From: Polyangiales bacterium
GTDB taxonomy: Bacteria; Myxococcota_A; Polyangia; Polyangiales; Polyangiaceae
Reading direction: 5' to 3'
Assembly: GCA_038231275.1 (NCBI GenBank)
Contig: JBBRLQ010000004.1
Span: forward strand, 192,001-256,000
DNA length: 64,000 nt
The translations under genes were made by a program, and so were the position numbers. Positions 1-64,000 of this stretch are shown in pieces. Positions within the stretch are counted from its first letter, which is position 1, and each line of letters begins with the position of its first letter. The notes under the pieces were generated by a model. The model was not told the origin of the DNA and did not search any database. It saw nothing but the letters and a program-made list of their open reading frames with translations.

Positions 1-108
1 GCCGCCAAGAGATCGTCCACCCGCACTACCTAGGGCGGCGGCCTCCGAACGTAAAGGCGCCTCGCGTGAAGCCTCACACGGCGCGCGCGATCACGGTAGA
101 CTGCTGCC

Positions 109-690
109 ATGGCCGACCCGCGCCGGCGTTCTCCGTTCAAGGGGCTGACGATGAGGCTCCCGTCGGCGAAGCCTCCGTCCATACCGGCGCCATCGTACGT
201 CCCGCCGGACTTCGCCGACACCGACAACGATCTCGACACCGCGCCGGTGACCGATCTCTCCAATCGCGGCGAGCACACCGAGAACGACGACGAGAGCAAG
301 ATCGAGATCGCGATCGTCCGCGAGGACGCGACCCCGCGCCGCGCCCGCTCGCCGTGGCGCGCGATCGAGGTGTGGACGAAGAACCGCGTCTACGGAATGG
401 ACTCGTCGTTCATCTGCATCGAGGTCGTCGATCGCGCGACGGGCAAGCTCGATCCGAACCACCCCATCCTCGGCGGGCGTCTGGGCGGCGGTCGACGGCG
501 CGGCACCAAGGGGCAGACGCTCACCCACCCGCTGCCACTCCCCGGCACCGAGGCGATGTTCCTCCGCGCGAAAAAGCAGGGGTATACGTCGAGCGTCGAG
601 CGCGTGATCCTCCGCGTCCGTGCGCTGCGCGTTCGGAACACGGTCACGTGGGAGCAGGTGCTCGACGTCGATCAGGATCTGCAGGACTGA
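109..690 (+). CDS. hypothetical protein (disordered acidic N-terminus, compact C-terminal domain)
   Basis: 193-aa ORF with high-GC3 codon pattern; protein-like C-terminal half (WRAIEVWTKNRVYG...YTSSVERV). Confidence 0.75.
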   Translation: MADPRRRSPFKGLTMRLPSAKPPSIPAPSYVPPDFADTDNDLDTAPVTDLSNRGEHTENDDESKIEIAIVREDATPRRARSPWRAIEVWTKNRVYGMDSSFICIEVVDRATGKLDPNHPILGGRLGGGRRRGTKGQTLTHPLPLPGTEAMFLRAKKQGYTSSVERVILRVRALRVRNTVTWEQVLDVDQDLQD

Positions 691-703
691 CGAGCCGCGT
701 CGC

Positions 704-1114
704 CTACGGATCGGGGCACGGGCCGCCGAACGCGCCGAGGAAGCGCGCGGCCCACACGATCAAAAGGAGCGCGACGACCGCCGAGGAAATGCGCGAGAGG
801 TGTGGGATCCTCGTCGCGCTGCCCCACGCGCCCGTGCGGGTGTAGTGCCAAAGCTCGAGACCCGCGAGCGCCGCGACGAAGGGCAGCGCCACCATCCAGA
901 GCGGGTGCATGTGGGTCGCCGCCGCGAAGTCGCCGTGCGCCGCGAGCCGCGCCGCGCGCGTGAGGCCGCACGACGGGCAAGGGATACGGAGGATCGTGTA
1001 AAACGGACACGGCCACCGCACGCCCAGCTTCGGCGCGAAGAAGAGGACGCCCGCGAGCGCCGCGACGACGAACGACGGAGCGAGCCTTCGAAGGCTCAGC
1101 CCGGCGCCTGCCAC
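704..1114 (-). CDS. DUF2752-family membrane protein
   Basis: WPCPFYTILRIPCPSCGLTRA...HPL signature with about 3 TM segments; start (GTG 1114) uncertain. Confidence 0.8.
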   Translation of the reverse strand: MAGAGLSLRRLAPSFVVAALAGVLFFAPKLGVRWPCPFYTILRIPCPSCGLTRAARLAAHGDFAAATHMHPLWMVALPFVAALAGLELWHYTRTGAWGSATRIPHLSRISSAVVALLLIVWAARFLGAFGGPCPDP

Positions 1115-2271
1115 ACCTTGTTGAGCTCCTCCTGGAGGAGGATCACGTTGTAGTACGGCACGAGGTACATGATGCCTTGGTTCTGCGGGTTCTGGAGGCC
1201 GGCGCGCTGCTGCATCTCCTGAACGAGGACCCCGCACTGCGTCACCTGCCAGTAGATCGCGTAGAGGCCGCACGTGACCGACGTGAGGAGGAAGATCTTC
1301 CAGAACGGCGCCGCGTCACGACCCAGGTACGCGTTGATCTCCTGGCAGGCGCGGTAAAACCAGAAGGTCTGGTAGAGCCCGCAGGAGACGAAGGAGTACA
1401 CGAGCTCCATCGTGCCGCTGCGCGGGATGCCCTTCGGGCCGTGCTGGCCCGGGCCCATCATTTGCTGGCCTTGCGGCGGCATCATTCCTTGCGGCTGGCC
1501 GTACGGCGCCATCATCCCCGGGCCACCTTGCGGAGCGCCCATCCCCATCTGCTGCTGCATCGGCGGCTGGCCCCAGTCCTGCGGGCCACCCTGCTGTTGT
1601 TGTTGTTGCTGCTGCGGAGGCGGGAAGCCTTGCTGCTGCGGAGGCGGTCCGTAGCCGCCTCCCCCGCCGCCGAAGTCTTGCGGTCCAGGACCACCAGGCG
1701 GGGGCTGTCCATAACCCCCACCGCCGAAGCCTCCCGAGCCGGGCTGTTGCGGAGCGGCCTGCGCGGGCGGCGCGCCGAAGCCGAACGGGTTGGGCCCATC
1801 CGCCGCGACGGTGCCGCCGAGCGGATTCACGGGGTTCATCGGCGGCGCGCCGAACGGCGGCGGCGTTCCGATGTTTCCCATTTGCGGCTGCTGGCCACCC
1901 ATCACGAACGCGGGAGGCGGCGGCACGTCACCGCCCGGCGGGATCGACGGCGGACGCGGCGGCGTCGGCGGGATGCCCATCGGCGGCGCGACGCCGACCA
2001 TCGTGCCCTTCAGCTTCGAAGGCATCGGCGCGGGATTCCCGAGCGGCGCTCCTTCTCCTCCTCCACCTCCGAACGGAGGACCGCCACCGGGCGGCGGAGC
2101 GGCACCGGCCGGAGTGGGCGGACGCGGAACGGCCGGGATTGCGCCCGGGTTGTTCATCATCAGCATCGTGCCCTTGAACTTGGGGGCGGCGGCGCCCTTC
2201 AAGTTGAAGTTGCACTTGGTGCACGTCGCCGCAGTCTCTGGATTCTGGGTCCCGCAGTTCGGACAGAACAC
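1096..2271 (-). CDS. zinc-ribbon / Pro-Gly-Gln-rich / DUF4234 membrane protein
   Basis: GTG start after GGAGG; CPNC..CTKC ribbon; C-terminal SCGLYxxFW and TCGLYxIYW motifs ending LLQEELNKVW. Confidence 0.85.
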   Translation of the reverse strand: MFCPNCGTQNPETAATCTKCNFNLKGAAAPKFKGTMLMMNNPGAIPAVPRPPTPAGAAPPPGGGPPFGGGGGEGAPLGNPAPMPSKLKGTMVGVAPPMGIPPTPPRPPSIPPGGDVPPPPAFVMGGQQPQMGNIGTPPPFGAPPMNPVNPLGGTVAADGPNPFGFGAPPAQAAPQQPGSGGFGGGGYGQPPPGGPGPQDFGGGGGGYGPPPQQQGFPPPQQQQQQQQGGPQDWGQPPMQQQMGMGAPQGGPGMMAPYGQPQGMMPPQGQQMMGPGQHGPKGIPRSGTMELVYSFVSCGLYQTFWFYRACQEINAYLGRDAAPFWKIFLLTSVTCGLYAIYWQVTQCGVLVQEMQQRAGLQNPQNQGIMYLVPYYNVILLQEELNKVWQAPG

Positions 2272-2491
2272 TGAGAAGTACCTCCGTACCGTTTCGCGCG
2301 TTGCCCCCCGACCACGAGCGGGCGTTCGCGGGGGGCAGCATAGAGCGGAAGTCGTTGGACCGGAACGGCAAACGACTGGAGCGACCCAACAAGGGGGTCT
2401 TGTTATCCAGCGTTCGGCCTCAATGTCTTTGAGCGCGCGCGCCCCACTCCGTCGCAAGGTCGGCGCTCGTATGCGCGGATCGATCCTGCCC

Positions 2492-2521
2492 TTGACACCC
2501 GTGCACCGTCGCCACTACCGT
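2492..2521 (+). promoter_or_regulatory. candidate sigma70 promoter for nuoE operon
   Basis: TTGACA (2492-2497), 18-nt spacer, TACCGT (2516-2521), about 120 nt upstream of nuoE. Confidence 0.5.
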
Positions 2522-2641
2522 CCGCGCCGCCCAGATCCGTATTTTCCCGACGATATTCCGCGACTTTGCTCAGGCTCCTGCCGGGCCACCCTGCTCCGGC
2601 CGCCGCTCTCCCCCCCGCCCCACCCCTCAGGAACTCCTGCG

Positions 2642-3121
2642 ATGCCCTTTGCTCTCAGCGCCGATCGCGAGCGTGAGCTGACCGAGATCCTCTCGCGCTA
2701 CCCGACGAAAATGGCGGCGACGATCCCCGCGCTCCACCTCATGCAAGCGCAAGAGGGCTGGATCAGCGAGGAGATGATGATCTGGCTCGCGCACAAGCTC
2801 GACGTGTCGCCCGCCCACGTGAAGGGCGTCGTCACCTTCTACCCGCTCTTCAACCAGGAGCCGGTCGGCAAGCACCAGATCTGGGTCTGCCGCACGCTGC
2901 CGTGTGCCCTTCGCGGCGCGGGCGACGTGATCAAGCAGTGCGAGAAGAAACTCGGGGTCCACGTCGGCCATACGACGAAGGACGGAAAGGTCACGCTCAA
3001 GACCGCGGAGTGCCTCGCGAGCTGCGGCACCGCTCCGATGATGCAGGTCGACAAGGAGTACCACGAGAACCTGACCCCCGAGCGCATCGACCAGATCCTG
3101 GAGAAGCTCCAACGTGATTAA
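2642..3121 (+). CDS. nuoE: NADH-quinone oxidoreductase subunit E
   Basis: VCRTLPCALRG and ECLASCGTAPMM 2Fe-2S motifs; ATG at 2642 inside the longer ORF. Confidence 0.95.
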   Translation: MPFALSADRERELTEILSRYPTKMAATIPALHLMQAQEGWISEEMMIWLAHKLDVSPAHVKGVVTFYPLFNQEPVGKHQIWVCRTLPCALRGAGDVIKQCEKKLGVHVGHTTKDGKVTLKTAECLASCGTAPMMQVDKEYHENLTPERIDQILEKLQRD

Positions 3122-4478
3122 GACGTGCACCCACCTCACGAAGCTGTACGGGAAGCCGAACGGCTGGTCCCTCGACGCCTACGAGCGTGAGCTCGGCGGC
3201 TACAAGGCCGCGCGCCGCGTGCTCACCGAGATGACGCGCGACCAGGTCGTCGACGAGGCGAAGAAGGCGAACATCCGCGGTCGTGGCGGCGCCGGTTTCC
3301 CCATGGGCGTCAAGTGGAGCTTCATGCCGAAGCAGGCGCCCGCCGGCAAGCCCATGTACCTCGCGGTCAACGCCGACGAGAGCGAGCCCGGCACGCACAA
3401 AGACCGCACGATCATGGAGGAGAACCCTCACTCCGTGGTCGAGGGCTGCATCATCGCCTGCTACGGCATCGGCGCGAACAAGGCCTTCATCTACGTCCGC
3501 GACGAGCTGCACCTCTCGAAGGCGCGCCTCTGGGCCGCGATCAAAGAGGCAAAGCAGAAGGGCTACCTCGGCGCGACGCCCTTCGGCAAAGCGTACCCGA
3601 TCGACATCGTCGTCCACACCGGCGGCGGCACGTACATCTGCGGCGAAGAGACGGCGATGCTCAACTCGCTCGAGGGCAAGCGTGGCGAGCCGCGCCTCAA
3701 GCCTCCGTTCCCTGCGCAGGTCGGCGTGTTCGGCTGCCCGACCACGGTGAACAACCTCGAGACCATCGCGATCGTCCCCGCGGCGTTCGAGATGGGCTGC
3801 GAGAAGTTCAGCCAGCAAAGCAGCCTGCACGACGTGAAGGACGGCGGGTGTCGTCTCTACGGCGTGAACGGCCACGTGAAGCGACCGCAGGTCGTCGAGC
3901 TCGCGGTCGGCGTCACGATGCGCGAGCTCATCTACGACATCGGCGGCGGCGTCACTGGCGATCGCGAGATCCTCGGCGTCATCCCCGGCGGATCGTCCAC
4001 CCCTCCTCTTCTTCCGACCGACATCCTCCACGCGCCCGACGAGAAATCGCCGATGCACCGCTTCCACGGCATGAACGTGCTCGACGTGCCACTCGGCGTC
4101 GACACGATGCGCGCCGCCGGCACGATGCTCGGCACCTGCTGCGTCACCGTCATGGCCGTCGGCACCTGCCCGGTCCTCGCGATGGAGAACCTGATGCAGT
4201 TCTACCGCCACGAGTCGTGCGGCCAGTGCACGCCATGCCGCGAAGGCAGCGCGTGGCTGAAGCGCGTCGTCAGCAAGATTTTGGACGGCGAGTCGTCGAT
4301 GGAGGAGCTGAACGAGCTCCACGACATCGCGAACAGCATCATGGGCAACACCATCTGCGCCTTCGGCGAGGGGACGGCGATGCCGGCGATGGGCTTCCTC
4401 AAGAAGTACCGCAAGGACTTCGAACAATACGTGCGCGGCGAGAAGACGCGCAAAGACGCGCGGCTGACGGTGAGCTGA
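3114..4478 (+). CDS. nuoF: NADH-quinone oxidoreductase subunit F
   Basis: RGRGGAGFP, NADESEPGT, YICGEETA, ESCGQCTPCREG, TICAFG motifs. Confidence 0.97.
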   Translation: MIKTCTHLTKLYGKPNGWSLDAYERELGGYKAARRVLTEMTRDQVVDEAKKANIRGRGGAGFPMGVKWSFMPKQAPAGKPMYLAVNADESEPGTHKDRTIMEENPHSVVEGCIIACYGIGANKAFIYVRDELHLSKARLWAAIKEAKQKGYLGATPFGKAYPIDIVVHTGGGTYICGEETAMLNSLEGKRGEPRLKPPFPAQVGVFGCPTTVNNLETIAIVPAAFEMGCEKFSQQSSLHDVKDGGCRLYGVNGHVKRPQVVELAVGVTMRELIYDIGGGVTGDREILGVIPGGSSTPPLLPTDILHAPDEKSPMHRFHGMNVLDVPLGVDTMRAAGTMLGTCCVTVMAVGTCPVLAMENLMQFYRHESCGQCTPCREGSAWLKRVVSKILDGESSMEELNELHDIANSIMGNTICAFGEGTAMPAMGFLKKYRKDFEQYVRGEKTRKDARLTVS

Positions 4479-4515
4479 CGCGAGCGCCGAGAAGACGGAA
4501 CCAGAAGAGCACACC

Positions 4516-5070
4516 ATGCACATGACCCTCCCCGATTGGTACTTCGCGCTGTGCGGCCTCGTCGCCGTGCTCGGCGCGTTCGTCACCGTGTCGAACCCCA
4601 ACCCCATCCGCGGCGCGATGGGGCTCCTCCTCATGATCCTGAGCATCGCGGGGCTCTTTCTGTCGCTCCACGCGCAGTTCCTGGCGGCGATTCAGCTCAT
4701 CGTCTACGCCGGCGCGATCGTCGTCCTCTTCCTGTTCGTCATCATGCTCCTCGGCCCCAGCGCGCAGACGCCGCGGGACGGGCGCGGCAAGATCGCGCGG
4801 TACTTCGGCGGCGGGCTCTTCGCGCTCGGCTTCGCGGGCGCCGGCTTCCTGGTCGTGCGCGGCGCATCCGCTTCTCACCCCGCAAGCGGGGGCCCCTGGG
4901 GCGCCCCTCCCATCGTCGACGCGGATTTCGGCGGAATCGACAAGTTCGGGCAGGTGCTCTTCTCGCACGGGGTCGTTCCGTTCGAGCTCTCGAGCGCCTT
5001 GCTCATGATCGCGGTCGTCGGCGCCGTCGCCATCGCGCGCGGCCGCCACAAAGGGGAGGAGCGCACGTGA
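4516..5070 (+). CDS. nuoJ: NADH-quinone oxidoreductase subunit J
   Basis: QLIVYAGAIVVLFLFVIMLL and PFELSS motifs. Confidence 0.95.
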   Translation: MHMTLPDWYFALCGLVAVLGAFVTVSNPNPIRGAMGLLLMILSIAGLFLSLHAQFLAAIQLIVYAGAIVVLFLFVIMLLGPSAQTPRDGRGKIARYFGGGLFALGFAGAGFLVVRGASASHPASGGPWGAPPIVDADFGGIDKFGQVLFSHGVVPFELSSALLMIAVVGAVAIARGRHKGEERT

Positions 5071-5372
5071 CCGGTATTGGCAACTACGTCGTCCTCTCGG
5101 GCGTCCTCTTCGCGATCGGGGGCGTCGGCTTCCTCGTTCGACGCAACGTGCTCGTCGCCCTGATGAGCATCGAGATCATGCTGAACGCGGTGAACCTGCT
5201 CCTCGTGGCGTTCAACCGGCTGCACGCGCAGGCCCTGACCGGCCAGCTCTTCGCCTTCTTCATCATCGCCGCCGAGGCCGCCGAGGTCGCGGTCGGTCTC
5301 GCGATCGTCCTGTCGCTCTTCCGCATCAAGCGGACGGTGCGCTCGGACGAAGCGGACCTGCTCAAGAACTGA
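5067..5372 (+). CDS. nuoK: NADH-quinone oxidoreductase subunit K
   Basis: GTGA overlap with nuoJ; RRN..MSIEIMLNAVN; AAEVAVGLAI. Confidence 0.95.
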   Translation: MTGIGNYVVLSGVLFAIGGVGFLVRRNVLVALMSIEIMLNAVNLLLVAFNRLHAQALTGQLFAFFIIAAEAAEVAVGLAIVLSLFRIKRTVRSDEADLLKN

Positions 5373-5390
5373 CCGGAGCCGTCACAAGAC

Positions 5391-7937
<2,547 letters not shown>

Positions 7938-7947
7938 GCACAACGAC

Positions 7948-9861
7948 ATGAGCACCGCCCACACCGAACCCGCCGAGACCGAGACGCCGAGCACGCCGCT
8001 CGGGCCGTCGCAGATCGCCACGCTGGTCGTCCTCGCGGCCCTCGCCGTCGTCGCGACCAAGCTGACGAACGTAGCGCTGCCGGTCATTGCCGCCGTCGCC
8101 ATCGCCGCCGTGATGCCTCGGCGGCACGGATGGGAGGTCCGCGCACCGATCGCCATCATCGCCGGCCTGCTCACCCTCTTCGTCGTGAAGATGTGGCCGG
8201 CCGCCGCGGGCGAAATCCCCGACGCGACGACGCCGCCGTGGGAGCCCCAGTCGCTCCTGTCGTGGCTCTTCGGTCTCCCGATCGCAGGCGCGATCGCGAT
8301 CCTCTTCTTGCCGCGCCAGGCCCCGCGCGTCCTCAAGTGGACGACGATGGTGGTCATGCTCGGGACGCTCGCAGCGAGCCTCCCGCTCCTCTCGATCTCG
8401 TACGGACGCGAGTTCCACTTCAACCAAGACATCGTGTGGATGGAGAAGCTCGGCATCCACTACCACGTCGCGCTCGACGGCATCTCGTTGTGGCTGGTCA
8501 TCTTGACGAGCTTCACGATGCCGATCGCGGCGTACGTGTCCTTCGGGAGCATCACGACGCGCATCAAGGACTGGTGCTTCTCGCTGCTGCTGCTCCAGGG
8601 GGCGATGATCGGCGCGTTCGTCGCGATGGATCTCTTCCTCTTCTATTTGTTCTGGGAGCTGATGCTCATCCCCATGTACGTCATGATCGGCGTCTGGGGC
8701 GGAACGAACCGGATCAAGAGCGCGCTCAAGTTCTTCCTCTACACGATGTTCGGCTCGGTGCTGATGCTGGCGGCGATCCTGTACATCGCCTACCAATACG
8801 CGCGCGTCTCCGGCGGGACGCCGTCGTTCGACTACTTCGAGCTCCAGCGCATGCTCGTTCCGCAGAACGTGCAGGCGTACCTGTGGGGCGCGTTCGCGCT
8901 GTCGTTCTTCATCAAAGTGCCGATGTTCCCGGTGCACACGTGGCTGCCGGACGCGCACACCGAGGCGCCAACCGCGGGATCGATCATCCTTGCGGCCATC
9001 ATGCTGAAGATGGGGACGTACGGGTACATGCGCTTCTGCATCGGGCTCTTCCCCGAGTCGTCGGCGGAGTACGCGGCCACCGCAGCGGGCTTCGCGGTGC
9101 TCGGCGGCATCCTCTATGGAGCGCTCTGCGCGTGGCGACAAGACGACGTGAAACGCCTCGTCGCGTACTCGTCGGTCGCACACCTCGGGTACGTGATGCT
9201 CGGTCTCTTCGCCGCGACAGGCGCGTCGCTCGAAGGCGCGCTCCTCCAAATGGTGAACCACGGCATCACGACCGGCGCGCTCTTCCTCTTGGTCGGCGTC
9301 ATCTACGACCGCCGCCACACGCGTCATGTCGACGACTTCGGCGGCCTCGCCAAGCCGATGCCCGTGTTCGCGACGATGTTCATCATCGCGACGCTGGCCA
9401 GCATCGGTCTGCCCGGAACCAACGGGTTCGTCGGTGAGTTCATGATCATCACCGGCACCTTCGTGTCGGCCAAGCTCGGACACGTCAACGGCATCCAGGC
9501 CGTCGGTGCGGCGATCGGCGTCATCCTCGGCGCGGTTTACATGCTGAGCGTCGTTCAGAAGATGTTCTTCGGTCCGGTGACCAAGAAAGAGAACCAGAAC
9601 CTCCCGGACATCAACGGCCGCGAGCTCGTGGCCGTCGCCCCGCTGGTGCTGATGATCTTCGTGATCGGGTTCTTCCCGAACATCTTCCTCTCGCAGCTGA
9701 AGCAGTCGTGCGCGCGCGTGCAGTCGGACCTCGAGGCGCGCATCGCGGCGAACCCCGCGCCGGCCTACTACACCGGGCCGCTCAAGCTCTTGCCGCGCAA
9801 GAGCGAGGCGCCCAAGGTCGTGGCCGCGGCCAAGACGGGCCAAGAAGCAGGGGGGAACTGA
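7948..9861 (+). CDS. nuoM: NADH-quinone oxidoreductase subunit M with N-terminal extension
   Basis: FWELMLIPMY, KVPMFPVHTWLPDAHTEAPTAGS, LKMG, GLPGTNGFVGEF. Confidence 0.95.
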   Translation: MSTAHTEPAETETPSTPLGPSQIATLVVLAALAVVATKLTNVALPVIAAVAIAAVMPRRHGWEVRAPIAIIAGLLTLFVVKMWPAAAGEIPDATTPPWEPQSLLSWLFGLPIAGAIAILFLPRQAPRVLKWTTMVVMLGTLAASLPLLSISYGREFHFNQDIVWMEKLGIHYHVALDGISLWLVILTSFTMPIAAYVSFGSITTRIKDWCFSLLLLQGAMIGAFVAMDLFLFYLFWELMLIPMYVMIGVWGGTNRIKSALKFFLYTMFGSVLMLAAILYIAYQYARVSGGTPSFDYFELQRMLVPQNVQAYLWGAFALSFFIKVPMFPVHTWLPDAHTEAPTAGSIILAAIMLKMGTYGYMRFCIGLFPESSAEYAATAAGFAVLGGILYGALCAWRQDDVKRLVAYSSVAHLGYVMLGLFAATGASLEGALLQMVNHGITTGALFLLVGVIYDRRHTRHVDDFGGLAKPMPVFATMFIIATLASIGLPGTNGFVGEFMIITGTFVSAKLGHVNGIQAVGAAIGVILGAVYMLSVVQKMFFGPVTKKENQNLPDINGRELVAVAPLVLMIFVIGFFPNIFLSQLKQSCARVQSDLEARIAANPAPAYYTGPLKLLPRKSEAPKVVAAAKTGQEAGGN

Positions 9862-9863
9862 TC

Positions 9864-11339
9864 ATGAGCCTCACGTTCGCCATCTCCCCGCTTCTCATCA
9901 TCGCCGTCGGCGCCATGGCGCTGATGCTCTCCGAGGCGTTCGCCAAGAGGAGCAGCGGCCTCGCGCTCGGCACCACGATCGTCTTCGCGGCGTCCGGCGC
10001 CTTCGCGATGGCTGTGTGGCTCTACGGTCTCGAGGACATCGAAGGGCTCGAGGCCTTGTCGCCTTGGCTCGTTGTCGATCGGTTCTCGCTCTTCTTCGAC
10101 GTGCTGCTCTGCCTCGGCGGTGCCCTCGCGGCGCTCCTTGCGGGCGGGTATTTGCCCGAGCACAACCTCGATCGCGGCGAGTTCTATTCGCTGCTTTTGT
10201 TCGCGACGTTCGGCGCCATGATGCTCGCCGCCGCGGGAGACGTTCTAACGTTGTTCTTGGGGCTGGAGACGATGTCGATCGGCGCGTACGCGCTGACGGC
10301 GTTCCGTCGCGCGTCGGCGAAGAGCGCGGAGGGTGCGCTGAAGTACTTCCTTCTCGGCTCGTTCGCCGCGGCGCTGCTCCTTTTCGGCTTCACGCTCATC
10401 TACGGCGCGACCGGCCACACGGATCTCGCGGGAATCGGGGCGGCGCTCAAGGGCGGCGCGAGCCGGCAGCCGATGGTGGTCATCGCGCTGGTGCTCATCC
10501 TGGCCGGGCTCGTCTTCAAAGTGAGCGCGGTGCCGTTCCACATGTGGACGCCGGACGCGTACGAAGGCGCGCCGACTCCGGCGACGACGTACATGGCGAT
10601 CGCCGTGAAGAGCGGCGCGTTCGCGATGATGCTGCGCGTGCTCCTCACGTGCTTCGGCGATCCGTCGAGCATGTCGTGGGCCGCGGGCTGGCCGCCGGTC
10701 CTCGCGTGGGTCGCGGTTCTGACGATGACTGTGGCGAACCTCATCGCCGGCCGTCAGGAGTCGGTCAAACGCATGCTCGCGTATTCGAGCATCGCGCACG
10801 CGGGGTACATCCTTGTCGCGGTGGTGGCGACGATGCGCTCGCAGACGGTCGCCGGCGCGAGCGTCCTCTTCTATTTGCTCACGTACACCGTCTCGACTGC
10901 CGGCGCGTTCGGCGCGCTCATCCTATGCGGGCGGCGCGGCGCGGAGGCGGTCTCGTACGAGGACCTCTCGGGGATCGGCCGTAGGCACCCCGCAGCAGCG
11001 TTGCCGTTTGCGCTCTTCTTGCTCTCGCTTGCGGGGATTCCGCCGACCGCTGGGTTCTTCGGCAAATGGTTCATCTTCCGCGCGGCCATGGAGAGTGGGC
11101 TGACGTGGTTGACGATCATCGCCTTCATCAACAGCGTCATCGGCGCGTACTACTACCTGCGCGTGCTGGTCTACATGTACATGCGCGAGCCAGCGGCAGG
11201 TGCGCCGGTAGCCGTCCCGATGCGCTCGGGGTACGTGACGGCGGCGCTCCTCGTGAGCGCGCTCTTGGTCCTGGCGCTGGGGCTCTCGCCGACGCGCTCG
11301 CTCGACATCGCCGTGCAGGCGGCCTCGCTCGGGGGATGA
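9864..11339 (+). CDS. nuoN: NADH-quinone oxidoreductase subunit N
   Basis: EGALKYFLLG, FKVSAVPFHMWTPDAYEGAPTP, KRMLAYSSIAHAGY, AGIPPTAGFFGK. Confidence 0.96.
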   Translation: MSLTFAISPLLIIAVGAMALMLSEAFAKRSSGLALGTTIVFAASGAFAMAVWLYGLEDIEGLEALSPWLVVDRFSLFFDVLLCLGGALAALLAGGYLPEHNLDRGEFYSLLLFATFGAMMLAAAGDVLTLFLGLETMSIGAYALTAFRRASAKSAEGALKYFLLGSFAAALLLFGFTLIYGATGHTDLAGIGAALKGGASRQPMVVIALVLILAGLVFKVSAVPFHMWTPDAYEGAPTPATTYMAIAVKSGAFAMMLRVLLTCFGDPSSMSWAAGWPPVLAWVAVLTMTVANLIAGRQESVKRMLAYSSIAHAGYILVAVVATMRSQTVAGASVLFYLLTYTVSTAGAFGALILCGRRGAEAVSYEDLSGIGRRHPAAALPFALFLLSLAGIPPTAGFFGKWFIFRAAMESGLTWLTIIAFINSVIGAYYYLRVLVYMYMREPAAGAPVAVPMRSGYVTAALLVSALLVLALGLSPTRSLDIAVQAASLGG

Positions 11340-12274
11340 GCCGCTCGTTCGCATCGTGGACGGCGCTCGCCTCGTTCGCGAGCGTCGTCGCGCTGCCGTG
11401 CTTGCTTGCGGCGTGCCCTGACCGCAAGGATCCCGGCGCGACCGCAGCGGATGCGGCCGCCGACGTGGCGACGGCCCGTCCTGCCGCGAGCGCGCCGGTC
11501 AACGCGCTGCCGATCCCGAGCGCGAGCGTCGCCGCGGCGCTGGGCGCCGACAGAATGCCGCCGTACAAGGGGCCAACGGGCAGCCTGGAGGGGACGATCT
11601 TCGTCAAGGGTGAGCCCGCGCCGGACGTGCAGGCCGACTTCTCGAAGTGCCCGAGCGGCGTGAAGACGTACGGCAAGCTGTTCCGCGAGGGCGCGCCCAA
11701 CGAAGCGGGCCTCCGGCCGCTCGGCGACGCGGTCGTGGGCGTCACCGGCTACAGCGGCTACTACATCCCCGAGACGCGCGAGGCGAAGCTCGTGACGATC
11801 GAAGACTGCGCCTTCACGCAACGCACAATCGATCTCACGTACGGACAGCGCCTCGACATCGCCAACAAGACGAACGTGATGTTCGCGCCGGCGCTCTCCG
11901 GCTTCACGACGCCGGCGCTCATGATCGCGCCGCCGAACGCCGATCCGGTGCATCTCTACCCGCCGAAGCCCGGCTACTACACGATGAGCGATCGCTTCGA
12001 GGGCGTGTACCTCAAGGCCGACGTCTACGTGGTCTTGCACCCGCTGCACGCGGTGAGCGATCTCGCCGGGCACTACCGCATCGACGGCATCCCGGCCAAA
12101 ACCAAGCTGAGCGTCTTCGCGCGGCTCGCGTCGATCGGCGAGGCGGCGACCGAGATCGAGGTCCTGCCGAACGTCGTCGCGAAGGCCGACCTCACGCTCA
12201 CGTACGCGTCGCCCAAGGACGCCGGCGCGCCGCCCAAGCCGAAAGACGCCGGCGGCTACGTGCCGCCGAAGTAG
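11336..12274 (+). CDS. lipoprotein with cupredoxin-like and carboxypeptidase-regulatory-like beta-sandwich domains
   Basis: ATGA overlap with nuoN; lipobox LLAAC; GSLEGTI, DCAF, HPLHAVSDLAGHYRIDGIP. Confidence 0.7.
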   Translation: MSRSFASWTALASFASVVALPCLLAACPDRKDPGATAADAAADVATARPAASAPVNALPIPSASVAAALGADRMPPYKGPTGSLEGTIFVKGEPAPDVQADFSKCPSGVKTYGKLFREGAPNEAGLRPLGDAVVGVTGYSGYYIPETREAKLVTIEDCAFTQRTIDLTYGQRLDIANKTNVMFAPALSGFTTPALMIAPPNADPVHLYPPKPGYYTMSDRFEGVYLKADVYVVLHPLHAVSDLAGHYRIDGIPAKTKLSVFARLASIGEAATEIEVLPNVVAKADLTLTYASPKDAGAPPKPKDAGGYVPPK

Positions 12275-12292
12275 TCGCGAGATACGGCTGCG

Positions 12293-13327
12293 CTACGGAA
12301 CCGCGCCGCGTGGGCCCGTGCCGGTGACGGGCGCGGTGGTGGACATGTTCGCCGCGTGAATCTGACCGGTGAATTGGCGGAGGTTGTCGTCGGGCGTGCT
12401 GCCGTTGTTCGCCCAGTATCCGTCGGAGATCGTGATGAGCCCGTTCACCGTGGCTTGCGTCTCTTCCTCTGCGCCGCGCTGATGGTTGTTGAAGATGTTC
12501 GACGCGGTGACCGTGCGCGCGCCGTCCGTCGTGGAGCCGTACAGCATGAAGCCATAGGCGCCGTCGTGGATCGAGACGTGCGAGATGTCGAACGACGTGA
12601 CGGTGTCGAAGTGGAAGCCGCAGTGGGCCCGGCTGAAATCGGTGTAGGATACATGCACCGTCGCGGCGCCGCGCGCGGCCACGAGATCGTTGTTCTCGTT
12701 GCCGGTGCCGTGCAGCTTCGAGTCCTCGATGCTGACGGTCGCGGCGGCGTCTTGCGCGACGATGCCTTCGAAGGATGCGGCGTCGTAGTCGAGGAACGTC
12801 GCGGTGAAGCTCCCGATCACGGCGGCCGCCTTGGTCGAGCCGGCGACGGTCGCGTGCGCGACGGTGAGCTTGGCGCCCTTGTCGACCTCGAAGGGGCCTG
12901 AGGCGTCGATGGTTCCGTACTCGTACGACGCGCTTCCGCCCTGGATCGACAGCGCGGTCTCGGCGGTGGAAATGTCGGCGCCGTCAAGCTCGAGATCGCC
13001 GCCGGTGACGACGACGAGGCCGCCCCATGGCGTGCCGCCGAGCTTCGCGTGCGCGGCGCGGCTCGCGGCCTTGAGCGTCCCCGCAATGGTGACGGTGACG
13101 CCGGGCGCGAACGAGATCTTCGCGCCAGGCGCGATTGTCGCGGTACTGCCGAACGGAATCGTCACGCTCGCCGCGAAGTGCTTGCCGTCACCCCACGTGT
13201 CGTCAGCGGGAGTGCTGGTGGTCGGTCCGGGAGCGGCCTTGGAGCTGGATGAGCAGGCGACGGCGCCGGCGGCGAGCGGCACCAGCGCGAGCGCGAGCGC
13301 GGCGGAGCGAAGGGAACGGAGCAGCAT
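12293..13327 (-). CDS. lipoprotein with right-handed beta-helix-like repeats
   Basis: lipobox AVAC; IAPGAKISFAPG...WGGL; ISHVSIHDG and SNIFNN-type repeats. Confidence 0.7.
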   Translation of the reverse strand: MLLRSLRSAALALALVPLAAGAVACSSSSKAAPGPTTSTPADDTWGDGKHFAASVTIPFGSTATIAPGAKISFAPGVTVTIAGTLKAASRAAHAKLGGTPWGGLVVVTGGDLELDGADISTAETALSIQGGSASYEYGTIDASGPFEVDKGAKLTVAHATVAGSTKAAAVIGSFTATFLDYDAASFEGIVAQDAAATVSIEDSKLHGTGNENNDLVAARGAATVHVSYTDFSRAHCGFHFDTVTSFDISHVSIHDGAYGFMLYGSTTDGARTVTASNIFNNHQRGAEEETQATVNGLITISDGYWANNGSTPDDNLRQFTGQIHAANMSTTAPVTGTGPRGAVP

Positions 13328-13488
13328 GGCCCTCTGCCCTTCAAGAGGCGATCCAACCTCGCGAGAATTTCGGTTCGGTGCGGACCGCGAGTTTCTCGGC
13401 GAATCCTTCGTATAGCGACATATACCCTACACGTGGGCAAGGCCCGGGGGACCGCAGCGCTGGGCCGCACCCGATCCATCGAGGCGGA

Positions 13489-15084
13489 TCACTGGCCGAC
13501 GAGCGCGCGCTCCGCAGGGGTGCGCGCGAGAGCCGTCATGCGCGCGCGCGCGGGGATGATCGCGCGCTCGTCGCCGCGTGTCTTGGCGACGTCGAGGGCG
13601 GCGGCGGCGGCGATCGGATCGCGCGGATCGATCGCGCCGAGGCGACCGGCCTCGACGGCGTCAGGGGGCGTGCCGCGGGCGAGTGCGATCTTGGCGAGCG
13701 CGCTCGCGATCATTCCGTCGCGACGCGCGGCCGGCGAGAGCGCGCGCGCGAAGGCGAGCGCCTCGGGGGACTGCGGGCGGAGGAGAGACAGCGCGAGGAG
13801 TCGGTGACGCGGATCGACCTCGCCGTCGGCCGGGTCCGGCGAAAGGGTACGCTGGCGCGCGGCGAGCTCGATGCGCGCGTCGACCGGCAGCGTCGCGCCG
13901 TCCATGACCCCGCGCGCGGCGAGTTCGGCGGCGGCGCGCGCGAGGAGCGGATCTCCGGGCTCTCCGGTCGGGCCGCCCGTCGCCACGGCGAATCGGCGCG
14001 CGGCGTCCACGCCCACGACGTCCGCGAGGCGCTCGGCGAAGGCCGCGACCGCGGCGAACGGAACGTCCCCGGCGGGGGCCTTCGCTCCCTGAAAGACGCG
14101 CGCGAGATCCGCAGGATCGAGATCACCCGCCGCTGCGAGCACCATGCGCGCACCGGCTGCCTTCGGATCGGCTGCGGCCACCGGCGCTGCGAGCTGTCGG
14201 GCCATGCGCCGATCGCCGAGGAGCAGCGCGCGCGCCGCGGCCTCTTCCAGGCCGAGGCGTCCGCGTGTCGCGCGAAGGCGGACTTGCTCCACGTCGCCTT
14301 CGGAGATCGCGGCGTCGAGTGCGAGGCGCGCCGCAGCCGGTGAGACGCCCGGTCCGTCCGCGTCCACCGCGGCCGCAGCGACGACGCGCGCCGCCTGCGC
14401 CTCCCCTTCCCCTGCGAGCTTCACCGCGCGATCGCCGAACGCGCGGCGCTGGCCCGGCGAGTGCCGCACGGCCTCCGCGAGCGCGCGTGCCATGAGCACC
14501 GAGTCGTCGTGCGCGCGACCCCACGCGGCGAGCGCCTCCCACGCGGCGACGCTCTCGCGATGAACGAGCGTGAGCGCGACCAGGCGATCGCGCGCGGCCG
14601 CCACGTCTCCGCTCGACTCCGCCGCGCGCGCGAGTACGAGCTGCGGCGCGATCGCGCGAGGATCTTCACGCGACGCACGGAGCGCGGCCTCCGCGGCGGC
14701 TCGCGCGCCTCCTGTCGGATCGCGGAGCGTCGCGCACCTCGCGCGCGCCTCCCACGCCGGCGCGTACCCGGAGTCGATCGCGAGCGCCCGCGAGATCGCC
14801 CGCTCCGCCCCCTCGTCCGACGCGCGCATCCTGCACCGTACGTCGCCGATCCGCGTCCACACCTCGGGATCCGACGGATCGCGCTCGGCGGTCTCCGCGT
14901 ACGCGGCGAGGGCCCCCGCGAGATCGCCCGCCGCTTCGGCGATCGCGCCGCGCAAGAACGACGCGTAGACCTCCGGCTCCACGAACGCGCCGGCCACGAG
15001 CCGCCCGTCGACGACACGCACCACGTCGGGGCTCGCGCCGCACGCTTGGACCGCGAGCGCCGCCGCGACGAAGAGTCCCTTCAC
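13489..15084 (-). CDS. TPR-like alpha-helical lipoprotein
   Basis: GTGA overlap with hisC stop; lipobox VQAC; TPR-like segments (DPEVWTRIG, ALAIDSGYAPAW). Confidence 0.7.
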   Translation of the reverse strand: MKGLFVAAALAVQACGASPDVVRVVDGRLVAGAFVEPEVYASFLRGAIAEAAGDLAGALAAYAETAERDPSDPEVWTRIGDVRCRMRASDEGAERAISRALAIDSGYAPAWEARARCATLRDPTGGARAAAEAALRASREDPRAIAPQLVLARAAESSGDVAAARDRLVALTLVHRESVAAWEALAAWGRAHDDSVLMARALAEAVRHSPGQRRAFGDRAVKLAGEGEAQAARVVAAAAVDADGPGVSPAAARLALDAAISEGDVEQVRLRATRGRLGLEEAAARALLLGDRRMARQLAAPVAAADPKAAGARMVLAAAGDLDPADLARVFQGAKAPAGDVPFAAVAAFAERLADVVGVDAARRFAVATGGPTGEPGDPLLARAAAELAARGVMDGATLPVDARIELAARQRTLSPDPADGEVDPRHRLLALSLLRPQSPEALAFARALSPAARRDGMIASALAKIALARGTPPDAVEAGRLGAIDPRDPIAAAAALDVAKTRGDERAIIPARARMTALARTPAERALVGQ

Positions 15085-16175
15085 GCCGCGCACGTGCGGA
15101 GCCCCTCCAAGAGCAGATCGTCGTGCTCGGGGGAGCCGATCGTCACGCGAAGCTGCTGGGCCATGCGCCCCCCGGTCGCATGGAAGCTGCGGACCAGCAC
15201 GCCGCGCGCGCGCAGGTGCTCCATGACCTGGTCCGCGGGACGCGGCGCCTTCACCCACAAGAAATTTGCGGCGCTCGGCGTGACCTCGAACCCTGGAAGC
15301 GCGGCGATCGCCTCGGCGACGCGCGCCCGCTCGCGGACGATCGCGGCGGTGTGCTCGCCGACCTCGTCCCACGCGTCCTCGAGGACCGCGGCGGCGGCGG
15401 CCTGGCTCGTGGCGCTCACGTTGAAGGGCTGGCGCGCCTTGTCGATTTGCGCGACGAGCTCCGCGTCGGCCTCGAGCCAGCCGACCCGAAGCGCGGCGAG
15501 GCCCACTTTGCTGAGCGTGCGGAGGACGCCCACGTTCGGGAATCTCTCGCGAAGGCTCCGCAGCGACTCGCCCGCGTAGTCGATGTACGCCTCGTCGATG
15601 ACCACGAACGATTCTGCCGCGGCCTCGAGGATCTTCACGATGCGATCCTGGCTCATGCGGTTGCCGGTCGGGTTGTTGGGCGTCGCGATGTAGATGACGT
15701 TCGGGCGTGTCACCTCGATCGCGCGCGTCATCATCGCGACGTCGAGATCCCACGCCTGGTCCAGCGGCACCGCGACGGGCTTGAGGCCGTGGGCGCGCGC
15801 CGTGATGCGGTACATCACGAACGTCGGGATCGGCGACAGAATCGTGGCTTGCGGCGCTCCTTCACGCGGCCTCGCGAGCGCCGTGGACAGCAACGCGATG
15901 ACCTCGTCCGAGCCGGTGCCCACGAGCAAATCCTCCGCGGCCGCGCCGGTGCGCGCGGCGATCGCCGCCTTGAGACGCGACGCGCGCGCGTCGGGGTACC
16001 GTTCGAGCGCGAGCTCCGTCACCGCGCGGCGCACGACCTCGGCGATCTTGGGAGATCGCGGGGCCGGCGCCTCGTTGGCGTCGAGCCGCGCCACGATCCC
16101 CGACGAATCGCCTGGAACGTACGCCGCGAGATCGAAGAGCTCGCGTCGGAGCAGCGCCGAGAGGTGCTCGTTCAC
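15081..16175 (-). CDS. hisC: histidinol-phosphate aminotransferase
   Basis: LDANE, YPD, GSDEVI, PNNPTGN, IDEAY, RTLSK.GLAALRVG. Confidence 0.92.
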   Translation of the reverse strand: MNEHLSALLRRELFDLAAYVPGDSSGIVARLDANEAPAPRSPKIAEVVRRAVTELALERYPDARASRLKAAIAARTGAAAEDLLVGTGSDEVIALLSTALARPREGAPQATILSPIPTFVMYRITARAHGLKPVAVPLDQAWDLDVAMMTRAIEVTRPNVIYIATPNNPTGNRMSQDRIVKILEAAAESFVVIDEAYIDYAGESLRSLRERFPNVGVLRTLSKVGLAALRVGWLEADAELVAQIDKARQPFNVSATSQAAAAAVLEDAWDEVGEHTAAIVRERARVAEAIAALPGFEVTPSAANFLWVKAPRPADQVMEHLRARGVLVRSFHATGGRMAQQLRVTIGSPEHDDLLLEGLRTCAA

Positions 16176-16231
16176 ACCCTCGAATCTACCATACGGCCGA
16201 GGACTGTACGGTCACGAGCGCTACGCTCCGC

Positions 16232-17686
16232 TCAGCGGATCGGAGGCTGCGTGAACCCGCCGCCGCTCGGCTGTGAGCCGTAGCCGCCGTAGTCGATCGT
16301 GTCGTCGCCACATCCCGCGATGCAGCCGCCGCAGGTCGGGCCGTTGCACCCCGCGCCGTCGCCGCCGACCGAAGGCGCGTTCTGCGCGCCCGAGGAGCCG
16401 ACCGGAGGCATCACGCCGCCCGATCCGCTCGACTCCGGCGGGATGTTGCTCGGGCTGTTGTTTGGGCACGAGCCCCAGCAGTTTCCGGAGCCGCCGCCCA
16501 TCGGCGGGACGAGGACGCCGGTGCCGCTGCCGCCGCTCGATCCCGTCTGGCCGTTGCCGGTAGAGCCGCTCGACGAGCCGACCGGAGGCGTCGTGCCGCC
16601 CGTGCCGCTGCCGCTCGAGCCGCCGAAGCCGGAGCTGGACCCGCCTCCCGAGCTGGTGCCGAAGCCGGAGCTGCCGCCCGACGAGCTGCCGCCGCCCTCG
16701 GGGGGCGGTCCTTCACAGTCACCGCCGCCGCCCGAAGAGCTTCCGCTCGACGATCCACCGCCGCTCGACGTGCTCCCACCGCTCGATGTGCTCCCGCCGT
16801 GCCCGCTGGACCCGCTGGACCCGCTGGACCCGCTGGACCCGCTGGAGCTGCTCGAGCTCGACGAGGATCCGCCGCTGCTCGATCCCGTGGTCGAGCCGCT
16901 CGAGCTGCTGCTGGAGCTGCCCGGATGGCACGACGTGGTGAAGGCGATCGGGTGATTGTTGTGGCAGAGGACCTTGCTCTGCGTCCATCGCCCCATCACG
17001 TCGACGCGCGCGATGTGCATCATGCCGGTCTGCTCGCCCTTGCCGGAGACGACGCCGTAGATGATGTTCGTTTGCGGGTCGATGAGCGCGCCGCCGGTGT
17101 CCACCGTCTCGCCGGCGCCGAACGCGCCGAGGTAGTCGTACGCGAAGCCCTTGCTCGTGCCGAGCTCGACCTCGCCTTGAACGGCCTCGAACGTCGCGTT
17201 GGCGGCGGTGACATCGACGCGGCGCATGCGCTGGACCGCGGTGGAACCGTCGTACGCGGCGGTGGCGAGCGTCGGGTAATGATCGAGCGCGATCGCTTTC
17301 TCGAGGATGACGAGGCCGAGGTCGACGTGGAGGTTGTGCGACTTGTTCGACTGGAAATTCTTCCAGTCGTACGTGACGCCGCGGTACCCGGTGACCGTTC
17401 CGCTGTGGACGGCCGGGGCGTTCACCGCCCACTTGACCGCGCTCGCCACGCAGTGGCCCGCGGTGATGACCGTGGTCGGCCCGATCAGCGTGCCCGAGCA
17501 CGTCGTGACTTGCTTGCCGCCGGCGTCGTAGGCGATGAGCGCCACGTTCGCCTTCGACGTCGCGTCGGAGACCTGCACTCCGGCCCCAGAATTCGACGAG
17601 TCGCCGCACGCGATCAAGAGCCCGACGAGGCCCGACACGCCGAGCGCGGCCTTCGACACGTACATCGACGAACGCTTGATGCCCAT
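16232..17686 (-). CDS. trypsin-like (S1) lipoprotein with Ser/Gly-rich stalk; nucleophile Ser replaced by Thr
   Basis: lipobox LIAC; CSGTLIGP..VITAGHC; DLGLVIL; VDTGGAL in place of GDSGGP. Confidence 0.8.
   Translation of the reverse strand: MGIKRSSMYVSKAALGVSGLVGLLIACGDSSNSGAGVQVSDATSKANVALIAYDAGGKQVTTCSGTLIGPTTVITAGHCVASAVKWAVNAPAVHSGTVTGYRGVTYDWKNFQSNKSHNLHVDLGLVILEKAIALDHYPTLATAAYDGSTAVQRMRRVDVTAANATFEAVQGEVELGTSKGFAYDYLGAFGAGETVDTGGALIDPQTNIIYGVVSGKGEQTGMMHIARVDVMGRWTQSKVLCHNNHPIAFTTSCHPGSSSSSSSGSTTGSSSGGSSSSSSSSSGSSGSSGSSGSSGHGGSTSSGGSTSSGGGSSSGSSSGGGGDCEGPPPEGGGSSSGGSSGFGTSSGGGSSSGFGGSSGSGTGGTTPPVGSSSGSTGNGQTGSSGGSGTGVLVPPMGGGSGNCWGSCPNNSPSNIPPESSGSGGVMPPVGSSGAQNAPSVGGDGAGCNGPTCGGCIAGCGDDTIDYGGYGSQPSGGGFTQPPIR
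16802..16846. repeat. 9-bp coding tandem repeat (CCCGCTGGA)x5 encoding Ser-Ser-Gly
   Basis: read directly from sequence. Confidence 0.85.
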
Positions 17687-17971
17687 GAGCTCCTCCAGAT
17701 CCAGAACGAGAATCGTCGGTGACGCGACGCTCTCTACGCATTGCACGGGCAAGGCCAATTGTTGCCACCGCGAATTCGCGGAGGATTCGCGCGCGCGGCG
17801 TCGCAGGTGCGGTGCGATGCCCTCACCGTGGATCGGGTTTGGCTCGGCAGTCCGGACCTGTGGGACAACGCGAAGGCGTCGATCGGTGCTCGCACGATCC
17901 GGGCATTCGCTGGAACTGTGCATCTTCCCTGCAATCCTGGCGTGGCCTTCTTCGTGCACAGTCTCAGCGGA

Positions 17972-18736
17972 ATGCGCTTCGAAAAGATCTCGGTCGTCGC
18001 GGCGGGCATCGCCCTCTCCGCGTCGCTCCTCCTCGCGGCCGCAGCGTGCAGCTCCAGCTCCGGATCCGCGACGTTCGGACCGGATCCCGACGCGTCCCCC
18101 GAGGCCGCCGCCGGCGACACCGGCTTCTTCCAGGTCGACGCCGGTGACGGATCGCGCGACGCCCCGACGACCTGCGCTCCTGCGCTTCCTCCGAGCTTCG
18201 CGCCGACGTGGAAGGCGCCGGGCGTGGATTTGACGGCGTGCAAGGCCGCCGATCTCACCGGGTACGCCGCGGCGTGCCTCGGTCAGCCGTACGACGTCGC
18301 GAAGTGCGACGCGTTCAAGGCGACCAACGCGAAGTGCGCCGCGTGCGTCGAGTCCGACTCCGCCGCCGCGCAGCAGGCCCCCATCCTCTGGCACCAGGCG
18401 CGCGCCTATTTCACGCTCGACATCGCCGGCTGCATCGCCATCGAGGCGAAGGACACGACCGGCACCGGATGCGCCGCCGCGTACCAGGCGATCATCTCGT
18501 GCAAGGAGCTCTCGTGCGAGAGCTGCTTCTCGATCCAAAACCCCACGTTCGAGACGTTCGCGGCATGCGAGAAGGCCGCCGGCACCGGCGTGTGCGCGAC
18601 GTACGGCACGACGGAGTCCACCAAGTGCGCCAACGTCCACGACGCCGCCGCGCCGACGTCCGCGTGCTTCCCTGGGGCGACCGACACGACCGTCGATCTC
18701 TTCCTCAAGATCGCTCCACTCTTCTGCGGCGGCTGA
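17972..18736 (+). CDS. Cys-rich lipoprotein
   Basis: signal peptide ending AAAC; 16 further Cys; ends LFCGG. Confidence 0.8.
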   Translation: MRFEKISVVAAGIALSASLLLAAAACSSSSGSATFGPDPDASPEAAAGDTGFFQVDAGDGSRDAPTTCAPALPPSFAPTWKAPGVDLTACKAADLTGYAAACLGQPYDVAKCDAFKATNAKCAACVESDSAAAQQAPILWHQARAYFTLDIAGCIAIEAKDTTGTGCAAAYQAIISCKELSCESCFSIQNPTFETFAACEKAAGTGVCATYGTTESTKCANVHDAAAPTSACFPGATDTTVDLFLKIAPLFCGG

Positions 18737-18751
18737 CGGGCGCTGCTCGGC

Positions 18752-21550
18752 CTAGCGCTCGCGCTCGCGGCGGTCAGCGCGCGAGAAGTCGCTGCCGCCT
18801 TCGAGATCGGCGGCGCTGACGTCTTCCATCGACTCGCGGTTCTCGTGCTTGTGGGCCGTCTCGGCCTCGCGGAGGCGCTCGGCGATCTCGATGAGGCGGC
18901 GCTCGACGCGGCCGAAGACGCTCGCAGCCGGGAAGCGGCCGGACGGATCGCGCTGGCCCGCCGGAACGCCGGTGAGCATCTCGATGCCTTGCTGGACCGA
19001 GTCGACGGCGTAGAGGTGGAATTTCTCGGCCTCGATCGCGCGCGCGACGTCCTCGCGCAGGACGAGGTGGCGAAGATTGGGGCGGGGCAACAGCACGCCT
19101 TGATGGCCCGTGAGGCCGCGCGCGGCGCAGAGCTCGAAGAAGCCCTCGATTTTGGCGCACACGCCGCCGATCGCCTGCATCTCGCCGAGCTGGTTGACGC
19201 TGCCGGTCACCGCCACGCTCTGATCGATCGGCAAGTCCGCGAGCGCCGAGAGCACCGCGAAGAGCTCCGACGAAGAGGCGCTGTCGCCGTCGATCTCGCC
19301 GTAGCTCTGCTCGAAGGCGAGCTGTGCGCGGAGAGAGAGCGGGCGCTCCTGCCCGAACATGCGCGAGAGGTAGCCGCGCAGGATGGCGACCCCCTTGGTG
19401 TGGATGGCGCCGCCGAGCTGGGATTCGCGCTCGACGTCGATGATGCCCTCGCGGCCGAGCGCGACGACCGCGGTGATGCGCATCGGCTGGCCGAACTCGA
19501 CGTCGCCCGCCGAATAGACGGAGAGGCCGTTGACGACGCCGACGCGCGCGCCGACCGTGTCGAGCGCCACCTCGCCGCGCAGGGTGAGCTCGCGGATGTG
19601 GCGCTCGGCAGCGCCCGCGCGATCACGGCGCTCGCGCCAGGCGATCTCGATGTCGTCGGCGGTCACGACGCTCGACTCGGGCGGGACGACGCTGGGCCTG
19701 AGCGACGGCGGACCGCCTTCGTGGCCTGCGATGCGATCCTCGTCGTCGTGGGTCGCGCGCGCGGCGGCGAGCGCGCTCGCGAAGGCGGCGGTCTCTTCGA
19801 GCGGCGCGAGCGAGAGGCTCAAGCGATCCTGCTCGCCGGCGAGGCGCGTGGCCAGGTCGAGGAGGCGCGCGCGCGCGGCGCGATCGAAGGCGCCCCATTC
19901 CCGCTCGCGCGCCATGTTCATGAGGTACCCGTCGAGGCGCACGAGCGACTCCGGCGAGCGCGGGATCGACGGCTCGATCTCGACCTTCACGCGGAAGAGC
20001 GACGCAAAATCGGCGTCCGCCTCGAGGAGCGCCGCGTACAGCTCGGGCGATCCGACGAGGACGACGCGCACGCGAATGGGCACCGGCACGGGGCGGAGCG
20101 ACGTCGCGTACACGCCGAGCGGACCGAGCGGATCCTCGGCGCCAATCTGACGCTCGCGAAGGACGCGCTTCATGCGCTCCCAGATGATCGGGTCGGCCAT
20201 CAAATCGGCCGCGCGCACCACGAGCACGCCGCCCGACGCCTTGTGCATCGAGCCCGCGCGGATGCGCGTGAAATCGGTGAGGAGCGCTCCGAAGCGCGCG
20301 CGGCGCTCGAGGTAGCCGAAGAGGTTCGGGTACGTCGGGTTCGTCTCGTAGATGACTGGCGGCCGCGCGTCCGGCTCGTGCGTGACGAGCTGGTTAACCT
20401 TGAAGCGCTGCAATCGCGTCGCGTGCTCGGGATCGGTCTCGTGGCTGCCGTCGTCGGCCTCGCCCTCCTCGGAGCTGCCGGTCGGCTGAACGAGATCTTC
20501 CCAGTCGTCTTTGAGCGCCTTCTCGACGCGATCGAAGTACGGGTGCAGCGTCTCGTCGGCGACGCCGGCGAACGCCTCTTTCAGCTCTTTGACCGCGTGC
20601 TCGATGAGCGCCTCGGCGGCCTCGCCGAACGCCTGGTCACGCGCCTGTTGGAAACGCGCGCTCTGCTGGCGCACCATCTGCGCCGATTTTTCGACCTCGG
20701 TCGTCAGGCGCTCTTCGGCGTCCGCGAGGGCGCGCTTGGTCGACTCGTCGAGGACGTCGAACTGCTCGGCGCTGACCGGCTTGCCGTGGAGGATCGGGAA
20801 CGTCTGCACGCCGCCCTGCACCGAGCGGATGCCGAAGCCGAGCGTCCTTGCGGTCGACTCGAGATCGGTGATGACGGCGCGGTTCTTCGTCTCGAGCTCG
20901 CGCGCGAGCTGGGCCTGGGCGTCTCGGAGCGCTTCGATTTCGCCGAGGGCGACGATCTCGTGGCCGAGCCGCTCGACCAGCGCGTCGAGCCCCTGCACGA
21001 GCGCAGGCCCGGCGCCGGCCGGAAGGAGAAGAGGGCGTGGCGCCTCGGGGTGCTCGAAATCGTGGACGTACACGATGTCGGGCGGCGACGAGCGCTTTGT
21101 GCCGAAGCGGGTCGCATGGCGGACGATGTCGTCCTCGATCATGACCTGCGGCTCGGCGGCCACGAACGCGTGGAACATGGGCTCGCGCGCGGCGAGACCC
21201 AACTCGAGCGCTCGACGGGCCACGGTCCCCACGAGGCTGAACAGACCCCCGGTTTCCGCAGGTTCTTCGGGCAAAAGCGCGGGATCCGTGGCCACTGTGA
21301 CCGCGTTCGAGGCGACCCGGAACGGATCGCGCCCGCGACCGATCGACGGCTCCTCCGACCACGAGAGGGTCGGGCTCGACGTGCGATCCATCGGAATTCG
21401 CGGGGATTCCGTGCCTCCCAAGTCCTTCGCGACGACCGCGGCCGACGTCGTCGCGCCCGTCAACGTCGGGGCAGACCCGTTCTTTGCGGGCGGCGCGCCT
21501 GGCGAGCTCTGCCCCGGAAGGGTGGACGGCGGTGAGCGTCGTTGCGACAT
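18752..21550 (-). CDS. Lon-like (LonC/YcbZ-type) S16 protease
   Basis: NPTYPNLFG, GSMHKASGG, FEQSYGEIDGDSASS, AVTGSVNQ.G, KIEGFF; start uncertain. Confidence 0.9.
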   Translation of the reverse strand: MSQRRSPPSTLPGQSSPGAPPAKNGSAPTLTGATTSAAVVAKDLGGTESPRIPMDRTSSPTLSWSEEPSIGRGRDPFRVASNAVTVATDPALLPEEPAETGGLFSLVGTVARRALELGLAAREPMFHAFVAAEPQVMIEDDIVRHATRFGTKRSSPPDIVYVHDFEHPEAPRPLLLPAGAGPALVQGLDALVERLGHEIVALGEIEALRDAQAQLARELETKNRAVITDLESTARTLGFGIRSVQGGVQTFPILHGKPVSAEQFDVLDESTKRALADAEERLTTEVEKSAQMVRQQSARFQQARDQAFGEAAEALIEHAVKELKEAFAGVADETLHPYFDRVEKALKDDWEDLVQPTGSSEEGEADDGSHETDPEHATRLQRFKVNQLVTHEPDARPPVIYETNPTYPNLFGYLERRARFGALLTDFTRIRAGSMHKASGGVLVVRAADLMADPIIWERMKRVLRERQIGAEDPLGPLGVYATSLRPVPVPIRVRVVLVGSPELYAALLEADADFASLFRVKVEIEPSIPRSPESLVRLDGYLMNMAREREWGAFDRAARARLLDLATRLAGEQDRLSLSLAPLEETAAFASALAAARATHDDEDRIAGHEGGPPSLRPSVVPPESSVVTADDIEIAWRERRDRAGAAERHIRELTLRGEVALDTVGARVGVVNGLSVYSAGDVEFGQPMRITAVVALGREGIIDVERESQLGGAIHTKGVAILRGYLSRMFGQERPLSLRAQLAFEQSYGEIDGDSASSSELFAVLSALADLPIDQSVAVTGSVNQLGEMQAIGGVCAKIEGFFELCAARGLTGHQGVLLPRPNLRHLVLREDVARAIEAEKFHLYAVDSVQQGIEMLTGVPAGQRDPSGRFPAASVFGRVERRLIEIAERLREAETAHKHENRESMEDVSAADLEGGSDFSRADRRERER

Positions 21551-21623
21551 GCGAGGTGTCACCGAAAGGTTACCAGGTCCCGCTTTGTTGGGCCCTAGCA
21601 TTCTTCAGGAAAGCCACGCTACG

Positions 21624-23603
21624 ATGGCGGCAAGTCTTATGGCACGTTTGATCCTCGCGACCGCCGAGGGGCAACAGGCAATCGAGCTGCGTCCGATCAA
21701 CAGCCTTGGTCGGCACCCCAACAACTCGATCCAGCTCCTCGACAAGATCGTATCGAAGGAGCACTGCATCCTCGAGCAGCGCGACGGGATCTTCATTCTC
21801 CGCGACCTGGGGAGCCTCAACGGCACCTACATCAACGGCGAGCGCGTCCGCGGCGAGCAGGCCCTTCGACATGGCGACGAGATCGCGCTCGGCTCCACGC
21901 GCGCGCGGTACGACGACGGCACCGGCCTCAACTTCGCCCCGCCGCCCGTCGGCCCCGGCGTCGTCACGCAGCAGAACCCGCCGAGCATGATGCAGAGCGG
22001 CCCTGGCGGAATGCAGCAGCAGCAGCAGCAGCACCAGGGCGGCGGCGGCGGCGGCGGCAACATGCAGCAGCAGCAACCGCAGCCGTGGCAGCAGCCGCAG
22101 CAAAGCCCCCCCAGCGCGATGCCTCACTCGGCCATGCCGTCGACGGCGATGCCGCCGCGCAATCCGCAGAACGCGTATGGGCAGCAGCAGCAGCAGCAAC
22201 AACCGCAGCCGCCGCCGAACGCGTACATGCAGGGTCGTGGTCAGCCGCCGCCGATGCAGCAGCAGCAGCAGTACATGCCCCATCGCCCGCCGAGCTTCGG
22301 CGGAACGCGCGTCGACGTCCTCGACAGCGCGCGGGCGATCGGCACGCAGATCGCCGCGCTCGCGAAGGGCTTCCTGCCGTTCGATCAGGTCGCCCACGAT
22401 CCGCAGCAACTCCGCACCGACTACGAGCGCCTCCGCATCACGTGGGAGCTGACGCGCGAGATCGGCCTCGAGCACGACACCGACAAGCTCCTCGAGAAGA
22501 TTCTCCTCGCCCTCTTCAAGTTCGTGAACGCCGATCGCGGCGTCATTCTGCTCCGCGAGGAAGACGGAATGCTCCAGCCGCGCGCCGCCCACCGCCGCGA
22601 CGGCACCGACGCGCCAATCCAAGTCTCGTCGACCATCCTCAGCCACGTCATGCGCGAGAAGGCCGCGGTGCTCACCCACGACGCGTCGATGGATTTCGCC
22701 TCTTCCAAGGGCAAATCCATGATTCTGAACCGCATCTCGAGCGCCATCGTCGTGCCGCTCCTCCACGAGAAGGAGAAGGAGGTGCTCGGCGCGCTCTGGC
22801 TCGACAGCGAGTCGCTCGCCCAATTCCAGCAAAAGGATCTCGAGCTCATCACCGCTGTCGCGAACCAGGCGTCGATGTTCATCGAGAACACCCTGCTCGC
22901 GAAGAAGGTCGAGCGCGAGATCGTCACGCGTGAGCGCTTCAGCCGGCTGCTCTCGCCGAACGTCGCGGAGCAGGTCATCAGCGGCCAGCTCGAGGTGAAG
23001 CAGGGCGGCGTGCTAGTGCCCGAGTGCACCGTCTTCAACAGCGACATCCGCGGCTTCACGCGCATGAGCGAGGGCACGAGCGCCGAGGCGATGGTCGATT
23101 TGCTCAACGAGTATTTCGAGCAGATGGTCGAGGCGATCTTCAAATACGAAGGCACGCTCGACAAGTTCATGGGCGACGGGATCATGGCCTTCTGGGGTGC
23201 GCCGGTGTTCCATCCCGACGACGCGGTGCGCGGCGTGCAGTGCGCGATCGAGCAGATGGAAGTGCTCGGCCGCTTCAACCGGAAGCGCGTCGAGCTCGGC
23301 GCGCCGCCGCTCGCCATCGGGATGGGCCTCCACACCGGGCCGCTCGTCGCGGGCTACGTCGGCTCCAGCAAAGCGCTCAGCTACACCGTCATCGGCGACA
23401 CGGCCAACACCAGCGCGCGCCTCTGCGGCATCGCGCTCTCCGGGCAAATCCTGGTGAGCGAGTACACGCTGGCGCGCCTCGGCCCGCGGTTCGAGGTCGA
23501 AGAGCTCCCGCCCGCGCACTTGAAGGGCAAGGAGAAGCCTCTCCGCATCTTCAACATCAAACGCGAGAAGCCGAGCGCCGCGGTCGCTGCACGGACGGCC
23601 TAA
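21624..23603 (+). CDS. FHA-GAF-class III adenylate cyclase
   Basis: FHA (LGRHP..VSKEH..DLGSLNGTYING), GAF, SDIRGFT, DKFMGDGIMA, YTVIGDTANTSARL; start 21624 or 21639. Confidence 0.92.
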   Translation: MAASLMARLILATAEGQQAIELRPINSLGRHPNNSIQLLDKIVSKEHCILEQRDGIFILRDLGSLNGTYINGERVRGEQALRHGDEIALGSTRARYDDGTGLNFAPPPVGPGVVTQQNPPSMMQSGPGGMQQQQQQHQGGGGGGGNMQQQQPQPWQQPQQSPPSAMPHSAMPSTAMPPRNPQNAYGQQQQQQQPQPPPNAYMQGRGQPPPMQQQQQYMPHRPPSFGGTRVDVLDSARAIGTQIAALAKGFLPFDQVAHDPQQLRTDYERLRITWELTREIGLEHDTDKLLEKILLALFKFVNADRGVILLREEDGMLQPRAAHRRDGTDAPIQVSSTILSHVMREKAAVLTHDASMDFASSKGKSMILNRISSAIVVPLLHEKEKEVLGALWLDSESLAQFQQKDLELITAVANQASMFIENTLLAKKVEREIVTRERFSRLLSPNVAEQVISGQLEVKQGGVLVPECTVFNSDIRGFTRMSEGTSAEAMVDLLNEYFEQMVEAIFKYEGTLDKFMGDGIMAFWGAPVFHPDDAVRGVQCAIEQMEVLGRFNRKRVELGAPPLAIGMGLHTGPLVAGYVGSSKALSYTVIGDTANTSARLCGIALSGQILVSEYTLARLGPRFEVEELPPAHLKGKEKPLRIFNIKREKPSAAVAARTA

Positions 23604-23604
23604 C

Positions 23605-24552
23605 GTGTACGTTCTGCCTTTCGAGAAGCCCGTCGTCGAGCTGCTCTCGCGGGTCAAAGACCTCCGCGAGCTCGCGAAGAGCGACGCGCGCCTGACGACC
23701 GAGCTGCGGCGCCTCGAGGACAAGGCCGGCAAGCTCGCACGCGAGCTCTTCGCCGATCTCTCGCCGTGGCAGAAGGTGCAGCTGTCGCGTCACCCGAACC
23801 GCCCCTACACGCTCGACTACGTGGAGATCCTGTTCACCGACTGGATGGAGCTCTCCGGCGACCGAAGGTTTGCCGAGGACGCGGCGATCGTGTGCGGCCT
23901 CGCGAAATTCCATGGAGAGAGCGTCGTCGTCGTCGGCCACCAGAAGGGCCGCAGCACCAAAGACAAGGTGACGCGCAACTTCGGGCAGGCCCACCCCGAG
24001 GGCAACCGCAAGGCGTGCCGCATGTACGAGATGGCGAGCCGCTTCGGACTGCCGATCCTCACGTTCATCGACACGCCCGGCGCGTTCCCCGGCATCGGCG
24101 CGGAGGAGCGCGGGCAGAGCGAGGCGATCGGCGCGTGCCTCGCCCAGATGTCGCGCGCGAAGGTCCCGATCGTCGCAACGATCATCGGCGAAGGAGGCTC
24201 CGGCGGCGCGCTCGCCCTCGGCGTCGCCAACGCCGTCCAGGTGATGGAGTACGGCACCTACAGCGTCATCTCGCCGGAGGGCTGCGCGTCGATCCTCTGG
24301 AAGGACGGCGCCAAGGCCGACGAGGCCGCGCTCAGAATGCGTATGACGGCCCCCGATCTTCTTCGATTCAAAGTGGTCGATCGAATCATCGACGAGCCGG
24401 CGGGCGGAGCGCACCAAGATCCCGAGGCGGCGGCGAAGCTCGTAGACGCGGCGCTGCGTGAATCCCTGAAAAAACTAGGCCGACTGGGCCCCGACGAGCT
24501 CGTCGACCAGCGCTACACGCGCTTCCGCTCGCTTGGCGCGTTCGTCGCGTAG
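23605..24552 (+). CDS. accA: acetyl-CoA carboxylase carboxyltransferase alpha subunit
   Basis: FEKP, RHPNRP, IDTPGAFPGIGAEERGQ, GEGGSGGAL, ISPEGCASILW. Confidence 0.96.
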   Translation: MYVLPFEKPVVELLSRVKDLRELAKSDARLTTELRRLEDKAGKLARELFADLSPWQKVQLSRHPNRPYTLDYVEILFTDWMELSGDRRFAEDAAIVCGLAKFHGESVVVVGHQKGRSTKDKVTRNFGQAHPEGNRKACRMYEMASRFGLPILTFIDTPGAFPGIGAEERGQSEAIGACLAQMSRAKVPIVATIIGEGGSGGALALGVANAVQVMEYGTYSVISPEGCASILWKDGAKADEAALRMRMTAPDLLRFKVVDRIIDEPAGGAHQDPEAAAKLVDAALRESLKKLGRLGPDELVDQRYTRFRSLGAFVA

Positions 24553-24607
24553 ATTCGAATAGGCTCGCCTCGGGAAGTGCGTCCGCGCGCCGGGCGTACC
24601 AATTTCC

Positions 24608-26611
24608 ATGGGCATCGCGGGTTCCATGCGCATGGGGAAGCTCGGTCTCTTGGGCCTCGTGATCGTCGCCGCGGGTTGCGCGGGGGCGAAGGGTGGCGGT
24701 GGGCAGGGCGCGGCCAAGGCGCCGGCGGCCAGTGCGCGCGCGGCCTCGTGCGCGGCGTACAAATCGGTGGCGCGGCCGTTGGGGGCGCCACACATGGGCG
24801 CGACCGTCGCGCTCGCCGAGGTCGAAGGCAAGACGATCGCGTACGTCGCCGACGAGGACGCACACGCGATCGAGGCGGTCGACGTCGACGCCGCGAAGAT
24901 GCTCGCTACGACGCCGCTCGAAGGCGCTCCCTCGCAGCTCATGATCCTCGCGGACGGTCGCGTCGTCGTGCTGCTGCGTGACGCGGGGCGCATGGTCGTC
25001 CTCGAAGCGGAGGGAGCGGCGCGACCGCTCGCGGAGCGATGCTCGGTCGCGACCGACGCGGAGCCGGTGGCCCTGGCGTCGACGAAAGACGACGGCAAGG
25101 TGCTCGTGTCGACGGGGTGGGGCCAGACGCTCGGCGTGTACGAAGGCGCCAAACTCTCCCCGCTCGCCAAGGTCAAGCTCCCCCGCGAGCCACGCGCGGT
25201 CGCGTTGGGCGACGACGACAAGGTCGCGTACGTCTCGCACGCGGTGGGAGGCGCCATCAGCGTCGTGGATCTCGGCTCGCTGGAGGCCAAGCAGGTCCCG
25301 CTGCGCGGCCACGACGGTCGCTTCACGGCGCGCGGCCGCTCGAAGAAATTTCGTAAGTCGATCCCGTTCAATCCCAGCGATCCCAACTCAGGCCGAATGT
25401 CCTGCCAGAGCTTCGCGCTCGCCAAGTCGATGGCCCCGGGCGGCCGCATCCTCGCGCCGCAGGTCTTCGTCGACGCCGGAGATCCCGAGCAGCGCACCGA
25501 AGGGTACGGCGACGTGAACCAGCCTACCGAGGTGCCGGGCATCGCGGTGCTCGACGAAGGCACGCGCGCGCCCATCGACAGCTCGCTCGTGCCCTCCGTC
25601 GACGCGGCCGTGTTCGGCGGACAGAAGGACGCGCGCGATCACCACGAAGAGTGCCTCCTGCCACGCGCGGCGGCGACGGATCCGCGTTCGCGCACCCTGC
25701 TGGTCGCGTGCGCGGGGATCGATACGGTCATCGCCTACGACGCGTCCTCGGGCGCGCCAGCCACGAGCGAGAAGAGGCGGTGGGTGACCGGCGCCGGTCC
25801 GAGCGGCATCGCCGTCGATCCGAAGAAGCCGCGTGCCTTCGTCTGGTCGCAGTTCGATCGCACCCTCGGCACGCTCGACATGGCGTCGAACGATCTCGTC
25901 GACGACAAGGGCCTCGCACCCAAGCAGGTCGCGCACGTGACGATGCCGGCGCTCGCGACCCCGGTTCCCGTGGCGTACGCGCTCGGCCGCAGCCTCTTTC
26001 ATGCCGTCGGAGACACGCGTGTTTCCAAGGACGGCCGCGCCTGCGCGAGCTGCCACCCCGACGGCCGCGACGACGCGATTACGTGGGCCACGCCCGACGG
26101 ACCCCGCCGTTCCATCATGCTGGCCGGGCGCGTCGCGACGTCGTCGCCCTACTCCTGGAACGGCGGCGAGAAGTCGCTGCAAGATCACCTCGCGAACACG
26201 TTCGACCGCCTCGGCGGCACCGGGCTCAAGAGCCTCGAGCTCGACGCGATCGTGACGTACATCTCGACGATGCACGGCCCCGCGCGGATCACCCCGCCTG
26301 CCGACGGCAAAGTGCAGCGCGGCGCGGCGATCTTCGCCTCGAAGGAGGCCAAGTGCGCCGAGTGCCACGCGAGCGCGACGTTCGCCGACGGCGCACTCCA
26401 CGACGTCCAGAGCCGCGCCAAGAGTGATCGCACCGAGGCGTTCGACACACCGTCGCTCCGCTTCGTCGGCGGCACGGGGCCGTACTTCCACGACGGGCGT
26501 TACAAGTCTCTCCACGATCTGTTGCGCGACGTCGACGGGAAGATGGGGCACACGAAGCAGCTCTCCGAGAACGATCTCGACGCGCTCGAGTCGTACCTGA
26601 GGACGCTATGA
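24608..26611 (+). CDS. lipoprotein: YVTN-type beta-propeller plus di-haem cytochrome c (bCcP/MauG-like)
   Basis: lipobox AAGC; EPVALA, EPRAVA, GPSGIA blades; CASCH and CAECH; FDTPSLR..GPYFHDG. Confidence 0.85.
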   Translation: MGIAGSMRMGKLGLLGLVIVAAGCAGAKGGGGQGAAKAPAASARAASCAAYKSVARPLGAPHMGATVALAEVEGKTIAYVADEDAHAIEAVDVDAAKMLATTPLEGAPSQLMILADGRVVVLLRDAGRMVVLEAEGAARPLAERCSVATDAEPVALASTKDDGKVLVSTGWGQTLGVYEGAKLSPLAKVKLPREPRAVALGDDDKVAYVSHAVGGAISVVDLGSLEAKQVPLRGHDGRFTARGRSKKFRKSIPFNPSDPNSGRMSCQSFALAKSMAPGGRILAPQVFVDAGDPEQRTEGYGDVNQPTEVPGIAVLDEGTRAPIDSSLVPSVDAAVFGGQKDARDHHEECLLPRAAATDPRSRTLLVACAGIDTVIAYDASSGAPATSEKRRWVTGAGPSGIAVDPKKPRAFVWSQFDRTLGTLDMASNDLVDDKGLAPKQVAHVTMPALATPVPVAYALGRSLFHAVGDTRVSKDGRACASCHPDGRDDAITWATPDGPRRSIMLAGRVATSSPYSWNGGEKSLQDHLANTFDRLGGTGLKSLELDAIVTYISTMHGPARITPPADGKVQRGAAIFASKEAKCAECHASATFADGALHDVQSRAKSDRTEAFDTPSLRFVGGTGPYFHDGRYKSLHDLLRDVDGKMGHTKQLSENDLDALESYLRTL

Positions 26612-27582
26612 CCCGCCCCGGTTTGCGCGTCGTCGGCGCCGTTGCCGCGGCGTCGTTCGTCGCTCTTTCAGGCGCGCGCGCGCGCGCCGCCGAGCCGGCT
26701 CCGACGCCGAGCTTTTCGGAGCTTCCCGCAGGCGCGATGTCGGATCCTCCGACCAAGAAGACACCGTGGGGCATCGGCGCCGGCGAGCACGCGAAGGGCT
26801 TCGTCATCCAGCGGATGCCCGGCGAGTACACGGTCGTCGCCGCGACGAAGACCGATCCGGGCACCGTCCCGCCGGGCGGCGCACCCGTGTGCTACTCGCA
26901 GCCCGTTTCGCTGGGCTTTGCGATGGACGGCGAGCCCCCTACGCAAGAGTGGGCGCAGCCCCAGCCCATGGTGAACCTGCCGGGCGCGGGCGAGCTCGGC
27001 GGACGCAACGGCGTGACCGCGCTCCACTCCGAGCGCGTGGTGCCGGTCGACGCGACGCACGCGACGCTCGAGTGGATCGACGCGTGGGTGGATCCGACGA
27101 CGCGCGGCTCGCGCCTGATCGCCAAGGGGTCCCTTCCCTTGCGTGTGATTCGCGAGCTGCCGGGCGGCGGACAGATCCTCGCCGGGCGCGACGCGGAGCG
27201 CGTCCACGTCGTCGTGATGGAGTCACCGACGAAGAAGCAGTCGTTCGGCGGCCGCGATCAGCTCATCGCCGTCACGCCGCGCGGGATGACCGGCGCGTCC
27301 GGGTGCCATCACGTCCGCGTGGGCCTCCGCGCCGAGAAAGGCACGGCGGACACCGTGACGATCTTCACAAACGCGCAGCTCCCGGACCTCGAGGACGCCG
27401 CGGCGCGCGCGCCGCTCGGCGCAAAGACGTCGTTCGCCACGCTCAGGGTGCGTCCCGTCGCGGTGGCGGCGAGCGTCACGTGGGCGAGCCGCGACGCCGA
27501 GCCGGTCGTCGCGATCTCCGCCGGATGGCGGGCCCGCGAGAGCACGGTTCAGGCTCTCGCAGGACCCACGTCCGGATTCTAA
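26608..27582 (+). CDS. secreted hypothetical protein
   Basis: ATGA overlap with upstream gene; signal peptide ending ARA-AE. Confidence 0.7.
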   Translation: MTRPGLRVVGAVAAASFVALSGARARAAEPAPTPSFSELPAGAMSDPPTKKTPWGIGAGEHAKGFVIQRMPGEYTVVAATKTDPGTVPPGGAPVCYSQPVSLGFAMDGEPPTQEWAQPQPMVNLPGAGELGGRNGVTALHSERVVPVDATHATLEWIDAWVDPTTRGSRLIAKGSLPLRVIRELPGGGQILAGRDAERVHVVVMESPTKKQSFGGRDQLIAVTPRGMTGASGCHHVRVGLRAEKGTADTVTIFTNAQLPDLEDAAARAPLGAKTSFATLRVRPVAVAASVTWASRDAEPVVAISAGWRARESTVQALAGPTSGF

Positions 27583-27609
27583 AGACGCACGCGGACTCGC
27601 CGCGTCAGA

Positions 27610-28185
27610 TCAGATGCAGGTGTGACCGGTCGGCGAGGCGCACGCGCCGCCGCCGCCCGCGAGCGACACGCAGCAGTTGCTCGTGCAGTCGGAGCTCGAC
27701 GAGCAACCGGCGTGGCACGCCCCGTCGTCGCTCACGCACTTCTGACCCTGCGGTCCGATGCCCGCGCCGGACTGGCAGCACTGGGACGTGGTCGTGCAGT
27801 TCCCGCCGGGTCCAGAGCATTGGCCGCCGCTGCTGCTGCCGCTGGTGCCGCTGCTCGAGGCGCCGCTGGTGCCGCTGCTCGAGCTGGAGCTGCCCGGGCA
27901 CGCCGAGCTGCGCTTGGTGCACGACGACGTGTCGCTCTGGTTGAAGCACTTGTCGAGCGCGCCCTGGTTCGGGCAGTCGAAGTAGTTGTTGTTGAGCCCG
28001 CAGCAGAACGCGCTCGAGCCGCTGGAGGAGCTCGACGAGCTGGTCCCACTCGTGCCGCTGCTGGTCCCGCCGTTGGAGCTCCCGCTGGTGCCCCCGCTCG
28101 ACGAGCCGCCGGTGCTGCTGGTGCTGCTACACGCGAAGACAGCGAAAGACATGGAGAAAAGGGCCACGATGACTTTGGAACGCAT
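27610..28185 (-). CDS. Ser/Gly-rich, Cys-rich lipoprotein with knottin-like units
   Basis: lipobox VFAC; 18 further Cys in three 6-Cys blocks. Confidence 0.8.
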   Translation of the reverse strand: MRSKVIVALFSMSFAVFACSSTSSTGGSSSGGTSGSSNGGTSSGTSGTSSSSSSSGSSAFCCGLNNNYFDCPNQGALDKCFNQSDTSSCTKRSSACPGSSSSSSGTSGASSSGTSGSSSGGQCSGPGGNCTTTSQCCQSGAGIGPQGQKCVSDDGACHAGCSSSSDCTSNCCVSLAGGGGACASPTGHTCI

Positions 28186-28376
28186 GGGCGACGACCTCGT
28201 TTCGAGTGGATTTCGAGCCGGGACAGCCATGTGCAGTCTCGCTGCGCACGATGGTCCCACCTTTCAGTATGGACACGCACAATCCCACCCGTAGCGTTCC
28301 AAGTCAACCGTAGCGGCGCATTTTCTCGCGTCGGCTGGCTTTCTTCGAAGGGTTCCGGAGCGTTGCCTCGCGTGCT

Positions 28377-29153
28377 ATGAGCAGGGCCATGGAACCGGGC
28401 AGCACAATCCAGCTCAGCGGTAAGGTCGCCATCCTGACCGGCGCTAGCCGCGGGATCGGCGAGGCCATGGCGCGCGCGTTCGTCCGCGCAGGCGCCAAGG
28501 TCGTGCTCGCCGCACGCAAACCCGAGGGTGTCCAGGCGGTGGCCGCGTCGCTCGGCGAGAGCGCGCTCGGCGTCGCGGCACACACCGGCAAAGAGTCCGA
28601 CTGCGTCGCGCTCGTCGACGCGGCGATCAAACATTTCGGCAAGGTCGATCTCCTCGTCAACAACGCGGCGACCAACCCGCACTTCGGCCCGATGCTCGAC
28701 TGCGAGATGGGCGCGTTCGACAAGACCTTCGAGGTGAACCTCAAGGGCTATTTTTGGATGATCCGCGGCGTCGCGAGGCACCTGCAGTCACGCAATGCGC
28801 CGGGCGCCATCGTCAACGTCGCGAGCGTCGCCGCGCTCGAGGCCGCGCCGATGCAGGGCGTGTACGGGATGACGAAGGCCGCGGTGGTGTCGATGACCAA
28901 GACGCTCGCGTACGAGCTCGGCGGTTCCAAGATCCGCGTCAACGCGATCGCTCCGGGCCTCGTCGACACGCGCCTCGCGAGCGCGATCGTGCAGAACGAA
29001 GACCTCGTGAAGATGGTGAAGGCGAAGACCCCGCTAGGGCGGGTCGCGCAGCCGGACGAGATCGCTGGCGGAGCGGTCTACCTTTGCTCCGATGCTGCAA
29101 ATTTCTTGACGGGACACACACTTGTGATCGACGGAGGGTTGACCGTCTGCTAA
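28377..29153 (+). CDS. short-chain dehydrogenase/reductase (DHRS4-like)
   Basis: TGASRGIG, NNAATNP, YGMTK, NAIAPG, IDGG. Confidence 0.93.
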   Translation: MSRAMEPGSTIQLSGKVAILTGASRGIGEAMARAFVRAGAKVVLAARKPEGVQAVAASLGESALGVAAHTGKESDCVALVDAAIKHFGKVDLLVNNAATNPHFGPMLDCEMGAFDKTFEVNLKGYFWMIRGVARHLQSRNAPGAIVNVASVAALEAAPMQGVYGMTKAAVVSMTKTLAYELGGSKIRVNAIAPGLVDTRLASAIVQNEDLVKMVKAKTPLGRVAQPDEIAGGAVYLCSDAANFLTGHTLVIDGGLTVC

Positions 29154-29189
29154 CTGGGCGGCTCAACTTGGTGGAGTAGAACGCGACCG

Positions 29190-30689
29190 ATGGAGTCGGG
29201 GCAGACCATCGCGGGTAAATACCGTCTCAACCAGCTTCTGGGGGCTGGAGGGATGGCGTCCGTCTGGTCGGCGACCAATATGTTCACCGAGCGCCAGGTC
29301 GCGGTGAAGTTCATGCTCCCCGCGGTCGCTCGGACGCAAGAGGCCGCGCGCCGCTTCCTGATGGAAGCGAAGGTCACAGCGCGCATCGATCACCCGAACG
29401 TGATCGAGATCATGGACGTCGGCCAGACCGAGGACGGGACGCTCTTCCTCGTGATGGAGCTGCTCACGGGCGTGTCGCTCGAGACGGCGCTGAAGCGGCA
29501 ACAGCCGACGATGACGCTGCACGAGTTCTGCTTCGTGATGATCCAGGTCGCGCGTGCGCTCGTGGCGGCGCACAAGCGCGGCATCATCCACCGCGATCTG
29601 AAGCCCACGAACATCTTCCTCCACAAATCGCGCGACGGCGTCGCGGTGCCCAAGCTCCTCGACTTCGGCGTCAGCAAATTCCTGGACGACGAGGGCAGCA
29701 AGAACCACGCGCTCACCGTCGCCGGCACCGTGCTCGGCTCGCCGCTCTACATGAGCCCCGAGCAAGCGCGCGGCGAGAACGACATCGACGGCCGCACCGA
29801 CATCTTCGCGTTCGGCGGGATCATGTTCGAGGCGCTGTGCGGCACGCGCGCGTACGACGGCGCGAACTTCAACCAGCTCATCGTCGCGATCGCGACCAAG
29901 CCGCCGAAGGACATCGAAGAGATCGCGCCGCAGATGCCCGAGGTGCTGCGCGAGGTCGTGCGCGTGTGCCTCGTCTCCGAGCGCGACAAGCGCGTGCAGT
30001 CTTTGGACCCGGTGGCGGAGCGCTTGCTCGCCGCACTGCCGGATCTCGAGCACTCGGGGCTGCGGCTCCCCTCGCCCGCCGGATCGAGCGCCGATCCCGA
30101 CGCGACGAACGCGCTGCCCGTCGTGAGGCCCAGCGACCGTCCGCCGCCGCTCTCGCTGTCCGAGGGGGGCGGCACGCACACGCCGTGGGCCACGCCATCT
30201 GGCATCGCGACGCAGACGGTGAACAAGCGCCGCCAGCAGCAGAACGGCATCATCGTCGCGATCGCGGCGGCGGCGGCGGTGTTCATCGTCATGGCGGTGG
30301 GCGTGGTCGCGGTGCTGAAGCTGCGCCGCGCACCCGCCACGCCGGCGACGACCCTGCCGACCACTGCCCCGCCGCCCTCGCCGCCGCCGCCCTCGCCCAC
30401 CACCGACGACGGCCCCCCGGTCATCAACGTGGACTCGCTCCCGATCGCCAAGTCCGGCTCCGGCGCCGCGCGCGGAATGGGGCGCCTCACGATCGTCGCC
30501 GAGGGGTTCTTCTGCAGCGTGTCGATCGACGGCAAACCTTTGGGGACCACGCCGATCGCCCAAGTGACGGTGCCGGCGGGGACACATCACCTCAAGTGCG
30601 AGCCGCCGTCCGGCAAGGTCCGCAACGCGACCGTCGTGGTGGCGCCCGGGAGCGACGCGACGCTCTACAAATTCCCCGCCAACGAGTGA
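29190..30689 (+). CDS. Hanks-type Ser/Thr kinase with TM helix and PEGA-like C-terminal domain
   Basis: GAGGMA, VAVK, HRDLKPTN, DFG, MSPEQ; TM; SIDGKPLGTTPI. Confidence 0.93.
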   Translation: MESGQTIAGKYRLNQLLGAGGMASVWSATNMFTERQVAVKFMLPAVARTQEAARRFLMEAKVTARIDHPNVIEIMDVGQTEDGTLFLVMELLTGVSLETALKRQQPTMTLHEFCFVMIQVARALVAAHKRGIIHRDLKPTNIFLHKSRDGVAVPKLLDFGVSKFLDDEGSKNHALTVAGTVLGSPLYMSPEQARGENDIDGRTDIFAFGGIMFEALCGTRAYDGANFNQLIVAIATKPPKDIEEIAPQMPEVLREVVRVCLVSERDKRVQSLDPVAERLLAALPDLEHSGLRLPSPAGSSADPDATNALPVVRPSDRPPPLSLSEGGGTHTPWATPSGIATQTVNKRRQQQNGIIVAIAAAAAVFIVMAVGVVAVLKLRRAPATPATTLPTTAPPPSPPPPSPTTDDGPPVINVDSLPIAKSGSGAARGMGRLTIVAEGFFCSVSIDGKPLGTTPIAQVTVPAGTHHLKCEPPSGKVRNATVVVAPGSDATLYKFPANE

Positions 30690-31507
30690 CCGTGGGCGAG
30701 GGCGAGATCCAGCGGATGATCGCCGAGGCGTGCCTCGCGGCGGGCTCCGAGGAGGAGTTCACGAACGATCTGCGCGGCTTCCTCACGCGGCACGGCGTGC
30801 CCGCGAAGGACATCGAGGCCATCGTGGCCGCTCCGCCTCGCCTCTCGCTGTACCGACGGCTCGTGCGCGGGAACGTCGCCGGGGTCACGCAGCGGATGAT
30901 GCCGCGAACGCGCGCGCGCCTGAACGCGGCGGGCGGCCTCTTCGACGCCTCGTTCGATAGGTTCCTCGAAGAGCGGGCGCCGCGAACGCACTACCTCCGC
31001 GACGTGCCCTCCGAGTTCCTCGCATGGGTCGCGCCGCGGTGGCGCGCGCAGAAGGAGGTCCCTGCATACGCGGCCGATCTCGCGGCGCACGAGGTCGTCG
31101 AGTTCGAGATCTGCGCCGCGCCGGTCCCGGCCGATCCGCCGCCGCTTGGCGAGGTCGCGCTCGATCGCGCGCTCGTCTTCACCGACGCCAAGCGCGTGAT
31201 GCGCTACGCGCACGCGGTCCACCTGCTCCCGGCCGACGAGGACGATCGTACGGCGCCCGATGCGCGCGACGTGACGCTGCTCGTCTACCGCGACGACGAG
31301 CACGCGGCGCGCTTCCTCGAGCTGAGCCCGCTGGCCGGCGCGATCGTCACGCACCTCATCGCAGGCGAACCGCTCGGCGCAGCGCTCGGCGCGGCGTGCG
31401 CAGCGCTGGGCTTCACCCTGGGCGACGCGATCCTCGCCGACACCGCTCGTCTGCTCGCGGATCTCGGCGATCGCGGCGTCCTCCTCGGCGCGCGTCCGAA
31501 CACCTGA
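30686..31507 (+). CDS. DUF2063-family MNIO partner protein (HvfC/BufC-like)
   Basis: GTGA overlap with kinase; RLSLYRRLVRGN, PRT, PSEFLAW, DLAAHE, LLVYRD; adjacent to DUF692. Confidence 0.8.
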   Translation: MTVGEGEIQRMIAEACLAAGSEEEFTNDLRGFLTRHGVPAKDIEAIVAAPPRLSLYRRLVRGNVAGVTQRMMPRTRARLNAAGGLFDASFDRFLEERAPRTHYLRDVPSEFLAWVAPRWRAQKEVPAYAADLAAHEVVEFEICAAPVPADPPPLGEVALDRALVFTDAKRVMRYAHAVHLLPADEDDRTAPDARDVTLLVYRDDEHAARFLELSPLAGAIVTHLIAGEPLGAALGAACAALGFTLGDAILADTARLLADLGDRGVLLGARPNT

Positions 31508-31513
31508 GCGCGG

Positions 31514-32365
31514 TCACACCGCGATCTTGTTCGCGCGGGCGGTCGACGCGACCCAGATGCGCTTCAGCGTCGCCACTTCGGCGAGCAGCGCGTCCAGCGG
31601 CGGGATCGCCTGATCGCGCTCGAGGAGCACCGGCACCGGTCCGGTCTTTTCGAGCACGCGCCCGAGCAGCGCCAGCACCGGATCGCACACGTCGGCGCCG
31701 TGCGTGTCGACGATGACCTTGCCGCCCGGTCCTTCGTCGAACCACTCGTGACCGGCGACGTGCATCTGGACGACGCGATGCATCGGCACCGTGCGCATCC
31801 ACTCGTCGACGTCGAAGCCGAAGTTGACGCCGTTCACGTACGCGTTGTTCACGTCGAGCATGAGCCCGCAGTCGGCGCGGTCGCACAGCTTCGCGATGAA
31901 CTCCGCCTCCCCCATCTCCCTCTCGCCAGGGTGGAGGTAGAAGCTGATGTTCTCGACCGCCATCGGCACGCCGAGCGCATCCTGCGCGCGCCGCACGCGA
32001 TCGGCGACACGGCTGACGGCCTCGTCGGTGAAGCGAATCGGCAGCAAATCGTGGAGGATCCGCCCCTCCGCCGAGCCGAAGCACAGGTGGTCGGAGTGGT
32101 GCGGGCTTCCGATCTCGCGCACGAACACCGCGAGCTCGCGCAAGTACGGCTCGTCCAGCGGCTCGGTGCCACCCAGGGACATCGTCAACCCGTGCGTGAG
32201 GATCGGATACCGATCGCGCGCCCGCGAGAGCGCGTTCGGGTAGTACCCGCCGCGCTGCATGTAGTTCTCCGGAGAGACCTCCAGAAAATCGATCTCGGCC
32301 TTCGCGTCGCGAGCCAAAAGCTCGTCGATGAACTCCCAGCGAAGGCCGAGACCGACACCGTTCAC
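31514..32365 (-). CDS. DUF692 multinuclear non-haem iron-dependent oxidative enzyme (MNIO)
   Basis: GVGLGLR, PENYM, HGLTMSLG, SDHLCF, HDLLP, ENIS, LDVNNAYVN, HVAGH, DTHG, LERD. Confidence 0.95.
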   Translation of the reverse strand: MNGVGLGLRWEFIDELLARDAKAEIDFLEVSPENYMQRGGYYPNALSRARDRYPILTHGLTMSLGGTEPLDEPYLRELAVFVREIGSPHHSDHLCFGSAEGRILHDLLPIRFTDEAVSRVADRVRRAQDALGVPMAVENISFYLHPGEREMGEAEFIAKLCDRADCGLMLDVNNAYVNGVNFGFDVDEWMRTVPMHRVVQMHVAGHEWFDEGPGGKVIVDTHGADVCDPVLALLGRVLEKTGPVPVLLERDQAIPPLDALLAEVATLKRIWVASTARANKIAV

Positions 32366-32371
32366 GTGGTG

Positions 32372-32809
32372 TTACTTCTTCTTCGCGTCGGCCGAGCAGG
32401 TGCCCGCGCCGCACGAGGCCTGCGTGCCCGCCGGCTTCTTGCCGGGGGTCATCGCCGGCTTCTTGCCCGGGGTCGTCGGCGGCGTCGGCGTGGCCGTCGC
32501 GGCGGCGGCCTTGGGGTCGGTCGTCGGCGTCGTGGTGGGCGTGGTCGTCGCGGCGGCACCGGTGCCGGGCGCGGTCGGATCGGCCGGCTTCGCGTCCGCG
32601 GCCTTGCCCTTGTTCGCGCCGCAACCGGCGGCCGAGCACGAGGCGGCGGGGGCCGCGGTCGGGGTGGTCCCGGCCGCGGGCGCCACCTCGGATGAGGTCA
32701 CAGGGGAGGCGGGCGCGGGCGGCGGCGCACCGCCGCAGGCGACGAGAGCCGTCGTTCCGAGGGCGGCGAGCGTGCTGGCGAGATTCTGCAAAGACAGGTT
32801 CGGTCGCAT
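32372..32809 (-). CDS. putative MNIO substrate: lipoprotein precursor with two SC-x4-C motifs
   Basis: AGGAG RBS; lipobox LVAC; ASCSAAGCG and ASCGAGTCS; stop 6 nt before the DUF692 start. Confidence 0.8.
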   Translation of the reverse strand: MRPNLSLQNLASTLAALGTTALVACGGAPPPAPASPVTSSEVAPAAGTTPTAAPAASCSAAGCGANKGKAADAKPADPTAPGTGAAATTTPTTTPTTDPKAAAATATPTPPTTPGKKPAMTPGKKPAGTQASCGAGTCSADAKKK

Positions 32810-32832
32810 GAAAGACTCCTTTTGTTTCGTTT

Positions 32833-33645
32833 TCAGTTGGCTCCGGGGGTGGCCCGGAAGTCGATGCTCACGTCGGCGACATCCGCCACCTTCGTACCCA
32901 AGAGTCCAAGAGACTTCGTCGCGAGCTTCCCGAACGTGTCGCGAGGCTTTACGTCGTGCTCGGCGAGGGTAACCCGAAGAGGCGTCTTTGACTTCAGCTC
33001 GATGAAAATAGGCTTCGAGTCGGCCGGCGCACCAGAAGGGTAATGTAGGCGGGCTTCCAGCAGAGCTTCTCGGTTTTCGACCTTGTGGCCGTGGAGAAGG
33101 AAGTCCCCTTTCGCGGTCAGCGTGACGACGCGCACGTCGTCGCCGTTCTCCTTGATGGGCGCGACCTTGCTCGCGTCGGTGGTCGTGCCCGGATCGACCG
33201 AGCGAATGGCGTACACAGCCCAGCGGTTGGCCGCCTTCTCTTCGGGGCTCGCCGCCTCACCGACCTCCATCCACGTGAGCGCATGCTTCGTCTGCGCCGC
33301 GTCGTCGTCGTTGCCGAAGGTGTGGGTCGAAAGCGTCGACACGTCGACCTTCACCTCGCCGCGCGTGTTCGCGAGGTTCGCGAGGTCCACGTCGACTTTG
33401 CCGCCCGCGGCCTCGGTGATGGCCTTGATGTGCTCTTTGGGGGCCGGCATGTCGACCGACGTCTTGCCCTTCGGGTCGATCGCGAAGGAGACCGTCTTCG
33501 CGGACGGCGTCGCGATGGAGGCCGCGAGGGAGCTCGCCACCGGTGCGATCGCGACCGGCTCTTCCTTCGGGCGCATCGCGAGCCATAGGCCCCCGACCAC
33601 CACCAACCCCGCTGCCGCCCCGATCGCCAGAGACTTTCCGTTCAT
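32833..33645 (-). CDS. YceI-like protein with N-terminal membrane anchor
   Basis: N-terminal TM; GKVDVDLANL..GEVKVDVSTL; AKGDFLLHG; GGAGG RBS. Confidence 0.7.
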   Translation of the reverse strand: MNGKSLAIGAAAGLVVVGGLWLAMRPKEEPVAIAPVASSLAASIATPSAKTVSFAIDPKGKTSVDMPAPKEHIKAITEAAGGKVDVDLANLANTRGEVKVDVSTLSTHTFGNDDDAAQTKHALTWMEVGEAASPEEKAANRWAVYAIRSVDPGTTTDASKVAPIKENGDDVRVVTLTAKGDFLLHGHKVENREALLEARLHYPSGAPADSKPIFIELKSKTPLRVTLAEHDVKPRDTFGKLATKSLGLLGTKVADVADVSIDFRATPGAN

Positions 33646-33747
33646 CTGTCCTCCGCCCCTGCCTACGTGCCGGGGGTGCCGGTGGTTTCGCCCGTTCGCG
33701 TGAGAGCTGAAATTACAGGCATTTGCGTCGTGTGGGCCCAAAATTTT

Positions 33748-35232
33748 TCAGAGCGCGGCGGCGAGGCGCTTCAGGGCCTCGCGGAGCTCGGCGGGCGTGA
33801 GCTGCGCGAAGCCGAGGCGGACGAAGGGACGCGCGCGTCCGTCGAACGTGAACGCCCGCGCCGTCTGCATGAGGACGCCTCGCTCGAGCGCGCGGGCGGC
33901 CCACGCTTCGGGGCTCACGTCGGGGGCGACGCGCGCCCAGATCGCGGTGCCACCGGCCGGGGTGGTGAACGTGAGCACGTCCCCGAAGCGTTGGCGCAAG
34001 CCGCTGACCAGCACCTCGCGCCGTTCCATGTAGGCGCGTCGGACGCGGCGCACGTGGCGGCCGACCTCGCCGTCCTCGAGCAGCTCCCCGACGGCGTCCT
34101 CGATCGCATGGTCCCCTTGGCGATCCATGTAGCGGCGACGGGTGACGAGGCGCTCGATGACCGGGCGCGGCGCGACGACGTAGCCGATGCGAAGGCCCGG
34201 CGCGAGCACCTTGGAGAGCGTGCCGACGTAGACGACGACCCCCGACTGATCGGCGCTCGCGAGGGGAAGGACGGGGCGGCCGTCGTAGTGGAACTCGTGA
34301 TCGTAGTCGTCCTCGATGACGACGAAGCGCTCGCGGCGCGCGAGGTCGAGGAGCGCGAGGCGGCGCGCGGCGTCGAGGGTGACGGTCGTGGGGTACTGAT
34401 GATGAGGCGTGACGAAGACGGCGCGAACGGGACCGGCGGCGGCTTCGGCGACGCGCGCGGCGAGGGCGGTCATGTCGAGGCCGCCGTCGTCCACCGGCAG
34501 CGGGACGATGCGTGCGCCGGCCGCGCGGAACGCCTCCCACGCGGGGCGATAGCCGAGGGCCTCGACGACGACGACGTCTCCTGGCGTGAGGAGCGAGCGC
34601 GCGAGGAGATCGAGCGCCATCTGGCTTCCGCGCGTGACGATCACCGTGTCCTCGCGCGCGGCGAGACCTCGCGTCGCCGAGAGCATGCGCGCGAGGCCGA
34701 CGCGAAGTCGCTCGGCGCCGAGCGGATCGCCGTAGGTGAGGAGCGCGCGGCCGTTCGTGCGAAGTGAGCGACGGAAGGCGCGGGCGAGCGGCGCGGTGGG
34801 CATGAGACGGACGTCAGGCACTCCGCCCATCATCGAGAGCACGTCGCGTCCAGGAATGGGGACGTCCGCCCATGCGCGCTCGAACGGGGGAAGGTCGAAG
34901 CCGACGCGCGCCGGGATCTCCTCGCGAGGCGCGGCTCCTTTCGCGAAGCGACGTGGCGCGACGTCGGGGAGCGCCTTCGACACGAAGGTGCCGCGCGCGG
35001 CCTCCGTCGTCAGCCAGCCCTCGGCGACGAGCTCGCGAAACGCCGCGATGACCGTATTGCGGTGCACCCCGAGCGCGCGCGCGAGCTCTCGGGTGCCGGG
35101 GAGCGCGTCGCCTGGCGCGAGGCGGCCTCGTCGCACGTCTTCGGTGATGGCGCGCGCGATGCGGAGAAAGAGCGGCGCGCGGCCTGCGGGATCGGCGGCA
35201 GGGACGGCCAGGGGCATCGACCAGGTGCGCAT
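33748..35232 (-). CDS. MocR/GabR-family regulator (GntR HTH plus PLP aminotransferase-like domain)
   Basis: LPGTRELARALGVHRNTV; TPHHQYPT; IEDDYDHEF; GTLSKVLAPGLRIGY. Confidence 0.93.
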   Translation of the reverse strand: MRTWSMPLAVPAADPAGRAPLFLRIARAITEDVRRGRLAPGDALPGTRELARALGVHRNTVIAAFRELVAEGWLTTEAARGTFVSKALPDVAPRRFAKGAAPREEIPARVGFDLPPFERAWADVPIPGRDVLSMMGGVPDVRLMPTAPLARAFRRSLRTNGRALLTYGDPLGAERLRVGLARMLSATRGLAAREDTVIVTRGSQMALDLLARSLLTPGDVVVVEALGYRPAWEAFRAAGARIVPLPVDDGGLDMTALAARVAEAAAGPVRAVFVTPHHQYPTTVTLDAARRLALLDLARRERFVVIEDDYDHEFHYDGRPVLPLASADQSGVVVYVGTLSKVLAPGLRIGYVVAPRPVIERLVTRRRYMDRQGDHAIEDAVGELLEDGEVGRHVRRVRRAYMERREVLVSGLRQRFGDVLTFTTPAGGTAIWARVAPDVSPEAWAARALERGVLMQTARAFTFDGRARPFVRLGFAQLTPAELREALKRLAAAL

Positions 35233-35285
35233 TCCACTGGTCTACCGATTCGTGGAAATTTTGCCACGTTCAAAGGACCAGGTGC
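35219..35285. promoter_or_regulatory. candidate MocR operator region
   Basis: GACCAGGTGC direct repeats at 35219 and 35276; TTCCAC...GTGGAA inverted pair between them. Confidence 0.4.
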
Positions 35286-36430
35286 CCTGTCGCGATCGCA
35301 CGAACGACGCCCGCCAGCGCGCCCGCAGCGAGTGGCCACAGGGGATTACTGCGTGGAAATGCGACACGCAGTGCTGCGCACACGATGACGATCGCGGCGT
35401 CGTCCCACGCGTGGACCGACGCGCGGCCGAGTGACAACCCTGCCGCGGCGATGACGCCGACGACCGCGGGCGCGACGCCGCGCAAAAATCCTTGGACGAC
35501 TCGGTTCTCGCGGAACGCCGCCAGCGAGCGGGCGGCCAGGAGCGCGAGCACAGTCGGCGGCGCGAAGACGCCCAGCGTCGCGGCGAGCGCACCGAGCGGA
35601 CCGGCCGCACGCCACCCGACGAACGTGGCGGTCGTGGCCACCGGTCCCGGAGTGATCTGCCCGAACGCGACCGCGTCGGCGAACGCGCGCGCGTCGATCC
35701 ATCCGCGCGCGACCGCCTCGTGCTCGATCGCGGGCACCATCGCAATCCCGCCGCCGAACGTCGCCACGCCGATGCGCGCGAAAACGCCGAACACCGCCAA
35801 CGCGATGGGCAGGCTCCACGCGACGACGAGCGCGGTCGCTGGAGGCAGGAGGACGAGCGACATCGGACCGGGCATCGACGGCGGCCGAGGCCTCGCCGAC
35901 ACCGCGCCGACGACGCCCGCGATCGCGATGACCTCGATGAGCGTGAGCCAGCGCGCGGCGAGCGCGATCGTGGTCGCGAGCGCGATGAGCCACCCACGCA
36001 GATCCTTGAGCGTGCTCCTCGCGAGATCGACGGCGATCGCGACGAAGAGGCCGGCGACCGCGGGGTTCAGCCCATCGAGCGCCGCACGAACGCCGCGCAT
36101 TCCTTGCAAGACATCGTAGTACGCGGCGATCAGCGCGATCATCCCGCAGCCCGGAAGGATGAAGACGCCCGCGGCGACGAGCGCACCGACCACGCCCTTC
36201 AAGTGGTAGCCGACGAGGACGAGGAGGTTCGTGACCATCGTCCCCGGCAGTGCGCCGGCGACGGCGACGCGCTCCACGAACGCGTGCTCCTCCATCCACC
36301 CGCGCTCCGCCACCATGACGCGCCGCATGCGCGCGATCGCCGCGAGGCCGCCGCCGAACGCGACGGCCCCAGTCACCAGCGCGACCTCCGCGAGCGCGCG
36401 GAGGCGTACGGAGGGACGCGCGTCGGGCAC
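35270..36430 (-). CDS. chrA: chromate ion transporter (CHR family, long chain)
   Basis: two halves: AFGGG..ALPG and TFGGG..QITPGP; start uncertain. Confidence 0.88.
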   Translation of the reverse strand: MPDARPSVRLRALAEVALVTGAVAFGGGLAAIARMRRVMVAERGWMEEHAFVERVAVAGALPGTMVTNLLVLVGYHLKGVVGALVAAGVFILPGCGMIALIAAYYDVLQGMRGVRAALDGLNPAVAGLFVAIAVDLARSTLKDLRGWLIALATTIALAARWLTLIEVIAIAGVVGAVSARPRPPSMPGPMSLVLLPPATALVVAWSLPIALAVFGVFARIGVATFGGGIAMVPAIEHEAVARGWIDARAFADAVAFGQITPGPVATTATFVGWRAAGPLGALAATLGVFAPPTVLALLAARSLAAFRENRVVQGFLRGVAPAVVGVIAAAGLSLGRASVHAWDDAAIVIVCAALRVAFPRSNPLWPLAAGALAGVVRAIATGHLVL

Positions 36431-36452
36431 GCCCCGGTTTACACCGAACCGC

Positions 36453-37442
36453 TCAGAATTTCGCCTGCGCGAAGACGCACGCGGCGGGGTTGCCGGCGGC
36501 CGGCTTGTAGTCGACGGAATCCTTGTAATAGACGCGCGCGAACGCCGAGTCCCAGCACTCCGACACCTGCACGTTGGACACGGTGGTCGGCAGGTTGCCT
36601 CCGGTGAGCTGCGCGTCGCCACGGCCGGCGCCGCTCTGATCCCAGCGGCTGTGGAGGACGATGTCGTCGGCTTTGTCGTTCTGCGCGGGATCGGCGCCGT
36701 CGTGCAGCGTGATGTCGACCGCGCCCGAGCCGTCGCCCTGGTGCGTGACGCCGACCTTGGCGGCGCGCGGGCGATCGGTCGCGGTGAGGTCGACGGCGAG
36801 CGTCGCCGGGTACTGGCGAAGATCAAACGCGACCTTCACGTTGCCGGAGTCGTGGCTGCGCGCCGGATCGAGCCGCGACGACGCGTCGAAATCGAGCGTG
36901 AAGCTTCCCTGACGATGCTCGGCGCGCGAGCGGCCGAAGCCGTGACCGGTGAGGACCGCCTTGAAGTCCGCTTCGCTCGTCGAGCCCTTGGCCCGCCCTT
37001 CGAGCGCGTAGTCGTACTCCTTGTCGCCCACCTCGTTGACCGTGAAGCGCCACACCACCGGCGAGAGGGCGTCGCCTGCGCCGGGACCCCACACCGCCTT
37101 GTGCGGCTCGATCGTCGTCGCGGGCGTGTGCACGATCGTCCACACGAGGCCGATGACCCACGCGGTGCCGTAGTCGACGGTGTCGGTGATGTCGCGCGTC
37201 ACCTGGTAGTACTCGGCGTAGCTGCTGGTGCCGCCGCCGCCTGCCGGCGTGTTGGAGAGGTGGAGGACCTGGCCCTGCGTCTTGGTCGGCGCGCCGGTGG
37301 TGGAGCCGGGGACGCCCATGCCGACGTCGGCCGACTGCGGGATCGGATCGCGGAAGCGCTCCGAGTCGTCCGCCTTGATCGTGCACGCGTTCGAACCGCC
37401 GACCACCGCGCCCAGCATCAAAAGGCCCATCCACTTGCTCAT
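36453..37442 (-). CDS. hypothetical lipoprotein, beta-rich
   Basis: signal peptide with SNAC; GGAG RBS; C-terminal SRW..GAGRGDA..ECWD. Confidence 0.8.
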   Translation of the reverse strand: MSKWMGLLMLGAVVGGSNACTIKADDSERFRDPIPQSADVGMGVPGSTTGAPTKTQGQVLHLSNTPAGGGGTSSYAEYYQVTRDITDTVDYGTAWVIGLVWTIVHTPATTIEPHKAVWGPGAGDALSPVVWRFTVNEVGDKEYDYALEGRAKGSTSEADFKAVLTGHGFGRSRAEHRQGSFTLDFDASSRLDPARSHDSGNVKVAFDLRQYPATLAVDLTATDRPRAAKVGVTHQGDGSGAVDITLHDGADPAQNDKADDIVLHSRWDQSGAGRGDAQLTGGNLPTTVSNVQVSECWDSAFARVYYKDSVDYKPAAGNPAACVFAQAKF

Positions 37443-37623
37443 TGGTCTCTCCTCCTCGGTGAACGTCGTCGTCGTGGGGACTGTTCGCGGAGGGCCTACT
37501 CCAAGTTCTGGGCCAACGGCTCGGCTACTCGGATCCCCTGAAATTCAAGAGTTTCCGGTGATGGGAGTGAACGCCGGTTGTCACCCCTTCGCGGGACGGA
37601 CGATGACGGCGGCTACGGAAGCT

Positions 37624-37684
37624 CGCGAACGATTCGTTCGCGGAGCGGCGAACCGTCCGATCGTCCGCGAACGATTTGTTCGCG
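37624..37684. promoter_or_regulatory. tandem 19-bp palindromic operator
   Basis: CGCGAACGA-T-TCGTTCGCG (37624-37642) and CGCGAACGATTTGTTCGCG (37666-37684) between divergent genes. Confidence 0.7.
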
Positions 37685-37752
37685 AGAACGCGACCCAAAC
37701 CTGCGACCCCACATGCGCGGCGCCGTGGACCACGCGTTGCACTGCCCTCGGC

Positions 37753-39273
37753 ATGAACCGAACGCGAAGCTGGGGGCTACTTGGGCTAGCGATGGCCGTC
37801 GCGGGCGCCGCGGCGTGTGGGTCGGAGCCGGGCGGCACCGGTGGTCCCACCGGATCCCTCGGAAGCTCCGCCGCCCCCGACGCGGCGGCGCCGGCGGATC
37901 CTGGCACTGTCGCGCCGAACGCGGGGCCGGTCTGCACGGGTGAAGCGACGGCCCTGCTCGACAAAGGGGCCAAGCAGCTTACGAACCTCTGTGCGCGCGG
38001 CTACGGCGATCCGATCTCGCGCGCCTTCTGCGGCGCGACCCCGCCCACCCTCACGAGCCTCTCGGACGTGCAGAAGCTCGTCGGCCTCGGGTTCAAGCCC
38101 GGGCCGTATACGAACGGCGGCACCAGCGGCAAGAACGGCAACCCCGGCTTCATCCTCACCGCGCAGTCGACCTCGATCACGACGCGCAAGGTCTCGCAGA
38201 TCAACCCGCGCACGATCTTCTTCACGCCGCCGCTCGGTCGCGGCAGGCTGAGCGGTCCGCCGCAGCCGAACCCGTCGTACGTGGCGATGGGCTTCACGCG
38301 CGGCGACATGGCCATCGAGCTCCTCGCGAAGGATCCGACGATGAACGGCGGCAAGGGGGACATTCGCTTCTTCCTCTTGAAGTACGAGCAAGCGTGCAGC
38401 GCCACGCCCGGCGGCTGCACGCCCGGCGACTTGTACACGCCCGCGGTCGAGTCGAACTTCACGGGCTGGTCGCTCTACGACGACGAGGATCTCAAGAACA
38501 CCACGCAGGACTGTCGGCAGTGCCATCAGCCCGGCGGTCCGGGAACGCCGCGCATGCTCCGCATGCAGGAGCTCCAACGCCCGTGGCAGCACTGGATGTA
38601 CAACGACGCGACCGGCGTAGCCGCGCTGCGCGCCGACTTCCACGCGGCGCACCCGGCGAACGAATCGTACGGCGGCATCCCCGCCGGCGCGGCCGACTTC
38701 GGCGACGTGCAGCAGCTCGAGGCGTTCGTGGAGAACAACGGCTTCCTCGTGCAGCCCAACGAATTTCCGGGAAAGGCGATCCTCGCCGAGCTTGGCGCGA
38801 GCGGCACGAGCGCGACGTGGCAGACGGCCTACAAGGCGTCGGAGGGCGCGCAGTTCATCCCGGTGCCGTACTTCGATTCGATCGCGACCGATCCGGTGAA
38901 GGTGCAAACGCTCGTCGGACAATACAGCGCGGTCGCCGCCGGTACGATGCCGGCGAGCCAGCTCGGCGACATGAGCGACGTGTTCAGCGACGCCGCGCAG
39001 CGCGCCATGACGCACAAGCCGGCGGCCGGGCTCACCGGCCGTCAGATCCTCGTGCAGGTTTGCCAGCAGTGCCACAACTCGCACCTCGACCAGACGATCT
39101 CGCGCGCGACGATGAACGTGGAGCTCTTGGACACGCTGTCGCGCGCGGAGAAGAACGAAGCCATCCGGCGCATCAACCTCCCGAAGGACGACTGCAGCCA
39201 CATGCCGCCGCAGCGCTTCCGTGAGCTGGACGCCGCGGAGATCGCCACGGTTCAGGCGGAGCTGGCGAAATAG
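37753..39273 (+). CDS. di-haem c-type cytochrome lipoprotein of unknown family
   Basis: lipobox AAAC; CRQCH and CQQCH; C-terminal HMPP. Confidence 0.8.
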   Translation: MNRTRSWGLLGLAMAVAGAAACGSEPGGTGGPTGSLGSSAAPDAAAPADPGTVAPNAGPVCTGEATALLDKGAKQLTNLCARGYGDPISRAFCGATPPTLTSLSDVQKLVGLGFKPGPYTNGGTSGKNGNPGFILTAQSTSITTRKVSQINPRTIFFTPPLGRGRLSGPPQPNPSYVAMGFTRGDMAIELLAKDPTMNGGKGDIRFFLLKYEQACSATPGGCTPGDLYTPAVESNFTGWSLYDDEDLKNTTQDCRQCHQPGGPGTPRMLRMQELQRPWQHWMYNDATGVAALRADFHAAHPANESYGGIPAGAADFGDVQQLEAFVENNGFLVQPNEFPGKAILAELGASGTSATWQTAYKASEGAQFIPVPYFDSIATDPVKVQTLVGQYSAVAAGTMPASQLGDMSDVFSDAAQRAMTHKPAAGLTGRQILVQVCQQCHNSHLDQTISRATMNVELLDTLSRAEKNEAIRRINLPKDDCSHMPPQRFRELDAAEIATVQAELAK

Positions 39274-39342
39274 TCGCCGCTCGATCGCGGGCGATGATCG
39301 CGCGCTGTTCCCCACGCGGGATTCGTGGCCACATAGCCCGTC

Positions 39343-40626
39343 GTGCGCCAAAAACCCACGGAGCGGAAGCTCGCGATCGGCGTCGTCCTTTCTTGGACGC
39401 TCGTTCGTGTCATGTCGCTTGGCATCGGGCATGTCTCGGTTCCTCTCGACGCGTGGAGCTTCCGTGCGGCGGCCAGCGCGCTCGGCGGCGGTGACTTCGG
39501 CGCCTACACGGGCGCGCGCCCACCCGTTTTTCCGCTGCTCCTCATCGCGACTCGGGGGAACGACCACGCGCTGTGGATCGTGCAGTCACTCATCGGGATC
39601 GGAGCGGCCTGGGTCCTCTTCCACGTCACGTTGGCCGAGACCCGCAGCCGTGTCGCCGCGGTCGTCGCCGGCTCGTCGATCGGGTTGGGGTTCTACGCTC
39701 TCTCGGCGGAAGCGTCGGTGATGAGCGAATGCGTCCTCGCGGGGCTCCTCGGCGCCTCGCTCCTCGTCGCGCGAAGGATCGTCACGGCTCCGCGCTCGTC
39801 TCGTGAGTTCCTGCTGCTCGGGTGTCTCGCCGGCTTCGCGGTGCTCACGCGACCTATGTTCATCTACTTGCCGCTCGCGTTCGCGATCGCGGCGCGCGGC
39901 GCGGGGCGGAGGAAGGTCACGCTCCTTCTCGGATCGAGCGGCGGCATCGTCGTGGCGTGGTCGGTGTTCAACTGGTTCGCCGTCGACTACTTCGGCCCCA
40001 CCACGCTCCTTGGATTCAACCTGACGAACCATTGCGGCGGGTTCATCGAACGCGCGGGGCCCGAATTTGCTTCGATCCGCGACGTCTACTTGAAGTACCG
40101 CGCGGCCCGGGTGGCTCAATTCGGCGACCACATGCAGACGATCTGGGACGCGCTCCCGGAGATGATGAGCGTGACCGGGCTGTCGTTCTCGGCCCTGTCG
40201 AAGCGATGTCTCTCGATGTGCCTCGCGCTGATCGTGGACGATCCCGGCGCGTACCTCGCGAGCGTGGGCCGAGCGCTCGGACGTTTCATGCTCGCGCCGA
40301 ACTACCGCGGCGGTTCGTGGCTGCCGCCCTCTGGGCCCGTGCTCGCGCGGACGTGGGACGTCCAAGAGGCCATCTTCATCACTTCGAAGTTTGCGCTTCT
40401 CCTCCTCGCTCCCCTCGCGTTCAAGCGCGGAACGACTCGCTTCGCGCAGCTCGTCGTCGGGATGGTCGTCGGAGGCGCCGTGTTCCAGGCGCTCCTCGAG
40501 CTCGGAGAGAACGATCGGTACTCCGTGCCCCTCCAGCCGTGGGCCGTCTGCGGAGTCGCTCTGCTCGCGAGCGCGTGGGCGAGAGGGCGGAGCGGAGGTC
40601 CCGCGCCAGCGACTCTCGGCGGGTAG
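39343..40626 (+). CDS. GT-C fold glycosyltransferase (GT39/ArnT-like) membrane protein
   Basis: RPPVFPLL, MSE, LTRP motifs; many TM segments; C-terminal RY..P; start uncertain. Confidence 0.75.
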   Translation: MRQKPTERKLAIGVVLSWTLVRVMSLGIGHVSVPLDAWSFRAAASALGGGDFGAYTGARPPVFPLLLIATRGNDHALWIVQSLIGIGAAWVLFHVTLAETRSRVAAVVAGSSIGLGFYALSAEASVMSECVLAGLLGASLLVARRIVTAPRSSREFLLLGCLAGFAVLTRPMFIYLPLAFAIAARGAGRRKVTLLLGSSGGIVVAWSVFNWFAVDYFGPTTLLGFNLTNHCGGFIERAGPEFASIRDVYLKYRAARVAQFGDHMQTIWDALPEMMSVTGLSFSALSKRCLSMCLALIVDDPGAYLASVGRALGRFMLAPNYRGGSWLPPSGPVLARTWDVQEAIFITSKFALLLLAPLAFKRGTTRFAQLVVGMVVGGAVFQALLELGENDRYSVPLQPWAVCGVALLASAWARGRSGGPAPATLGG

Positions 40627-40683
40627 GCGCGAGCATCATGCAGCCGGGCCTTCGGGGCTGCATGACTCTTTCGAGAAGACGGG

Positions 40684-40755
40684 AGCCGCCCTGGGGATTT
40701 GAACCCCAGACCTGCGGTTTACGAAACCGCTGCTCTACCCCTGAGCTAGGGCGGC
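40684..40755 (-). tRNA. tRNA-Thr(CGT)
   Basis: GCCGCCCTAGCTCAGGGGTAGAGCAGCGGTTTCGTAAACCGCAGGTCTGGGGTTCAAATCCCCAGGGCGGCT folds as a cloverleaf; CCA not encoded. Confidence 0.97.
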
Positions 40756-40873
40756 GAGGAAGCACCGCGCAAAGAACACAAAGAACGACCTGACGTCAAC
40801 GAAATCCGCAGCTTGACCGTGCGGACGCGCCGAATTCAGGCCGGTTTGTGGCGGCGTTTTTTGGGGTGGTCCT

Positions 40874-42433
40874 TCACGCGACCGCCGAGCGCGATGCGCG
40901 CGCGGCGACACGCGACGCGGCGAGGCGGCTCAGCGCCATGATCGAGTGCTGCGGGTTCACGCCGAGGTTGGTCGGGAAGATGCTCGAGTCGACGACGTAG
41001 AGCTCCTCTGCCTCGTGGCACGCGAAGTCGAGGCCGACGACGCTCGTCCTCGGATCGGGCCCCATGCGCGCGGCGCCGAAGAGGTGCGTCGCGATGAACG
41101 AGTACGCGCGCGGATCGAGCGGCGCCTCCTCGATGAGCTTCACGTCGTCGATCGATCGCAAGACGTACGGCACGCCATAGATGCCCGGCCAGACCTCGCG
41201 CGCGCCAGCCTCGAAGAGCATGCGGCCGAGGAGCGCGCAGGCCTTTCGCGTCGCGCGCAGATCGTTCTCGGTGAGCGTGAGGCGGACGACGTCTCCCCCG
41301 CCCCAGCCTGGGCGGACGGTGCCCTCGGCTTCGGCGCGGACTTGGACGGCCCACACCGCGACGTCGCCGAAGCGGGCCATGCGCGCGGCGAGCTCGGAGC
41401 CCACGCCGGGGATGCGCGCGGCGGCGAGCTCGGGGGGCATCGAGATCGTCTCGAGCTTGAAGCGATCGCTCTTTCGGAAGTGGATGCTCTCGGCGCCTTG
41501 CGTCGCGCCGAAGCTCATGTCGACGCGCTGCTTCATCAGGCCGCCGAGCGCGAGGCCGGGGTGCGCCTGGAAGTGCTCGCCGAGCGCGCGCGAGCGGATG
41601 CCGCTGCGACGGAGCAGGTTGGGCGTCTGCACCGTGCTGGCCGCGACGAAGACGCCGCGACGCGCGCGCAGGCGGACCGCGTGACCTCCGTGTCCGCGCG
41701 CGATGACGCCGACGGCGCGACGGCCGCGCACCTCGACCCGCTCGGCGCGGCAGCTCGTGAAGATGCGCGCCCCTTTGGCGAGCGCCCACGGCACGTAGCT
41801 GATGTTCATGCCTTGCTTCTTGCCGTCCGCGCAGCCGGTGAGGCAGTTGCCGCTGCCGATGCAGCCCTTGTCGTAGCGACGCATCGGCGCGGCTTCGATG
41901 CCGTTCTTACGCGCTTGCTCGAGGAAAAGGCGGTTGTTCTCGCCGAGCACGTCGTCCGCGACGCTCTGGACGTGGAGATCTCTTTCGAGCGCGTCGAAGT
42001 GCGGGTCGAGATCCTTCATGGTGATCGCGGTGCCGAGGCCGAAGCGCGCGGACCAGTCGTCGACGACGTCCTCAGGAGTGCGCCACACGATGGCGGAGTT
42101 GACGACGGTGCTGCCGCCGACGCACCTCCCCTGGATCATCGGCATGTAGGCGCGGCCCTTCAGGACCTGGAGACCGTTGTCGCGCATGATGCGATCGAAG
42201 GCGCCGCGGACGTCGGAGCCGAAGTCGCGCGTCTTCACCCATGGGCCCTCTTCGAGGATGCCGACCGAGTAGCCCGCCGACGCGAGCGTGTGCGCCGCGA
42301 CCGCGCCGCCCGCGCCCGAGCCGATGACGACGTAGTCGAACGCCTCGTCGACGTCGCGGGTGAGAGCGAGGCCGTCGACGACGGCGCCTTGCGGAAGATC
42401 TTCGTCGGGGAAGCGATCAGGCGACGGCGGCAT
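40874..42433 (-). CDS. GMC-family FAD oxidoreductase
   Basis: VIGSGAGG, GRCVGGSTVVN, CIGSGNCLTGC, HLFG, VDSSIFPTNLGVNPQ. Confidence 0.92.
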   Translation of the reverse strand: MPPSPDRFPDEDLPQGAVVDGLALTRDVDEAFDYVVIGSGAGGAVAAHTLASAGYSVGILEEGPWVKTRDFGSDVRGAFDRIMRDNGLQVLKGRAYMPMIQGRCVGGSTVVNSAIVWRTPEDVVDDWSARFGLGTAITMKDLDPHFDALERDLHVQSVADDVLGENNRLFLEQARKNGIEAAPMRRYDKGCIGSGNCLTGCADGKKQGMNISYVPWALAKGARIFTSCRAERVEVRGRRAVGVIARGHGGHAVRLRARRGVFVAASTVQTPNLLRRSGIRSRALGEHFQAHPGLALGGLMKQRVDMSFGATQGAESIHFRKSDRFKLETISMPPELAAARIPGVGSELAARMARFGDVAVWAVQVRAEAEGTVRPGWGGGDVVRLTLTENDLRATRKACALLGRMLFEAGAREVWPGIYGVPYVLRSIDDVKLIEEAPLDPRAYSFIATHLFGAARMGPDPRTSVVGLDFACHEAEELYVVDSSIFPTNLGVNPQHSIMALSRLAASRVAARASRSAVA

Positions 42434-42911
42434 GGGGCTTCTGCTTTTCGTTGGGGGTCTCGGGCGCGGGCGCGGACGGGCGGAGGCTGCGCGGAGCTTT
42501 TCGGACGATGCGCGAGGGCGTGAGCAGCGGCTCGCTCGGCCCGAGGAGGCGCGCGCGCACCGTGGGATCGCCTGCGTAGAGGAGCGCGGCGACCGCCTTG
42601 AGCGCGAGGAGGAGCTGACGCACGGCGTAGAACCGGCTCGTCGCGAGCGCGACGAGGACGAGCTCACGATCGGACGGCGCGAGGCCATGCAGCGTCACGA
42701 GGCGTCGCAGGACGAAGATGGGCGCGAGCGCGACGATCCAGATCGCGAGGCGGACGCCGATCACCGGCTCGAGCGGGATGCGGGCGAGCGTGTCCTTGAC
42801 GTAGCCGTCGATGTCCATCGTCGCGATGCCCTGATCTCCCGGGAAAATGGCGATGAACGCGTCCTTCGCGCAAGCGAGCTCGAAGCGGGTCAAGCGGCGG
42901 AGCGGGCTCAC
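42417..42911 (-). CDS. hypothetical protein, possible small partner of the GMC oxidoreductase
   Basis: overlaps both neighbours in an operon; helical, hydrophobic. Confidence 0.7.
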   Translation of the reverse strand: MSPLRRLTRFELACAKDAFIAIFPGDQGIATMDIDGYVKDTLARIPLEPVIGVRLAIWIVALAPIFVLRRLVTLHGLAPSDRELVLVALATSRFYAVRQLLLALKAVAALLYAGDPTVRARLLGPSEPLLTPSRIVRKAPRSLRPSAPAPETPNEKQKPHAAVA

Positions 42912-43780
42912 GAGCGACCTCCTTTGGGCTTCTTGGTCTCCTTGGCCGGCTTCTTCGGCTTGGCGCTGCTACTGCGAGGCGTGACTTCGCGCGCGTGGGC
43001 TGGCGCGTTGCGGCGCCACCAGTCTTCGTCGATCGCCTCGAGCGCGCGGCGGACGGTGACACGCGCGGCGTCCTCGTCGCCGGCCTCGACGAGCGCGATG
43101 CACGCTTCGTAGAACGCGAGCGACTCGGCGCGGCGATCGTAGAGCGACGCCGTGAGCTCCGGGAACTCCTCGGGCAGGCGCGCGAACGAGTTGAGGAGGA
43201 GCTCGAGGCCGACGTTGCCCGACGCGTGAACGACCGCGCGCTGGAACGCGACGTCGCCGCGCGCGAAGGTGATCGGATCGGCGACCCGGGGACCTTGCTC
43301 GGCGGCGAGCGCGCGCATCGTCGCGATGTCGTCGTCCTTGTGACGCGAGGCCGCAAGCGCGATGCCCTCGCTCGCGAGGACGCGGCGGAGCTCCAGCATC
43401 GAGTCGAGCAACTCGCGGTACGTCGGCTCCCACGGCTCGAGCGATCCGATGAGCGTCGCCAAGGCATCCAGCCCTGCGCGCTCACGCCACGACGCGACGA
43501 GCGTGCCGGCGCCGTGCCGGGTCGTGACGAGCCCCTGCGCTTCCAACCGCGCGAGCGCGGCGCGGAGGGTCAATCGATTCACCCCCAGCGCGAGGGAGAG
43601 CTCGCGCTCCGAAGGCAACCGCGATCCGGCGGCGATGCGCCCACCGAGGATCTCGTTTTGAAGTCGCGTGGCGACGGCGTCGACGACGCTCGAACGAGCG
43701 ACGGGGCCGATGGCGGCGAGCGTCTCGCTGGGATCGGAGAGGCCACGGGGAGCGATGACAGGCGGGGGTTGATTTTTCAT
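42908..43780 (-). CDS. GntR/FadR-family transcriptional regulator
   Basis: [41 protein letters not shown]-like C-terminus. Confidence 0.92.
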
Positions 43781-43790
43781 TCGGTCGTCC

Positions 43791-43805
43791 AGTGGTTGAA
43801 CCAGT
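43791..43805. promoter_or_regulatory. FadR-type operator
   Basis: TGGTT-G-AACCA palindrome just upstream of the GntR start, matching the TGGT-N3-ACCA type. Confidence 0.65.
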
Positions 43806-43890
43806 TAACATGCGAATGAGCGGTGCGCAATTGATTTCGCACCGCCGCCTCCCCTCCGACTCCGATTCCGATCCTGGTACCGTTTCGCCC

Positions 43891-44925
43891 ATGATCGACC
43901 TGCGATCCGACACCGTCACCCGCCCCACCGCCGCGATGCGCGAGGCCATCGCGCGCGCGGAGGTCGGCGACGACGTGTTCGGTGAAGACCCCAGCGCCCT
44001 CGCGCTCGAGGCCGAGGTCGCGCGCATCACGGGAAAGGAAGCAGCGCTCTTCGTCTCGACGGGCACGATGGGCAACCAGCTCGCGATCGCCTGCCAGACG
44101 CGGCCCGGAAACGAGGTCTACGTCGGCCCCGGCGCGCACGTCGCGTGGTACGAGAACGGAGCCACCGCGGTCTTGAGCGGCGTCCAGCTCGCCGTCTGCG
44201 GCGCCGACGTATTTTTCACCGCCGACGAGCTGGACGCGCAGATCAAACCGCACGCCTATTGGTCGCCGCAGCCGGCGCTCGTGTGCATCGAGAACACGCA
44301 CAACCGCGGCGGCGGGCGCGTGTTCCCGCAGTCCGACGCCATCGCGATCGCCGCGCGCGCAAAGGCGCGAGGCATGTTCGCGCACGTCGATGGCGCGCGG
44401 ATCTGGAACGCATCGGTGTCGACGCGGCTGTCGGTCGCCGAGCTGTGCGCGCCGTTCGACACGGCGAGCGTGTGCTTCTCGAAGGGGCTCGGCGCGCCGG
44501 CGGGCAGCGCGCTATGCGGGACGCGTGAGCTCATCGAGCGCGCGCGGCGCTTCCGCAAGATGTGGGGCGGCGGGATGCGGCAGGTCGGCGTTCTCGCTTC
44601 CGCGGCGCTCTACGCCCTCACGCACCACCGCGCGCGCCTCGCCGAGGATCATGCAAACGCCCGCGCCTTCGCCGAGGCCGTGGGAAAGCTCCCGCGCGCC
44701 CACGTCGATCTCGCGAGCGTCGAGACCAACATCGTCAACGTCGATCTGGACGCGCCGCTCCTCGCCGACGACGTCTCCAAGGCCGCGCGCGGGCTGGGGC
44801 TCGTCATCAACCCTTCGGGTGCGCGCCGCCTCCGCGCGGTGACCCACCTCGACGTGTCGAGCGCGCAGGTGCTCGAGGGCGCGGCGATCCTCGGCCGCGT
44901 GATCGCGCAGGCCGCCGCACGATGA
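43891..44925 (+). CDS. ltaE: low-specificity L-threonine aldolase
   Basis: [45 protein letters not shown]. Confidence 0.93.
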
Positions 44926-44932
44926 GGGCGGC

Positions 44933-46030
44933 GTGAGGCTCACTGCCCTGGGTTTGGCGCCGCTCGTGCTGTACGCGTCGCTCGCGCTCGCAGGCTCGGG
45001 CTGCGCGCCGCAGCGGGGCAGCGCGTTCGAGCGATCGCTCGCGGAAGCGCGGCGCGCCGAGACCGCCGGTCGATTCGCCGAGGCCGCCGGGAGCTACGAC
45101 GCCGCCGCCGGCTCCGCCCAAGTCCCTCGCGACGCCACGCACGCGAAGTACCTCGCGGCGTTGATGCTCGCCCGCGGTGGCGCGCGTGCGGACGCCCTCG
45201 TTCGACTCGACGTCATCGCGGCCGCGCAGCCGCCCCAGGCAGACTCGGCCAGCGCCGCCCTCCGCGCCGCCGATCTGCGGATCGCCGCCGGCGACGACGA
45301 GGGCTGGCGCAGGCTCGAAGCGCTCCTCCACGCGTTTCCCGCGAGCGGCGTCGCGCGCCCCGCGCTGCATCGCGTGCTCCGTCACGACGACGACACCATC
45401 GGCATCCCCGCAGCAATCGCCCACGTGCGCGTGCTCCAAAAGACCCTCGGCGATACCGATCTCGGCGAATCGCTGGCCTACGAGGCCGCGCTTCGCCTCG
45501 CGGAGACCGGCGACACGCGCGGCGCCCGCGACGCCTTCGTCGACGTCGCCACGCGCTGGCCTTACCCCGGCGGCTCCCTCTTCGACGACGCCCTCTTCCG
45601 CGCGAGCGAGCTCGACGAGAAGCTCGGGCGCTTCGACGACGCCGCGCGCGATCTGGAGCGCCTCCTCGACGAACGCGAGGTCGCGCAGCTCTCGGGCAGC
45701 TACCAGCGCCCGCGCTACAGCTCTGCCCTCTTTCGCCTCGCGACGCTCTATCGCGACAAGCTCAAGGACAAAGAGCGCGCGCGCCAGGCGTTCCATCGCC
45801 TCTACGCCGACTTCACGACGTCGATCCTTCGCGACGACGCGCTCTGGCAAGAGGCCGCCCTCTGGCGCGAGGACGGCGACACGGGCACCGCGTGCGAGCG
45901 ACTCGCGTCGCTGGCCGAGGACATCCCCGACTCGCGCTACGTGCCGTGCGCCATGCAGCTTTGCCCACGTGTGAAGCGCGCGGCGAAGAGCAAGGCGCCG
46001 GCCGAGTGCCACCCGTACATTCAGCGGTAG
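44933..46030 (+). CDS. TPR-repeat lipoprotein
   Basis: signal peptide with GSGC; repeated DDALF/DDALW TPR-like units. Confidence 0.8.
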   Translation: MRLTALGLAPLVLYASLALAGSGCAPQRGSAFERSLAEARRAETAGRFAEAAGSYDAAAGSAQVPRDATHAKYLAALMLARGGARADALVRLDVIAAAQPPQADSASAALRAADLRIAAGDDEGWRRLEALLHAFPASGVARPALHRVLRHDDDTIGIPAAIAHVRVLQKTLGDTDLGESLAYEAALRLAETGDTRGARDAFVDVATRWPYPGGSLFDDALFRASELDEKLGRFDDAARDLERLLDEREVAQLSGSYQRPRYSSALFRLATLYRDKLKDKERARQAFHRLYADFTTSILRDDALWQEAALWREDGDTGTACERLASLAEDIPDSRYVPCAMQLCPRVKRAAKSKAPAECHPYIQR

Positions 46031-46112
46031 GGCAACACCCGGTAGAGGGCGCGCGCCATCCCGCGCGCGGATCCAGAAGAAGCAGAAGCAGACGAGGCAG
46101 AAAAAGGAGACC

Positions 46113-46532
46113 TTACGGCGCCTTTTCTTCCTCCTCCTCCTCTTCCTCTTCGTCGTCGTCCTCGTCTTCGTCTTCGTCGAGGTCGTCGTCGAGATCGTCG
46201 AGGTCTTCCTTGCCGTCGTCTTCGGCTTCCGGCTCCTCGTCGGGCTCGGCGCCCTTCTTCTCGAATTTGACGTCGACGCCGACGTCGCCGAGCTGCGCGT
46301 CGATGAGCTCGAAGAGCTCGTCCACGTCGTCGCCGGACCACTCGTCGAGCATGTCGGTCAAAAATTCGAAGAAGTCCCCATTGTCGAGGCGACGCTCGAT
46401 TTCTTCGACTTGCTCTTCGGAGAACGCTTCGAGGATGTCTTCCCGAAGTGTCTCCGTGTCGCCCTCCTCAATCGCATCTTGTGCCGAGAGACGGATCTGC
46501 CGGACGGCGCGTTTGTCGAGGTGGATCTCCAT
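46113..46532 (-). CDS. small hyper-acidic hypothetical protein
   Basis: ATG 46532 after GGAGAAAGG; 139 aa with roughly 45% D/E. Confidence 0.8.
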   Translation of the reverse strand: MEIHLDKRAVRQIRLSAQDAIEEGDTETLREDILEAFSEEQVEEIERRLDNGDFFEFLTDMLDEWSGDDVDELFELIDAQLGDVGVDVKFEKKGAEPDEEPEAEDDGKEDLDDLDDDLDEDEDEDDDEEEEEEEEEKAP

Positions 46533-46653
46533 GAACCTTTCTCCGCCTGCCTCGGATACGCGAGCGAGTCCGGCGCTGTCAATACGATGAACGCGATGAG
46601 CGATCGATGAGTGACACTTGCCTCCCCGGCCGCGTACGTCCACTCTATTCGTC

Positions 46654-47358
46654 GTGCGAACCGCACTGCACGTTGCCCTTGCGCTCCCCGGCGTTTTCGT
46701 GTTCGGCGTGGAAGCGCGCGCGCACGCCGACGATGTGGACTCCGACGTCCCGGATCTCACCGATCTTCAGGTCAAAGGCGCGGCGACGGTTCCGCCGCCG
46801 TCGACCACTCGCTATTTGCAGTACGGCCCGGCGCTCACCGCCGAGCTGATCGGCGTCCTTTCCACGCCGGGCGCGATGTGCAGCCAGGCGGTCAGCGCAA
46901 ACGGCCAGCCGGAGAGCACGTGCATCCTCGGCGGCGGCGGCGGCGTCGCGTGGCGCACCGGCGTTCGCGTCGCCGGACCCTGGTATTTCGGCGGGGCGTA
47001 CGCGCTTTCGAAGCAGGATTCGAACAAGATCATGCGGCTCCCAATCTTGCAGCAGCTGCGGGGCGAGGCGCGGTACTACGTGCGGCCGGATTATCAAACG
47101 CAGCCCTACGGCGCGTTCGGCCTGGGATTGGCCGCGTACGGGAACGAAGGAGCGTTCACCGATTCGCTCGGCCCCCTCGCGTTCCTGGGCGCCGGCGTCG
47201 AGACGCAGCTCTCGCAACGGTATGTCCTCGTCGCGGGCCTGGCGTACCGCGCGATGCTCTTCAACAAGTTCACCGACTCGAGCGGGGCGCTTCGCCCTTC
47301 GGGTATCACAACGTCGTTTGCGCTCGAATTCGGCCTCGAGTCACGCGATCCGCTCTGA
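46654..47358 (+). CDS. outer-membrane beta-barrel-like protein
   Basis: signal peptide ending AHA-DD; amphipathic strands (QPYGAFGLG, FLGAGVETQ, FALEFGLE); start uncertain. Confidence 0.6.
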   Translation: MRTALHVALALPGVFVFGVEARAHADDVDSDVPDLTDLQVKGAATVPPPSTTRYLQYGPALTAELIGVLSTPGAMCSQAVSANGQPESTCILGGGGGVAWRTGVRVAGPWYFGGAYALSKQDSNKIMRLPILQQLRGEARYYVRPDYQTQPYGAFGLGLAAYGNEGAFTDSLGPLAFLGAGVETQLSQRYVLVAGLAYRAMLFNKFTDSSGALRPSGITTSFALEFGLESRDPL

Positions 47359-47458
47359 TCGTTCGGGTCCGTGAAGGTGGCCCCTCCCGGAGAGGATCGT
47401 CCTTTGGGCAAAGGCTCGCCTTGACGCGGAGGTGGAGGGTGATGTCCCATCACGGGCG

Positions 47459-49240
47459 GTGATCTGCACAACGTGCGGACAAGACAATCCCGCGCACCTG
47501 GTCTTTTGCCAGATGTGCGGACAACGCCTCGGCCCCCGCGTGGTTCCGCCCACGCCGCCGATTGGCATCACGCCGCCCAACATCTCCCCCGCCGCGGGCA
47601 CGATGGCGATGCCCGCGCGCCCTGCGATTGCAGAGCCGCCGCGCCCCCCGCCGCCGCCGCCGGCCCCCGCGCAGGTCGCCCCTGCGCGTCCTGCGCCGCC
47701 GAAGCCGAACCTCGCGGCCACGCTCGTGGATCCGCGACCGCCGAACATGGACGACCCGTCCAAACGCGTCTGTCACGTGTGCGCGACGGTGAACGGCCCG
47801 ACGACGCGTTACTGCGAATCGTGTGGGACGACGTTGCTGCCCCCGCTTCCGAAGCCTGGGCCTGCGGCTGCGCCTGCAACTCCCGCCGCGTTCGCACCGA
47901 CTCCAACGCCGCCGGATGCGCCGCCGATTCCGCCCGCGCCACCGACGGACGGAAACCTGCGCACCGCGGCAATGGCGCAGCAGATGTACCCGGGTCTCCC
48001 GGTCGGCGCTCCTGCGCAGCCCGGCGCCGCGCCCGCACCCCCGTCCGCGTCTCAGGGAGAAATTCAGCCCGGCCGCGTCGTCGATCTCGGCGCCGCGCCG
48101 TTGCCGGCGACGAGCAGCAGCAGCGTTCGTGTCTGCCCGCGCTGTCGCGGGACATCGGAAGCGACCGCGCTCTTCTGCCGGTTCTGCGGAGGATCGCTCG
48201 CCGAAGCGATCGCGCCGCCCTCGGCACCCGCTCCGACCGTGGCGCGTCCGCCCGAGCAGCTCCCTCAGTCGCAGCGCATGACGACCTCGCCGCCCACCCC
48301 GGCCCCCGCGCCGTCGCCGCTCGTCCAGGCTCCGCCGCCCCCGCCGCCCCCGCCGCCCCCGCCGCCCCCGCCGCAGCCACCGCCTCCACAGCCTTCACCG
48401 CCCGCGGCGCCGCTTCCGCTTCCGCCGCCACCGCCACCGCCACCGCCGCCTCCCGTCATCGCCGCCGCGCCGCACGCGCTGCCCGTGGAGGCGCCGGCTC
48501 CGCTCATCGGCAGGCTCGTCCTCGTCGCGAAGGACGGCGGCGAAGGTCCTTCGTATCCCCTCCTCGACACGGTCGACATCGGCCGCGCCGAGGGCAACAT
48601 CGTCATCGCAGACGACAAGTACCTGAGCCCCCGCCACGCGCGCGTCACCCGCCGCGCCGGCAAGCTCTTCTTGCGAGACCTGGCCAGCGTCAACGGCATC
48701 TACGTCCGCCTCGCGCCCCGTGCCGGGGAGAAGGGTCCGGAGTCCCAGGTCCCCCTGAGGGACCAAGATTTGTTCCTGGTCGGACAACAGGTGATAAGGT
48801 TCGAGATTGTGAGGGAAGCCGAGGAGGGGTTGGGCCCTGCCGTGGAGCACGGCACGCTTCTGTTTGGCACCCCCACGACCCGTCTGTACGCTCGGCTCAG
48901 CCAACGCTCGATCGAGGGCGTCACCCGCGACGTGTACTACCTGGCCAAGCAGGAGACCGTCCTCGGCAGGGAATCGGGCGACATCGTGTTCACGGAGGAT
49001 CCCTTCTTGTCTCGCCGTCACGCCGCGATCCGCGCCAATGGGCCCGCCCCCCACCCGCAAGACGGGAAGGCAGGCGATCCCGCCGCGCCCACCTTTACGC
49101 TCGCCGATCTTGGCTCTTCCAACGGCTCCTACATCCAGATTCGAACCGAAGTGCTCCTCGAGGACGGTGATCAGTTCCGCATCGGCCAGCAGCTGTTCCG
49201 CGTGGATCTCACGCGCAACGCTGGGACGACCGGAGCTTGA
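47459..49240 (+). CDS. zinc-ribbon, Pro-rich, double-FHA protein
   Basis: three CxxC..CxxC ribbons; two FHA domains (IGR..LSPRH..SVNG; LGR..LSRRH..SSNG). Confidence 0.88.
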   Translation: MICTTCGQDNPAHLVFCQMCGQRLGPRVVPPTPPIGITPPNISPAAGTMAMPARPAIAEPPRPPPPPPAPAQVAPARPAPPKPNLAATLVDPRPPNMDDPSKRVCHVCATVNGPTTRYCESCGTTLLPPLPKPGPAAAPATPAAFAPTPTPPDAPPIPPAPPTDGNLRTAAMAQQMYPGLPVGAPAQPGAAPAPPSASQGEIQPGRVVDLGAAPLPATSSSSVRVCPRCRGTSEATALFCRFCGGSLAEAIAPPSAPAPTVARPPEQLPQSQRMTTSPPTPAPAPSPLVQAPPPPPPPPPPPPPPQPPPPQPSPPAAPLPLPPPPPPPPPPPVIAAAPHALPVEAPAPLIGRLVLVAKDGGEGPSYPLLDTVDIGRAEGNIVIADDKYLSPRHARVTRRAGKLFLRDLASVNGIYVRLAPRAGEKGPESQVPLRDQDLFLVGQQVIRFEIVREAEEGLGPAVEHGTLLFGTPTTRLYARLSQRSIEGVTRDVYYLAKQETVLGRESGDIVFTEDPFLSRRHAAIRANGPAPHPQDGKAGDPAAPTFTLADLGSSNGSYIQIRTEVLLEDGDQFRIGQQLFRVDLTRNAGTTGA

Positions 49241-50499
49241 GCCATGAGGGGTCGCTCGTGACGCAACCCGAGGGCCCGAAGGGCGTGGAGCACGGGCCGG
49301 ACAGCACGAAGGCGTCCGCGGCCGAGGTGCGCGTGAAGCTCTTCGCGCGTACGGACGTCGGGCAGGTGCGCGAGCACAACGAGGACAATTTCCTCGTCGC
49401 CGACATCACGCGACGCCAGCGAGGTCTCCTCGAGGCGAACCGCACGACGACGATCGGCCACCACGGCGCGCTCTTCGCCGTGTGCGACGGCATGGGCGGC
49501 GCGGCAGCCGGAGAGGTCGCGAGCCAGCTCGCCGTGGACATCCTCTTCGAGCGCATGACCGAGTCGCTCGACGAGACCATCCCCCTCCTCCGCGACGATC
49601 TCGCGCGGCGACTCGTGCGCGCCGTCGAGTCGGCGGGGCTCCGAATCTTCCAAGACGCCAAGGTCGATCGCACGCGCCGCGGCATGGGGACCACGGTCAC
49701 CGCCGCTGCCCTCGTCGACGATCACCTCTTCCTCGCGCAGGTCGGCGACTCGCGCGGCTACGTCCTCCGCGACGGCACCCTCGTGCAGGTCACGCGCGAT
49801 CAGTCGCTCGTGAACCAGCTCATCGAAGCCGGCCAGCTGACGGAAGAAGAAGCCGAGACGTTCGAGCACAACAACATCATCCTCCAAGCGCTCGGCACGA
49901 GCGACACGGTGCAGGTCGACCTCACCTTCGTCGAGCTCCGGCGCGGCGACATCTTGCTCCTCTGCTCGGACGGCTTGTCCGGCATGGTCCGCTTCGACGA
50001 CATTCGCGAGATCTTGAAGGCCGGTCCCGAGCCGATCGACGTTTGCAAGGCGCTCACCGAGCGCGCGAACCAGGCCGGCGGACACGACAACATCACGGTC
50101 ATCGTCGCGCATTTCGACGGAGAGGCGCTGAAGCCCCTCGATCCGGAGACGGCGCCGCTCAAGTACCGCAAGTACTCGCTCCCCGAGGAGACGAACAGCG
50201 ATCTCACCGAGCCGCATCGCCGAAACAGCCTTCGCGACATCGCGCCGAGCGGCAGCGGGATGCCGTCGAACCTGTACACGGCGCCGTCGTCGAGCGGCGC
50301 GGTCGGCGACACGAGCGGTCCGCAGCTCCCGAACAGCAGCGGCCAGGCACCCGGGTGGCACGAACGCGGCGGCGCGCAGCTCTATTCGGAAGAGCGAATC
50401 GACATTCCGGGGACGCACGTGCCCGCGTGGATCGTCGTGGTGCTCGTCGTCGGCGTTGTCGCGCTGCTGAGCGGCACGGCGTTCTTACTGCTTCGCTGA
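49237..50499 (+). CDS. PP2C-family Ser/Thr phosphatase with C-terminal TM helix
   Basis: TDVGQVREHNED, VCDGMGG, VGDSR, CSDGL, GGHDNIT. Confidence 0.93.
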   Translation: MSHEGSLVTQPEGPKGVEHGPDSTKASAAEVRVKLFARTDVGQVREHNEDNFLVADITRRQRGLLEANRTTTIGHHGALFAVCDGMGGAAAGEVASQLAVDILFERMTESLDETIPLLRDDLARRLVRAVESAGLRIFQDAKVDRTRRGMGTTVTAAALVDDHLFLAQVGDSRGYVLRDGTLVQVTRDQSLVNQLIEAGQLTEEEAETFEHNNIILQALGTSDTVQVDLTFVELRRGDILLLCSDGLSGMVRFDDIREILKAGPEPIDVCKALTERANQAGGHDNITVIVAHFDGEALKPLDPETAPLKYRKYSLPEETNSDLTEPHRRNSLRDIAPSGSGMPSNLYTAPSSSGAVGDTSGPQLPNSSGQAPGWHERGGAQLYSEERIDIPGTHVPAWIVVVLVVGVVALLSGTAFLLLR

Positions 50500-50554
50500 C
50501 CGCGCGGGTGCCGGCGAATTCGCCGCGACGCCCGCCCTTGTTGTGTTCGCGGCA

Positions 50555-51394
50555 TCAGCTGCATCGCGCGAGCACGACGGCGGCGACGGGATCGGCGCGA
50601 TCGACCAGCAGCGCCTCACGCGCGGCTTGACGCGCCGACGCGCAATCCCCACGTCCCGCACGCGCCACCCCGATGAAGCCCCACGCGACGCCTTGACGCG
50701 CGTGATCGGGATCGCCGGTGAGGGGCGCGAGGACCACCTCCGCTTCGTCGAACGCGCCGCGACGGAGCATTTGGCGGCCGACGAGGAGGACCAAGGCAGG
50801 AAGATCGCCGAGACGCTCCCGCGCGCGCCCCAGCGCGTCGTCCGCCTCCCCTTCGCGCCCCAGACGCAGGAGCGACTCGACGAGGCCGGTCCACGCCATC
50901 GCGTCGCCCGCGTCGATCTCGGTGAGGCGTAGGAACTGCTCGCGCGCGTCGTCGAACGCGCCGCGCTGGTACAGGCGACGCCCCAAGTTCGCGCGCGCGG
51001 CGGCGAAGCCCGGGTCCACCTTGATGGCCATGCGGTAGTGCTGCTCCGCCTCCTTTCCGAGATCGCGCTGATCGAACAGGAGCCCGAGCGCGTGGTGGGG
51101 CGCCGGGAGATCGGGGTTCAGCTCGCGCGCCCTCTTGAAATGCGCGTACGCGAGGTCGAGGTTGCCGCGTCGCAGCTCGACGAGGCCGAGGTTCACCCAC
51201 GCCTCGACGAAGCGCGGGCTGTACTCGATCGCCAACGCCAGGCGGGCCGACGCCGTGGCCAGATCGCCCGAGGCGAGCGCGAGCGCGCCGTCTCGATTCA
51301 GGGCGGCCGCGCGTGGCGGCAACGGCGCGGCGTTCGAGCACGCGCCCGAGAGCGCGGCGAGGATCACGACCAACCCAAGGGCGAGCTTCCGCAT
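50555..51394 (-). CDS. TPR-repeat lipoprotein
   Basis: lipobox SGAC; AWVNLG, PHHALG, ARANLG repeats. Confidence 0.85.
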   Translation of the reverse strand: MRKLALGLVVILAALSGACSNAAPLPPRAAALNRDGALALASGDLATASARLALAIEYSPRFVEAWVNLGLVELRRGNLDLAYAHFKRARELNPDLPAPHHALGLLFDQRDLGKEAEQHYRMAIKVDPGFAAARANLGRRLYQRGAFDDAREQFLRLTEIDAGDAMAWTGLVESLLRLGREGEADDALGRARERLGDLPALVLLVGRQMLRRGAFDEAEVVLAPLTGDPDHARQGVAWGFIGVARAGRGDCASARQAAREALLVDRADPVAAVVLARCS

Positions 51395-51453
51395 GACGCC
51401 CCATCGGCACCGGCCCGGCCAGGTTGCGCGGAAAATGCTAAGGTGCTCCACCC

Positions 51454-51732
51454 ATGGCCGACGAGACCCAAGACCCTCGCAAAGTCCCATACTTGCGGGC
51501 GAGCATGGGGGACTTGTACCGCGCCCGCGAGGTCCCCTCGTGCGACGCGTGCGGCGAGGAGCTCCCGGTCGAGTCGTCCGACGATGGCTTCGGCGTGCGC
51601 GGCAAAGGCATGTACCTGAGCAGCCGCGGTGATGCGGTCCGGTACGAGGACGTGCCGCTTTGCCCCTCGTGCGGCACGGCGATCGCGCTGTCGGCCCTCC
51701 GGCAGTGGGAGAGCGAAGAAGAAGAGGGTTGA
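51454..51732 (+). CDS. small zinc-finger hypothetical protein
   Basis: CDACG...CPSCG; fills the gap between neighbouring genes. Confidence 0.65.
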   Translation: MADETQDPRKVPYLRASMGDLYRAREVPSCDACGEELPVESSDDGFGVRGKGMYLSSRGDAVRYEDVPLCPSCGTAIALSALRQWESEEEEG

Positions 51733-51760
51733 TCGGCCCGGGCGAGCCTGCGCGAGGCCG

Positions 51761-52552
51761 CTACTGAACTTTCCGATCGTCCTCTTCGAACTCACCGGGC
51801 GGTCGTCGCTCCAGGTGCTCGAGGCACAGCGCGCGAACGGCCGGCGACACGTGCGTCGACTCCGCGACGAGGCGCAGCTCCTGGCGCATCAAGAGACCGG
51901 CGATGGGGCCGCCAATCTCGACGGGCGTGTCCGGGTTCAGGATGACCGTGAGGCGCACGCGCGATCTGTGGATCCATCGGACGCTGCGCGCGATCTCGGC
52001 GAGGACGTCGGGCCGGCACGGGCGCTTCGACGCGAGACGGATCACGTCGTCCTCGGTCACGCGAGGATTGCGGAGGAGCTGGCGGATGACCTCGGGGTGC
52101 GGATCAAGCAGGAGGCGCGCGAGCAGATCGCCGTCTTGCCGCCGCGCGAGGCTCTTGCGCTCACCGAGGGTCAGCGTGCGGCCGCGCCCGTAGTCGGGGA
52201 TGCGATCGTCGTTGGGGTTCGCGGGCAGGATGGCGGCGCGCGGCGACGCGATGAGCGGATGACGCACCAGGCGCTCGAGCGACAAGAGCGACTCGCCGGT
52301 CGCCTCCTCGCGCAAGCGCTGCACGATCTCGCTGGAGCTCGGCGAGTTGAGCGCGTCCACGAGCGACACCAGCACTTCGCGCGCGGGCTCCTCCGCCTGC
52401 TCTGCGGCGTGGCATACGTGATCGAGCGCGCGCGCGAGCTCTGCGACCGGGACGTCGGCGAGCTGGGCGCGCCAATACGCGACCCGCAGCGGCGCGTCGC
52501 ACATGCTGCGCGTGACACGAACCAGGCCTTCCGCGCGCTCCCGGGCGTCCAC
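51761..52552 (-). CDS. hypothetical protein with LRV/HEAT-like repeats
   Basis: LLLDPHPEVIRQLLRNPRVT and VILNPDTP repeats. Confidence 0.75.
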   Translation of the reverse strand: MDARERAEGLVRVTRSMCDAPLRVAYWRAQLADVPVAELARALDHVCHAAEQAEEPAREVLVSLVDALNSPSSSEIVQRLREEATGESLLSLERLVRHPLIASPRAAILPANPNDDRIPDYGRGRTLTLGERKSLARRQDGDLLARLLLDPHPEVIRQLLRNPRVTEDDVIRLASKRPCRPDVLAEIARSVRWIHRSRVRLTVILNPDTPVEIGGPIAGLLMRQELRLVAESTHVSPAVRALCLEHLERRPPGEFEEDDRKVQ

Positions 52553-52620
52553 GTGTGGATTTTAGTCCTTTCGCCCTTTGACCGAAACGGGCAAACGGAA
52601 AGTCGCGGTACCATAGGGCT

Positions 52621-54243
52621 GTGAACCCCTACGGTCCGCCGCGTCCTGGCTACGGCCCGCCTTACCCACAAGGTCAGCAGCAACAGCCGCAGCAGCAACA
52701 GCCGCAGCAGCAGCCGCAGGGCTATGGACCGCCGCCCCAACAGCCCCAACACCAGGGCTACGGACCGCCGCTGCAACAACAGCCGCAACAGCCAGGCTAC
52801 GGACCGCCGCAACAACAAGGCTACGGACCGCCGCCCCAACAACAGCCGCAACAACAGCAACAGGGACAGGGACCGCGGCCGGCGATGGCGGCCGGGCCCG
52901 CGTCGAAGCCGCTCGCGCGTCTCCCGCTCCAAATCGGGACAACGAGCACGTGGAGCGCGGCGCGTGCGGCCATCGCGCTTTTCCCAGGCCTCGCGTTGAT
53001 GGCCTGCGGCGTCCTCACCGCGGTCCTCAGCGACGCCAAGGACGACGACGCCCTCAGCCTGACGTTCACGCTCTGGCCGCTCACGCTTGTCCTCGGCCCG
53101 CTCCTCCTCGCCTACGGGTTTTTCCATCTCTACGGCGCGCTCAAGAACCGCGCGAGCGACGTGCTCCTCCACACCGAGGGGCTCGTCGTCGACGGCGGGC
53201 GCCTGCACGGCACGCGGATCGCGTGGGGCGATCTCACGCATCCCTTCGCGCACGTCGAAGAGACGGAGGCGACCCGCCTCGTGATGTGGAAGATGCTCCT
53301 CTTCACGTTGTGGCTCGTGGTCGTCGTGGCGTCCCGCGGTGACGTGCGCGGCTCGATGTCGCCGGTCCAGCGCGTGCGCGTGTGGCGCCTTTGGGTCGTG
53401 CGCGGCGGGCGGCCCGAGATCGTCGCGCAGACCGATCGCGAGATCGAGGCCGACTCGATGCATGCGGCGGCGGCGAGCATCGAGGCGGTGGTGAGCGGCC
53501 GAAAGTACGTCGAGGAGGCGCCGCACGTCGCGACGCAGATCACCGGCTGCCCGCAGTGCGGCGCGCCGGCGATCCCCGACGACGCGCCGCAGGTCTCGTG
53601 CGTGTATTGCCGCGCGTGGGTGCCGCTCCCGCCGCAGGTGCGCGGGCAGGCGGCGGCGGCGAAGGCGATGCAGTCGAGCCGCGCCGTCCACCAGACCATG
53701 ATCCAGAAGCTCGTGCAGCAGCCGAAGGCGGGCCGCTCGAACGGCTGGCTGCTCGTCTTCACGCTCCTCATGTTCGGCGCGTGGCCGCTCGGATGGGGCC
53801 TCGTCGCGTCGCACGCGCTCGCCGACGGGTTTCAGCTCGAGGACGCGGCGTTCCTCCTCTTGCCCTTCGCCGCGGTGCTCGGCGCGTTCTTCCTCGCCCG
53901 CGCGCGCCTGGCCGACCGCGGCGCGCTCCAGATGCTCACGCTCGGGTTCGGCGCGCTCGCGCCGCGTCGTGAGGGAGAGCCATCACGGTGCCGGCGCTGC
54001 CAGGGTCCCCTTCCCGACGCGGGCCTCGGAGGCGTCGCGCAGTGCCGCTACTGCGCCGCCGACAACATCGTGGGCCTCGATCTGCGCCCGAGCGTCGACC
54101 AGGCGCGCGCCGAGCAAGTCACCTTCGACGACGCGCTCAAGAAGCGCTCGAGCGAGAAGATGCTGTGGGCCGCGCTCTCCGTGGTGGCGGTGCTCGCTCT
54201 GCTCGGTTGGATCGGAGGGGTCGTCGCGTACGCTTTTCTCTAG
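52621..54243 (+). CDS. membrane protein with QQQGYGPP repeats and two zinc ribbons
   Basis: Q/P/G/Y-rich N-terminus; several TM segments; CPQC..CVYC and CRRC..CRYC. Confidence 0.75.
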   Translation: MNPYGPPRPGYGPPYPQGQQQQPQQQQPQQQPQGYGPPPQQPQHQGYGPPLQQQPQQPGYGPPQQQGYGPPPQQQPQQQQQGQGPRPAMAAGPASKPLARLPLQIGTTSTWSAARAAIALFPGLALMACGVLTAVLSDAKDDDALSLTFTLWPLTLVLGPLLLAYGFFHLYGALKNRASDVLLHTEGLVVDGGRLHGTRIAWGDLTHPFAHVEETEATRLVMWKMLLFTLWLVVVVASRGDVRGSMSPVQRVRVWRLWVVRGGRPEIVAQTDREIEADSMHAAAASIEAVVSGRKYVEEAPHVATQITGCPQCGAPAIPDDAPQVSCVYCRAWVPLPPQVRGQAAAAKAMQSSRAVHQTMIQKLVQQPKAGRSNGWLLVFTLLMFGAWPLGWGLVASHALADGFQLEDAAFLLLPFAAVLGAFFLARARLADRGALQMLTLGFGALAPRREGEPSRCRRCQGPLPDAGLGGVAQCRYCAADNIVGLDLRPSVDQARAEQVTFDDALKKRSSEKMLWAALSVVAVLALLGWIGGVVAYAFL

Positions 54244-54244
54244 C

Positions 54245-54265
54245 AGGCTGCTGCAAAAGCAGCCT
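54245..54265. terminator. hairpin between convergent genes
   Basis: AGGCTGCT-GCAAA-AGCAGCCT directly after the stop codon; no U-tract. Confidence 0.4.
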
Positions 54266-54359
54266 ACCGGAAGGCGCGGGAGCGGTTTTGCGCCAGCGGG
54301 TGGTCTGAAGGCACGCGATCCTCGGGCGACATCAGGCACAGCATCGACGACTGCTTGGT

Positions 54360-55919
54360 CTAGAAGCCCAAGTCGGCAGGCTTGGCGGGCCCCGGCGGCT
54401 TCGCAGGTCCCGGCGGCTTCGCGCCTCCGGGGGAGCCGTTTCCGCCATTTCCGTTGGGCCGCGGCACGGGCGCGTGAGGCGTGCCGCCACCGGCCGCAAC
54501 GACGGGCGGAGGCACGGGCGGCGCCGAGGCCGTCGGAACCGCGCCGGTCCCAGGCGCGGTCGCGACCACCGGCGGATCGATCGGCGGCGGAACGTCGACG
54601 GCAGCCGGCGGCGGACTCGTGGTCGCCGTCGCGACGGCGGCCGTCGTGGTGCCCGCAGTGGCCGGCGCCTTCTTGCCGCCCTTCATCATCATCACGCCGC
54701 CCACACCGATCGCGAGCACGAGCACCGCGCCGCCGATCCCGATCGCGACGCCTGCGCCGCTCTTCTTGGGGACGCCCGCGGCGCCGCCGTTGTACGTCTT
54801 GGCGAGCGGCGCGCCCGTCGTGTTCCCGGACACCCCCTGCGCCATCGGCGCCTGACCCGGGTAAGGCGTCTGCTGCATCATCCCGCCTTGCCCAGCCTGT
54901 CCCCCGTGCTGCGCCGGGTTCGGCGTGGCCAAGAGCGCCGTCTGGTGCGGGTTCGGCGTGTTCGCGAGGAGCGGGTTCCCCGCCGTCGGCATGTTCGGCG
55001 AAACGTTCGGCGCGTTGGGCATCAACGCCGTGCCGCCGATCTGGTTGCGATCCATCACGTCGGTCACCGTCGACTGACCGAGCGTCATGGCGAGCGAGTC
55101 CGCGAACTCCTTCGCCGACTGGTAACGCTTCGACGTGTCGCGATCGGCCGCGCGCGACCACCACCGGTCGAACTGCGGCGGGACGCTCGCGATGTGCGAC
55201 GGCACCGGCACCGGCGCGACGATGATCTTGACGAGCAGATCCCCGAGCGCTTCGCTCTCGAACGGCAGCCGCCCCGTGAGCATCTGGTACACGATGACGG
55301 CGAGCGACCAAAGATCGCTCCGCCAGTCGACGCCCTTTGTCCCCTGGGCCTGCTCCGGGCTCATGTAGTACGGCGTCCCGAGCATCGCGCCGGTCTTCGT
55401 GTTGTTGCCTGTGTCGAGGCCCGTCGTGTTCTTCTTCGCGATCCCGAAGTCGAGGACCTTCACGATCTCCCGATCGTCGTCGCGCACGAGGAAGATGTTG
55501 TCGGGCTTCAGATCGCGGTGGACGATGCCGGCCTGGTGCGCCTTCGTCAGCGCGCGCGCGACCTGCTGGATGATCGTGTTGATCTCCGGCGTCGGCAGCG
55601 TGCGGAGGCGCGTGAGGCGCTTGCCGAGGTCTTCGCCTTCGAGCAGCTCCATCGCGATGTACGGCGTGTTCTCCCAGACGCCGTGATCGAGGATCTGGAC
55701 GACGTGGGGGCTGCGAAGCTGAGCGGCCGCTTTCGCCTCGCGCTCGAAGCGCGCTTGCGCTTCGGCGAGCCCGGCGAACTCTCCCTCGATGAACTTCACC
55801 GCGCACGGGATGTCGAGCCCCAGGTGCGTGGCGTGCCAGACCGAACCCATGCCGCCCCGACCAATGAGGCGGTTCAACTTGAAGCGACCAGCGACGACGA
55901 GATCCTCAACGAGCTGCAT
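54360..55919 (-). CDS. Hanks-type Ser/Thr kinase with TM helix
   Basis: GRGGMG, AVK, HRDLKPDN, DFGIAK, GTPYYMSPEQ. Confidence 0.95.
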   Translation of the reverse strand: MQLVEDLVVAGRFKLNRLIGRGGMGSVWHATHLGLDIPCAVKFIEGEFAGLAEAQARFEREAKAAAQLRSPHVVQILDHGVWENTPYIAMELLEGEDLGKRLTRLRTLPTPEINTIIQQVARALTKAHQAGIVHRDLKPDNIFLVRDDDREIVKVLDFGIAKKNTTGLDTGNNTKTGAMLGTPYYMSPEQAQGTKGVDWRSDLWSLAVIVYQMLTGRLPFESEALGDLLVKIIVAPVPVPSHIASVPPQFDRWWSRAADRDTSKRYQSAKEFADSLAMTLGQSTVTDVMDRNQIGGTALMPNAPNVSPNMPTAGNPLLANTPNPHQTALLATPNPAQHGGQAGQGGMMQQTPYPGQAPMAQGVSGNTTGAPLAKTYNGGAAGVPKKSGAGVAIGIGGAVLVLAIGVGGVMMMKGGKKAPATAGTTTAAVATATTSPPPAAVDVPPPIDPPVVATAPGTGAVPTASAPPVPPPVVAAGGGTPHAPVPRPNGNGGNGSPGGAKPPGPAKPPGPAKPADLGF

Positions 55920-56180
55920 GGATGGGCTTCCCCCCAGTCTACTAGCGTCAGACTACCTCAATGCGGGCACCGGCATCGAACGGATCGGCACGCCGCCGAT
56001 GCATATTAAGATGAGTACGGAGCAGAGTCGCAAAAGAGAGTATTTTTGTCCGAGAGGGTCCTTCGTGTCGCTGCATGGCGACACATGGTTCCCTCCCCGC
56101 GATGGTGCAGGGATTTCACTTACCTTGCGCTGGCCGCACGATCTGTCTCCACTACGCGCATCACGTAAAGACTCCTGCCC

Positions 56181-56546
56181 ATGCCCAGCAAGCCTCCTGC
56201 CAAACCGCCGAGCAAGGCCATACCCCCTGCCGGCCCTCCCGCCGGCCCGAGCGAGGACGATGACGTCGTCGTCGAAGAACGCCAAAAGACAAGCGTTCCG
56301 AAGCGCTGGCGTGTCGTCTTCCACAACGATGATTACACTTCGATGGAATACGTGGTGACGGCGCTTGTGCAGATCTTTCACAAAAGCGAGGCAGAGGCCT
56401 TCCACTTGATGCTGACCGTGCACAAGAAGGGAAGCGCCTCTGTAGGCCTGTATCCTCGCGACGTCGCCGAGACCAAGGTCGACGTCGTCACGAAACACGC
56501 GAGGGAGCACGGCATGCCGCTCCTCGTCACCGCAGAGCCCGAATGA
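56181..56546 (+). CDS. clpS: ATP-dependent Clp protease adaptor
   Basis: VVFHNDDYTSMEYV, MLTVHKKG, AETKV. Confidence 0.95.
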   Translation: MPSKPPAKPPSKAIPPAGPPAGPSEDDDVVVEERQKTSVPKRWRVVFHNDDYTSMEYVVTALVQIFHKSEAEAFHLMLTVHKKGSASVGLYPRDVAETKVDVVTKHAREHGMPLLVTAEPE

Positions 56547-56553
56547 GAGCGTC

Positions 56554-58908
56554 TTGAGCAACAAAGAATCCCCCTCCCCGATCAGCCCGGAAGTCGAAAT
56601 CGCCCTCTCCCTCGCCGCGAACGAAGCGGCGCGAAGGAGGCACGAGTTCGTCACCGTCGAGCACTTGCTCTTCGCGCTCCTCTTCGACGACGCGACCGCG
56701 CTCGTGGTGAAGCACGCCGGCGGAGACGTCTCGCAGCTCAAGAAGAAGCTCGAGGGCTACCTCGACACGGAGCTGGAAGCGCTCGGCGAGGACGGCGGGG
56801 ACACGATCCCGACGGCCACGCTCGCTGTTCAGCGCGCCATTCGCCGATCGATCGGCCACGTTCGGTCGAGCGGCAAGGAACAGGTCAGCGGCGCGAACGT
56901 GCTCGTCGCGATCTTCGCGGAGCGCGACTCGTACGCGGTCAGCCTCCTCGAGGACAACGGCGTCACCCGCCTCGACGTCGTCGCGTACATCGCCCACGGC
57001 GTCAGCAAGATCTCGGATGACGAGAGCACCGGCGAGACCGCCAAGGTCGACGCCGAAGGCGACGGCGCGCGCCCCAACAAGGATCCGCTCAAGGCCTTCT
57101 GCGTGAACCTCAACGAGGAGGCCAAAGAAGGGCGCATCGATCGCCTCATCGGCCGCGCGCGAGAAGTGGACCGCATCATCCAGGTCCTCGCGCGACGGAA
57201 GAAGAACAACCCGCTCCTCGTCGGCGACTCCGGCGTCGGCAAGACCGCCATCGTCCAAGGCCTCGCGCTGCGCATCGAGAACAAAGAGGTGCCGAAGGCG
57301 CTCGAGGGCGCGGTCGTCTACAGCCTCGACATGGGCGCCCTCCTCGCGGGCACGCGCTACCGCGGCGATTTCGAAGAGCGCCTGAAGGGCGTCGTGAAGG
57401 CGCTCCAGAAGCTCGACAACGCCGTGCTCTTCATCGACGAAATCCACACCATCGTCGGCGCCGGCGCCACGAGCGGCGGCAGCATGGACGCGTCCAACTT
57501 GCTGAAGCCCGCGCTCGCGAGCGGCAAGCTTCGCTGCATCGGTTCGACGACGTTCGAGGAGTACCGCACGCACTTCGAGAAGGATCGTGCGCTCTCACGC
57601 CGCTTCCAGCGCGTCGAGGTGCTCGAGCCGAGCCTCGCCGAGACGAAGGAGATCCTGAAGGGCCTCCAGAAGCAGTACGAGGAGTTCCACGGCGTCACCT
57701 ACACCGCCGACGCGATGGAGGCGGCGGCGGTCCTCGCGAGCCGGTACCTCCACGACCGGCGGATGCCCGACAAGGCGATCGACCTCATGGACGAGGCCGG
57801 CGCCGCGGTGAAGCTCTCGATCGGCCCGGGCGCCAAGGTCGAGACCACCGACGTCGAGACGGTCCTCGCGCGCATGGCGCAGATTCCGCCGCGGGAGGTG
57901 TCCAGCAACGACAAGGAGAAGCTCCGGTCGCTCGCCGCCGATCTCAAGGGCAAGGTCTTCGGACAAGAGGACGCGATCGACCAGCTCGCCTCCGCCATCA
58001 AGCTCGCGCGCGCGGGGCTCCGGAGCCCCGAGAAGCCGATCGGCAGCTTCCTCTTCACGGGCCCCACCGGCGTCGGCAAGACCGAGGTCGCCAAGCAGCT
58101 CGCGAAGACCATGGGCATCACCTTCATCCGCTTCGACATGAGCGAGTACATGGAGCGCCACACCGTCTCGCGCCTCATCGGCGCGCCTCCGGGGTACGTG
58201 GGCTTCGATCAGGGCGGCCTCCTCACCGACGCCATCGCGAAGACGCCGCACGCGGTGCTCTTGCTCGACGAGATCGAGAAGGCGCACCCCGACGTGTTCA
58301 ACGTGCTCCTCCAGGTGATGGACCACGGCAAGCTCACCGACAACAACGGCAAAGCCACCGATTTCCGGCACGTCATCTTGCTCATGACGAGCAACGCGGG
58401 CGCGCGGGATTTGCAAAAGAAGCAGGTCGGCTTCGGCGAGTCGCGCGTCAGCGGGGACGCCGAGCGCGAGTACAAGAACCTGTTCAGCCCCGAGTTCCGA
58501 AACCGCCTCGACGCCCGCATCCGCTTCGCGCCGCTGTCGCCGCCGATCATGGCGAGCATCGTCGACAAATTCCTGGGCGAGCTCGAGACACAGCTCGAGG
58601 AGCGCAAGGTCACCATCTCGGTCACCGCCGCCGGCAAGGCCCTGCTCGCCGAGAAGGGCTACGATCCGGACTTCGGCGCCCGCCCGCTCGCGCGCGTCAT
58701 CCAAGACGACATCAAGCGGCCGCTCGGGGACGAGCTCCTCTTCGGCGCGCTCGAGCACGGCGGCGAGGTGAAGCTCGACGTGGCGCCCGACAACGAGGGC
58801 AAGCCGCTCGAAGACAAGAAGCTGGTCTTCGCGTTCACGTCCGCGCCTCCCCCTCCCGCACCGGAGAGCGAGCCGGAAGAGAAGGCTCCTGCGAGCCAGC
58901 TGAATTGA
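56554..58908 (+). CDS. clpA: ATP-dependent Clp protease ATP-binding subunit ClpA
   Basis: HEFVTVEHLL; GDSGVGKT and GPTGVGKT; no ClpB middle domain; VGF loop; follows clpS. Confidence 0.95.
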   Translation: MSNKESPSPISPEVEIALSLAANEAARRRHEFVTVEHLLFALLFDDATALVVKHAGGDVSQLKKKLEGYLDTELEALGEDGGDTIPTATLAVQRAIRRSIGHVRSSGKEQVSGANVLVAIFAERDSYAVSLLEDNGVTRLDVVAYIAHGVSKISDDESTGETAKVDAEGDGARPNKDPLKAFCVNLNEEAKEGRIDRLIGRAREVDRIIQVLARRKKNNPLLVGDSGVGKTAIVQGLALRIENKEVPKALEGAVVYSLDMGALLAGTRYRGDFEERLKGVVKALQKLDNAVLFIDEIHTIVGAGATSGGSMDASNLLKPALASGKLRCIGSTTFEEYRTHFEKDRALSRRFQRVEVLEPSLAETKEILKGLQKQYEEFHGVTYTADAMEAAAVLASRYLHDRRMPDKAIDLMDEAGAAVKLSIGPGAKVETTDVETVLARMAQIPPREVSSNDKEKLRSLAADLKGKVFGQEDAIDQLASAIKLARAGLRSPEKPIGSFLFTGPTGVGKTEVAKQLAKTMGITFIRFDMSEYMERHTVSRLIGAPPGYVGFDQGGLLTDAIAKTPHAVLLLDEIEKAHPDVFNVLLQVMDHGKLTDNNGKATDFRHVILLMTSNAGARDLQKKQVGFGESRVSGDAEREYKNLFSPEFRNRLDARIRFAPLSPPIMASIVDKFLGELETQLEERKVTISVTAAGKALLAEKGYDPDFGARPLARVIQDDIKRPLGDELLFGALEHGGEVKLDVAPDNEGKPLEDKKLVFAFTSAPPPPAPESEPEEKAPASQLN

Positions 58909-58927
58909 ATGAGGTAGTGTCATCGCC

Positions 58928-59374
58928 ATGAGCGACATCAAAGAGATCCTCGTGCCGGTCGACTTCACGCCCACGAGCGAGCATGCGCTCGACTACGCGA
59001 TCGAGTTCGCGAAGAAGCTCGGCGCGAAAATCACGCTCCTCCACGCGTACGAGCTACCGATCTACGGCTTCCCCGACGGCGCCCTCGTGGCGTCGGCGGA
59101 GGTGGCCGGACGCATCCTGGCGAGCGCGCAGGCAGGCCTGAACGCGACGGTCGAGAAGAACAAGGGCCGCGGCGTCGAGCTGCGCCTCCTCCTTCGCGAT
59201 GGTCCGCCAGCCCACGAGATCGCGGCTGTGGCGAAGGAGCTCCACGTCGATCTCGTGATCCTCGGGACGCACGGACGCACGGGCCTCCGTCGCGCGATCA
59301 TGGGGAGCGTCGCCGAGGAGGTCATCCGCGCCTGCGAATGCCCGGTCCTCGCGCTCCACGACGCCAAGAAGTAG
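58928..59374 (+). CDS. universal stress protein
   Basis: ILVPVDF; GTHGRTG...GSVAEEV...CPVL. Confidence 0.93.
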   Translation: MSDIKEILVPVDFTPTSEHALDYAIEFAKKLGAKITLLHAYELPIYGFPDGALVASAEVAGRILASAQAGLNATVEKNKGRGVELRLLLRDGPPAHEIAAVAKELHVDLVILGTHGRTGLRRAIMGSVAEEVIRACECPVLALHDAKK

Positions 59375-59406
59375 CGTACTGGCCATTCGTTCAGTATGCT
59401 CACGGA

Positions 59407-60537
59407 GTGAAGCTCCACCCCGTCGACAACCCGCCGAACCCCTGGGCCACCACCGACATCGAGTACCTCGGCGGTGAGGTGCCCAACGCCGATCTCGTCG
59501 TGCTCGAGGATCACTCGCGCGAGATCCTCTCGAAGAACACGAGCCCCGACGTCCCGTTCACGTGGAGCGTGAACCCGTACCGCGGCTGCTTTCACGCGTG
59601 CGCCTACTGCTACGCGCGCCCCTCGCACGAGTACTTGAGCCTCGGCGCCGGCACCGACTTCGAGCGGAAGATCGTCATCAAGCCCGAGGCGCCCGCGCTG
59701 CTGAGGGAGGCGTTCGAGCGGCGCTCGTGGAAGGGCGAGCTCGTCGCGTTCAGCGGCGTCACCGACTGCTACCAACCCCTCGAGGCGAGCTACGGCCTGA
59801 CGCGCGGCTGCCTCGAGGTATGTGTAGAATACAAGAACCCTGCGTCGGTGATCACCAAGTCGCCGCTCGTCGAGCGCGACGCGGATCTCCTCGCCGAGCT
59901 CGTGAGGGTCGCGCACTGCCACGTGAGCGTCAGCATCCCCTTCTGGTCGGAGGCAAACGCGCGCGCGATCGAGCCGTTCGTCACGACGCCGGCGCGCCGG
60001 ATGCGCATCCTGGAGCGCCTCGCGGCCAAGGGCATCCCCGTCGGCGTGATGGTGGCGCCGGTCATTCCGGGCCTCAACGACGCGGACATCGCCACGATCC
60101 TCGAGCGCGCGAAGGACGCGGGGGCCACGTACGCGGGGATGGTGCTGCTGCGCCTGCCGGGGGCAGTGAAGGAGGTGTTCGAGGCGCGCGTCCGCACGGC
60201 GCTCCCGCTGCGCGCCGAGCGCATCTTGCGGCGCGTGCGGGAGACGCGCGGGGGCAGCATGTATGATGCACGCTTCGGGGTTCGCCAGAAGGGCGAGGGA
60301 CCGTACGCCGACGCCATCGGCGCGCTCTTCGATTCGACGGCGACGCGGCTCGGCCTTCAGACCCGCGCCGAGTGGAGCGAAGCGCCGCGGAGCGGAACGC
60401 TCCTGAAGGAAAGGCCTGACCGGCTTTTCCGGTCAGGCCCGGAGCGGCGCGAGATGCCTGCCGAGGCGGAGGCGAGCAAAGAGCGGCCGGCCACGTTCGA
60501 GCGGCCGGCGCGTGGGGGACAGATGCGATTGTTTTAA
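59407..60537 (+). CDS. PA0069/Rv2578c-type radical SAM protein (SplB-related)
   Basis: NPYRGCFHACAYCYAR; TDCYQPLE; ITKS; APVIPGLND. Confidence 0.9.
   Translation: MKLHPVDNPPNPWATTDIEYLGGEVPNADLVVLEDHSREILSKNTSPDVPFTWSVNPYRGCFHACAYCYARPSHEYLSLGAGTDFERKIVIKPEAPALLREAFERRSWKGELVAFSGVTDCYQPLEASYGLTRGCLEVCVEYKNPASVITKSPLVERDADLLAELVRVAHCHVSVSIPFWSEANARAIEPFVTTPARRMRILERLAAKGIPVGVMVAPVIPGLNDADIATILERAKDAGATYAGMVLLRLPGAVKEVFEARVRTALPLRAERILRRVRETRGGSMYDARFGVRQKGEGPYADAIGALFDSTATRLGLQTRAEWSEAPRSGTLLKERPDRLFRSGPERREMPAEAEASKERPATFERPARGGQMRLF
60413..60439. repeat. perfect 11-bp inverted repeat inside a CDS
   Basis: GGCCTGACCGG-CTTTT-CCGGTCAGGCC. Confidence 0.85.
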
Positions 60538-60642
60538 GGGTAGTGTTTGCGTGGTTGGAGGTGCGGTGATGCAGCGCCAACGACCACTCATCTGCTTCGG
60601 CCGCGCTGGACGCCTTCGCCCAACCCTCTATCGTGAGCACCG

Positions 60643-60975
60643 ATGGATGATTTCGAGCAGCTCGCGAATCGGGTCAACGACACCGATCTCCAGTGGTGGC
60701 CCTTCCTCTTTCTGCGGCCGGAGCCGCACTGCAAGCTGTCTCGCGCGCGCGTCTTCGCGCTCGCCGCGCTCTATGGCGTGTTCGGCGGGATGCTGGCGAA
60801 CGCGCTCCTCTCGCTGACCGGCCACTCGCGCGGCGTGCACCTCGCGGTCCTGCCTGCCGCCGCTCCCATGGTCTTGTTCGTCACCTTCCGATGGACCAGC
60901 GCGTGGGCGTGGAACCGCCGCGCCGACCGCCTCGCACCGACTCCATACGCACAAAAGCCCCGCGACGCCGGGTAG
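60643..60975 (+). CDS. small membrane protein
   Basis: ND.D..WWPFLFLRP; two TM segments; WNRRA. Confidence 0.7.
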   Translation: MDDFEQLANRVNDTDLQWWPFLFLRPEPHCKLSRARVFALAALYGVFGGMLANALLSLTGHSRGVHLAVLPAAAPMVLFVTFRWTSAWAWNRRADRLAPTPYAQKPRDAG

Positions 60976-61015
60976 TCCGTCGTCGCAGGGCTTGCGTCTG
61001 GCGAAGTCGCCTATT

Positions 61016-63826
61016 TCATGGCGCAGCGCAAAAGTCGCCGCCCGTGGCGCCGGCTGCGGGGATGGGCACCGTCGTCGTGTCCTCGTCGATTGAGAGGAGG
61101 AACGCGATCAGCTTCTGGACGTTCGCCTCGCGCACCTTCGGATCGGTCTCCGAGAGGAAGTTCGGCGCGAGCGGGCCCGCGTGGTGTTGCGCAAAGGTCG
61201 CCGAGAAGAGGCTCTCGAGGGTCGTCGCCTGTCCGGCGTGGAGGTACGGCGCGCCGGTCGAGAGGCCGAGGAGCGACGGCGGGTTGAAGCCCTTGCCGTC
61301 CGCCTCGTTGCCCTGCCCTTGCGTGACCATGTCCTGGCGAAGCTCCGAGATGCCGGCGAGCGCGTCACCGACGCCGAAGGTGCCGACCGGGCGGAGCATG
61401 CACTGGATCTGGTCGAGCCCCCCGTTGGTCGACGGGAAGCGCATGAAGCGGTTCGTCGTCGCCGGCAAGAGCGCTTGCGGGAAGCCGGCGGGCGGCGTCC
61501 ATGCTTTTGCCGAGAGCGCGGCCATCGTCGCGATCGAGGGCGCGTAGAACGCCTTCGAGATGGTCCACTTGTCCCCGCCGTGGCAACCCTGGCACGCGCC
61601 GTCGACGGTGAAGAGATCGTGACCGGCGGCGACGAGGCCCGCGTCCAGGTTCGACGGCTTGCGCGGCGAGCGGATGGACTTCACGTACTCCGTGATGTTC
61701 AGGAAGTCGTCGAGGACGCTAACCTGCGCGAGGCCCGCGGGGTTCGACGGATCGGAGAGCTGCGTGGCCGAGCCGTTGAGGCCCGCGTGGCCGGCCTTCG
61801 CGACGTCGATGCGATCGGTGACCGCCGGCGGCGTGCTGTTGGTCGCGACGATGGCGCCGACGCCGCCCGAGATGCCGCGCGTGTTGGCGTCGAAGTCGGG
61901 GACCTCGTCGAAGATGGCTGTCCAGTTGAGGATGCGCCGATCGGTCGCGTCCTTCGACGAGTACGTGCCGTCGAGGCTCGTCGACTGGCGCGTTCCGCGG
62001 TTGAAGTACCACGTGACGTCGTCGGTGAGGCCGTCGGTGTGGCACGACTGGCACGAGCTCCACGCTTGCCCCTTGAGTGACCAGCGACCGACGCCGGTGT
62101 CGAAGAAGCGCTTGCCCTTGAGGACCTTCTCCTCGCTCGAGCCGCCGGCCGGAAGCGCCGACGCACTCGCCACCGTCGGAGTGGCCGCGCCGCCCGCGAC
62201 CGCCTGCGTGTTGAAGTCGAGGACGGTGAGGTTGCGGCTGACGTCGTTCGCGACGAACGCGAATTTTTTGCCCGACGCGCTGCCGATGGCGACGCCGATC
62301 GGGTTCTTGCCGGCGCTCGAGGCCGCGATGCCGGCGGGCGTGAGATCGAGGAACGCGTTGCCGGGCGACCCGACCTCCGCGATCTGCGAGCTCTTGGTCG
62401 GATCGTATTTGACGCGGAACACGGCGTCGGCGGCGTTGGCGGCGACGTAGGCGACGCCGGTGGCGGGGACGAACGCGATGTCGCTGGGCACTCCTGGGAA
62501 GCGACGGGTGCCGTCATCAGCCGCCGCGCGCGCGGTGTAGAGCGCCGCGAACTGCGCGTTCAAGCTGGCGGTCGAGGTCGAGACCTCCTTGTCTTGCGAG
62601 AGATCGACGACCGAAATCACCGGCGCCGTCGTGGTCTTCACGTTCGCGATGTTCGGCGCGCACACGAAGTTGACGCACTTTCCGCCGTTCGCGCCGCACT
62701 GGGCGTCGGCGCTGCAGTTGGTCGTGCACTTCTTGGCGGCGGCGCAGGAGCCCACGACTTGTCCGGGACAGCTCGTGTCGTCGGTGCAGGTCGCGGCCGC
62801 CGGACCGGTGAACGCGCCGATCGGCCCCTTCGGCGAGGCGCAGATCGAGGTGACGTAGGCGTAGGCGCCGTTGATGGTGACCGACTGGAGCTGGTTCGGG
62901 TAGCAGCCCGCCTTGCCGCCCGTGTGATCGGCGAAGCCGAGATCGGCCACGGGGCCGAGCTGGATCGTCGACACCGATTTATCGGAGACCTTGATCTTGT
63001 AGAGGAGCCCCGCCTTCGCGGTGTCGGCGTTCGCGCCGGCCGGATCCTCGACCGCCGTGCGCTGCGCGAAGTACTCGGTGACGAGGATGCTCTCGTCGGC
63101 GTCGTTGGCGTCGAGGTTGTTCGTGATCGCGACGCTGCGCGGGTGCGCGAGCGCCGGACGCGCCGTGACGGATCCGAGGAGGCCTGTCTTGACGAGCGCG
63201 TCGTTGAGGTCGACCGTCGACGTCACCGTCAAGGTCGCCGTGTCGATCCCCATGACCGTGCCGTCGACCCAGTTCGCGACCCACACCTTCGCGCCGGTCG
63301 GCGTGAGCGCGAGGCCCGTAGGCTCGCTGCCGACCGCGACGCGCCCCGCCTCGGTGGGCGTGCCCTTCAGATCGGAGATCTTCACGAGCTTCTGATCCTT
63401 CCTCAGGATCACGTAGGCGGTCACGCCGTCCGGCGCGACGACGACCTGCCACGGCTCGCTCCCGGCGCCGAGCGACAGCTCCTTCTTCTTGGCGAGCGAC
63501 GGCGGGCTGCCGTCGGCAGGATAAGTGACCGCGAAGACCGTGATCGATCCGACGTCGCGGTTCACCATCACGGCGACCGTGTCGTCGGGCGAGAGGGCGA
63601 CCGCCGAGCCGCGGCTCGGTCCAGGCGCGACGCCGGGCGGGACGACCGGACCTCCCTCGTATCCGCCGTCGCCATCGCCGCCGCCGCCGTCGACCTCCAC
63701 GGCCGCGTCGGGCGAAGGCTTCGGCCCCTCGGGTTGAGACGCGCTGTCACCGCATCCGATCGACTGCGCCAAGAGCAACGCGGCCCACGACGAAGAAGCG
63801 AGCCTGATGCCGAAAGTGCGTTTCAT
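61016..63826 (-). CDS. lipoprotein: YVTN-type beta-propeller plus di-haem cytochrome c (bCcP/MauG-like) with Cys-rich insert
   Basis: GGAGG RBS; SIGC lipobox; GSEPWQV, GSEPTGL, NPIGVA blades; CQSCH and CQGCH; FNPPSL..APYLHAG. Confidence 0.85.
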   Translation of the reverse strand: MKRTFGIRLASSSWAALLLAQSIGCGDSASQPEGPKPSPDAAVEVDGGGGDGDGGYEGGPVVPPGVAPGPSRGSAVALSPDDTVAVMVNRDVGSITVFAVTYPADGSPPSLAKKKELSLGAGSEPWQVVVAPDGVTAYVILRKDQKLVKISDLKGTPTEAGRVAVGSEPTGLALTPTGAKVWVANWVDGTVMGIDTATLTVTSTVDLNDALVKTGLLGSVTARPALAHPRSVAITNNLDANDADESILVTEYFAQRTAVEDPAGANADTAKAGLLYKIKVSDKSVSTIQLGPVADLGFADHTGGKAGCYPNQLQSVTINGAYAYVTSICASPKGPIGAFTGPAAATCTDDTSCPGQVVGSCAAAKKCTTNCSADAQCGANGGKCVNFVCAPNIANVKTTTAPVISVVDLSQDKEVSTSTASLNAQFAALYTARAAADDGTRRFPGVPSDIAFVPATGVAYVAANAADAVFRVKYDPTKSSQIAEVGSPGNAFLDLTPAGIAASSAGKNPIGVAIGSASGKKFAFVANDVSRNLTVLDFNTQAVAGGAATPTVASASALPAGGSSEEKVLKGKRFFDTGVGRWSLKGQAWSSCQSCHTDGLTDDVTWYFNRGTRQSTSLDGTYSSKDATDRRILNWTAIFDEVPDFDANTRGISGGVGAIVATNSTPPAVTDRIDVAKAGHAGLNGSATQLSDPSNPAGLAQVSVLDDFLNITEYVKSIRSPRKPSNLDAGLVAAGHDLFTVDGACQGCHGGDKWTISKAFYAPSIATMAALSAKAWTPPAGFPQALLPATTNRFMRFPSTNGGLDQIQCMLRPVGTFGVGDALAGISELRQDMVTQGQGNEADGKGFNPPSLLGLSTGAPYLHAGQATTLESLFSATFAQHHAGPLAPNFLSETDPKVREANVQKLIAFLLSIDEDTTTVPIPAAGATGGDFCAAP

Positions 63827-64000
63827 TCGTAGTCTCCTCCATGAAAAGCGAGCGCGGGATACACGACGGCGTCTCGGGAGCCCTCCACCGGGGGCCCCGA
63901 AGCGCGCCATCACTGCCTGCCCCCGGCCGCTCGCGTCGCGGGGGTCGGTATTGACCTTAAGGCGCGGGCGCCCACGCGAAAGTAGATTCTCCCCATGGGT

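Follow-up and report, generated by a model that had tools for sequence, protein, structure and literature searches.

The locus lies in a 64,000-nucleotide stretch of DNA (the window) from an uncultured myxobacterium. The gene set was judged to be real, and all features that an earlier note on this DNA had described were present in the sequence. The genes and the elements of the precursor are as follows.

28377..29153, forward strand: short-chain dehydrogenase (SDR) gene (adh_short_C2, 228.5 bits)
29190..30689, forward strand: receptor Ser/Thr kinase gene (Pkinase, 151.5 bits; PEGA, 21.6 bits)
30692..31507, forward strand: DUF2063 partner gene, PME type 1, HvfC-like (PF09836 and PF22106 above cut-offs)
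31514..32365, reverse strand: MNIO (DUF692) gene, 283 aa, HvfB/BufB-like (PF05114 match)
32372..32809, reverse strand: precursor lipoprotein gene, 145 aa (ORF and ribosome binding site confirmed)
32735..32809, reverse strand: predicted signal peptide of the precursor, ending in the lipobox LVAC, aa 22-25 (lipobox pattern)
32684..32704, reverse strand: PVxxxEV motif just past the lipobox (consensus PVxAxEV in a 29-sequence alignment; also in relatives' precursors)
32618..32644, reverse strand: internal motif ASCSAAGCG, aa 56-64, with Cys58 and Cys63 (SCSAxxC in 35 of 107 homologues)
32393..32419, reverse strand: core motif ASCGAGTCS, aa 131-139, with Cys133 and Cys138, the predicted MNIO modification site (invariant residues)
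32375..32392, reverse strand: basic C-terminal tail ADAKKK (K145 nearly invariant; KK or KKK in most homologues)
32833..33741, reverse strand: YceI-like lipocalin gene with an N-terminal membrane anchor (Pfam matches of homologues, structure model)

The precursor ORF has a GC3 of 0.92, and the ribosome binding site AAAGGAG is located 7 nt ahead of its ATG. Between its stop codon and the GTG at which the MNIO gene starts lie 6 nt (CACCAC). This confirms the earlier description of a 145-aa ORF with a strong ribosome binding site that ends 6 nt before an intact DUF692 gene. The lipobox and both cysteine motifs named there, including the contiguous ASCGAGTCS-ADAKKK terminus, were also located, as was the duplicated TPGKKPA (aa 113 and 121), whose encoding 21-nt stretches differ at a single base. 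Cys25 of the lipobox is the residue that would be lipidated; the hydrophobicity of the signal-peptide core is only moderate. The mature precursor of 121 aa consists to 82% of A/T/P/G/K, and most of it is a disordered Ala/Thr/Pro/Gly/Lys stalk of roughly 100 residues. The Atlas model of one homologue had a pLDDT of 0.45. The PVxxxEV motif may be a recognition site for the partner protein. No family match was found for the precursor in Pfam and NCBIfam (NCBIfam precursor models, E up to 10), nor did the precursors of eight relatives match the NCBIfam precursor models at E up to 1.

The MNIO matched Pfam PF05114 with 317.6 bits (cut-off 25, E 7.4e-95) over model positions 1-261 of 263. Its best NCBIfam matches were HvfB (295.2 bits, under the cut-off of 360) and BufB (NF050167; 286.8 bits, under the cut-off of 310). 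Across 27 orthologues, residues R9, H58, H90, H93, E138, D171, N173/N174, H202, H206, D220, H222, E249 and D251 were invariant. The nearest solved structure was 3BWW (E 2.8e-53), to which H58, H90, H93, E138, D171, H202, H206, D220, H222, E249 and D251 also align. The conserved His/Asp/Glu set comprises the putative iron ligands and catalytic Asp, and the active site is intact. 3BWW has been placed among the MNIO-PME1 clusters by Gadgil et al. (10.1101/2025.11.18.689057). Two positions proposed to set specificity were mapped by motif. At the first, Trp replaces the second Arg in 20 of the 27 orthologues; at the second, after the catalytic Asp, Gln, Asn or His stands in 21 of 27 and Phe in none. 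Both positions are unlike either studied group, and the reaction could therefore differ.

The partner protein scored 34.7 bits against PF09836 (DUF2063) and 40.3 bits against PF22106 (NGO1945_C), both over the cut-offs, and 96.6 bits against NCBIfam HvfC, under the cut-off of 142. Both the PF05114 and the PF09836 match that had been proposed as a check were thus obtained. The adjacent DUF2063 gene of the earlier note turned out to be encoded on the opposite strand: it converges with the MNIO gene, and 6 nt lie between the stop codons of the two. It is outside the operon of the enzyme and starts 2 nt past the stop codon of the kinase gene; this placement directly behind the kinase gene is shared by the window's clade. 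Relatives outside that clade retain a one-strand precursor-MNIO-partner order, which is broken in the window. In the tree, the loci with a convergent partner formed one clade (98/98 support). The rearrangement of the partner gene is a single, clade-specific event.

A total of 107 precursor homologues were found, and the family was confined to Myxococcota records. The lipobox pattern was present in 102 of the 107, and 103 had CGxGxC no more than 10 aa from the C-terminus. In the 29-sequence alignment M1, L14, G18, C25, C133, G134, G136, T137 and C138 were invariant. Homologues without the internal SCSAxxC carried an HCGA...C pattern (55/107) or nothing in its place. Because the C-terminal pair is kept in 103 homologues and the internal pair in 35, the conserved core is the C-terminal CGxGTC pair, with the internal cysteines as variable, clade-specific additions. 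The expectation that SC-x4-C motifs are kept beside orthologous MNIOs was therefore borne out for the C-terminal motif and failed for the internal one. Of 27 orthologous MNIO loci for which 450 nt or more of upstream sequence was at hand, 21 had an ORF with a lipobox and Cx4C in the last 15 residues that ended beside the MNIO gene. In two more the precursor was frameshifted or further upstream, three had no such precursor, and one had a different precursor. The proposal that a lipid-anchored protein is the MNIO substrate is thus supported, with a matching precursor directly ahead of the MNIO gene in 21-23 of the 27 orthologous loci. In the search from the precursor side, an MNIO gene lay directly downstream in 16 of 22 loci.

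The locus is of the MNIO + DUF2063 RiPP type, and the upstream lipobox protein is very probably its substrate. Most likely, as judged from the sequences, the iron enzyme and its helper turn two or four precursor cysteines into metal-binding rings. We consider it probable that the product of the locus is a lipid-anchored ribosomal metallophore of the bufferin/captophorin class, a membrane-tethered protein that carries 5-thiooxazoles installed by MNIO and PME1 and binds copper or another soft metal. In the cytoplasm, the MNIO and its DUF2063 partner would use O2 to convert precursor cysteines to 5-thiooxazoles; Cys133 and Cys138 (SCGAGTC) would certainly be meant, and Cys58 and Cys63 probably too. 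The modified precursor would be exported by the Sec system, Cys25 would be diacylglycerylated, signal peptidase II would cut off the signal peptide, and the new N-terminus would be acylated. The product would be a disordered, membrane-tethered stalk, about 100 residues long, whose tip carries a small N/S chelating site; there, copper or another soft metal would be bound in the cell envelope.

This reading builds on gene content, synteny, motif conservation and the intact active site, from which we infer the ring chemistry, the lipidation and the metal. The installation of 5-thiooxazoles is described as a broad property of MNIO-PME1 clusters, whose products bind copper (10.1101/2025.11.18.689057). 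In the literature of 2024-2026, the MNIO-PME1 type is linked to 5-thiooxazole copper metallophores, namely bufferins and captophorins. The precursor cysteines are followed by Gly or Ser, which fits the preference of FonB for a small residue after Cys (10.1101/2025.11.18.689057). DybA was shown to be modified by an MNIO in the cytosol and then processed by Lgt/LspA/Lnt, and likewise the oxazolin lipoprotein NedA, experimentally a triacylated lipo-oxazolin (PMC13056109). Several points count against the assignment: the NCBIfam scores under cut-off, the deviating specificity positions, the partner outside the operon, the moderate hydrophobicity of the signal peptide, the lack of a nearby copper, DoxX or metal-regulator gene, and the four orthologous loci with no such precursor (3/27) or another one (1/27). 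In the profile scan of 18 selected long ORFs from the region 18.7 to 42.7 kb, neither DoxX nor sigma-70 was matched, and no copper-handling gene or metal regulator was found near the locus among the scanned ORFs. The whole genome contains only two DoxX matches, both on other contigs. These results agree with the earlier observation that DoxX and ECF sigma genes are missing from the surroundings of the locus.

The locus shares an MNIO, a DUF2063 partner and an exported Cys-Gly precursor with the captophorin/oxazolin-type systems (HvfABC of Haemophilus influenzae, FonABC of Fontimonas thermophila). The C-terminal CGAGTC matches in its C-G-x-G-x-C spacing what would result from two xGxCG pentamers in a row. 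In contrast to these systems, the precursor sequence is devoid of EGKCG pentamer repeats, of Lys before Cys and of Glu at position 1, and it carries two to four target cysteines on a long disordered stalk. The scores under the HvfB and HvfC cut-offs, Trp and Gln/Asn/His at the proposed specificity positions, and the lack of a nearby DoxX gene also set it apart. The oxazolin chemistry cited in the earlier note is outdated, as oxazolin was reassigned to 5-thiooxazoles in a 2025 preprint (10.1101/2025.11.18.689057). Common to the locus and the bufferins Buf1/Buf2 (BufABC(D), Caulobacter vibrioides) are the enzyme mega-cluster, the PME type 1 partner, a precursor with a signal peptide and a presumed envelope copper role. 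However, the precursor gave no DUF2282 or BufA2 match, the 'strictly conserved' bufABC order is broken in the window's clade, and neither DoxX nor a sigma/anti-sigma pair was found nearby among the scanned ORFs. A separate Buf2-like lipoprotein locus occurs in the same genome.

The novelty of a lipoprotein as MNIO substrate had been overrated. About 16% of Buf2 bufferin precursors are predicted lipoproteins (PMC12452194), and NedA is a published example (PMC13056109). DAG-RiPPs (RiPP-lipoprotein hybrids) are marked by a lipobox Cys that ends the signal peptide of a precursor beside a RiPP enzyme gene, and this feature was found here, with a predicted lipobox. Among the DAG-RiPPs, Cluster X comprises uncharacterised lipoproteins with a CxxxxC motif of high conservation, which is proposed as modification site (PMC13056109, PNAS 2026). 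The lipobox precursor beside an MNIO gene and the CxxxxC motif fit the family described here, a comparison by description, as Cluster X is presented in the main text without taxa or sequences. The motifs of the characterised DAG-RiPPs DybA and NedA differ from those of the window precursor. The 'CxxxxC' family that Antoine et al. described in 2025 (PMC12452194) has a signal peptide, conserved CxxxxC motifs, an MNIO and a DUF2063 protein in common with the locus. Its clusters contain DoxX, and Lactamase_B_2 in 54% of cases (PMC12452194), whereas neither was among the scanned ORFs of the window. The list of 41 CxxxxC-associated MNIOs in that study (mostly RefSeq) is without the Labilithrix luteola MNIO, and its two placeable MNIOs are in MNIO-DUF2063-DoxX runs of consecutive accessions. 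The locus is a local version within a recently described, very large class and not a new type of system. New are the absence of a nearby DoxX gene, the conserved upstream YceI-like gene, the downstream receptor kinase gene and the clade-specific rearrangement of the partner.

The same enzyme and substrate might instead carry out another chemistry, yielding a Cys-Cys cross-link or macrocycle or an oxazolone-thioamide in place of two 5-thiooxazoles. Other MNIO subfamilies act in this way at C-terminal two-Cys motifs, the core here is such a motif, like the chryseobasin-type CPACGMG (PMC13056109), and the MNIO is under both equivalog cut-offs. However, the motif is CGAGTC and not a C-terminal CPxCGxG, the scores against ChrH (74.8 bits, cut-off 600) and MbnB (63.7 bits, cut-off 325) are low, and a 283-aa enzyme with a PME type 1 partner is the combination tied to 5-thiooxazoles class-wide (10.1101/2025.11.18.689057). 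We regard this alternative as rather unlikely.

The kinase consists of a kinase domain, one transmembrane helix (aa 350-368) and an extracytoplasmic PEGA domain. Kinase genes are linked to the MNIO module in most relatives, and their outside domain was FGE-sulfatase-like in 6/6 same-strand loci tested. The SDR-kinase-DUF2063 gene string, with the SDR gene first, was also found in loci L033-L036 and L038; whether the SDR gene is part of the system is uncertain. In 13 of the 20 loci from relatives, the lipocalin gene is found upstream of the precursor gene in the same orientation; in the window its true start is probably M33 at 33645. The window protein itself had no Pfam match, and two homologues matched Pfam YceI with 27.5 and 26.9 bits (cut-off 23.7). 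Its model (pLDDT 73.8) matched 5ixh, 2x32, 3q34 and 1y0g with E values of 8e-8 to 7e-7 and target-normalised TM scores of 0.66-0.76; the matches include BcnA, YceI and polyisoprenoid-binding proteins (E about 1e-7). For both neighbours the roles are ones that we infer. The modified lipoprotein could serve mainly in signalling or sensing and not as a bulk buffer, with its tip read by the kinase ectodomain and the lipid anchor handled by the lipocalin. The linked single-helix kinases with an outside domain, the partner gene directly behind the kinase gene in the window's clade, and the low buffering capacity of a molecule with only one or two Cys pairs are consistent with such a role. However, such kinases are very numerous in myxobacteria, so the linkage to the module could be partly fortuitous, and the outside domain differs between clades. 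This role, argued from gene context, is improbable.

The earlier note had further suggested that the two distant pairs, Cys58/Cys63 and Cys133/Cys138, possibly clamp one metal ion together, for which they would fold back on the stalk. Both pairs do occur in the window protein and its closest relatives, and the linker is flexible. The clamp is nevertheless not supported, because the internal SCSAAGCG motif lacks conservation: in 72 of the 107 homologues and most of the orthologous loci beyond the closest clade this pair is absent or another pattern takes its place, and orphan paralogues of the precursor carry the C-terminal pair alone. It is very unlikely. That the precursor ORF is an ordinary, unmodified Cys lipoprotein and the true MNIO substrate is elsewhere is hardly credible: six of the 22 precursor copies are away from any MNIO gene within the stretch examined, and the partner is encoded on the other strand, but the adjacency is kept in several of the order's families, for five of the six orphans the same assembly also contains an MNIO-linked copy, and the only copy in the window's own genome sits 6 nt from the MNIO gene.

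Within the preferred reading of a lipid-anchored thiooxazole metallophore, a wider scheme is conceivable, although doubtful. The YceI-like lipocalin, the thiooxazole lipoprotein, the MNIO, PME1 and the kinase may form a five-gene envelope module, to date seen in Myxococcota records alone, in which the tip would report metal status to the FGE-sulfatase-like or PEGA outside domain of the kinase, the lipocalin would bind or move the acyl anchor, and the kinase would replace the ECF sigma/anti-sigma control known from classical bufferin clusters. If this were true, the move of the partner gene behind the kinase gene would have brought maturation of the lipoprotein under the control of the kinase operon in the window's clade.

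The precursor is encoded on the minus strand, 6 nt upstream of the gene for a DUF692 enzyme (MNIO) on the same strand, and the gene for its DUF2063 partner (PME type 1, PME1) approaches from the plus strand. The features are as follows.

32809..32372, minus strand: precursor, 145-aa ORF, GC3 0.92, AAAGGAG box 7 nt 5' of the ATG
Precursor residues 22-25: lipobox LVAC
Precursor residues 56-64: internal motif ASCSAAGCG
Precursor residues 131-139: core motif ASCGAGTCS, followed by the tail ADAKKK
32365..31514, minus strand: MNIO, 283 aa, PF05114 at E 7.4e-95
30692..31507, plus strand: DUF2063 partner protein, 271 aa, passing both DUF2063-type models

The ORF, ribosome-binding site, lipobox, both Cys motifs and doubled TPGKKPA described in the earlier note were all present in the sequence. 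The 21-nt stretches coding for the two TPGKKPA copies differ by one base. A recent 24-nt tandem duplication, read as TPGKKPA(M)TPGKKPA, lies at 32429-32473 of the window (minus strand), in the stalk's Lys-rich portion, directly before the core motif. The mature precursor comprises 121 residues, 82% of which are Ala, Thr, Pro, Gly, or Lys. A spurious ORF of GC-rich DNA was ruled out because of the GC3 value, the ribosome-binding site, and the conservation of the protein.

In a large protein collection, 107 homologues of the precursor were found at E <= 0.001, the best with 53% identity; the few named sources were Labilithrix, Polyangiaceae, or "Myxococcales" assemblies, and one homologue (P0047) belongs to the culturable Labilithrix luteola. 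The lipobox pattern was present in 102 of the 107 homologues, CGxGxC at most 10 residues from the C terminus in 103, and the exact sequence SCGAGTC within the last 20 residues in 92. A Cys pair 13 residues apart in an HCGA...C context occurred in 55. An alignment of 29 precursor sequences had the invariant columns M1, L14, G18, C25, C133, G134, G136, T137, and C138. The family extends to other families of the same order, where the linker is acidic and the tail still reads SCG(A/E/S)GSCGG. The proposal that two distant SC-x4-C pairs on a flexible stalk clamp one metal ion was not supported, since the internal SCSAxxC was found in only 35 of the 107 homologues. The window's precursor and eight other family members matched none of the NCBIfam models of the June 2026 release. 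The ESM Atlas clusters nearest to a precursor homologue are unnamed, have 67-133 members, and belong mostly to Myxococcota where a phylum is recorded. In one relative (L008 / L061, loci fetched from related genomes, as are all L numbers below except L001), the N- and C-terminal parts of the precursor lie in different frames, which reflects either a frameshift or faulty assembly. SCG-type repeats (e.g. GQAGSCG, GSCGGAAH, and DGSCGAKK) are numerous in the precursors of L027 (genome G052), L011, L021, L028, and L031. Such precursors show a gradation towards oxazolin-like repeat proteins that points to one continuum of single-pair and repeat forms.

The linkage of precursor and enzyme was examined from both sides, with overlapping genome sets, so that the counts are not additive. 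On the enzyme side, the window's MNIO was searched against 61 related genomes and the best 30 loci, including the window's own, were inspected; three had too little upstream DNA and 27 were scored. An adjoining ORF with a lipobox and Cx4C in the last 15 residues was present in 21 of these. Inspection of the ORFs added two further loci, L008 with the precursor split over two frames and L030 with the precursor further upstream. L027 has a different upstream lipoprotein of the Cys-Gly-repeat type, and no precursor-type ORF was found upstream of the MNIO gene in L019, L024, and L025. On the precursor side, one genome per species (185,579 species) was scanned with the single pattern Q[AS]SCGAGTC, which was derived from an eight-sequence alignment and is biased to the window's subtype. 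The scan gave 33 stretches, 23 of them confirmed, in 22 loci, all from assemblies labelled Myxococcales, Polyangiaceae, Polyangiales, or "uncultured delta proteobacterium". An MNIO gene followed directly downstream in 16 of the 22. The other six (L067-L071 and L073) are orphans whose fetched stretch contains no MNIO gene, and five of the six are second copies, an MNIO-linked copy being present in the same assembly. The five orphans with a clean ORF (L067, L068, L069, L071, and L073; not L070) have retained the head together with the tail SCGAGTC, and none has internal Cys. At the orphan L067, a YceI-like gene is still found upstream, and no MNIO gene lies within 2 kb downstream. The window's genome has one precursor copy. 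Conservation of both motifs beside orthologous MNIO genes had been named as a test of the earlier reading; the C-terminal motif is conserved there and the internal motif is not, and the outcome is therefore split. The general reading of an MNIO-DUF2063 RiPP-type locus was right, and the upstream lipobox protein is very probably the substrate.

The enzyme pair was compared with the NCBIfam models of characterized types.

NCBIfam scores of the window's MNIO and its partner protein
HvfB, MNIO: 295.2 bits (cut-off 360)
BufB, MNIO: 286.8 bits (cut-off 310)
ChrH, MNIO: 74.8 bits (cut-off 600)
MbnB, MNIO: 63.7 bits (cut-off 325)
HvfC, partner protein: 96.6 bits (cut-off 142)

An assignment of the MNIO as ChrH-, MbnB-, or ApyH-type was rejected because the scores are far under the cut-offs. 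Among solved structures, 3BWW is the closest (E 2.8e-53), and the His/Asp/Glu motifs as well as the Asp after LLER are invariant across 27 orthologues. According to Gadgil et al. (10.1101/2025.11.18.689057), MNIO-PME1 clusters install 5-thiooxazoles class-wide, their products bind copper, and the oxazolin structure should be revised to the 5-thiooxazole type. In the same work FonB preferred a small residue following the Cys, and substrate choice was tuned by an Arg-Arg pair in the N-terminal region together with the residue after the catalytic Asp, Phe marking the Lys-Cys group and Asp the Cys-Lys group. With FonB numbering inferred from a motif alignment to 3BWW, the window's clade has Arg-Trp in place of Arg-Arg (Trp in 20 of 27 orthologues), and the residue mapped after the catalytic Asp is Gln, Asn, or His in 21 of 27 and never Phe. 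Judged by these positions, the window's MNIO is thus a predicted sister specificity type within the MNIO-PME1 group, with the substrate motif (Q/G)(A/S)SCGAGTC(S/A/G).

The same genome holds a second MNIO locus (L001; G000:C1:497903-501685), with ORFs at 1073-1384 and 1444-2367 and a following, DUF2063-like frame on the same strand. Its precursor, a lipobox protein of 103 aa rich in CKGK motifs, scored 27.5 bits with the NCBIfam model BufA2 (cut-off 60) and is a Buf2-like lipoprotein bufferin. Here Asp follows the catalytic Asp and the precursor is of the Cys-Lys type, in agreement with the published rule (10.1101/2025.11.18.689057).

The adjacency of the DUF2063 gene held as described in the earlier note, to which its orientation is added: the gene lies on the plus strand, convergent with the MNIO gene, and starts 2 nt past the stop of a Ser/Thr kinase gene (29190..30689). 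The DUF2063 and MNIO stop codons are 6 nt apart, and a short GC hairpin (31509-31523, within 31505-31523 of the window) spans both, so the transcripts of the two strands would have to overlap. A promoter and terminator scan of the region yielded no promoter-like sites and three terminator-like sites against 3.3 expected, which is chance level. The absence of nearby DoxX and ECF sigma genes was borne out: no DoxX or sigma-70 match was obtained in 18 selected long ORFs between 18.7 and 42.7 kb, and the only two DoxX matches of the genome are on other contigs.

The gene order of 20 relatives was surveyed in about 15 kb of sequence surrounding the MNIO gene. The DUF2063 gene was present in 19: 14 loci have it downstream on the MNIO strand, and five have it in convergent orientation. 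A Ser/Thr kinase gene follows it within about 200 nt in six loci and within 1.6 kb in three more. As in the window, the five convergent loci each have a kinase gene on the other strand, 5' of the DUF2063 gene; in L034 the two are about 2.4 kb apart. In a maximum likelihood tree of 27 orthologous MNIOs with the genome's second MNIO as outlier, the 11 loci of convergent order formed one group (98/98 support), and the convergent label required one change. If the outlier is taken as root (the tree was drawn midpoint-rooted), the convergent order would be derived from an ancestral one-strand order. The bufABC order is described as "strictly conserved" in bufferin clusters (Antoine et al., PMC12452194), to which the window's clade is an exception.

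Thirteen of 20 relatives have, upstream and on the same strand, a homologue of the 302-aa protein that is encoded upstream of the precursor in the window. The protein has no Pfam match of its own; two of its homologues passed the YceI model. Its AlphaFold model (pLDDT 73.8) matched BcnA, YceI, and polyisoprenoid-binding proteins at E around 1e-7, with target-normalized TM values of 0.66-0.76. Upstream of the YceI-like gene, on the same strand, are genes for a MocR-type regulator (GntR plus aminotransferase domains) and a chromate transporter (ChrA) (33748-36826, minus strand), and this order is retained in the close relatives L033, L036, L038, L053-L055, and L074. In the linked kinases, a single membrane helix separates the kinase domain from an outer domain, which is PEGA in the window and an extracytoplasmic FGE-sulfatase-like domain in the same-strand loci L039-L045 and L047 (6/6 tested). 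The tails of these FGE-sulfatase-like kinases seem to lack the two copper-binding cysteines of true formylglycine-generating enzymes. At 27610-28260 (minus strand), a 216-aa ORF codes for a Ser/Gly-rich protein whose C-terminal half contains about 20 Cys and which may have a lipobox (FAVFAC); it matched no Pfam family, and the same-genus relative L033 lacks it at this position.

Two published groups were compared with the precursor family. The "CxxxxC" signal-peptide family of Antoine et al. comprises 76 proteins, in clusters with DoxX and, in 54%, Lactamase_B_2; 41 MNIOs, mostly RefSeq accessions, are tied to it (PMC12452194). The two MNIOs of Labilithrix luteola in the genome table of that work are not among the 41; in the supplementary file concerned, one has its sole entry under PME type 1 and the second is missing. 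Two placeable enzymes of the "CxxxxC" list sit in MNIO-DUF2063-DoxX runs. By description and gene content, this family therefore looks distinct from that of the window. For MNIO substrates with lipoprotein signals (DybA, and the oxazolin NedA), cytoplasmic modification followed by triacylation has been reported, and the same work mentions an uncharacterized lipoprotein "Cluster X" that has a highly conserved CxxxxC motif and is described without taxa (PMC13056109; preprint PMC12636315). Compared by description only, Cluster X may well be the window's precursor family. Because lipoprotein substrates and a CxxxxC lipoprotein cluster are thus in print (PMC13056109), the novelty claimed in the earlier note was too high and the find is no surprise for the field. 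Full-text searches for MNIO with CxxxxC returned no papers beyond those discussed here, and MNIO with YceI returned no paper. Among the 15 of 36 matches listed for DUF692/DUF2063 with myxobacteria, no title or abstract concerned the window's family, four mentioned myxobacteria, and none contained all three terms. The words kinase, YceI, and Myxo- are absent from the main text of PMC12452194, and neither YceI-like lipocalin nor receptor-kinase neighbours are mentioned in the papers searched.

The locus has an intact MNIO, a PME type 1 partner, and, directly upstream, a conserved lipobox protein whose C-terminal CGxGTC is invariant; the YceI-like and kinase neighbours are conserved as well. By analogy with the class, the MNIO and its partner would act before export and form 5-thiooxazoles by oxidizing Cys133 and Cys138, and probably likewise Cys58 and Cys63. 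Sec, Lgt, LspA, and Lnt would then yield a triacylated protein, whose disordered stalk would present a small, copper-binding N/S site in the envelope. More tentatively, the unusually conserved signal peptide and a PVxxxEV motif might be the recognition element for the partner, and the lipocalin and kinase might take part in handling or sensing.

The YceI-like and receptor-kinase neighbours and the relocated partner gene suggest a regulatory and handling logic unlike that of the DoxX / ECF-sigma clusters studied to date. With this locus the bufferin/captophorin class reaches into Myxococcota, and the substrate is unusually simple: a predicted disordered, lipid-anchored stalk tipped by one invariant Cx4C pair. 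Such a substrate makes the family a convenient minimal model for how MNIO-PME1 enzymes select cysteines, and for the fewest thiooxazoles that make a working metal site.
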